A stretch of 44,899 nucleotides of DNA from Catajapyx aquilonaris (taxonomy: Eukaryota): assembly GCA_000934665.2 (NCBI GenBank), contig KZ537998.1:124001-168899 (forward strand). The letters are read 5' to 3'. This document shows, piece by piece, positions 1 to 44,899 of this stretch (positions are counted from its first letter, which is position 1; each line of letters starts with the position of its first letter). A program made the position numbers and the translations under genes. The notes under the pieces were generated by a model. It made no database searches and was not told the DNA's origin. It worked only from the letters and a program-made list of their open reading frames with translations.

Positions 1-270
1 AACTGAGTTAAAACTTGCCTTATCGCACTCATGCTCTAGATTTTAGAATTTATTCCCGACTATACATATAAATGAGGAATACAGTATGTTATTCACTGTC
101 CAATGGTTTGGACGAAAGGGTAGCATGAAAAGCTTTCATATCGCTTTGAGCATAAAGCAATTTTTAACTGTTGAGAAATACGCACACAATGTCGGTTGGC
201 ATCATTCTGACACCAAGACATGTTTTTTGATACAGTTTTGGACATTAATAGAGTCGTACTGCTAGCGACA

Positions 271-555
271 ACCGAAGCAGGTTGGTGTAGGGGTTAAGGA
301 GCCAGACTGCTAATCGGGAGGTCCTGGGATCAAATCCCGGGGCCGGCAACTCTGACCGTGGTTTTCTGTGGTTTCCCACGGTCCCTCCAGGAAAATTCCG
401 GAGTTGTTTCCGTAATTAACAGGCCACAGCCACTTCCTTCCATCCCTATCCCTTCCCAAAAAGCGAAGCAAAAAGTAAAAAGCAAAGAGTTCCTGACAAA
501 AAAAAATTGGGATGAGCTCCCCCCCTAAGAGAGCCAATGGCTCTATCACGGGGTA

Positions 556-615
<60 letters not shown>
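271..615 (+). mobile_element. tRNA-derived SINE, copy 1, with (ATT)n tail
   Basis: Starts ACCGAAGCAGG. tRNA-like head with degenerate B box GGATCAAATCC. Central block GTGGTTTTCTGTGG...CAGGAAAATTCCGG...AGGCCACAGCC is shared with copies 2 and 3. 14-bp TSD TACTGCTAGCGACA at 257-270 and 616-629. Confidence 0.9.

Positions 616-616
<1 letters not shown>
556..616 (+). repeat. (ATT)n microsatellite forming the SINE tail
   Basis: About 20 perfect ATT units directly after the SINE 3' end. Confidence 0.95.
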
Positions 617-618
<2 letters not shown>

Positions 619-3019
619 TGCTAGCGACATTTTCCGAAGCGGCAGAAGAACGAATCGAAGATATGGATAGTGCAAGCCGCGCGAGCAAGATTCGTTCTTC
701 TGCCGCTTCAGAAAATTTCGCTAGCAGTATGACGTTAAATTGAAACAAATAAAAATCGAGATGTTGATTCACGCTTAAAATTTCCACCTTGCCTTATTGA
801 ATGACTAGGAATAGCGTCTAGGCCTCCGGCAATGCATTTGATCCAGTAAGGTTATGTCATTCACAATTTGCGTAACATATGCACAAAAAAAGAGGCAGTC
901 AATAGGTTAGTGCCTGAAAAACCTGTCCCCGTATAATTTGTTATGCTGTAAGGCACACCCGCTGCGAAGTTAATGTTGCCCATCCACTTGCAGGTGCAAT
1001 CGAAAGTGGTCAAGACCAGTAGGTCTACACTTTACTTTACACTTTACACGACTTCTGCATAACAATCTGTGCGTCCGTTATGCCAATCGTCTTCCCTTTC
1101 AGAGCAAATCTGTCATTGGATTTAAATTTTTCTGGAAATTGAATTGGAAAATGAATAAAATAAGACATAATTAATGTATTATACATATTAATAAATGACA
1201 ATTTAGGTGAATTAACCGATTTCTCAATCGCATACTACTTGTATTCAATAATTCAGCAACATGAACTCGCAAAGCTATAAAGTAACTTATCGGCATCAAT
1301 ATCAAAATGTAAAAATGGCCTCTCCAGCATGAATGAAAATTCAAGCTACGCCTATACCTTCAAGGTTAATAGCATATACCGTATATTCACAAACTATTTT
1401 CAGAACCACAGTGTAAACACATACGGTCATACTTAAATGATTTTTTATTGTTTTACAGAAATACTTACTAATTTTCTCTCCAATAAGCAAATGAGTACTG
1501 TACCGAACAGATACCTAACACGCGATACTGTACAATAATGTAGCAAAAAGGTTCATTTGCAAAACGTTCCCAGGAGAGGACCCCACCCAGATGGGTACAC
1601 TTTCAACTTTTTCCTGATTGCACTCTTCACGCTCTAATCTCCAGACTACGCCCCAATAGGTGTGACCTTTCTCTAAAATGTCTTGGCTTGAAAGATCAAC
1701 ATCATGCTCCACTGGTCTTAAGTGAAACAGGGCAACACAATACAATAACCCAAGGAGCAACATCCTCTAATTAAATACTTACCGGTACTGTCGCATTTTT
1801 TATTTCACCATATTGCATCAGTACTTCTTATTGGTCCTCACATCTACTTGTAGTATCAAACTTTAAGTAATATGTAATACGTAATTCAATTTCCGCTCTG
1901 GGATAGCGTAATTATATACGGCCATAATATTTTATGCGCATGCAAAATTGCGCGAAATTAGGTACAAGTTAAAGGGTCTACAGTAAAACAGTCCCATAGG
2001 TAAGTAATGGTTTTACTTCCAAGCGGACGTAAGCCCGCTAGAACGGAGTGAGTCGAAAATTGATCATTCCAATTTAAGTTGCGCCTTTTCATTAGCAGGT
2101 CGTAAGAAAACAAATTACAGCCTCCTTATGCAGACGACAAGTTTACATGCTTCTCAATTAGATTCCGTACAGTATGGTAGGCAACGCGACGGCAGGCTAC
2201 ATGTGTATTGCAACAAACATTAAAATTATCAGTCATTCACACCTCCTCACCAACACTATAATACGATCCCTGCAGCATGCCAATGCCACATATCATCACA
2301 CATTCAGTTTGATGCTGACGACATGTAGACAACTCCAGTGGAGTGGCCTGCAGTGGAAATCTGGGAAGCCCTTGTGGTCCTAACGTTTCCACCAAATCCA
2401 AGTGGAGGTAAACGTTGCATTACTTACTTCTCTTTCAAGCCTTACACAAGAGACGAGTCAAGGCTATCTTATTTCCAGCTTGAAACGGTACTTCCAAAGT
2501 GTTGCCTCTCTGAACCCCATTGTTGGATAATGAGATCACGAGAAGCTGACCATACACATTGCCTTTTACAAGATCTATTCCCTGCTGTACCATAACGTAC
2601 TTCCGGCAATATTTTGGCATGAACAGGCTTGTAACCGAACCAATATGCGGCTGTAATCAGTCCACTTTCAAGTGTGCGTCTGATGACTAGACACAAATAG
2701 GCTTCTGGGAAATTTGATCTAATCAGCCTTGAAGAATATAAGAACATACGTTCTTCAATCTCCGATATGACCAATCGCTACATCAAGCAAATTGAAGCAA
2801 TATGCAGGTGGCCTCCATATCCCTATCAGTGCAAACTCTTTACTAATCACCCCGGAAAACCCCCAGATCATCCCACCCAAAATTTGGTCAAATTCCTTCA
2901 AATTCCCAGAATGACCTGGTCGTCTCCGGGTATCTCCCAAAGAGTCACACCGCGTTGAGTGGAGCCTTCGCAGTGAGACGGTCGGTGCTGCGGTGGGGGG
3001 GAAAACGGGAGAGAGGTGG

Positions 3020-3338
3020 CTGCCGATAGGTGGCGTGCCAGCCAATGAGGGCGCCTGTGCTGGGCCCTCGCGTCATCATTCCCAGTGATTTACTCGACAG
3101 GCGCGGGAAGCCGCCGGTAGGCTCCCCTTTTGCCCACAGTTAGCATTGCTGCATCGCCAGGAGAAGGAAGGAGACGACGCGTCTCCGTGTGAGTTGAGTG
3201 TGGGATATCAGTGTGTGTTAGTGCCGGAAGTGTCAACGATTATTAAATCCTTGGTGTGAGTGTTTTCCCCCCCCCTTTTGTTCCCCACCCTGCCCTGGAG
3301 AGTAACCACTTTATGTTCAGATATAAAGCGTGGTAAGT
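3020..3338 (+). promoter_or_regulatory. Candidate promoter and first 5' UTR exon of the uzip-like gene
   Basis: CpG/GC-rich patch with CCAAT (3042-3046), CGTCA (3071-3075) and Inr-like ACAGTT (3136-3141). It is followed by GT-rich leader-like sequence and a consensus donor TG|GTAAGT at 3333-3338. The link to the 16537 acceptor is inferred. Confidence 0.45.
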
Positions 3339-6300
3339 GCCGGCGTGTGATGCACGTTTCAGCCTCCTCTGACTCATCGCTTACCTTTTTTTCTCTCTCT
3401 CTCTCTTACTGGTCCAAGATGGTTGGGTAACAAAAGGTGCCCTTGCCCTTGAACTTCCTCTGAAGGTGATGGATTCTCGGTACTCAAACAGGTTTCTAAG
3501 AGTTCAAATTTAAGCGCCAAATTTTGTACACCTGGCCATAAATTTGCCGTTAGTTTGAAACGAGCAAAGAAGTACGAAATAAGTTCGCACTCCAGGATTC
3601 CGCATTGTGCGGCCTGCAAAGAAAAGGATCGGGCCCAGAAACGAATGAATGAAATAGTGGCGGCAAAACCATAGCCCCCCCTTCCCCCCCNCCCCCCCCC
3701 CCCCCAAAAAAAAAAAACCCAGCAGCTGAGTCTTGTAGTGCGTGGGAAGTGGCCCATGACGCCATGTGGCCCCCTTTTTATCCCTCGAGTACAAAGCCAC
3801 GCGGGGTTCGGGTTTTTGCAACAAAAGCAACGTAGGGGTGGCCTCAGGTAAGTACGGCGTCCCCCCCTCCCCTTTACTATAGCCCACGGAATAATTTTAC
3901 ATGCATGATGCCCAAGTCCATCAAAGGCCAGTTTTTTGCTTGAAATGCAAAAATTGGCCAAACGCGAACGACCTTGTGGTAGGCTACTACACACATGTGC
4001 ACACCGGCTCTTTAGGTGTTTGGCTACTTTTTATATAAGAGTGGTCTAACCAAAGGTTACCCTCCCCCGTGCGTGCACGTGCATAGGTACCTGGGATGGG
4101 ATGATAATATTTCCGCATTCGAGTAGTACAGGCTGACCTTGAGCGAGTTTGCTATTGCGCGGCAATATATAAGAATGCGATCAATTGCGGCATAATTGGT
4201 GCCTACAAGTCGAAATCAGATTAATATACCCAACCTGGCTTAATTCGATTAATAACACCGTTTGTAGTAACATAACGGCATAATCAACGAAATTAATTTC
4301 AATGTTACGGTTATGTAAGGGTACCGTACCCCTGCATGGCCTGCGCGCTTCCTTCAGTATAATCGGAAACTATTCGTCTCCGGTACACACCAAATTACGG
4401 TATCACAGCCAACGGTACATTCGCCTCACTTTCGCTTCCCATGTAGATAAGTGTTTTCTGGGAGCACCCACGAGTTACCCATCTCGCCTGAAAGGGCACA
4501 GAGGTGGAATAGGAGGGGAAAAAATGGCGGATGTCCTAAGGCACAACCTCGCTCTGCTTGCCCCACACACGCGATTTCACACGCCACGTTGCGCTTTTTC
4601 ACATCACTCAGGCACACTTCTCAAGTGCAACCAGACAGCACTGCGACATTTTTTAAAAGGAATAACGCCTCCGCATTTTTTTTCCTTCAGAAAAAAACTA
4701 ATAATTTTACCAAACTATTGAGTGATAAATCCGTAAGTGTCATCCGAAATCAGCCTAATCCTCATTTACATTTTTGCCCATTTCCCCAAAGTGCTGTTGG
4801 ACCAAATAAACTGGCATAACTTTTGGGATGAGCCTCAACAACCGTCACAAAAGGGGAGGGTAAGAGGCGGTGTAGGAGGAAGAGAGTGGGGGGGGGGGGT
4901 CCCAGTATCGACTCTTGAATAGCAGCGCTTTCAAGTGCCAACTTTGATGCAGACCTTTCTGCACAGCTCCCATATAATCTAAGCAGAATGGGCTTTTCCT
5001 AGCGGCACTCATCCGCCCGATAATGAGGCCCGCGGATGCTGAAGCATAGACACAGGTCTCGCCTTCCCCATAAGGGTTGTGTTATGCACTTGTGCTAGGT
5101 GTCGGGATGCTCAATCACGTGCCTATGAATGGCATAGGTCGCCACCTAGTCGAACCAATCGCCACAATTAACCGCGCCTATCTCATAAAATTTATTTAAA
5201 AAATATATATATTCAAACAAAATAATTCGTGTCTGACTTAATAAGTGCATGCGCTCAAAACCACATTACCCACCTCCAAATTCGGCTAATAAAAAAACCT
5301 GCTTCTGCTTGGCATACAACTCGGAACCATTTGTAATTCCGCTACCAAGAAGGGGGAGTGGGGGAAAAAAAATAGAGCGGAGTCCCCAATGGAATCGTAG
5401 TGATTTAAAATTCATAATGCCCCGCGCAAATGGAATAGGCGACCAAGTGGAATCTAGTTTCGCCAGCTTGATATGGTCGAAATTGGGGGGAAAGGGAGGA
5501 GGGGGAGGGGGGGGGTGACTTAGTACAGGGAGAGAAAAAGGTGGCTCTGGATGAGTTGGGACCCGTTCTCCCTATTCCCTTTCAGCTCTTGTTTGTTGGG
5601 ATTCAATAATACTATTTCTGGCCATATAGCCTGAGGATGAAAAAAAAGCCAAATCGGGGTTAATTATGTATGTGTTATTTTTGTGCCGTGAACTGGAGCC
5701 TAACGTAAACTAATCGTCACGTATCTCCAGACTGATGGCGAAAGAGAGCAGTGACCTGCTTGGGTCATCAGTTCATCGCCGGCTTACAATACGCCTTGCG
5801 TTAAAACGAGCATAATCAGCACATGAATGACGCCATTGTTTAGAACCAGGCCAACAAAACGCTTTAATGTGTCAGTGAATACGTATGCGTAACACATCTT
5901 TTATAAACATGCATTTACTTAAATATGAGGTATGTCTCCCAATTTAATTTTAAAAAATTAAATAAAACGTACTTTGACATCCTGCAGACTCGCCTACTTC
6001 TATGCATTCATCAATAGAATCGGTACGTCCCCTCAAAAAAATGAAAATGCCTGCTACGCCAAGCCCAATACTTCCATCACGCAGTATATACGTAACCAGA
6101 ATAGATAGCCTGGCCTACTGCAGCATTCCGGTACATTACCCTAAGCAAACAGGATGTCAACTCGAATGACATGTTTCTAGTGATCTCCCGGCGCTTCCAG
6201 AGCAAACAGACCACGACGTGTATAAAACGATAGCCTGGTCCAAAAACCACGTATAGCTTCCAGTCAAGTATAAGGCATGGTCTACCCAGACAAAAAAAAA

Positions 6301-8932
6301 AGTGGCATTTCATAATAAAACCGTGGTTTACGGCGTCATTCCCGCGCTTGTAGATTGGATTTTTATTATTGAGCAGTGTTAGGTGTAGGTAGACGGCGAT
6401 GCCAACCAGCCGAATAGGGAAGCCTCGCCTGGTATCTGCCAAAACGGCAATTAGCAGAAGAGCGTGGAAGCTGCTGGCGAGTGGCAAAAAGTCAGGGTCG
6501 AAAGAAGCGTGATCCGTCTCTTGCGAGAGTTTAATGGTGGAAGACGCCGGATTTTCTGGATGGCTGCCGGAATTAACTGCATCCAGTCTGGCCTACATTA
6601 TTCAGCACTGTGTGTGTGTGTGTGTGACACATCAAAGCCAACGGATGAGTCCAGTTTTGTTTTCAAAAGCAGATGACGCGCCTGGTCTATAGCTTCGGCC
6701 ACATTATACAAACTTTGCGATATCATTCTGGCGCCGTACTAGGCAAACATCATTGTCACACCGGGGGTAAATAGATGACTAAATGCCTTTCGGATTATTT
6801 TTTTTTCCAGTCTCTATAATTGTACTGTCTGATGACTTGACTGTAACAATTGAAAGGCTCCGGGGAAAGAAAAAAAAACATGTTACGTACTCACTTATTA
6901 ATTTCTACTGCAAGAAATATCAGTAAAATTGGTATGTCACGAAACAATATTATTACAAATGATTGGGGCGTATCGCGCTCACAACTGCGAACGACGTATT
7001 TTGCAAATGGGCACGCAAATCATCCATTTGAAGATTTCCTCTTCCAAAAGAAGCTGAAGTGTTGGTAGGCGTGGTTAGGGGGTTAGGAAATGCAGTCTGA
7101 GAGGAAAACCGAACGTGGTAGAAAGAAGGGGGCTAGAGCAAAATTGGAGACGTGGGGGAGACGCATTGATTTTTCGCGCCATCCTGCGTCGACGCAACTG
7201 CACACTTTTATAACACGGTGCATACTGTACAGGATACGCATCAAAGCATGAACTATTAGTACAAAAAGATTTGTCGCCTCCAGGATGAAAGTGGAATCCC
7301 GTCGACAAGATGATTCCTCACGGTTGGAAGTTAGTTGGGAGTTGGCATGGAGGAGGGAGAAGAAATCGAACCAAGGATCGTATACTGGCAAAAGTGCGAG
7401 TTGATCAAAACTCCGGAATGGCAAATACCCGCATATTTAAGCAAGCGGGTCGGAGCCAAATTCGCAAACTTTAAGCTGTTGAATTAGGCAAATAGGAAGA
7501 GAGGCTTGGTACGGGGGAGGGGGGGGGGGAGAGAACCTGTACCGGTTTGCTCATGGTTGCATGTCGGTTTCTTAGATCATTTCCAGGAAGATGCGCGGGG
7601 GGAGAAAAAACCAGTATGCTAACGATAGTGGAGGTGAAAAGTGCACCATAAATAGGTCGTGTTTATGATCTAATTGGAGAATATGCGTCATTTGGATGAT
7701 TAGTGACTAGCACTTTGACTTGATACAAAATATGTCGTGCTAGTTCTGGGCGGCTTGGCCACTGCAACAGGTTGGCCTTTTATAGAATCCAGGGCTAGCG
7801 GTAAGCGAACAGGTGGGCTTACGGTAGGTAGGTAGGTGCAATTCCCCGGATTATTATCCGGCTCCTAACATCACAGAACGTCGCTCCGTGCAAATAGAAG
7901 GGGGGTTGAAAGATAATCGAAATGAGACAAGGCGATGGTGTCTCCCGGAGCGGAGTTAAGTCAAGGCGCGGTACCTATCGATGAATGTTAATGAGTCAGT
8001 CTTTGCTACACTACGCCTTTTCGTCATCACTTCAGGCTTCCCCTAGCTCAATTTGCAGCGGGATTTGCCCCCTGTCTTCTTCGAAGGAAGCATAGATCAA
8101 GGAAACTGTGGGGCCCCTTCCGACAAAGACACCTACGTCTCTGCCTTACTTCATGAATTACTAAATAGACTCTGGATAATTTATGAAGGGTTTACACGTG
8201 TATACGCAGTGCGAGACGGTTGAGTATTATTTTACCTGCTGCTTTTCCCTGCAGCAATCATCTCCAGCAGAAGGATATTGAGGTAAAAAAAAGGTCAGGT
8301 AATCATCTCGATACCTTCTTCAAATACGAATCCCAAGAGAGGTAGGAGGAACATGGTCGGCACGATTCCTCTTATTGTGCTTCATCAGAGAGTGGTCACG
8401 AAACGGGCTACTCCAGCTGCAGCAACTCCAAATTCTGGGGGCCCTACCAATCTTCCAGGTGAAGGCCTTTCGCCATAAAAATCCAGGGACCTGCTTTCAA
8501 ATATGCAGCTGCCGATGGCATCAAAAGTAGGGGGCGAGTCTATCGGGTGTAATAAAAGTCACTCGTGTTATTCGCATTCTGCCGCCATCTGCCTGGCACA
8601 CCGGCACGCCCATTGATTGGTTGTTAAATGCGTGACGCTACACTGCTCAATGCTTTCTTTACCCATATATCCAAACCACTTGTTCTGGATTTACCATCAC
8701 GCAACCAGCATCCATCAGGCGGGACCGTTGCGCCATTCCCGCGTGTCCGGCACTGATTGGCTTACCAGGTGCGTGATCCGACGCGACGCGACGCGCCTAT
8801 AATAGCCAATCAGCGACCAGAAGTGACAATGACGCTTCAGTCTCGCACCACAATTTTGGTTTTCAAGTCTTAAAAATATCCTTTTCAGTCCCCAGATACC
8901 CTCCATGACTTTTACAATTTGTCACTCCTTCC

Positions 8933-9012
8933 ATTCCTGTAGCTCAGTGGTAGAGCAACGCTTGAACCCATCTCAAGCGTGGTCCCGGGTTCGATTCCCG
9001 GCGGGAATACCA
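8933..9012 (+). tRNA. tRNA-like cloverleaf with atypical extended anticodon arm; isotype undetermined (tRNA-like ncRNA, pseudogene or SINE head)
   Basis: Acceptor ATTCCTG/CGGGAAT. D-arm GCTC-AGTGGTA-GAGC. 8-bp stem ACGCTTGA/TCAAGCGT with loop ACCCATC. Variable region GGTC. T-arm CCGGG-TTCGATT-CCCGG. Discriminator A9009, then CCA. A box (TAGCTCAGTGG) and B box (GGTTCGATTCC) fit consensus. Confidence 0.75.
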
Positions 9013-9945
9013 CAAATCAAAGAAAAAGTCGCTCTTCCCAAAATTTTAAGTCGTCCTCTACCCCCACTCAATTTTGCTCTTGCTTTTGGCCAAGGACAGC
9101 CCTCTGGTCCTCCCACGCACACTCTAACTTCACCCTCCACATCAAATCTCCCCTACCCCTAAAACCTCGATCGATTCTCCTACCCATCAGCCTGCTTTGG
9201 CCAGGAAGTTGGGGGGGAGGGAGTTGGAATATGTCGCACTTCCATGAAAAACACGCCATCTTGGCAAGTGGTCAACATCCTTGGGGCGTATGCAACCATG
9301 GCAACATCCCCTCTTTTTACTAGGAAAAAAAAACGCCAGAGGGGGGATATGGCACTAATCCAGTCTTGTTAAGACCAGGATCTATGAAAACCTGGGCTGT
9401 ATTAGAGATTACCTGTGGTGAAAACTAGAATCCGTCACAACCGCCGATTTAAGACCGGTCCTGACAAATATCGCCCGCTAAAGCTTATTGATGCCTCTCG
9501 TGGGGTTGCAAAAACTCTGGAGTGAAGAAAAATAGCTCCACATTTTTTTTGTGTGTGTGTTTGTGAACGATTTCGCTGTCTTTCAAGCTCCCGTTCCCAA
9601 GGGTTCAATATTTCAAGTCAGTTGTTTTAAAATAATTCCTGGAAGAAGCTGACAGGTTGATCTTGGAAGAAGGAATCCGGCTTTTGTTTCGCATCTGCCT
9701 TTGAGTCTTTCTGGGCCAAAAACGGAGATGAAACAGGCTGTTTCTTTGCGTTTCTTCAAACTTGCACAGCTTCTCCATCCAATTTTTATGCAGTGGAAAA
9801 GGGCCCGGTTTGAAGGGGGGAGGGAGGGGGGGTGTTTGCCACGCACTACCAAATAATGGAGGGCTAATGGTCTAGGCCTCTCCAATCCGTTTGTTTGCTA
9901 AAAACATATGACTTATCTTTCATCTGAAACGTATGGGGGGGGGGG

Positions 9946-10002
9946 NNNNNNNNNNNNNNNNNNNNNNNNNNNNNNNNNNNNNNNNNNNNNNNNNNNNNNN
10001 NN
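9946..10002. other. Assembly gap (57 N) between a poly-G and a poly-C run
   Basis: N run in the sequence. Single Ns also occur inside other G/C homopolymers, indicating sequencing difficulty at such runs. Confidence 0.95.
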
Positions 10003-13000
10003 CCCCCCAAAAAAAAAAAAAAAAAATCTGGGGGTGGTTAAAAGAATTTTTGATAAATCTGAACCAAGTTCGAAGAAACTTGGATATTTCGAGCACGGCC
10101 AAAATTCTTCAAACTGCGTAAGAATGTGAAATTTGATCAATTCGGTCCATGAAATGAATGTCAACTATGAAATTCCAAGAAAGTAAGGGAAGAAAAAAAA
10201 CTTCGGCGTCCTAATGATTTTTACCACCATCTAATACATACTTTGGAGGATAAAATTGGAAATTCTTCCCTCCCCAGACTCTACGTTCAATAAAAAAATT
10301 TGCAACACTTGCCTTACTAATCACTATCGATCAACAAGACGTGTAATCAACCCTATCATTACAAGTCGTATTGCTTGAATTGCTCACTTTTTTTTCTCTC
10401 CTCAAAAAAGCCGTTAAATCCCCGATTTGTCGCACATGTCTGTAGCATGGCTAGCACACTCGACTATTGACCACTGAGAGGACTATGGTCCGATGTCGCC
10501 GGCTAATCCTTCCACCTGTTTGCACCAAGATAATATTCATGAGATGAGGTGAACCGGACGCTGTCAAGTAGATGTGAATCATGAATATGCATACCGTAGA
10601 TGGGGATTTGTGATAATCGAACGCGTTGTGCGTGGATTCTGACAAAACCAACCCAAGTGGGAAGTATTGTCCACCGATTGAAATCCCTCCCTCCCCCTCC
10701 ACTCTATAGAGTCTGTGATTCAATTTTATGCCGCAGTTTGCCTGCAAGTCATAACAAACTAGTCAATTTGTAAAGGAAATAGCACTTGAATCATGTTGAC
10801 ACGAGCAGTTATTTACCCAGTAAGTTCGCAACCAACAGTTTTGGCGATGGCCGTATTTGTAATGCTGATCCCTCCATGCATGCAAATGACGTAATTTCAG
10901 TCCACTTGGTAGGGGAGCAAAAATGTCAGCAGCTGGTTATAAATTTACATCAATACTGCCGTCAAATTGTTTTTACTCGATTTCGATGCTGTATCCACAA
11001 GACAAGCTGTTTACGTTCCAATTGTCCATTTAATGTATCGAGGATTATTTTAAAAATACGCACGTGTACAGTACATTTAAGCGATTATGCAATTTGGCAA
11101 GGTTCGGAGAAGGAAAAAAAAAGCTAACCCAATCATTACTGTAATTGCGAATCGCCATGGCGTGAAATTGCGCCGATTCGTTCCGAGGTGTTTCATGTCA
11201 CCAACTGCAAAGAATATCCTGAAGGAATTTGCTTAATCGGCAAGGTGCTTTTTTTTTGGGGGNGGGGGGGGGATTCAGATTCGCCGCGTTTATTTTTACG
11301 CCATCAATCGCAGGGCGCAAAAATTCGATATTAGCTCGACCCAAGGCCGAGGTCAAGGACGACCGACAGACGGTTTCATATCCCCAGTTGGGTTGTCATC
11401 CAGCACGCGTTTTGCAGACTATGACAAAAAAAAAGTGTTTTGTTGGGGTCTTTAATCACTCAAAAAAAAATGTCCTCGACTTTCACCAGTTTCTTAGGAA
11501 TAAGATAACGTTTCTCAGAACGGACTTGGCAGTAATAAATCCGGTGGAGGTAATTGACCGCTCCAAATTTGATTTTTGGTTTAGAAACTCGGGGAGGTTT
11601 TTGGTACCTAACAATATAAGTGGTGTAAACGATGCAATTAGGCAAAATGCGGGTATCGATCTGATACTGGATACTGCACAGCAGGTCCGTATTAATCTGG
11701 AGTATAAGTACAAGACGCTGGTTTTTGCAATTTTTTTTTCTCTCTCTCTGGTAGGTCCGAGAACAAGCTGACAGTAGAAAATGCGGCTCACGTCTTTCTA
11801 GAGGCCTGTCCTTGGGCTCCTTTTTCTAACGACTCGGCCCCAACTTGGGACGAAAGAGGAATTAGGCGCCCCACCGAAACCGACTTATCGATAATGTCTG
11901 AAGACGGCTCCAAAATAGCAAATACTACATAGTTTGTCTCAAAACGATGATCGGGCCACCAAAACATGCCAATTGCATGTATTGATATAAATGCGACTAT
12001 TTTTCGTGTCAGTGGTCTGATTAGTGGTAGCCACTTGTCGCAGTACGAATTGATCCAGACGCGACCTCAACTTCTAACACGGAGGGGGCCTTGATGATGA
12101 CGCAGAATCTGCATAAATCAATTTGCCGCACGAAATAATTCCATCGATGCCTATTTATAAGGTCGGTTGAGGCAATGTAAACACGAGATTTTATTTTGCG
12201 ATGGCTCACCTTGACCTTATCAGGATCATTTTTTTTTGTATAATTGATAGTCCTCTGCACGACTTAGTTAAAAGCAAGGGGGCTATATCCAATACCCCCA
12301 CTCCCCCCCCCCTTTTTATAGTTGCAGCCAGGGAACTCTCGAGCTGATATTGGAAAGTTGATCCCGGGTTAGTTGCTGTGTTTGTTCAATAATTCAGACG
12401 AGGAAGATACCGCGCATCGGTTGTGCTGCTGAAAACAAGCCTTTTCCGAGTAAGGAGCAGAGGATTGGCTTTATGAAAAAATCATAGCGGGGAAAATCTC
12501 GCCTCCACTTTTTTTTTTTTTAAACTAGCGACCCATGCTGGGGACTAATATTTCGTCGGCTAATACACGAACACGCAAGGACACCGTTCATAAAATGACG
12601 TAATACATTAGCATGTAGCGTTATTGGGGGGTGGAGATGAGGAGGGAAGGTCAGGATGTTGTGTAATAATATTTATGATTCTCATCATTATCAGGGTGGA
12701 AAAATTATGATGCAAAATATACATTGGCCTCCTGGGGGTTGCCATTGTTTCACCGTCGCTAGGCGGCAACGAAATGGTGCATAATTGAAAAATCAGGCGA
12801 CATATGCACCAAAGCTCCCCCCCCCCCCTACAAGCCCGGCAAAGATCGATGGAAATATCAATAGTCCGCCTTTACCAGTTGTACTATTTCACAACACGCT
12901 TATAATAAACTACAGCATTTGCCGTAAGCAATGTAATGTGATTTTACGCGATGTGGAGATAATTACCTAGGGCTTCACCGTTGCGTCAGTATGGTCGCGG

Positions 13001-16000
13001 GTTCAAAATGTTCCAGACATTAGTAACGCAACAGCTTAAATCGTCAGTTGAGTCACACAGTCCTGATTTTCATCCCGTTTCGTATAAAAATGCCTCTAAC
13101 ATTGCCTAACACTCCATTTCTTTGTTTTTGTGTGTGTGTGTGGTCGTGTGTGTGTGTGTTTTTGTCAAATTGTCTGAGACCCACCCGCTGCGCTGGTTCA
13201 AATATTTGCTCGTCTTAATAGGTCTTTATGTACCTGAGCACACCGTCGGAAGTTTTGAGGCGATGGGTCCTCTCTTTTTTTTCTTATCAAGGTGGAAAAG
13301 AGCCAGGGGGCATTGTTTCATCACAGGGTCTGAACTGACTTCACCCGATTCCGGTGCCGTGAGCCAAGATTCCAGGAACCTCGTGTGTTGAGCCTTGACG
13401 GTACAGGCTACGTAGCAGAACTTGTTTATGCGGTGTAAGTTAGTGAGTGGAGGAGACATGGCGGGGTGGAGGATCTTATACTTAAGCCCCTCAGACGAGG
13501 GCAATGCACGGTGCATGTAGCACACACAACAGACCTTCCTGTAATTTGCTAGGGGCAAATTACGATGTCAGACACAGAGACAGGTATGAGTCAAACTAGA
13601 GTCTAATTTGGCCACCTGCGTTGAGCCGCGAGTATGATTGCGGTTTCTTCCTCAAAAATGGTTTATCTCACCTGCATGGAATATGCTATGGTGTCACGTT
13701 GAATAAAATCATTAAAAGCGTAATCAATTGAACTTGAGCTACTTACGCTCAGGGCTACTTGACGTGCATGCACGTCGATTTCGATAATGCTCTCCGTGCA
13801 GAGAATAATATTTACATGTAGGCAAATTTGCGAGCGTTCCTTCGTATCAAAATTAATAAACTTTCACTCCCCTATACAGATTACGATGCTTCGGCGCACC
13901 CGATTACCGTTCGCTATAAAAAATCAAAACAACACTTTGCAAGAGCCAATATATGTCGTTGAATCGCAAATAACGACGCCATTAAATTGTAACGCTTCTT
14001 TCTTCAACTTTTGTCACTGGCAACTCTCTTTCTCCTGGAAAAAGGAAGCAGGCGAATCTAACTAAAAACAGTGTATTACTGCAAGATACGGGCAGAGACC
14101 CAACCCACCCGACCCTGCAACTTGCAGATATATTACCTCATTAAGACCGTAATGGCGCTTCATCCGGCAACGTGGGTTTAAAACTATGATTAAAAACAAA
14201 ATACGGTGGCGGCTTTTACTTGGGTGGGGGTGTATAGGGGGAGAACCAGAGTTCCCTATTCGTCTTGTGAATGAGAAATAATAGTACTTGGAACCTACCC
14301 CATGGTTTATATCCCAGGGTATGGGGTTGGGGATATAAGGCTGGTTGGGTGGGGGGAAAGGGGGGGGGGGGTAATTGTTTTACTGCTGGAAAAGCTGCAC
14401 GCTCGTGTAAAAGGAGATAAGGCGTATGACGTCACAAACGCCGGGGGTGTATATGAGAAGAGATTTATTTCTCCTCATGCAGATGCAATCAATTGATGAA
14501 GCGCGGCTGAGCCAGCACACACGCTGCTGGATTAGTAACAATATTTGCAGTAAATGTTGCGAACTATTATAAAATATTGTCACGTTTGACCGGTTAATCA
14601 CGACATACGCTGATGAACCCACATTCCTCTAACTTCAAAATCATTATTTTCTCATCATTTCACGGGATAATTTTACAGCCACCCTGCGGGAATCGTAACG
14701 ACCTGGCATGCCGCGACGTCACACCGTTACACGTAACATGCAACCAATCAGTCAAGACACCGCCCATGGTGCTTGAAAGCAGTTACGCAACAACCAGAAT
14801 AGTGTCCCATTATCAAATCATGACCTTTCAGGCGGACGGTCACGAGAAAGTACTCTCGGCCCAGTGACGTGACCGATCATTTCATTTTCCTCTACTTTTC
14901 TTCTTCTTCTTCTTCCTCTCACTAGAAAGTTTCTAGTTGGGGACTGTAGTCCTTTCTCTCTATCAATGGTGGTTTCCAAACAACTTGTGAGTTAGTCGGC
15001 GCACAGAATTTGGTCCTGTCATTGTTGGCTGTCTCCTCTCTTGGGGGGGTGGAGAGACTGGGCTCCGTCGCTTCAGGAATAATAATCCTGCTTGATCATT
15101 GCACGAGTTGGCATTCCCTTTCTGCCCACCCCTGCCCCCCATTGTTTCCAGTTTGATCACGATCCACTCATACAAACTTGGCGACTGTTGAATTAAATTG
15201 GAATAATCACGCTGTGTTATCGAGTTTAGGTCTCGGGCTCCCCCCCGACTACTTGCCAGTGGCAGACGGGAAATTAGCCAATTAGAGACATTTCTTTGTT
15301 TTTATGCGTGTGGGTGTCCCCATGAAATTGGGCAGCGAACACCCCCCCCCCCCCTCCTCTCCTGGTAGTAACCACCACGTGCTGGTTGTTGCCATGAGAT
15401 CCCCGAGGTCAGAAGGGGAAGCCGGGTGGGGAAGCCATCCGTCATTCCTCAGGTCGCGTGGCAACCGCACAGCCCCGTGACAATCCAACCCGCCATCTGC
15501 TTTCGTCCCGTGAACATAGTTGCCACGTGGTCTGCAACGGCACCTTATGAGACATGTACGGCGTCCAACCGCAACGTCAAGATCGCAGCATCGGCCATGC
15601 TCTAATCCGTGAGATGTGCCTAAGTACAACATAGCGGCTTAGGTCACGTGCTGAGTGTCATGCATGACATCGCGACAATATCAAGCCTTAATCGAACCGA
15701 GGTGTCAGGAGGGACAATGGCTAGCCGGTGATGTAAATCTTGTCTCCCCACTTGCATTGCTCCCAATAGAGTGATTGAGCCGTGAAATCTTCCCGGATTG
15801 TGAACTAAATGACTTCCGATGAAGCGAAACTTTGGGGAAATGGGGGAAGGTAGTGTGGTGCACACTAGTACCTCGGTTATACAGTATAGTTCATTAGCAG
15901 GGCATGCTGCACTCCCCCCCCCCTCCCCCCATCCCGATTTAGTGGTTCAGGATTTTCCTCTAATTACGGAGAGAAGGGAGGTAGAGGAGTCAGAAGAAAA

Positions 16001-16536
16001 GACTAGGGGGGTGTGCAAGGGAGGGTTGACTATATGTCGATTTCAATTAGACATGGCTGAGTAAATACGGGATCGCAAGACCTGGAGAATCGATCGGGTC
16101 TTCTCTCTCCCCATTGCTCTAGGGCGAATAGCAATGACGCGTTATAGGCGACACTACACCAGGAGCTTCCGGGAAAGTCTGTGGATTCCCTATACTTTGT
16201 GATGAAGCCTCCCGGTATGCAATAATACCCAGCACTATATCCGCCGACGTCCATATTGCGCCCAGAAGAGGAGGCTTATTAGGAAAACTCCGCTTCAAGT
16301 CTTCTAAAATATTATTGTGCCGGAAAAGGTGAATCAATGAATCTTATCGGATATCTCGTGTCCCTACCCTGCACCAATGACTCAGGCAAATCGTAGGCGA
16401 TTGATGAATATGAATCATCCGTATTGTGTTGAGGTACTCCCCTCCAGTGGTCCAAGTGAATCTCTCACCTCCCTCGCCCCCCGTTGTTTTTGGTGACATG
16501 CATCACATACTACAACACGCCCTTCTTCTCCTACAG

Positions 16537-16600
16537 GACCTCCCCCCACCCAGAAAAATTATTTTTGTAACCCTCGCCCCCCAAAACAGACAGAGAAATC
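16537..16600 (+). other. 5' UTR part of the ATG-containing exon (splice acceptor at 16535-16536)
   Basis: Polypyrimidine tract + CAG (ccttcttctcctacAG) 64 nt upstream of the ATG, implying an upstream non-coding exon. Confidence 0.6.
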
Positions 16601-16876
16601 ATGTTGTGGTTGGTGATGAGCTTGTTGGGCGCCCTGTCCGCAAGCACGTGGGCAGACAACAGCGTGTACATCAGTTCCAAATTCGGCGGCCTGCAGCTGG
16701 TCACCTCCTCCACAATGCACTGGACGCCCGGTGAGGACGGCAGCCGGCCAGAGGGGGCAGTGGAAGGAGGGTTCGAAGACGGACGCCGGTACTACGTCTG
16801 CCGTGCTTGGCACACGGGCATCTGGGTGGCCGGCTCCCTCAACGAGTCGCGATGCCAGGCTGCCTTCGCATCTCAG
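16601..16876 (+). CDS. uzip: unzipped (Uzip)-like protein, coding exon 1 (92 codons: signal peptide + first DM9-like repeat)
   Basis: ATG at 16601 with A at -3 (gaaatcATG). Hydrophobic signal peptide MLWLVMSLLGALSASTWA. Motifs QLVTSSTMHW, GAVEGG and YYVCRA match Drosophila Uzip as I recall it (QLVTSSTLVW, AVEGG, YVCR). Ends in phase 0 at CAG|GTAAGC (donor 16877). The supplied ORF reads through into intron after this point. Confidence 0.9.
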
Positions 16877-19800
16877 GTAAGCCAGATGTCCTCTTTTGTA
16901 TCTAGGCAGCTGTTCTACATCCCCTTGTTCCTTTATGCGCTTCCAAATATACTGGGTAGGACTGTTACCCCGCCTCGTCACTACCAGCGCTTGCCCCCTC
17001 GTATAATAAGGTCGCAACAAAGAGGCAACCGCATTGCTGCCCAACACCCCTCCCCACTTTTGGAGTGTCGTTGGATAGTGAGGGGTAATTTCCTTTTCAC
17101 TGGATTCATCAAAGGGTGGATTGTCATCTGGGAGTGTCACTCTTGGACATGTGCAACTGAAAGGGTATCCCCCCGACCTTTCTGTGTAACTAGACTTGAA
17201 ATGAGAAATTATTGCGGCGTTACAATGTCGTTAACTAGAGAGGTTATATGCCTATAGGGACACCGTTTGCTATTGTAACTGTAATGTGTTAACAATGTTT
17301 TCCTTCTGAATATAACTGCACGCTACCTTGCTGTCGGAATATTAGGCCACGGCATAGCAGCATATTGAGACCAATATATTTGATCGCCTTCCACTGTATA
17401 TATTGCTGTTATCGTTATTACTACTAATGCTTGCAATATTACGACCTACAACTGGCTGCATTGTTATAAAAATTACCTGCGACGTTGGAACTGTTAAGAA
17501 TTTAAATCAATTAAAATATAAGAAAAACGACAAACTTTTGTTCAAGTAAACCTGAACCGATTAAAAGATTCCAATTATCGAGCCATTTATTGCCACAGCA
17601 TAACAGGTACAACAGTAAAGGAGGCTACGGATGTCCCGCGTAAGGTAATGGTTAATTGAAAAGCTCCTAAATAATCTATCGCCCCTACGGAATTCACAAC
17701 CATCCGCAAAAAGGGTACTGCTTCACCTCTCCAAACAAACTTGTGCAACGCACTGTATACAGGAGGCATTTGCCCTGGCACTAGCTTCTTAGTTGCCCTT
17801 GGCAACACTTCATTAGGGGGGAGTGGTTGCGCAGAAAACACCCGACATGTCACTCTCAAGATGTAAAATTATGGAGAAGCTAGACTAGGTTCAGCCCGTT
17901 AAGAATCGCAAAATGTGAGAAAACATCGCCAGGTTCCTAATGGCCGTGATATAGACCTGCATCGGATCCCCCCCCCCCCTCCGCATCTAGCGGAATAAAT
18001 CACGCCAATTACGTAACTGCCAACTAAAAAGCGGCGGGGTGGGATAGTTACACCTCTTTGCACCGGGGGTCATGCCTAGGGGCGGTCAAATTTGCAGGAA
18101 TTAATGAGGAATTAAATTGCTAGCCGGCTGCAATTAAAAGCCCTAGCTTGACTCCCATACCAGACAATTTGGGTCCACATCATGAAACTGGGCCTTTTTT
18201 GGGCGACTGTTCCGATGGGGGGTAGCATCTGCCCTCTAACACCGCTTCAGCTGCACTTCGATCGTGTTTTAATGATAGCTGATAGGTCCATCTGCGGCCT
18301 GCCGATAGATACGGCCGTGAATGAAGATGGTAACCCCCCTTTGTCGGCATTGTTTAGCAATCGGTTATGTGCTAGGCAGTCACCAAGTGAGTGTGATGGT
18401 ACGCCCACCAGGACAATGACTGATTGTCGCTCAGAATCAGGGTCATCCTTATCCGGATCGTTACTCTAGAAGGGGTCAAAAATTGTCACAAAAATTTTGG
18501 CTCGTCCAGTAGGTGTCTTCACTTGGTGTTTGCTCGCTGGGAGGAGGGTTCCAACAAGATGGCTCAGAGCATTACGGTGCACCCAGGCATAAATTAGAGT
18601 TTCTGGCAGAGTTGGCCGCTTCATACGGGGACATGGAGAAAAGAGGAGGACCCAGGGAGGCTCAAGCCATAACGAATTACGTTTCTCTCCACTTCTCTCA
18701 AAATCATAGGGAGTGAAGCTGCACACCCATGCAGATTCATCTGGCACCTTTCTATGGACGCTGCAGAAAATGGGATCCTCTTTTTCAGCCACGACTTTAT
18801 TTTGAGAGAGAGAGAGGGCGGGGGAGGGGGGGAAGACAATTGGAAAGGGAATAATATCCGAGAGGAAATTGGAAGTAATGGATTCAGTCGGGATGGAGGA
18901 CACCACTTTGTGATAACTGAAGGTCACGGGTTACAAATGAGGTCATAAAGCCGGATTTTGGCGGTGAAATTACATTGCCACTGACACCTTATATAGGAAG
19001 GAAGGGTAGGTATTACTAAGAGGGATGTCGCCATTTCGGTAATTAAGTTGGACGTGGAAGAAAATTATACCGCCCGAGTTCGAAATGGAGGAAAAGGAGC
19101 TAAAAAAAAATAATTTCTGCAGCTGTCTGCGTTTTGAGTCTACCGCTGTAATTACCTAAGGAAATGGGTATTAACTACTCCCAACTCGAGTCCCAAATTA
19201 AATCCCCTAGGTTCATAATAAAAAATCGATCCAATGGACCCCCCTGCACCGATACAAAAATTTCCCCGTGATCAAGTTGATAGCTGGTGCCGCCGGATTT
19301 ATGGGCTTGGAAACGTATTAAAATGGAATCAAGTAATGGAAAATTTCGGTAGGGTCCCCCCTCCCCGGTTTGAAATGGAAGTTTTCAGCAGGGCAGTAGA
19401 CGTATCCTTTGAAGCGAAAAAATAGAGCGCAAAAAGCAAAGCTTTGTCTCAAAAAAGATAGAGGAACTCCCCCCTTGTTGTCTAGTATTAAATAATGCAC
19501 AACATTGTAGTAGAGTGCATGGAATATCATAAGGCTTCCTTGCTATTTCCTCCACCTGTTTACCTCGCTGTGTAGACCCACATTTCATATGCAGCTGCTA
19601 CGTGAACTTCAACGAAGCATATACAGTGCCCCTCTGACTCCAGCTTCATCTGCAATATTTCACCTACTTTAGCAAACAAACAAAAAAATATCATTGTTGG
19701 CCGTGTGTGCTGGCGGATTAATAACAATTTCCACGAGGAGTAATTAGGGTCGATATCCACTTAGGATTCCGTTAACTTTGTACTGTGTATATACGCCGTA

Positions 19801-22331
19801 CAGATTATTTGCATGAGATTACGGGTGGGAAATATTAATCATGTAACACGGAGGGCTTGTTTTACAACAAACAAAACTTTGGGTCCAAATCCCTCGTTTG
19901 GCAGGCCGGAAACATTGATGGCCATAGAATTATTCAGTGGTACACGTTTGTTGACAGCGCAGAGTGTGGGCGAGGGAAATAAAATAACGCAATATCGTGG
20001 CCTGGCATTCGGTGCGCAAATTACCATGTGTTTGATGGCGTCGCTATTACTCCATAAAAATGCAAAAAAAGCCGACTTCAAACGCCGAACGACCTTAGTT
20101 ACGCGAATTTGATGTAAAGCAATTAATGACAAGAGTGCAGTCATAATAATCGGTCACAAAAGCCTCGAATTATGCATCCAGGCTGCAAGAGGTATTATGC
20201 CTTGAACAACAGGCAAGATGTCAACCACCTCTTCCCATTCACTACACATATTTGGAATATATAAATTTTTATGTAATGTCTAAGTTCTATAGAAGTGTGT
20301 GTTTGATGATTGCACATACGTTACGCCAGGAAAAGTATCAATGACTGCTACTTTTCCATCCCATTCCAAACCAAAGGCACATTTGGTACGTTTACTACCT
20401 TTTCACATGGCATGCTTGCTTAGGTCGCGACTTTAGGTAGACATTTGGCCATCCACGACCAAGACTGACAAGTCTATACCCAGCTCAAAAAAAAAAAAAA
20501 GCCTGCCCCCTTTTCCAATCTCTTATCCTCTCGGGCTGTTATCGGCTGCGAGCTTCTTTTTGGGAGGTCCCCCCTCGCTATCTCGGATGTTGGCTGAAGG
20601 ATGGTCATATGGCCTCTAGAATCACCCGTAAAAAGATGGCGAGCGGAGACACTACCGCGCAGAGTTGAGCTCTTGTGATAAGGCAGGCTTTTTTTTCTCT
20701 CTCTTTCTTAGATCCTCTCAGTCCAGTCTTGAATTAGGTGCCTCCTCTTCTCGCCCTGAAACCAATGAGGGCAACGAACTGTTGACCCTTCGATCATGTC
20801 TTTTTGATAACTTGTGTATGGACATATGTATGTCACAACATTCGGATTTTTAGCCTCATTTTGAGACTACCCCCTTTTTAAAATCCCACACAAATACTCC
20901 AGTGTTCATGGCTCCGAGAAAGAATGCGATTTAGTCACGCAACCTCATTCTATCGAACAATGACTCCGACTCGTCATTCCTTAAAAACCCAGCACAATTA
21001 GTACTGCCAACAGCCCTAAAATTGTCAACCAGTTCAGCCTAGATTTGGCGACTTTTTTTTGCACTCCAGAGTATTACAGCTCTATCATTGTTGGCTACTT
21101 GCCGATCTCGATCGGAAAAATAAACAAAAACTAGTTGGGTCTAGAAAATCTCACGCTTTAGTGGACATAGTTTTGTGCTTGGCTGAGCAGATGCTAACCA
21201 TGAAACTTGCTCTTCACGTTACTCCTATGTATTGTGGAGGAATCCTTCTGTAAAACCATGCCCGACTGTACAAAAACATACCAAGCGCTAGTACCAAACC
21301 GCACACCTTGACAATCGTATCAAACATATCTGCTAGACCAAACACCATTTTTGTCGATTTTTGTGCGCTGTGCCATTTCGTCATTTTTCATTGTGTTTTG
21401 TCCGCAAGCCCGCCGATTGTTTGCAATTCATTAAGCTCGCCGGAGCGAATTTAGTTATCCGGGAATCCACATCCCGGCGCCCCTTTTTGTGGATTCGCTT
21501 TGATGTTTTCAAAGTGATTCCAAATTTCGATTGCCAAAAGGGAAAAGAAGATTTGCAGAAAGGCGGAGGGTGGTGTCAGCATCAAAACTTGGGAAGAAAA
21601 CTTTGGGGACGATATGTAGCGCGTGACGACTGGCAGGTGTCAACTGTATATATATGGGGCCATGTTTTGGGGAAATCTGAGTGACAACATTTGGAGAAAA
21701 TGAGGTGGAAATGCGACTTTACGGGGGCCTGCTGATAGAATTATCTAAATGGCTGCTCTGCAGGAGCGGAAATGACGCCTTGTAATGAGGACTGGGGCCT
21801 TGATTGTAGAAAGACGCCGTTGGCGGAGAAAACATGTTGCATAGTTGAGTGCCCGAATGGGACACTTACATCATCGTCACAAAATAATCGCACTGATAGT
21901 TCCACTTCGAGTTCCAAACTCCAGATCAAAGGGACTTTGTGGAAAAATCGGGGTCGGGGGGTTGACTCGTTACCAGAAATTAGTTTGGCGTCACAAAAGG
22001 CGGACCTGAAAAGGTATTCCCAAAGCGAGCAATCAATCGATAAATATATCAACAATGCGTAACGTTCAATCCGACACTTTTATCTCGCGCCGGATATTTG
22101 ATAACACCAGTCAATGGCAAAATATAATTGCGTTATTTATCGTATCTTTTTTTGTGGAAGTCGACTGTTATAATCAATTGCTCCATGGTCAGTTTAAAAT
22201 CTGGAATTCCGTGCAATCGCCCTTTGAACAATATTACACATAATTCCCGTTGCCTCATACTCTAATGCAATGATTGTGTTTAAGTCAATGAGTTTAGCAA
22301 AGTATGACAGTGGGCTTGTTATGCTTTTCAG
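16877..22331 (+). other. 5455-bp phase-0 GT-AG intron of the uzip-like gene
   Basis: GTAAGC donor and pyrimidine-rich TTTTCAG acceptor join the two exons in frame. The joined protein is colinear with Uzip, with no obvious missing block. Confidence 0.85.
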
Positions 22332-23420
22332 ACGCAAGCCTACGAGCGCTACGAGGTGCTGGAAAACGTGGACCGAGCCGCCCGCCTAAGCTGGGTACCA
22401 TGGACCCGATACCAGCTGATCCCAGGAGGTGCCGTGGAGGCCGGTGGCAGCTACATCGCCCGCTACCGAGCCAGCGATGACTCCGTGTACCTGGGTCTGA
22501 TGGACCTGCGTGACGTGATGAGCCGAATACGTGTGTACACCGAGCACGGAATGCGAGAGTACGACAATGGTGAGATCCTGGTGGAGATCGAGCCAGTCCG
22601 CTACGAAATGAGCGGCATCAGGTTCAACAAGCACCGGGTCCACGTGACGGTCGAGCCGAAGGTGATGGATCAGGGGATACTGATGAACCGAGGGGACGAA
22701 GCCATGAAGACTGAGAGTGTACTGGCCTACGAAGGAGAGTACCGGCTGTACTGGGGCCAGGGGGTGGCCATCTTGAAAGGGATGCCCACCGTGATCCACT
22801 TGCCGAACGCCACCAGTTTGGACATCAAGTGGGGGATCGAAGACGTCAAGTCGGGCAAGATGACGGTCGAGGCCGCCGCATTCCTGGGGCCTCAAACGGC
22901 GGTCAACATCAGCCTGGTGTGCAACCATACGGAGACGGTGATGACGTACAAGGCGCGGTTGGCGGCCGAGTACGAAGACGGCGAGAGGCGAACAAGAGAG
23001 ATCAGCGGCAGCCGTCGAGAGGTGATGCTGAAGGACATCCAGGTGGCCTATGGACCTCCTTACTACATCACCAACGGAACACTTGTCCCCACCACCACCA
23101 CAACCACCACTACCACTACTACCAGCACTACCAGCACCACCTCCACCACCATGAGGTCCACCACCCCCGAGACCCTGAGACCACCAGTAATGCCCAAGTT
23201 CTACGACCCGGTGTCTGACGAGCCAGACGACGACAAGTGGCCGGATGTTCCCAGCCGTGGTAACGGGATGCAGTCGGATGAGGGCAGCAGTGGCGGTATC
23301 CAAGACGCGTCTAAATCCACCTACAGCGTGATGGAAGATAAGCCCAACTCGGGTGCCATCCACCGATGGTCCCTGCTGGTTCCCACCTTCCTAACCGTAC
23401 TCACAGCGATCCTGGTCTAA
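22332..23420 (+). CDS. uzip: unzipped (Uzip)-like protein, coding exon 2 (362 aa + stop; spliced total 454 aa)
   Basis: Acceptor atgcttttcAG at 22330-22331 in phase 0 gives ...AFASQ|TQAYERYEVLENV... Strong GC3 codon bias. Uzip-like motifs GEILVEIEPVRYE, LYWG, IKWG and NGTLVPTTTTTTTT. Terminal hydrophobic segment SLLVPTFLTVLTAILV then TAA. Confidence 0.93.
   Translation, partial: TQAYERYEVLENVDRAARLSWVPWTRYQLIPGGAVEAGGSYIARYRASDDSVYLGLMDLRDVMSRIRVYTEHGMREYDNGEILVEIEPVRYEMSGIRFNKHRVHVTVEPKVMDQGILMNRGDEAMKTESVLAYEGEYRLYWGQGVAILKGMPTVIHLPNATSLDIKWGIEDVKSGKMTVEAAAFLGPQTAVNISLVCNHTETVMTYKARLAAEYEDGERRTREISGSRREVMLKDIQVAYGPPYYITNGTLVPTTTTTTTTTTTSTTSTTSTTMRSTTPETLRPPVMPKFYDPVSDEPDDDKWPDVPSRGNGMQSDEGSSGGIQDASKSTYSVMEDKPNSGAIHRWSLLVPTFLTVLTAILV
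23091..23150 (+). repeat. Coding (ACC/ACT)n repeat encoding the Thr/Ser-rich stalk
   Basis: Encodes a Thr-dominated run with interspersed Ser immediately after NGTLVP, within uzip exon 2. Confidence 0.9.
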
Positions 23421-24670
23421 TCGTCATATCGGAAGCCCACCTCCCCTTCCCTCCTCCATTCAAAAAATTTCCCCCCTACGTCGCTCTAGAGGAATTATAT
23501 CATCCAAGATTGTAATTAATCATGGCTGTCTCAGATGTCTCCAGTAGGCCTGATCAATATCAACACGAATTCTCCCTCTCGTCCGCTGTTGTTCTACGCG
23601 AAAACGCCATAGTCAAATGACGTATAGGCCTGTGTTACCAGCTTTGATGTTCATTTCTCGAGTCTGCGGCGCCGATTCCTCGACTGTATGGTCAGTGTAC
23701 TGTACAACCAGAAAGAAAGCGACGGGTGGAAGGATAAACAAACAACACCACCAACAAGAACCAAAAACTTGTGTTAGTGAGCGGGCATCCCGTTGTATTG
23801 TAAATAAGCCTCCGAGTCAATCTTATGTGCGCCCTCGTCCATTATTCGGACCCCCCATTGGAACCTTCGTGTATAGTGTTCATCATCCATCCTAACCGTA
23901 AACGTGTAAACGAATCAAATATCTCCGTGTGCGTCATCTTGAATCGAGTGAAGAGGTCACGAGCAGCTTCATTTATTTTTGTCCAGCAAAACACCCACTT
24001 CGCACACTGTAATATTCCAACCTGCACCTGTTTCAGAGGCAAGTAATGCTCCTGACCTCATTCATTGTGTGGCAATATTGTCGAGTCTTTTGTCGTGTCG
24101 TTTCAAAACAAAATAATCATTATAATAATATTAATAAAATGCCTCTACATTACTGCTGATTACTGTACATTTGGCTGTCGCCTATAGGGCATGAGTATCT
24201 GCATCAGAATATAATAATTATTATGATCCTCAGGTTTTATGGTTCCTTTTGTCCGATCGCCTCCATACCTCAGAACCATACAACGCGGAGAGGTTTTCTG
24301 GCGGGAAACTGCGTATATTGTAAAATAAAGAAATCCCACGATAACTCCCGAGTCATATGTGTATGGTTCTCAGGTACGAGCGCCGTCGCGTGCCGGTACT
24401 GTAGAGGCCATCCAAAAACCATACATAATTCGAGAGGGCTACAAATTACATCATCCACGCTATTATTATACATATGCATGTCAAAACCAGCAGGTGAAAA
24501 AATTTACCGAATGTCACAATAAAAAGACCGTAACACACGAATGAATCCAAAATTTGAAATGACAATGTGTAACCTTTCCTGACTCTAAAAAAAATGGACT
24601 TTCTTCCTGAAAACTCATTTGTGTGCCCACTTTCATTTGCTTAAATAAACACATTTGTTGCATATTTAAA
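23421..24670 (+). other. Probable 3' UTR with candidate polyadenylation signals
   Basis: AATAAA at 24133, 24324, 24518 and 24644 downstream of the stop codon. Which one is used cannot be determined from sequence. Confidence 0.4.
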
Positions 24671-27600
24671 TTGGGTTCGGGGTACCATCTGAATCTAGCA
24701 TGTCCCGTTCAGTACAAACCTTTCTTTCAGGCCTGCTGAGTTTCGACAAGCTGCAATAGTTGTGAATGCAAGATGCAGTTTAGTAATTGACGTACCTGCT
24801 GGACAAAACATTCATTTAAATAACGTTAGCGGTCAAACAAGCATTTGGTATGTGGGCCAATATGGTAGGTCCAGAGACTGGAAGCTATTTTTAAAATCAT
24901 AATTAATTCTACCAAATATAGTTTTAAATTCTTTACCCTACACAAGTGGATGGATACAGAGGTCGACAACACTGCACAACTACTACTCAAGCATCAACAA
25001 AAAAAAAGGTAAGGCGTAGCGTCAGAAGTGAATGAATTCATTCCCCGTTAACATTACCAGGAATTGTGACATATGAGAAGGCGCGCAATGAGAAGAGGAA
25101 ATTAAATCCAGAGCTAAGAGCAGTCGCTAGTTCTTCTGCCTTTATGCTCCCATTAAGGCATAATTCCTAAAAACCAGGTCAGCCGGTCATTAGAACTAAT
25201 GAAGCAACCATTCTCGCCCAGGCGGGAGAGAGGGGGTTAAAAATTAATGAACGGCTGGAATAAACCGCGACCAAACCGGGCCAAAGTGACACCGGCTGTC
25301 AAAAGGGCCCAATAACGCAGTGCCAACCGTCAAAGGCTTTTCGATACGATGATTGCTAAAATAATCCCTGCTAATAATCCACGGCTTTGTGCAGTTTGAT
25401 TGCTTAAAGCGTCCAATGGCAGCGTCAGGTGCAATAATTGCAATTAGTGCTCGTGGTGGTAGTGATGATGATGATGATAATCAAGCAATAAGGTAAAAAT
25501 GCATCTTTTGCCCCCTTTGCATGCTGTGGATCAACCGCAGCTTCTGCCCACAATTAAATGAACTGTCGGTGCAATTTTGTCGCTTCAAATTGAGATAACA
25601 ACTCGGTGAGTAATTTCTCAATATTAATGTTCTCATTGTCGCGCGTTGATAATCCGCTGTAACAACGGGCCATGATTCACTCCATTACTGTACGTTACCC
25701 GAGATAATTATAGGGTCATCGATAATTTCATTTTAACAATTGTTCGGATAATCCGAAATGATCATGCTGGTTGGTGTTGGTGAGCATTAATTTTGCGCCT
25801 CTTGGACGCTGTAATTACACTGGGCAACAAATTTTGACAAAAGTCATATCTCTGAGATTAAAGTAGACATACTCTATATTAAAGATTTCAATGTGCTGAA
25901 TATGACTATGACAATGAAAACCCAAAATTGGCTACGATTCCTGAGAAATCCGCAATATCTTCTTACATAATAGTGAGTAATGCGTATACTGTACCATCAG
26001 GTGTAAAGATCGGGGTTACTTCCACCATAAGTGGTCCTTGATTCCCTACATTATGACACAGTATTTAATAATTGGCATTTACAAACCCAGACCATGCAAA
26101 AGTGTGGTTAATTGACGCGAATTTGATTCTCATCAATATTCATGTAATCATCAAATCAGTCCTTGCAAAAGTGATATGATGCACGCTAACTGGCGACTGA
26201 ATTACCGTTGTCAAAACAAATCTGACAACTCCCTGATAATTCTGCACTTCACCACCGAGTCTATAAGATTCAGGGATGTCCATTTACATCTTGAACCGTC
26301 TTGAACTCAGTCACCGTCAAGCTTTAACAAGAGCTTCCTTCAATCGCTCAAGGCATCAGTGAGCAGACTCAATTTTTGCATTCTTACAAAAACATCGCGT
26401 ACCGTATCTCAAATCTTAAGATCATTTTGCCAGCAGTTTATTATACTGCATATTTCGCACCACATGGTGCATAACGTCGGAAATGGCTCAATGAAAATAA
26501 TCGCTGAATGATATACTACATACTGTAAAAAGAAACAAGCCTTAAAAAATGTTGCTCGCCTAATCTGCACATTGCCCATGTGCGACTTCTGCATTATTAC
26601 CGACCTGTACACATTGCCAAACACTGAATATAACTACGTTCGTGATTTTATAATTAGTCCTCATGTGCAACGTATTAAACCCCACCTGCTCATGAACATG
26701 AAAAACTAAAAGCGTCCAATTTTACCTGGCCCGCACATTCGTAATCCAAGTGCTATGGCTACCTACAACGTTGTCATATCAGCTAAATTACATGCCCATC
26801 ATTTCGCAACGCAGCGCTTACTCTAGGCCTAATTATAACGGTCAGGAAATTGCGATTTTATGGTCCGTGTGGAGCTAGGTGATACCGGACACTCGTACTT
26901 CGGAAATGCGCAGAACAGCCAGGGCCCGCCACAAACCAAAAGTTCTACCCCCTGCGTTATAATCCCAGCACCTGGTGCTAATGACGATTTCCTTTCTTCA
27001 GAGAGAGGGGTAGAAAATTTTTGGCATCCGCAAATAACTGGCACTCCTGTGGTTTTTCCTTTGATATCGACGCAAGAGCATTTCGCCTACTGTAATCGGA
27101 CAATTTCCAAACCGCCAATCCGCAGACGCTCTGCAAATTCCTGCTCGTCAGTCGATTACCGCCATCCTGAGGTTTTAATTAACCGTGATTAAACTACACG
27201 CGGGGTCCTCTCTCCCCTCTAAAGGAACTGCACAAAAGAGCCGGATTCCTGATATGAAAGGAAATCGGTAATTAAGATTTTCTAAAGCGCACTATGCCAG
27301 GGAACATGGCGGTACGGAATTCAACCTTTTTTTTCATCCTCCCCTCGAAATTCGGGGGAAAAAAGGCATTTGGGCCTATTCAAATATCCTGGTGCTGCTA
27401 TAGCATTGTTACAGGAGAGTAGTCATAGAGCAGAGGTCTACATCCCTTGGATGATATCAAATCCGAATCCGTTTGACATATGAATGTACTCGGTATACCG
27501 TTCACGAAACTTACAAGTTCAAACTGTACGGCCTAAAAACATTCAAATGTAAATTACAACCCGTTTCAAAATGTGAAATCCACCGTATTTGCGTCCGTTT

Positions 27601-28904
27601 TGTTTAGTTACCGTCGCATGTGTTTATGCCTCGGTGCAGTGATTTGATTTTAAAATGAGCATTTATAGTCATCAATTAACAGTAATTAATTCAGCTTGCA
27701 TATCTTGCTGAAGCCGAACGCTGTTACAGCCTCACAAATCTCGAAAATCGTGTTACAAGGCCTCTTGCTGCTACATCCAGTTAATTCAATTCCCCGATCC
27801 TTAAAGAGACCACTTGCAACTAAATTAGACCACCTTGAAAAGTATTTGCCAGACTTTGGGAAAATGTATAGTACGAGGATATGACCAACTTTACTTTACC
27901 GACCTAATTACGCTACATAATCAGGATGCATCCATCGTTCCGTTACGCAACTGCAACTATTGCCTGTCACTGATCAAAACAAGCTTCATCAATGAAGATG
28001 ACAGCATTTGACTATCAGCAGACCCTTACAGCCCCCATGCCGTCAACATTTTACCCATGCCAGTCTCTTCTGCTTTTGTCCTGCTGTCAACACTGACTTG
28101 TTCCTTGGCTAACGTATGGTACGAGAGTGACTTGTGACATCCCTGACGCAGTGGGGTTGTCCAGGAGAGTTCAACAAAAAAATCCCCAGAATATCACCCC
28201 ACTTTTTATTACCTCTCTTTTTTTTAAATTGTTACACAAGAGTCCACCGACTACACTAGTGTAAGGCGAGATTTTCGGGAACCCGGGACCAACGGGTCAC
28301 GAGCGAGGTCAAGGAGAAAAAATTGAGGAGAGAAAAAAACGTTACTCTATTTCGCTTAATATCTCAGTAGCTGTTCTATCGCAATGGTTCATATGTCATT
28401 CGAACCTAAATGGTTCAGGGATTCATAAGACATGCAATAAAATATTCATTTGAAATAATTAGGCAAAATATTTCAGAGGTCATTTGCTTGACCTTTTTAC
28501 CTAGACAGTCTGACAGCATGTGCGAGTCTGATACTTAGTACAATATAACAGGGCACCATTACGGACATTTGCCTGAAAGATTTGGAATAGGACCAATTTT
28601 TGATTCCGAGAAAAAAATCTCGTGCAGAGTTTAAGACCATCTCTGGCTTCGTCTCGGGTGGTATTTCCAATAGACTAAACCACCCGGGGGAGCTCACAAA
28701 ATGACATCAGCAACTGTACTACATTGCACTTTGTGCATCCCCTCCTGTCACCCTCCCTTTCGCTCGCGGTACCCGGGCGCGTTTACGGCAAAAGGACCAA
28801 CATGTATAATACTAGCTTGTACTCAGTCCAGAAGCAAATAAAGGTACTGTGCTAGATGCCCAACGGGCGGTGCACTAAACTCAATATTATTCTTATAGGC
28901 CTAT

Positions 28905-29370
28905 ACCGAAGCAGATTGGTGGAGTGTATAAGGCGGACTTCTAATCGAGAGGTCCTGGGTTCGAGTCCCGGGGTCTGCGATCCTGACCGTGGTTTTCTGT
29001 GGTGTCCCACGGTCCTCCCAGGAAAATTCCGGGGTCGCTTCCGTAGACAATAGGCCACAGCCGCCCCATTCCTTTCCTATCCTTGACCCATCCATGGGGA
29101 GGTGCGGTGTCTGTGGGGAATTCTGACCCGCACCAAGGGATTGTCTTGCAACCTGACCCCCTGGGGGACTGCACGCGACCCGCAACATAAAGACAACGCA
29201 CTTGCACCAGTGTCCCCTCCTCACAAATCCCTATCCAGATCCATGCACAGGAGAGAAAAATGGGAAAGAAAATTCGTAGGAAAAAATGGTGGTATTCCAC
29301 CCCCTAAGGGACACAATGGCTCCAGCACGGGGTAGCAAATTTAAAAATCAAAAATCAAAAATCAAAAATA
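28905..29370 (+). mobile_element. tRNA-derived SINE, copy 2 (longer variant/subfamily)
   Basis: Same 5' start ACCGAAGCAG, B box GGTTCGAGTCC, same central block and similar 3' end (CCCCTAAG...AATGGCTC...CACGGGGTA). It has about 200 bp of different internal sequence and an (AAAATC)n tail. No exact TSD found, so the 3' boundary is approximate. Confidence 0.85.
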
Positions 29371-32300
29371 ACAATAATTATTATATTATTATTACTGTAC
29401 AGCCCGACTTATTCATGCAGCTCGAAATTGAAGTTCAAAAATTTTCCACAAACCAAATACTGTACAGTGTAACGGAAGGGGGAGAAATCCGTTACGGGTT
29501 AGAGGCAGTGCCATTATTCCAGGCCATAATCATACTAATATCGACAATGTTCGTATTTTTCTATTCGGCATATTATCTACTTGGCATGCATAAATCATAC
29601 AGCATATAACCTATATATGATGGACTGCACTTTACAATGTTATATGGCATGAAAAAAATGGGAGGTGCAGAGCGCTTTTCACACTTGATATTTGCATAAT
29701 CGCTCACAGCAGCATTTCCCAGCTGCCATTCAAGAAATTATCAAACTCAGGAGTATAATTATATCCTAGGCATTTCAGAATTAACCCTTCCATCTGTACA
29801 AAATCGACCTTGACTTGGCGGAAATTGTTCCAACATAAAATTCGCAAAGGGAAGATCTTTCATTTTTATTATATTGCACGCACATGCCATGTAAATTATA
29901 TGTAATTTAATTTCTCGAGACACCGCCTGACAATAAAACAATTTTTGTTAGCAAATTTTCATTTTCATACCCAATCAGCATAAAATTGTGGGATTATGCA
30001 CTCTATCGTCATAAGATATTATAATGTATAATGCATCGCATGTATTACGCCGCATATTAAGCCCTTCAGTCCCATGCAAATCCCGCAGCGAGTAGAACAT
30101 TGTTGAAAAACTCATCCATTAATTTATGAGACTTTTCACTTTGTTAAGCGAAATGACATACTGAATACACCCGTGACTCACATTTGCGGTCAAACCTAAC
30201 AGTAACTTTTCCTGGCCAGTTCCTATAGTTTGATAATTATGACGAGTTGGTGACATTACAAAACGTTTTGGAACAATCGCAGCATTATCTGGTTTTAACC
30301 CAGTTGTGGTGCCTCAATTTCTGGAAAGTCCCCAAGTATGAAAACAAGAAACTCCATGCCATCATAGACGGTATATAAACATAACCTGTATAAACAACAG
30401 TCCTACAGAGCTACTTAAGTGCGGCAGCCCAATATAAGACAGCTTACGTGTAGGACTGTCAACAGATCAAGCTGGAGGTCACTGTATACTAATTACCACC
30501 GTCGGCTCTTTTGCACTGATTGAAACAACCTTGTCAACAACCTTCGAAAAATATTCAGAACAAAAACCGGACCAATCAAAACATACTAATAGTTTTAAAT
30601 GGGTTATCGAAGTGTAAGCTTTTGACGTGTCCGGCATGTATCTCTTCTTGTATCACAAGTCAGCACAGAAAGCGACCACTTCCATGCACTCTCAAGGATG
30701 CGTCATAGGCAACCAAACCCTCAACCTTTGATATCAGACAATCACGTTGCTATTTTCAATTGCTTTTAAAATGGCATCATGTCGGGATTATCCAGCAGAA
30801 ACAATGTCACGCGGATATTTTCTGAGTAAGAGTTATTTTCTACTCATTATCTACAGTTTGTAGGGGGAGGGTAGATAGAGAGCAGTGGACTCAATATTGA
30901 CAGTTGCCTGCGCTTTGATGCCTAATGACCCTGTCGTACAAGTTACATTTTCTACTGAACTAATACTAGGGCATGTTTTTTTCCTGATTAGTACGTGTCA
31001 CTTTATCTGGACCTCTAGTTGTGTGACTAATAGGGCAAAAATAAGATCCCTTCATTTTTTTACAGTCACAAATTCCCACCAAACTGGGTTACATAAATGG
31101 AAGTCTTTACCATTTTCAACATAAATGGCTTCATTCATTGGCTCTTCCGATAAAAACCGTAGCTAAGATGTCTTCATTTCTTTTGGGGCTTGGCAGTAAC
31201 ATGGGCACTAGAGACTGGGACTTAATAGTGTGACATGTGTGTATTTAAGACCTCCAAATAGTGAAGAAATGGTTCTGTACATAAGAAACCTACTTCCGCG
31301 AGGGAAAGAACTGTAAAACTCGTCATACAAGCTTTTGGATGTTATGTTGAAAACTGGATTAAGATGTGTAGCCAGTTGGATAACTTTCAATGCAAAAAAG
31401 ACCCTCCTTCCTTACATTACTGATCGGACTAGCAATTAGTGTTCGGTTCAGAAATGTTTTCTTCGCAAAACCATGACTGTCACCTAAGTAGAAACTTCCA
31501 GTACTGTGCAGCTAGTTCCTTGATAACCAGACTCGAATTGCTCTATTTTCTGTCCTACCAACTGCTCCAAACTACCTTCCCAACTCCAGTAGTTAAGCCT
31601 AAGAAACTTCCCCACTAACAATGCTCGTAATTCTGCTGTGACCAGCACCCTGTCACGATTCTGGCGACACCCTATGTCCTTTACAACTGACCGGAAGTCC
31701 ATCAACCTCCACAAAAACTCCGCCTAAAGTCCACTGTACACCTCGCCAACCTGACAAGGGAAAATCTTCATTGCAATTAAGACAACGCGAATGCCATTTA
31801 GCCCTGTCCTTCCTCGCCTCAAGACACAGAGTCGAGTGGGTCGCTTGTAATTACAACCCCCAACTCCAAAGTGTTACGTGTACCCAAGCACTGTATAGTT
31901 ACACAGCACTGCGGCCGTACTGGGAGGGCCTTAACTACAAGGGAACTGTATACACACGGTGACTTGCTAAATCACTCCCAACGTTTATTGCTTATTTGGC
32001 TTGTAGATGTGAGCAGGCAAGTGAAGAATGCAGACGAATTTTAGCCAGTGATTAGCAATTGCTGGACTTCTCTATTTCGTCAGTTCAGTAATGTGCCGGC
32101 AGGTTTCGGTCCAAATGTGAGTGCCAAAATTGGATTGCTAGTTCGATTTGTGCGATATTCGTCTCTTGAGTGCTATTTTTCGTATTCAAATAGCATACGC
32201 GAGAGAACTGCCGGCCAAATTCCCCTCAAATGAGTACTCCTCTAAAGACTGGTTTTCAATAATACTGTTCAGAATGCACAGTCGCCTGCAAAAATTTTGG

Positions 32301-35300
32301 GAGTACTGCTTGTTATTGCCCGTGAGTGTGCAATCAAATGTATCATTGACGGACGATTTTGAAATTTCTTTTTAGATAGGTCTGCAAAAAATTTGACAAT
32401 ATACTTGAGCACTTCTAACATGTTAAACGGTAATACGTGTCGGCACTTGCATTTCTTTGAGAAAAGAGAAGCTTTCCGATCTCAACGGTGCTAACGTATT
32501 AACTCCGCTTGCAATTGGCTACTTTGTAGCCACAAACCAATCGTGAGCCGAGTCTATATGTTTACGTACTGTACTATATCGCTCAAAAAGATAGAGACGA
32601 TTGGCATTTGATTCAAGTGCAAGTTGCACTTGAGTCAAATGCAAAATCGTCTCTATCTTTTTGGGCGATATAATACCGTTGAGGGCATAACGTATAATGT
32701 CCGAATAATATTTGACTGATAATAGTCGCCACAAAAGCGTTTTTTTACTCTTCACAAACGCCATTAATCGTCACCATTTCACCATTTGACAACCCCAGCT
32801 CAACATCATTATTATCTATCAATTCAATGACAATTAGTCAACAATACTCCATCCGGATTCCCCGAATCACTTTGTAGGAGCCCATATTGCGACACTTCAT
32901 CCTCCACAAGATGGCCGCCACTTGGCAAGCTTCCAGGGGCATCATCAGGAACTGTGTTGAGGCATAACGCCTTTTACAACTCCCAGATAACACGTTTCGG
33001 ATACTCATAGCCCTCCCCCCAACCCCCCTTCTTCTTTTTTGGATGCCCCCCCTGCGGCGATGAGACTAATTGCAGAAAAGAGTCATTAGTGCTTCACTCA
33101 AGGGGGGCGCTGGCATCGTGTCGTCTCTCTGCCCACTTCCCATTGTTAGAAACAGAATAAAGGAGGTCCTGATCACAGGGGGGGTGGAGCCAGTTCTTGG
33201 CCCATCCACATGTTGATGAACCCTGCAATATCCCTCTTTAAAACGATGTAAACATCCTAACACTATTAATTTAGCCATCCGCGAGCAAATGGCGCCAATT
33301 TTGGAATTTTGTCGCGCAATTTCCATCATCAAACCCGCGCAGCACTTCCCTTATTAAGCCCACGCCCGTTTCTTTATTTCCGCATTTTAAGCTTCAATTG
33401 GTGGGCTGTTATTTGGCCCCAAATCGGCATTAATCATCTCTAATGCCGTAATGATAAATACCGGTTAAATTATCGGGAGAACTGCAGGTATATAGTTCTA
33501 GGTATTCGGCCGGATTTTCCAATTGTGTGCGGACTGAATGACTGCAAGCATGTACATGCATCAATGAATTCGAAACCAGTGTGCAAACGGATTACAGGAG
33601 ATTACCATGTGTAGTTACAAAGGATGAAACTTCATTATATTAACACGACCGGTTGTCCTCCTATATTATAGGGATTCGGAAATTAGGACTCGCAGCTGTA
33701 CAGGACCTGATTGTATACGCTATGGTGGTACTGGCGGTACGAGGAAACAATAATATTCAGTGAACATTGCCAATGCGGCATTGTTTAAACCTTCTGCTCA
33801 GTGTACGTTTCGATGGTTCCATGCACTGTAATTGAAAAAAAAATCACAGCCCGAAGCACCGTCACGAGCAAAAAGTGTAAGAGCACAGCAACAAAAAAGT
33901 ACCGGTATTACGAAAAATGTATTATAAACAAAACTAGAGTGGCGTGCACCTATTTTTTTCCATTGGCCTCAGGCTTTTCCATTCACTATTTCAATAGTTT
34001 TAATCACGCAGGTGGCCACAACTGCGGTGCAACGACCATAATCGGTGCAACCACCAGTCTACATTCCATCCTATCGCTGCCATTTTCCGACTGCTGTTGA
34101 AAATAAATTATATCAGTAAACTTCTATGAAAGACAGCCCTTACAACATAAAAATTTATCAGTGACATTAGTACGAGCCGAGAACCTATTACACCACACTT
34201 AAATGGTTACATAAATGCAACACTGCACTGTATAAAACCTATATCCTTAACAGGTAACAGGTGATGCTGCATTTTATGGCTCACCTTCAAACTTCGCTGT
34301 TTGACTATCAGTGTTGCGGACAAGCGTAATATGCCCTCAGGTGTCATGCTCTCCTCCCACTCTTTTTCACGCCACTATAAGGGCCAGCCGATAGTGTCAG
34401 TCCGTGTTATGCAAAAGCGTCACGTAATACGCGGTCTACCAGGACCATTAGCTTGACTCCCTCATGAAAGAAATGAAGTAACTGGTGCATAGGAGGCGGG
34501 GAAAACCACCCACTCCAAATTGGGAAGAACAAATCCCATCGTGTTACATTGACTCTTTACAGCGTGTGTACTGTATACGCCAAGCAGTATACTGACCAAT
34601 ACAAACTCACAGTATAATGATGTTTCATATAGTGTATATTCTCACTCTTGACGGTACTCTTCTATCAATTCACAGTAGACATAACATTTGACTAAATTAT
34701 ACGCCGCAATGAGGGTCAATTACTACCCAGGTGACCATGTCATAGCTGCTGCTAGAAGTTGATGCTATATTGAGAATTTTTTAAAAAATCTCCTTATTAG
34801 GGCTCTGTAGGTTATATTACGTGTACACTGTACACCAATTACTCGCGATCGAAGTTATGAGGTTACATTACATTAACTATTTCCATGCAGGAGGAGTGCA
34901 GGATATACAGTGAATATAGGGAACGCTTGGTTTTGGGGGTGGAGGGAGGAGGGTGCAGAAATGGTTTACCCACGTACAGTATATACCTTCTAAAGGATGT
35001 GTAGGTTCACCTACATAGCAACTCGCTAATTGCAGACCTGTTTACGCTCAGTGCAGTTTGTTGCTTAATGTTTCTACATGAAGAGCTACAAGACAGGTGG
35101 AATTTATTTTCATCGTTCAGTTGCAGTTTCCAGCCTCGTGGCTCTTCAGCAGCACATGTCTATACTGTAATTTAAGCAGGCAAATAAAAATGCATAAAGC
35201 CCACTAATACTTACATAGTCTAAATACGAGAATCACTTATTTTGAACTTCCTTTGTTTTCATAATACATGGTCACCCAAGCCGGAAAGGTCCTTGTGACT

Positions 35301-38300
35301 TAGACAAAGAGGCCTTTCCACTCTTCGTTTCTAGCTGCATCTATCCACCTGTATATATAGTATCTTCTTATACCTAGAGGGCCTTTGTTGCTCTGGCCTC
35401 TTCCCACTCAGCATCAAACTCAAACCAACAGATAAAACTTAAGCCCTTACCCCGTATGTGCTTTACTCGTGAAGAGCCCTATATACTGCACAGCAAATAG
35501 GGCAATACATAAGATATTCCAGATCCAAAAGTGAGCCAAGGGTTTACACACTACATGGCCCCTATTGGCCTTGCAGATGATAAACAGTGGCAGCCTAAAT
35601 AATAATAAAAAAAGAAAGGGGGAGGGGGGGGGGGGNGGAAGAAATGGGTCGCAAACGATACCGACAAAGTAGGCCGTTAATAACCGCGTCGCGTGGCTTG
35701 GACAACCTAGGCAATCTTCTCGGTTAAATTGGACGCCCTGTGAATGTGCGCTGCCGGAATTATTCCCTGTCCTTATTGCTCTCCGGATTAAAATGGGAAG
35801 GGAGGGGCTGGGTCGGGGGGTAAAGGTGGGGGAGGAGGGTGGAAAAGAGGTGGCACCCACTGGATTGCTGCATGTGTTTTCCTTTACTTCCCTATTACTT
35901 GCCTCCTTTACGCTCGCTTTCCTTGAAAAGTAGCTACCAGGGCCGAATTCCTGAAGGTATACTATATCCAGGAGGGGTTGGCGGGTGGGGTCGGGACGCT
36001 AATTTCTCCCTCACTCCCCGCTTTTTTTCTCGGCGTTCATTTCATTTGATATTACACCGGGAGCTGTGAAGTCGGCTGAAATTCCGAAAATGGATTCACT
36101 TTTATGCGCATTCACTTAACTGCAGCCATCTCAAATATTAAATTATTGGAAAACGTTATATGAATATGCGTTTCGTTGCTAACACGGATTCACCTTAGAA
36201 TGGCGACCACAAGTGAACGGCGTCTGCATCTGATAAGAGACCGTTCATCAAATATGGCGACTATAGGACCCTGCACGCTGTATGAAAGCAAATTAAGGGT
36301 AAATATTCGATTATGTATACGAATTCATTATGCATAATGTGGCATTTTCCGCTTATTTGGGTTCATACAACCGGCCCTTAATGTTTGACGCACGATTAAT
36401 CCACAGCAGAACAAAACTGACCATGTGAAAATCGCTTATACTGCGCGAAACAAACACTTAGTAGACACTAGACAGATGTCCATAACTGCTCGTTTCATAA
36501 TTATTTGTGGCGGGTACCGCCTGAATGTTAGAGCCCATTATTATTCTACATAATGGTGCACATTAGCTACATAAATTTAGTACCTGTACATTACACAACA
36601 ATATTATACCGATTATTTTACAGACGCAGGCGTTATTTGCAACCAGTTACTCATAAATTTATATTGCGAAGCTTGTTGTTTGGGCATAGGAATAGGGTTA
36701 GTTGTAACTCTAAATACTACATTTTTATTCTTCACGTTGTCCCTATATTAAAAGAATATAGGTACCGTATAACACAATGGAATTGCGGAAGGTAAGTTAA
36801 CTTACAAAATTTTGATAATTTTTGGCAAATTCTACAATTACTTTCATTCTGACTAATTTGATATATTACATAGGGTTGTGAAGGTATTTTGCGAGAAAAA
36901 AATACACGCGAAGAACATTTCTGGAAAATGCTGTTTTTGACTTATGCATATTTTTCTCGAGCTTTGCAGGAAAAATATGGTACTAGTTTTTTTTGGACAT
37001 ATACACGCACACGTATATAAACAGCCATAATTTTCTTTGTCATAATCCCAGAGGGTCGAGCGACCTCTGGTACCCACTTGGCATGGAATGACCCAGCTGT
37101 GTTTTACTGCCCTCAATGAATGTTTGAAAATAGCAGCTGATCCAATATTCCACTGCATCCAATATGCCTCAGAACCGCACTCAACTCTGTAAAGCCTGTC
37201 CATTCTTCCCCACACACAGCCCCCTAATAACGCCAACAATACTCCGCACCTGCAGATGCAATAACACAATATATCTCTCGCTCTTTCAGCAGCTTGCCTT
37301 ATTTACGCGGACGTACCATTAGCATCCAACAATAGACGAAGAGGTAACCCCTACCCGCAAGGAGACAATGAAGACAATGGAGGGCTCTGAGGCATCATGA
37401 GCAGAAGGAGCAACTAGAAGGATCTTAGAGAGTCAAAAGCAAAGCTGTGGGGAGGAAAGGACTATAATTATTTTCTATCGTCCCGACAGACAGAGCGTGT
37501 CGCCATCATTTAGCCGGCTGTTTACAGTAACGCGCGCCTGACAATGACCGCCAATAAATCAGCGCAGAGGCCAATTAGCAAGTCCAGAGGGTTTGTTTCG
37601 ATCGGTGACACTGGACCCGTTATGTGAAATATGTGGCCCATGCTGTCAGGGAAAAACGTTTTCATTCGGGGGTCCCCTTCACTACGCGTTTGTTTCCTTG
37701 CTCCATTCCGCAATGAAAAAGCTGGACTAACTGACTCTGTTTGTTATTGGGAAAACAGGCAGAAATCTATGTATTTATTTCGGTTAGTTGGCTAGGATGC
37801 CCCATCAGGCTGCTACCGTTATTTGGATTGGCTAGTTGCGAAAGGTGCAATGTGCGCGCGCAACCCAAAAAATCTAGCTGGGAAAATCTGCCGCCGACCA
37901 CTCTCCAAAGAGCAATATGTCTGCCCAGAGCGAGGTTCACAAGTAGACCCTGTACAGCGTGCAGAATGGGCCTCATAACATCTGAAAATGACGTGTAATA
38001 CATGCTTCAAACTTCATAACCAAGGAAAATCCAGCTGAACTTTCAGACTCATTAAATTACACCACCCGATACTGTACACCTGATCACATAATTTAAGTCA
38101 TGGTGAACCAGCAGCTAATCTAATATCCCAATACTGTAGCATGTTGTCCCTCATGCACTGTACGCTCCAAGCAAAGAGTTCGCGTGGAATAGATGGATTC
38201 AGCTCTAAACCCTGGAATAACCACATGTTTCTGAATATGACCCACTGTCAACAACAAAAAAAATGTATACTTTCAGAGTCAAATTTTTCTCTTCGTTTAG

Positions 38301-41300
38301 GAGTCCTGCGGTAGTGGTTATCATGCTGGATGAAATTTGTCCGAATCCTAGAAAAGACAAGGTCGGGCATACAAGAATACGCTTCGTTGCTCCAGAAGCC
38401 CAACATAACGACAACTGCTGGGGGGGAAGGGGAGAGGAAAAGGGGAAGTAGGGGAAGGGGATGGGGGGTAACCTGCATCCGGGTATTCCGCAGTTTGCCT
38501 GGATGTTTCCACCAGACAGGATACATTTCACAGGATCTACCCATACCATTTTAAACTCATCGCCGTCCATCCCCCCTCCTTTTCTCAGTTTATTGATTCC
38601 AAAAAATTGCATTGTGTGAACTAACATAAAGCGACTTCCGCCCTCCCTCGCAACATCAACCATTCATATGCGGGTACATATTGATTCATTTTTTTCATGT
38701 ATATACTCTACAGGTAATGGCACTTTGCGTGTGACTGTGCCGGCAAAGTCATCCGCACTGTATACTGTACGGGCAAAAGCGCCCACTCGCTAAACCCAGG
38801 CAGCCCACAGACACGTTTAAGTATTAATTGCTTTCCCTATACAGGGGAATTATTTCTGAATTAATTATGGGATGCTCGGTATATCACACGGTTTTGTAAG
38901 ACTGCTTCCGCAACTGTTTTGAAACTTTAACATAGGAATGACATAATCGGACGCGGTGTCCAAGATATGGTCAAATGTGTGGGACTATTTCAATGGCCAT
39001 TTAATGGTACGGATGGACTCTCCCCTGACTGCGGGGTAAAATCTATTGCGATTTGCCACCATTCCATTATGACATATTTGATAATAATTCATTACACGGC
39101 ACTATAGGGCACAAAATGCTGCACCAAGTAAATACGGTTCATGAAAAACTAATAACATTTACAAAGCTCCAACCTTTCAGATTTATACAACATAATTTGC
39201 AAAGGTTCTCACGTTATTATCCCCATTTTAATTCAGAAAATGTTGCAATCTCCGAAATATTCGTAAATCACTCTAATATTATAAGATAGCCCTGAGATAG
39301 CCTCTTCATACCGTACAGGAACCGTACGTTAACCATAGCATGTGAATTATTACACTTGTAGTTACAGTATATCCACATAGCTGAATCTCATATTATATCA
39401 GTATATTCAAAACATCACAAATGCTAAAATGTAGCATACAAGCAGTAGTCGGAAGTACCGTAATTCACCGAATCACTGAGCATATTTCAAATGTAAGCTA
39501 AAATTTTCTGCATTTCTTCCTTTCCTGCTGAATTCATTTCTCTCCCTCCCTCTCCAGACCTATAGTTTTCTAAAGCGCAAAAAAAGGCATCGAGCAGCAG
39601 CTCTAATAAATATTACACACAACAAAGCAGTGCTTGACACCCGTTATATTTCCAACAGTAAGGCCGCATGCATCGGATTATCCCTCATTAATTTTATTAC
39701 ACAACAAGTACGTGCCATTCCTCATTATCATTCAGCTCATGAGTCATGAAATCCAGGTCGCGTTCTTTCATCAGAGATGATTTCACCAAGCACCTCTTGA
39801 CGTCACGCTGGCAGTGACCTTTTGGGAAGTGGAAAGAATTCTTACACTCGGGTTTGTGACGTCTTCTTTTTCCTGGTTCACACGGACGGAGCGGAACGGA
39901 ACGTGGCGTTGCGGAATAGATTCGAGAGAAACCCCGACTTTACACAGCCACACACACACACACAAAAAAGAAGCTAGGGGTCTCCGAGTTGCTCCAGCGG
40001 TACAGACACCGAAGCGTAACCTAACGTCTGGAAACTTCTGGAGGAGCTTCCCCTCTTCAGAATACATCCTCCTCCACCTCCTCCGCAACTCTAACTTCGT
40101 ATGCATGGCGAATATTGACTTGTGCACGTGGAAATTTCCTCAGGTATAATAACCCTGGAGACACCACCATGAGAGACATTGTCTACAGAGGCGCTAGTGA
40201 TGGGGAAAGTTGCAGGATTTGAATATTAGTTGCGACGACAGTTTACGCGATATGTTGCTTTCCAGCTGTGGGCACATGCTGAGTTGGACAAGGTTTGTGA
40301 AGGTGTAGGGTGTACGGGTGCACGCGATTTCCCGTTTCTGCACCATTGCAAGGTCAGGATCTTAAGTTCCTTTACTAATAAGTAGGCTATAATGCAACAA
40401 AGTCATAAACCTCTTTGAACAGAAATAAGAGATGAGACTAACCTACCATTTGCCGTTGTTATTTTTTCATAGCTGGTTTTGAGCGTGGCCAGAATGCGCA
40501 TGGGTTGTCAAGCTTGGGCTACGCTTGAAAGCCGCTGCGCTGTTCATTGTGGCTAAACCCACACAAACCAGATATATTTTTGTAAATTGCCTTTTGGTAT
40601 ATAAAAAATGACAGGAAGTGTTCTGACTCATCCGGTGTAGCGTGTATTGTAAAATTAATATTTACCTTGAAAAGAGATTTAGTTAGTATTACAAAAAACC
40701 TTTCTGCATCAAGAATTATGTGATTCGCAGAATTTCACGAAGTGACATAAAGTCACACGCATGGGAGGCCTATATATCTGCATGAAAATACCCCATGGTT
40801 ACATCACTCTCAGTGACATACTGTACTGCACAGTGCATTACGTGTCCCCCCAAAAAGTGGCGGCAAACGTATCCTGGCACCATGCAACCATCAGCACTTC
40901 AGTTGTGTTTTTTCCACACATGTCACCTTGGGCTAATGGTGGCTGGAAATAATTGGCTGTACAGCTCCGCTGTACCTTTGACCGAACATTTTTTTGACAG
41001 ACGGTACAGTACCGGCACATAATATTAATATACTCCGCTGGTGCAGCTGAATGCAAGCCTCGAGGCACAAGGCCCATGTGTTAATTTGCTCTAGTATAGA
41101 CTACATTTAATTAATGCTAATGCTCTCTACGTATTATACGAATTGATAATTGTAAAACAACACATTATATTTGGAAAAAATTTATGACTCTCATTATATC
41201 CTGCTTATGCTATAAGGTCAAAGTTTGAATTTTGGACGCGGTGCATACAGTTCGACAGTTCTGTTGTTTCTTTTATTCATGCGCTCACCTAGGAAGCTTA

Positions 41301-41500
41301 CAGTTCCAGTCACTAGATATTTATAGAGTTAATATTCAAGGCGGAATGTTGAATTGGTTGAGCAAAACTGTTGCTTGAAAAGGTTCCAATAAGCGCCTGG
41401 AGAATACACCTCCCGCCAACAAATGTGTGACAAAGGTTATCTAACTTCCAGGATGAAAAGTTTTGGTTATACACTATTTTCTTTCTCTTCAATGCGAATA

Positions 41501-41802
41501 ATAAAATAATAATAATAATTCATACCCCGTTATCAGCCATCGGCTCTTTAGGGGGGAAGTTTGTTTTGTCTGGAACTCTTTGCTTTTCATTTTACTGCGC
41601 TTTATGGGATAGGATAGGGACGGAAGGAAGCGGCTGTGGCCTATTAATTACGGAAGCAACTCCGGAATTTTCCTGGAAGGACCGTGGGAAACCACAGAAA
41701 ACCACAGAAAACCACGGTCAGAGTTGCCGGCCCCGAGATTCGAACCCAGGACCTCCCGATTAGCAGTCGGACGCCTTATCCACTATGCCAACCTGCTTCG
41801 GT
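41501..41802 (-). mobile_element. tRNA-derived SINE, copy 3 (same subfamily as copy 1)
   Basis: Reverse complement begins ACCGAAGCAGGTTGGCATAGTGGATAAGG...GGTTCGAATC and is colinear with copy 1 through to a short ATT tail. 15-bp TSD TCTTCAATGCGAATA at 41486-41500 and 41803-41817. Internal 10-bp tandem duplication ACCACAGAAA at 41691-41710. Confidence 0.9.
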
Positions 41803-43205
41803 TCTTCAATGCGAATACTGTATAAACACGTCATCAGAGCTGCTCATGTATTCTGTAAATTATACACCATATTTTATTTCCTTCAAATGTTGCTGACCTC
41901 TAGGAAAAGGTCTGAATCCGACAGTTCAGCAAGATGTCTTTACTGATACCAGAAGATCATTACCTTCGGAGCATATACCAAAACACAAAATATAAAGTTG
42001 TACGTATTATCTGTCTCGAACGTTTCGGGCAAACATATATATCTTGACGTGATATACAACCATCACTCCATCAGTACAATAGCGTCATATTCCGATATCT
42101 CCCGGCATTCCAATAAACTCTCCATATTTCCGTGATCAGTCGTTTCCGCCAACCTTCTTACTCTCAGGGTAGCAACATCATGTTTCCATTGATTTTTACC
42201 TCAGTTATATTCACAAAAACGGAGATAAACCGCTTTTAACGTTTGGGTGGGCACACCCATGATAACATTTTCTCCGATACAACTGACACCAAATGGTGCT
42301 CAATAAATCCCCATGATAAACACCCACTCTTTTCCTCCCACATGCAGTCAAGAGCACCAAACAGCATACAATCTCTACAAGAACGTCATTCTTCAGAGAA
42401 CCTATTAATGTGTCGGTAAAGCGTCGATATAGCTTTAAAAAACTGAAAGTCAGCGGAGATCTGGTAATATTTCCAAGAGGGAGGAAGAGTATGCCTGCTG
42501 CATAGTGTGAATTATTGCAGAAGGTCATGGGATGAGGTATAAAAGCGGCCTAAAATTGCAGAGCTATGCAAAAAAAATTAGACATGGACTCCATCATACA
42601 ATATTAGCAAAAAGCTGAAAATTTATCATAATATGCATAGCTAAGCAAGCTTTGCCTTTCGGCTGCATACGCATATTATAAACATATCATAACATAATAG
42701 CATATTAGCATAATAAGAATATAGCAAATAACTATGAAAAATTCATGTCGCTGTCGTAATCTCAAACTCATCAACTTGCAATCCACGTCAAGGGATGTCA
42801 TCTCACATTACCCATAAAAACTCTCATGAGTGCGATTTTCCTACCATAACGTTTAACGTTTAATCTCCCAGAACACATTGCACAAATAGTACGGTTGGAG
42901 AAAAAAAATGCTGTCACCAAACAAGCCATCCCCATTTTTTACTCACAACTGTACGTGTACATTCAAAGCGTCTTGGACTGTCATAATATATATATTTTTA
43001 AAGCAATGCTTGTACAATACGCAATACTCTTTAGCTCATCCCTACATACACGCACCTTGGCCCCAATCTGAAGCCAAGAGGAACTTCCCCATTGACACGT
43101 TTGGCCCAGCTGGCACTTCGCCCACATATACGACTCCCTCTCACCTTCATGATTCATCAAGTCATGCTGCATTACAATTTGTTCACTTTTTTCCCACCAT
43201 TCCTC

Positions 43206-43259
<54 letters not shown>

Positions 43260-43287
43260 TACTACTACTACTAGCAGCAGCAGCAGC
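43206..43287. repeat. Compound microsatellite (TAT)n(TAC)n(AGC)n
   Basis: Directly visible run of ATT units switching to ACT and then AGC units. Confidence 0.95.
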
Positions 43288-43569
43288 GGAGCCCGTTCTT
43301 CGGGAGGCCTTTTTCCACATATTGCAAACCTCATTAATATTTACCTAATCGTCTTTCTTACTGCACCATTTCCACTGACAAATAAACTGCCTCTGGTGCA
43401 GTGACATGATGTAGTTTGATAATGATTCTATTTACAGTGTCGTTACTTGAGGGCATGATAAGTTACGCCAATATAATCAGGATTGATTTTTTCAGTGATA
43501 TTCCAGATGACATATTCAAAAGAAGTCATCCCACAGTGTAATGTTGTGCCTAAATATGTTTGAATTATA

Positions 43570-44010
43570 CAGCGTGTTCATGAACAACACCGACAAACCT
43601 ATACCACCCCCTACCTAGGCACCAGAGGATCACTTCATGTAGAGAAGTCATTATATCTAGAGCGCCTCCTTACTGAGATATTGACCCACCTGCTCTTCAG
43701 CGATTTTTGCCTAATCGCTCCTTCTGACTTTTAAATAGAATTTTCAGGTATAACTAGCCATAGAGGCCTTCCCACCTGTGGGCAAGAAACCAACAAAGTC
43801 CGGCCCCCAGACCTCCCAGAGCCTTCTGACTGGGGTAGAGTTCGTTGGGTGGCCTAACTTCCAGGATATTTTATACTATACCTGTTTGAAGGCAATTTGC
43901 GCGGTAATGATGAGGCGGCCCAGGAATAATCACTCATCTACATAATGTGATCGTCTGGTCCCTAGGTCGGGGGTGGTATAGGTTTGTCGGTGTTGTTCAT
44001 GAACACCCTG
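43570..44010. mobile_element. Non-autonomous Tc1/mariner-type element (MITE), 441 bp
   Basis: About 85-bp imperfect terminal inverted repeats, starting CAGCGTGTTCATGAACAACACCGACAAACC and ending GGTTTGTCGGTGTTGTTCATGAACACCCTG. Flanked by TA on both sides (43568-43569, 44011-44012). CAGGGTG termini are typical of mariner-like elements. No transposase ORF. Confidence 0.85.
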
Positions 44011-44899
44011 TAGTTCTCTTGTCAACCACTTTCATAACCCTCTTGCCGATTATTTCATTGTTGCATTATTACGCACACCGTCATCTGTTGGTCTTTAGTC
44101 ACGTTGTGATTCTTTTCTCTCTGTACCACATTTTCCGGCGGTATTGTGTGATCTCGCTGCCTGGCAATATTGTCTTGCTCCCTTTAGACCAGTGCTTCCC
44201 AATATTTCTCGTTGGTTACCCCCAAAAAATCGCAATGTGAAATTAGCGACCCCCCCAGATGTGCACATTTTGATTGCCCAACGTGAAAAGACAGAGCTAA
44301 ACAGTGAAATGAAAAGCATTTTAAACTATTGCAGCGTAGCTGAATAATTGTTCTGTAACTTACCTTATGATGGGCGCAATATTCAAGAGAGAAAGAATCA
44401 TTTCGTGAAAATAATATTTGTCACCCTCCCTCACAACCCCAAAATATTAAGTTTGGGAAGTTTGAGAGGGGGACGGGGGGTTGGAAGTGAGTGTAATGTT
44501 AGCCATCAGAACCTTTGATCAGAACGGGCTCTTGAGCAGCCCCAGTATGGTCAGTAAGACACGTCCCGCGGTTATTGTCAGTTATCTGTTTCCTGAATAG
44601 GTGAGCTAGGGTGACGTCACAAAATCAACAACAGGGCCGAAAATCGAACGTGTTTTGTGACCCGTCAATTCCCGTTTTCGCTGCCAGTTCCGCTGGATCT
44701 GTGCCATTCTTGACCTGGGGCACGACCACTGGGCACGACCTGGGGTCAAAGCCGTGCCTCAGGGTCGCCCATAGCAGGCTGGTACTGTACCAGAAGCAGG
44801 AACACAATGGGGAACTAGCCTTCATTTTGGAAACTACATAATAAATTCGCCCATATTTTTTGGATTTTTTTGGCATATTCCGTTTTAAGATATCAGTTC

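Follow-up and report, generated by a model that had tools for sequence, protein, structure and literature searches.

The tRNA-like element and its surroundings

The window analyzed here is the whole 44,899-nucleotide stretch of Catajapyx aquilonaris DNA (assembly GCA_000934665.2, contig KZ537998.1, positions 124,001 to 168,899). It is insect DNA, as judged from the reading frame at 22308–23420, which matches insect "protein unzipped" in 56 hits. The best of these, to Timema douglasi, is 41% identical (E = 2.1e-66), and thus there is no close relative among the annotated proteins searched. The frame at 16571–17257 bears a DM9 repeat. Using six of the 56 hits, we mapped uzip exons by tblastn. 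The tRNA-like element described below has the same strand as uzip and lies 7.6 kb upstream from the first coding exon mapped; the site may be a 5'-UTR intron of uzip, the preliminary description having supposed a 13-kb first intron, or intergenic DNA. The features are as follows.

8921–8932 (+): upstream copy of the flanking repeat, GTCACTCCTTCC, a putative target-site duplication (by alignment to 9028–9038)
8933–9009 (+): tRNA-like body (Rfam tRNA model, 54.3 bits; ARAGORN; minimum-free-energy cloverleaf; 24 of 24 pairs)
8933–8939 and 9002–9008 (+): strands of the acceptor stem
8940–8950 (+): A box, TAGCTCAGTGG
8942–8956 (+): D arm
8958–8965 and 8973–8980 (+): anticodon stem, 8 bp
8966–8972 (+): anticodon loop, ACCCATC
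8981–8984 (+): variable loop
8985–9001 (+): T arm
8988–8998 (+): B box, GGTTCGATTCC
9009 (+): discriminator A, read in the sequence
9010–9012 (+): genomically encoded CCA, read in the sequence and part of the ARAGORN gene
9013–9027 (+): A-rich tract adjoining the CCA, CAAATCAAAGAAAAA, with A at 11 of 15 positions, interpreted as a degenerate oligo(A) tail
9028–9038 (+): downstream copy of the flanking repeat, GTCGCTCTTCC, starting where the A-rich tract ends
9044–9047 (+): first TTTT past the element, 35 nt beyond the discriminator, a putative Pol III stop
about 16586–16880 (+): first mapped uzip coding exon, with the DM9 repeat (tblastn)
about 22314–23417 (+): next uzip coding exon (tblastn)
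257–629 including duplications, 271 to about 555: tRNA-headed SINE, copy 1
28931–29083: tRNA-headed SINE, copy 2
41584–41803 (−): tRNA-headed SINE, copy 3, with a 10-nt internal duplication

ARAGORN called a tRNA at 8933–9012 on the plus strand and counted the CCA within the gene. In agreement with this call, Rfam RF00005 matched 8933–9009 at 54.3 bits (gathering score, 29; E = 4.5e-9) over model positions 1 to 71 of 71, so the gathering score is exceeded and the element counts as a tRNA in fold. The alignment gives the anticodon loop 12 letters, compared with 6 in the model. The cloverleaf is also the minimum-free-energy fold (−30.9 kcal/mol; z = −2.62), and only 3 of 200 shuffled sequences were equally stable. 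Its stems measure 7 bp (acceptor), 4 bp (D), 8 bp (anticodon), and 5 bp (T), with a variable loop of 4 nt; all 24 pairs are standard, a single T-G occurring at acceptor pair 6. The anticodon stem, ACGCTTGA/TCAAGCGT, is a perfect 8-bp palindromic pair that closes the 7-nt loop. Both internal boxes agree with what we take to be the Pol III A-box and B-box consensus. Likewise, the element has all of the letters that we presume to make the elbow contacts (T8, A14, G18 G19, T54 T55 C56, A58, and G15/C48). Thus, the structural part of the preliminary description held throughout: four fully paired stems with one wobble in the acceptor, an anticodon stem 3 bp longer than normal, boxes at consensus, and an encoded CCA behind the acceptor stem and discriminator A, with ARAGORN, which it had proposed as a check, detecting a tRNA here, as did the Rfam model.

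Despite this fold, the element is not a decoding tRNA and has no usable anticodon, because its loop lies three pairs too far from the elbow and offers neither U33 nor purine 37 (C stands at the second place of ACCCATC and T at the sixth). The two ARAGORN calls are mutually incompatible: with introns disallowed, the program returned Trp(cca) with a distorted D arm, and with introns allowed, it returned Asp(atc) with a 4-nt "intron" at 31/32. This bears out the earlier reading that the loop cannot be taken as a normal anticodon. In the element we found neither a 5-bp anticodon stem, nor U33, nor purine 37, nor one unambiguous anticodon, by which a decoding cytoplasmic tRNA is recognized. An intron-containing pre-tRNA was considered and rejected as well, since the ARAGORN insert falls at 31/32, whereas an intron is expected at 37/38; moreover, when the 13-nt stretch 8963–8975 was read by hand, deletion of any 6 contiguous letters never yielded a loop with T33 and purine 37 on a 5-bp stem.

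The window also contains a tRNA-headed SINE family, which has three copies in 45 kb; its body measures about 200 nt, and its tail is (ATT)n. Its head scores 34.9 bits on the Rfam tRNA model and is called by ARAGORN as Ser(gct) without a long variable arm. Copy 1 is flanked by a perfect 14-bp target duplication, TACTGCTAGCGACA, at 257–270 and 616–629, around its (ATT)n tail. The element resembles this SINE in its tRNA-like head, Pol III boxes, and duplications (14 bp in the SINE); it differs in that the SINE has the ~200-nt body, the (ATT)n tail, and three copies in 45 kb, as opposed to one. In sequence, the element has only generic T-arm letters in common with the SINE heads, and the two can be regarded as unrelated, as had been proposed. 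A search of the window with a 27-mer of the element, allowing up to 3 mismatches, returned 1 match, the element itself (0 expected).

Three further observations concern the surroundings. By eye, a cluster of motifs resembling a Pol II core promoter is seen at 8750–8870, 95 to 180 nt upstream of the element. It comprises what we take to be two opposed CCAAT-type motifs (CTGATTGG from 8753 and CCAATCAG from 8806), TATAATA at 8798–8804, a presumed arthropod initiator-like TCAGTC at 8837–8842, and AGTCT about 28 nt further on; the spacing from TATA to initiator is about 10 nt too long. If transcription does start at this cluster, the resulting transcript would include the tRNA-like element. Two inverted repeats were also noted, one at 43568–43668/43912–44012 (101-nt arms, 86% complementary, 243 nt apart) and one at 616–656/689–729 (41-nt arms, 95% complementary, 32 nt apart) adjoining SINE copy 1, and these may be a MITE and a local palindrome. 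A scan for sigma-70 promoters and intrinsic terminators was set aside as inapplicable, the host being a eukaryote.

Flanking sequences, related loci, and apparent age

The preliminary description had overlooked the flanks. The upstream repeat copy ends at 8932 and abuts the first acceptor base at 8933. Local alignment of 8921–8932 with 9028–9038 gave 10 of 11 matches and one 1-nt gap, i.e., an imperfect repeat of 11 to 12 bp. When the repeat was anchored to the 5' end of the element, 3.8% of 19,724 sampled positions scored equally; unanchored, it is not significant, as 26% of 4,942 random segment pairs reach its score. The 16-mer at 9013–9028 holds 11 A, and just 0.6% of the 16-mers in the window contain as many. 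An encoded CCA is expected by chance in 1 of 64 cases. We further applied a joint filter for an A-rich tract at +80 together with an adjacent repeat to 88,270 positions on both strands of the window. Only 8933 and one other locus, 20405–20410, passed, a figure that is generous to the element since the filter criteria were set after the feature had been seen. At the other locus, the repeat is a T-run motif away from the A run. In this region (20405–20520), a run of 14 A (20487–20500) stands behind about 85 nt of unique sequence, and CCTTTTC occurs upstream (at about 20398) and again 10 nt past the A run; Rfam found nothing in 20405–20520 at E values up to 1. The region may represent a short poly(A) retrocopy or may have arisen by chance.

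Contigs from four runs of the organism (X1, X2, X4, and X5; two samples) were aligned to 8483–9462 at ≥80% likeness, such alignments showing presence rather than absence and passing over copies less than 80% alike. The stretch is present in four contig sets of one sample, which may be the source of this DNA; the small run of the second sample does not cover the locus. In X1, 12 contigs aligned, one of which covers the whole stretch without a difference, and two of which match an unrelated spot at 8677–8709. Three others match from 8936/8939 to 9002/9005 with 5 to 7 other letters and 7 to 8 gaps; judged by the alignments, these have a shorter anticodon arm and different flanks, as expected of ordinary tRNA genes. 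At the top of the acceptor stem, which these alignments do not reach, the element differs from the three genes in three pairs, on both strands, and thus it is no simple copy of them. Another two contigs align over 33 nt within the T arm and acceptor strand. The last four must start no earlier than 8975: until that position, the summed depth is accounted for by the spanning contig and the three tRNA genes (23.8 + 31.6 + 35.1 + 24.0 = 114.5), and it rises only from 8976. X2 and X4, with 11 contigs each, showed the same pattern. The word depth of the element-matching contigs in X1 was 24 to 35, compared to 23.8 for the locus contig, depth not being a copy number. Because the same contig was aligned differently between runs and some indels were not displayed, we name no parent isotype.

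Aside from these matches, the flanks within 8483–9462 are covered by a single contig. Among the contigs aligned at ≥80% likeness, none carries the long anticodon arm a second time, none represents a source gene with an identical 8-bp arm, and none a parent gene with the acceptor stem of the element. Nor did we find, at this likeness, dispersed copies sharing a body and a tail, the mark of a tRNA-derived SINE; the preliminary description had named dispersed copies with a common body as the outcome that would make the element an ordinary SINE head, and with one contig over the flanks and no second anticodon arm at ≥80% likeness, the SINE-head alternative fails this check. Two related loci did emerge. 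One has the D and T arms of the element with a different elongated anticodon hairpin and was recovered in all four runs, from two independent samples. Its match begins at window position 8975, and its hairpin, of about 7 pairs with a bulge and a 7-nt loop, was reconstructed by joining a loose end of 30 letters to the aligned stretch behind it, in which one other letter occurs at a place that is not given. This second long-hairpin locus hints at a small family. The other is a contig that differs at 2 letters from 8981–9013 (T arm, acceptor strand, and CCA); beyond this match, it continues into sequence that is not A-rich.

Searches outside the organism were directed at the combination of D-arm and T-arm motifs. 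With 16 to 31 nt between the motifs, there were 0 hits in 185,579 prokaryote genomes and 0 hits in viral contigs. Bacterial tRNA genes often encode CCA; given these two null results, the CCA is unlikely to stem from a bacterium or a virus. A metagenome scan restricted to long arms likewise returned 0 hits. A wider metagenome scan returned 20 loci, in all of which the gap from the D-stem to the T-stem motif is 21 to 22 nt, compared to 27 nt in the element. ARAGORN found ordinary tRNAs in 6 of these and no tRNA in the other 14; those of the 14 that were inspected share one repeated sequence, which on its repetition is taken as the SINE head of another host.

The flanks and the body give different impressions of age. 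As an apparent measure of age, the two repeat copies differ at 2 of 12 positions, and 4 of the 15 letters of the tract are not A. In simulations, all 24 pairs survived in 4% of runs at 9% divergence, a value near the lower 95% bound (0.086) of 6 in 27, and in 0.5% of runs at 15%. If the flanks are used as the measure of age, the body is therefore more intact than a neutral relic should be. For 2 in 12 taken by itself, the interval extends down to 2%, at which 49% of simulations keep all pairs, and the tail may never have been pure A. The mismatch between body and flanks may thus reflect youth with noisy flanks, or selection, or a spurious repeat; we read it as at most a hint of constraint.

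Origin of the element

The order duplication, processed RNA, CCA, A-rich tail, and duplication is the layout left by standard target-primed retroposition. A mature 5' end and a CCA are both present, the repeat ending at 8932, the acceptor starting at 8933, and the CCA occupying 9010–9012. An A-rich tail followed by a bracketing duplication is present as well, with the reservations of an imperfect repeat and a post hoc test. In all, three of the four defining features of a LINE-mediated small-RNA retrocopy are found in the element, the fourth being an identifiable source gene together with an empty site in a relative. A retrocopy of a CCA-matured RNA had been listed in the preliminary description as an alternative to its main inference; with the mature 5' end and CCA, the A-rich tract, and the bracketing repeat, it has become the best-supported reading. 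In our view, a mature tRNA-like RNA was probably retroposed as DNA to give the 80-nt element, which would be a singleton or belong to a very small family. On this reading, the element is a tRNA-derived retrocopy, a known kind of genomic relic, and any function of it would be hypothetical.

Such a copy would have arisen in four steps. A Pol III source gene would have given rise to an RNA with a normal acceptor/T/D body and an 8-bp anticodon helix. RNase P would then have trimmed the 5' end, and the 3' end would have been trimmed and supplied with CCA. Processing of an RNA at its 5' end and CCA addition need the acceptor/T-arm half alone, and eukaryotic nuclear tRNA genes normally do not encode CCA. 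Next, the RNA would have gained a short A-rich tail, for which our guess is the oligoadenylation that tags aberrant tRNAs for surveillance. Finally, a LINE reverse transcriptase would have copied the RNA into a staggered chromosomal break, with duplication of 11 to 12 bp of target; before insertion, the target site would hold a single GTCRCTCYTTCC unit. We infer the processing order, the tailing, the reverse transcriptase, and the prior presence of the long stem in the source RNA. The long stem may instead postdate the insertion, because none of the contigs aligned carries a source gene with this arm.

Target-primed retroposition with duplications of this size operates in this genome, as the perfect 14-bp duplication around SINE copy 1 indicates, and tRNA-derived retropseudogenes with flanking target duplications are documented in mammals (PMC5322556). 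Several points weigh against retroposition, among them the absence of a source gene with this arm from the contigs aligned, the differing top acceptor pairs of the three matching tRNA genes, and the intact body beside flanks that look older. The flanking repeat is short and imperfect and, when unanchored, is matched in score by about a quarter of random segment pairs; the tract is impure; and the SINE of the window uses (ATT)n tails, so that a poly(A)-type partner must be assumed for the element. The repeat does not begin with A's, and the type of endonuclease is thus not fixed by an L1-type target motif. We also considered an origin from the strong-stop DNA of an LTR element joined to its primer tRNA. 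This was rejected, as the letters after the CCA are unlike an LTR end and the flanking repeat closes the insert 15 nt past the CCA. In the literature searched, we found no paper that treats SINEs, strong-stop DNA, CCA, and tRNA together.

An unlikely alternative is that the element is a tRNA pseudogene that arose by duplication at the DNA level, with its anticodon arm remodelled afterward and its flank features present by chance. The remodelling would have required one or two indels, or a replication template switch yielding a perfect longer hairpin in one step. Template switching is reported to produce perfect stems within RNA genes in one event (PMC8794818), and the anticodon stem, as a perfect 8-bp palindromic pair, has the form that such an event would leave. 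The other long-hairpin locus, moreover, differs by indels in the same arm, and the insignificance of the unanchored repeat suits flanks that are accidental. However, this account leaves the CCA (1 in 64), the A tract (0.6%), and a repeat abutting both ends unexplained. A parent with the same acceptor stem is not among the contigs aligned at ≥80%, and all of the remaining arms are intact, which would be unusual in a decaying gene.

Still less probable, in our estimation, is the main inference of the preliminary description, namely that the element originated at this site, in the sense orientation upstream of uzip, as a tRNA mimic that is under selection, does not decode, and serves as a Pol III ncRNA or as a cutting signal for RNase P/Z; the CCA, A tract, and repeat would then be coincidences. 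The element itself speaks for a mimic in several respects: the fold is flawless at 24 of 24 pairs, the elbow-contact letters presumed above are complete, the Rfam tRNA score of 54.3 bits compares with 34.9 bits for the SINE head of the same window, and a TTTT lies downstream. The body is also better preserved than the flanks, and the second locus, with the same D and T arms, has an elongated hairpin too, in four of four runs from two samples. Nonetheless, the flanks suggest otherwise, since their combined features are rare and are not needed by a mimic. An encoded CCA generally inhibits tRNase Z (PMC3161902) and would hinder the proposed 3' processing. The metagenome scans, with their 20 wider hits all at 21 to 22 nt between the motifs (27 nt in the element), contained no relative with a long arm, and the match to the mascRNA-menRNA model is far under its threshold (23.2 versus 42.5 bits).

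The element is very unlikely to be a copy of an old, diverged, minimal tRNA-derived SINE-like family whose other members are <80% alike: a tRNA-like core with an A-rich tail and a flanking repeat is indeed how such elements are built, at least one other locus carries a related arm with a long hairpin, and one contig matches through the CCA with two other letters, but an old family predicts a decayed copy where the element is intact, the contig matching through the CCA continues into sequence that is not A-rich, and the X1 word depths of 24 to 35, which are not a copy number, lie near that of the locus contig.

The element may be transcribed in place, because both Pol III boxes are kept and a TTTT follows 35 nt downstream. 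In that event, RNase P would cut at 8932/8933, and the CCA would generally inhibit tRNase Z, so that the 3' end would be trimmed by exonucleases. We hold it rather unlikely that the copy records, or became, an expressed, non-decoding, long-stem tRNA-like RNA in a small selected gene family; what makes such a family conceivable is the second elongated-hairpin locus together with the better preservation of the body than of the flanks. In such an RNA, an anticodon helix lengthened to 8 bp would be joined to a normal acceptor/T/D body on which RNase P and the CCA-adding enzyme can act.

Relation to known systems and implications

The closest precedents for a retroposed copy of a matured tRNA-like RNA are the tailless tRNA retropseudogenes of mammals. 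These are described as copies of small Pol III RNAs, including tRNAs, made by LINE machinery, with target-site duplications and few copies per source (PMC5322556), as proposed for the element; they are mostly 3' truncated at loops and without an oligo(A) tail. In contrast, the element lies in an insect host, is not truncated but of full length, ends in CCA followed by an A-rich tract, and has a non-canonical anticodon arm.

A second point of comparison is provided by the rodent ID elements, which derive from the BC1 RNA master gene and have a non-decoding tRNA-derived core of about 75 nt, Pol III boxes, an A-rich tail, and duplications. Similar to these, the element combines a tRNA-derived core with Pol III boxes, an A-rich tail, a flanking repeat, and no decoding. 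It is unlike them in its full cloverleaf and encoded CCA and in that no multi-copy family was seen among the contigs aligned. The mascRNA and MEN-beta RNAs (RF01684), which are excised by RNase P and RNase Z, share with the element a tRNA shape, an altered anticodon arm, a terminal CCA, and the lack of decoding. Membership in this family was rejected at 23.2 bits against a gathering score of 42.5 (E = 0.6). In mascRNA, the CCA is added post-transcriptionally and an A-rich tract lies upstream of the tRNA-like part, whereas the element encodes its CCA and has its A tract downstream. In the literature searched, we found no nuclear family of long-anticodon-stem tRNA mimics in animals.

For annotation, the locus is a warning, as gene finders label it tRNA-Trp or tRNA-Asp despite its inability to decode. 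Retroposed copies are snapshots of processed RNA. If our reading is true, the element would be a clean insect case in which retroposition captured a mature tRNA-like RNA at full length, together with its CCA, its tail, and a target duplication. It would also mean that 5' processing and CCA tailing still took place on an RNA whose anticodon helix was abnormal. The broader interest of the finding would depend on the long-stem RNA being expressed and conserved.
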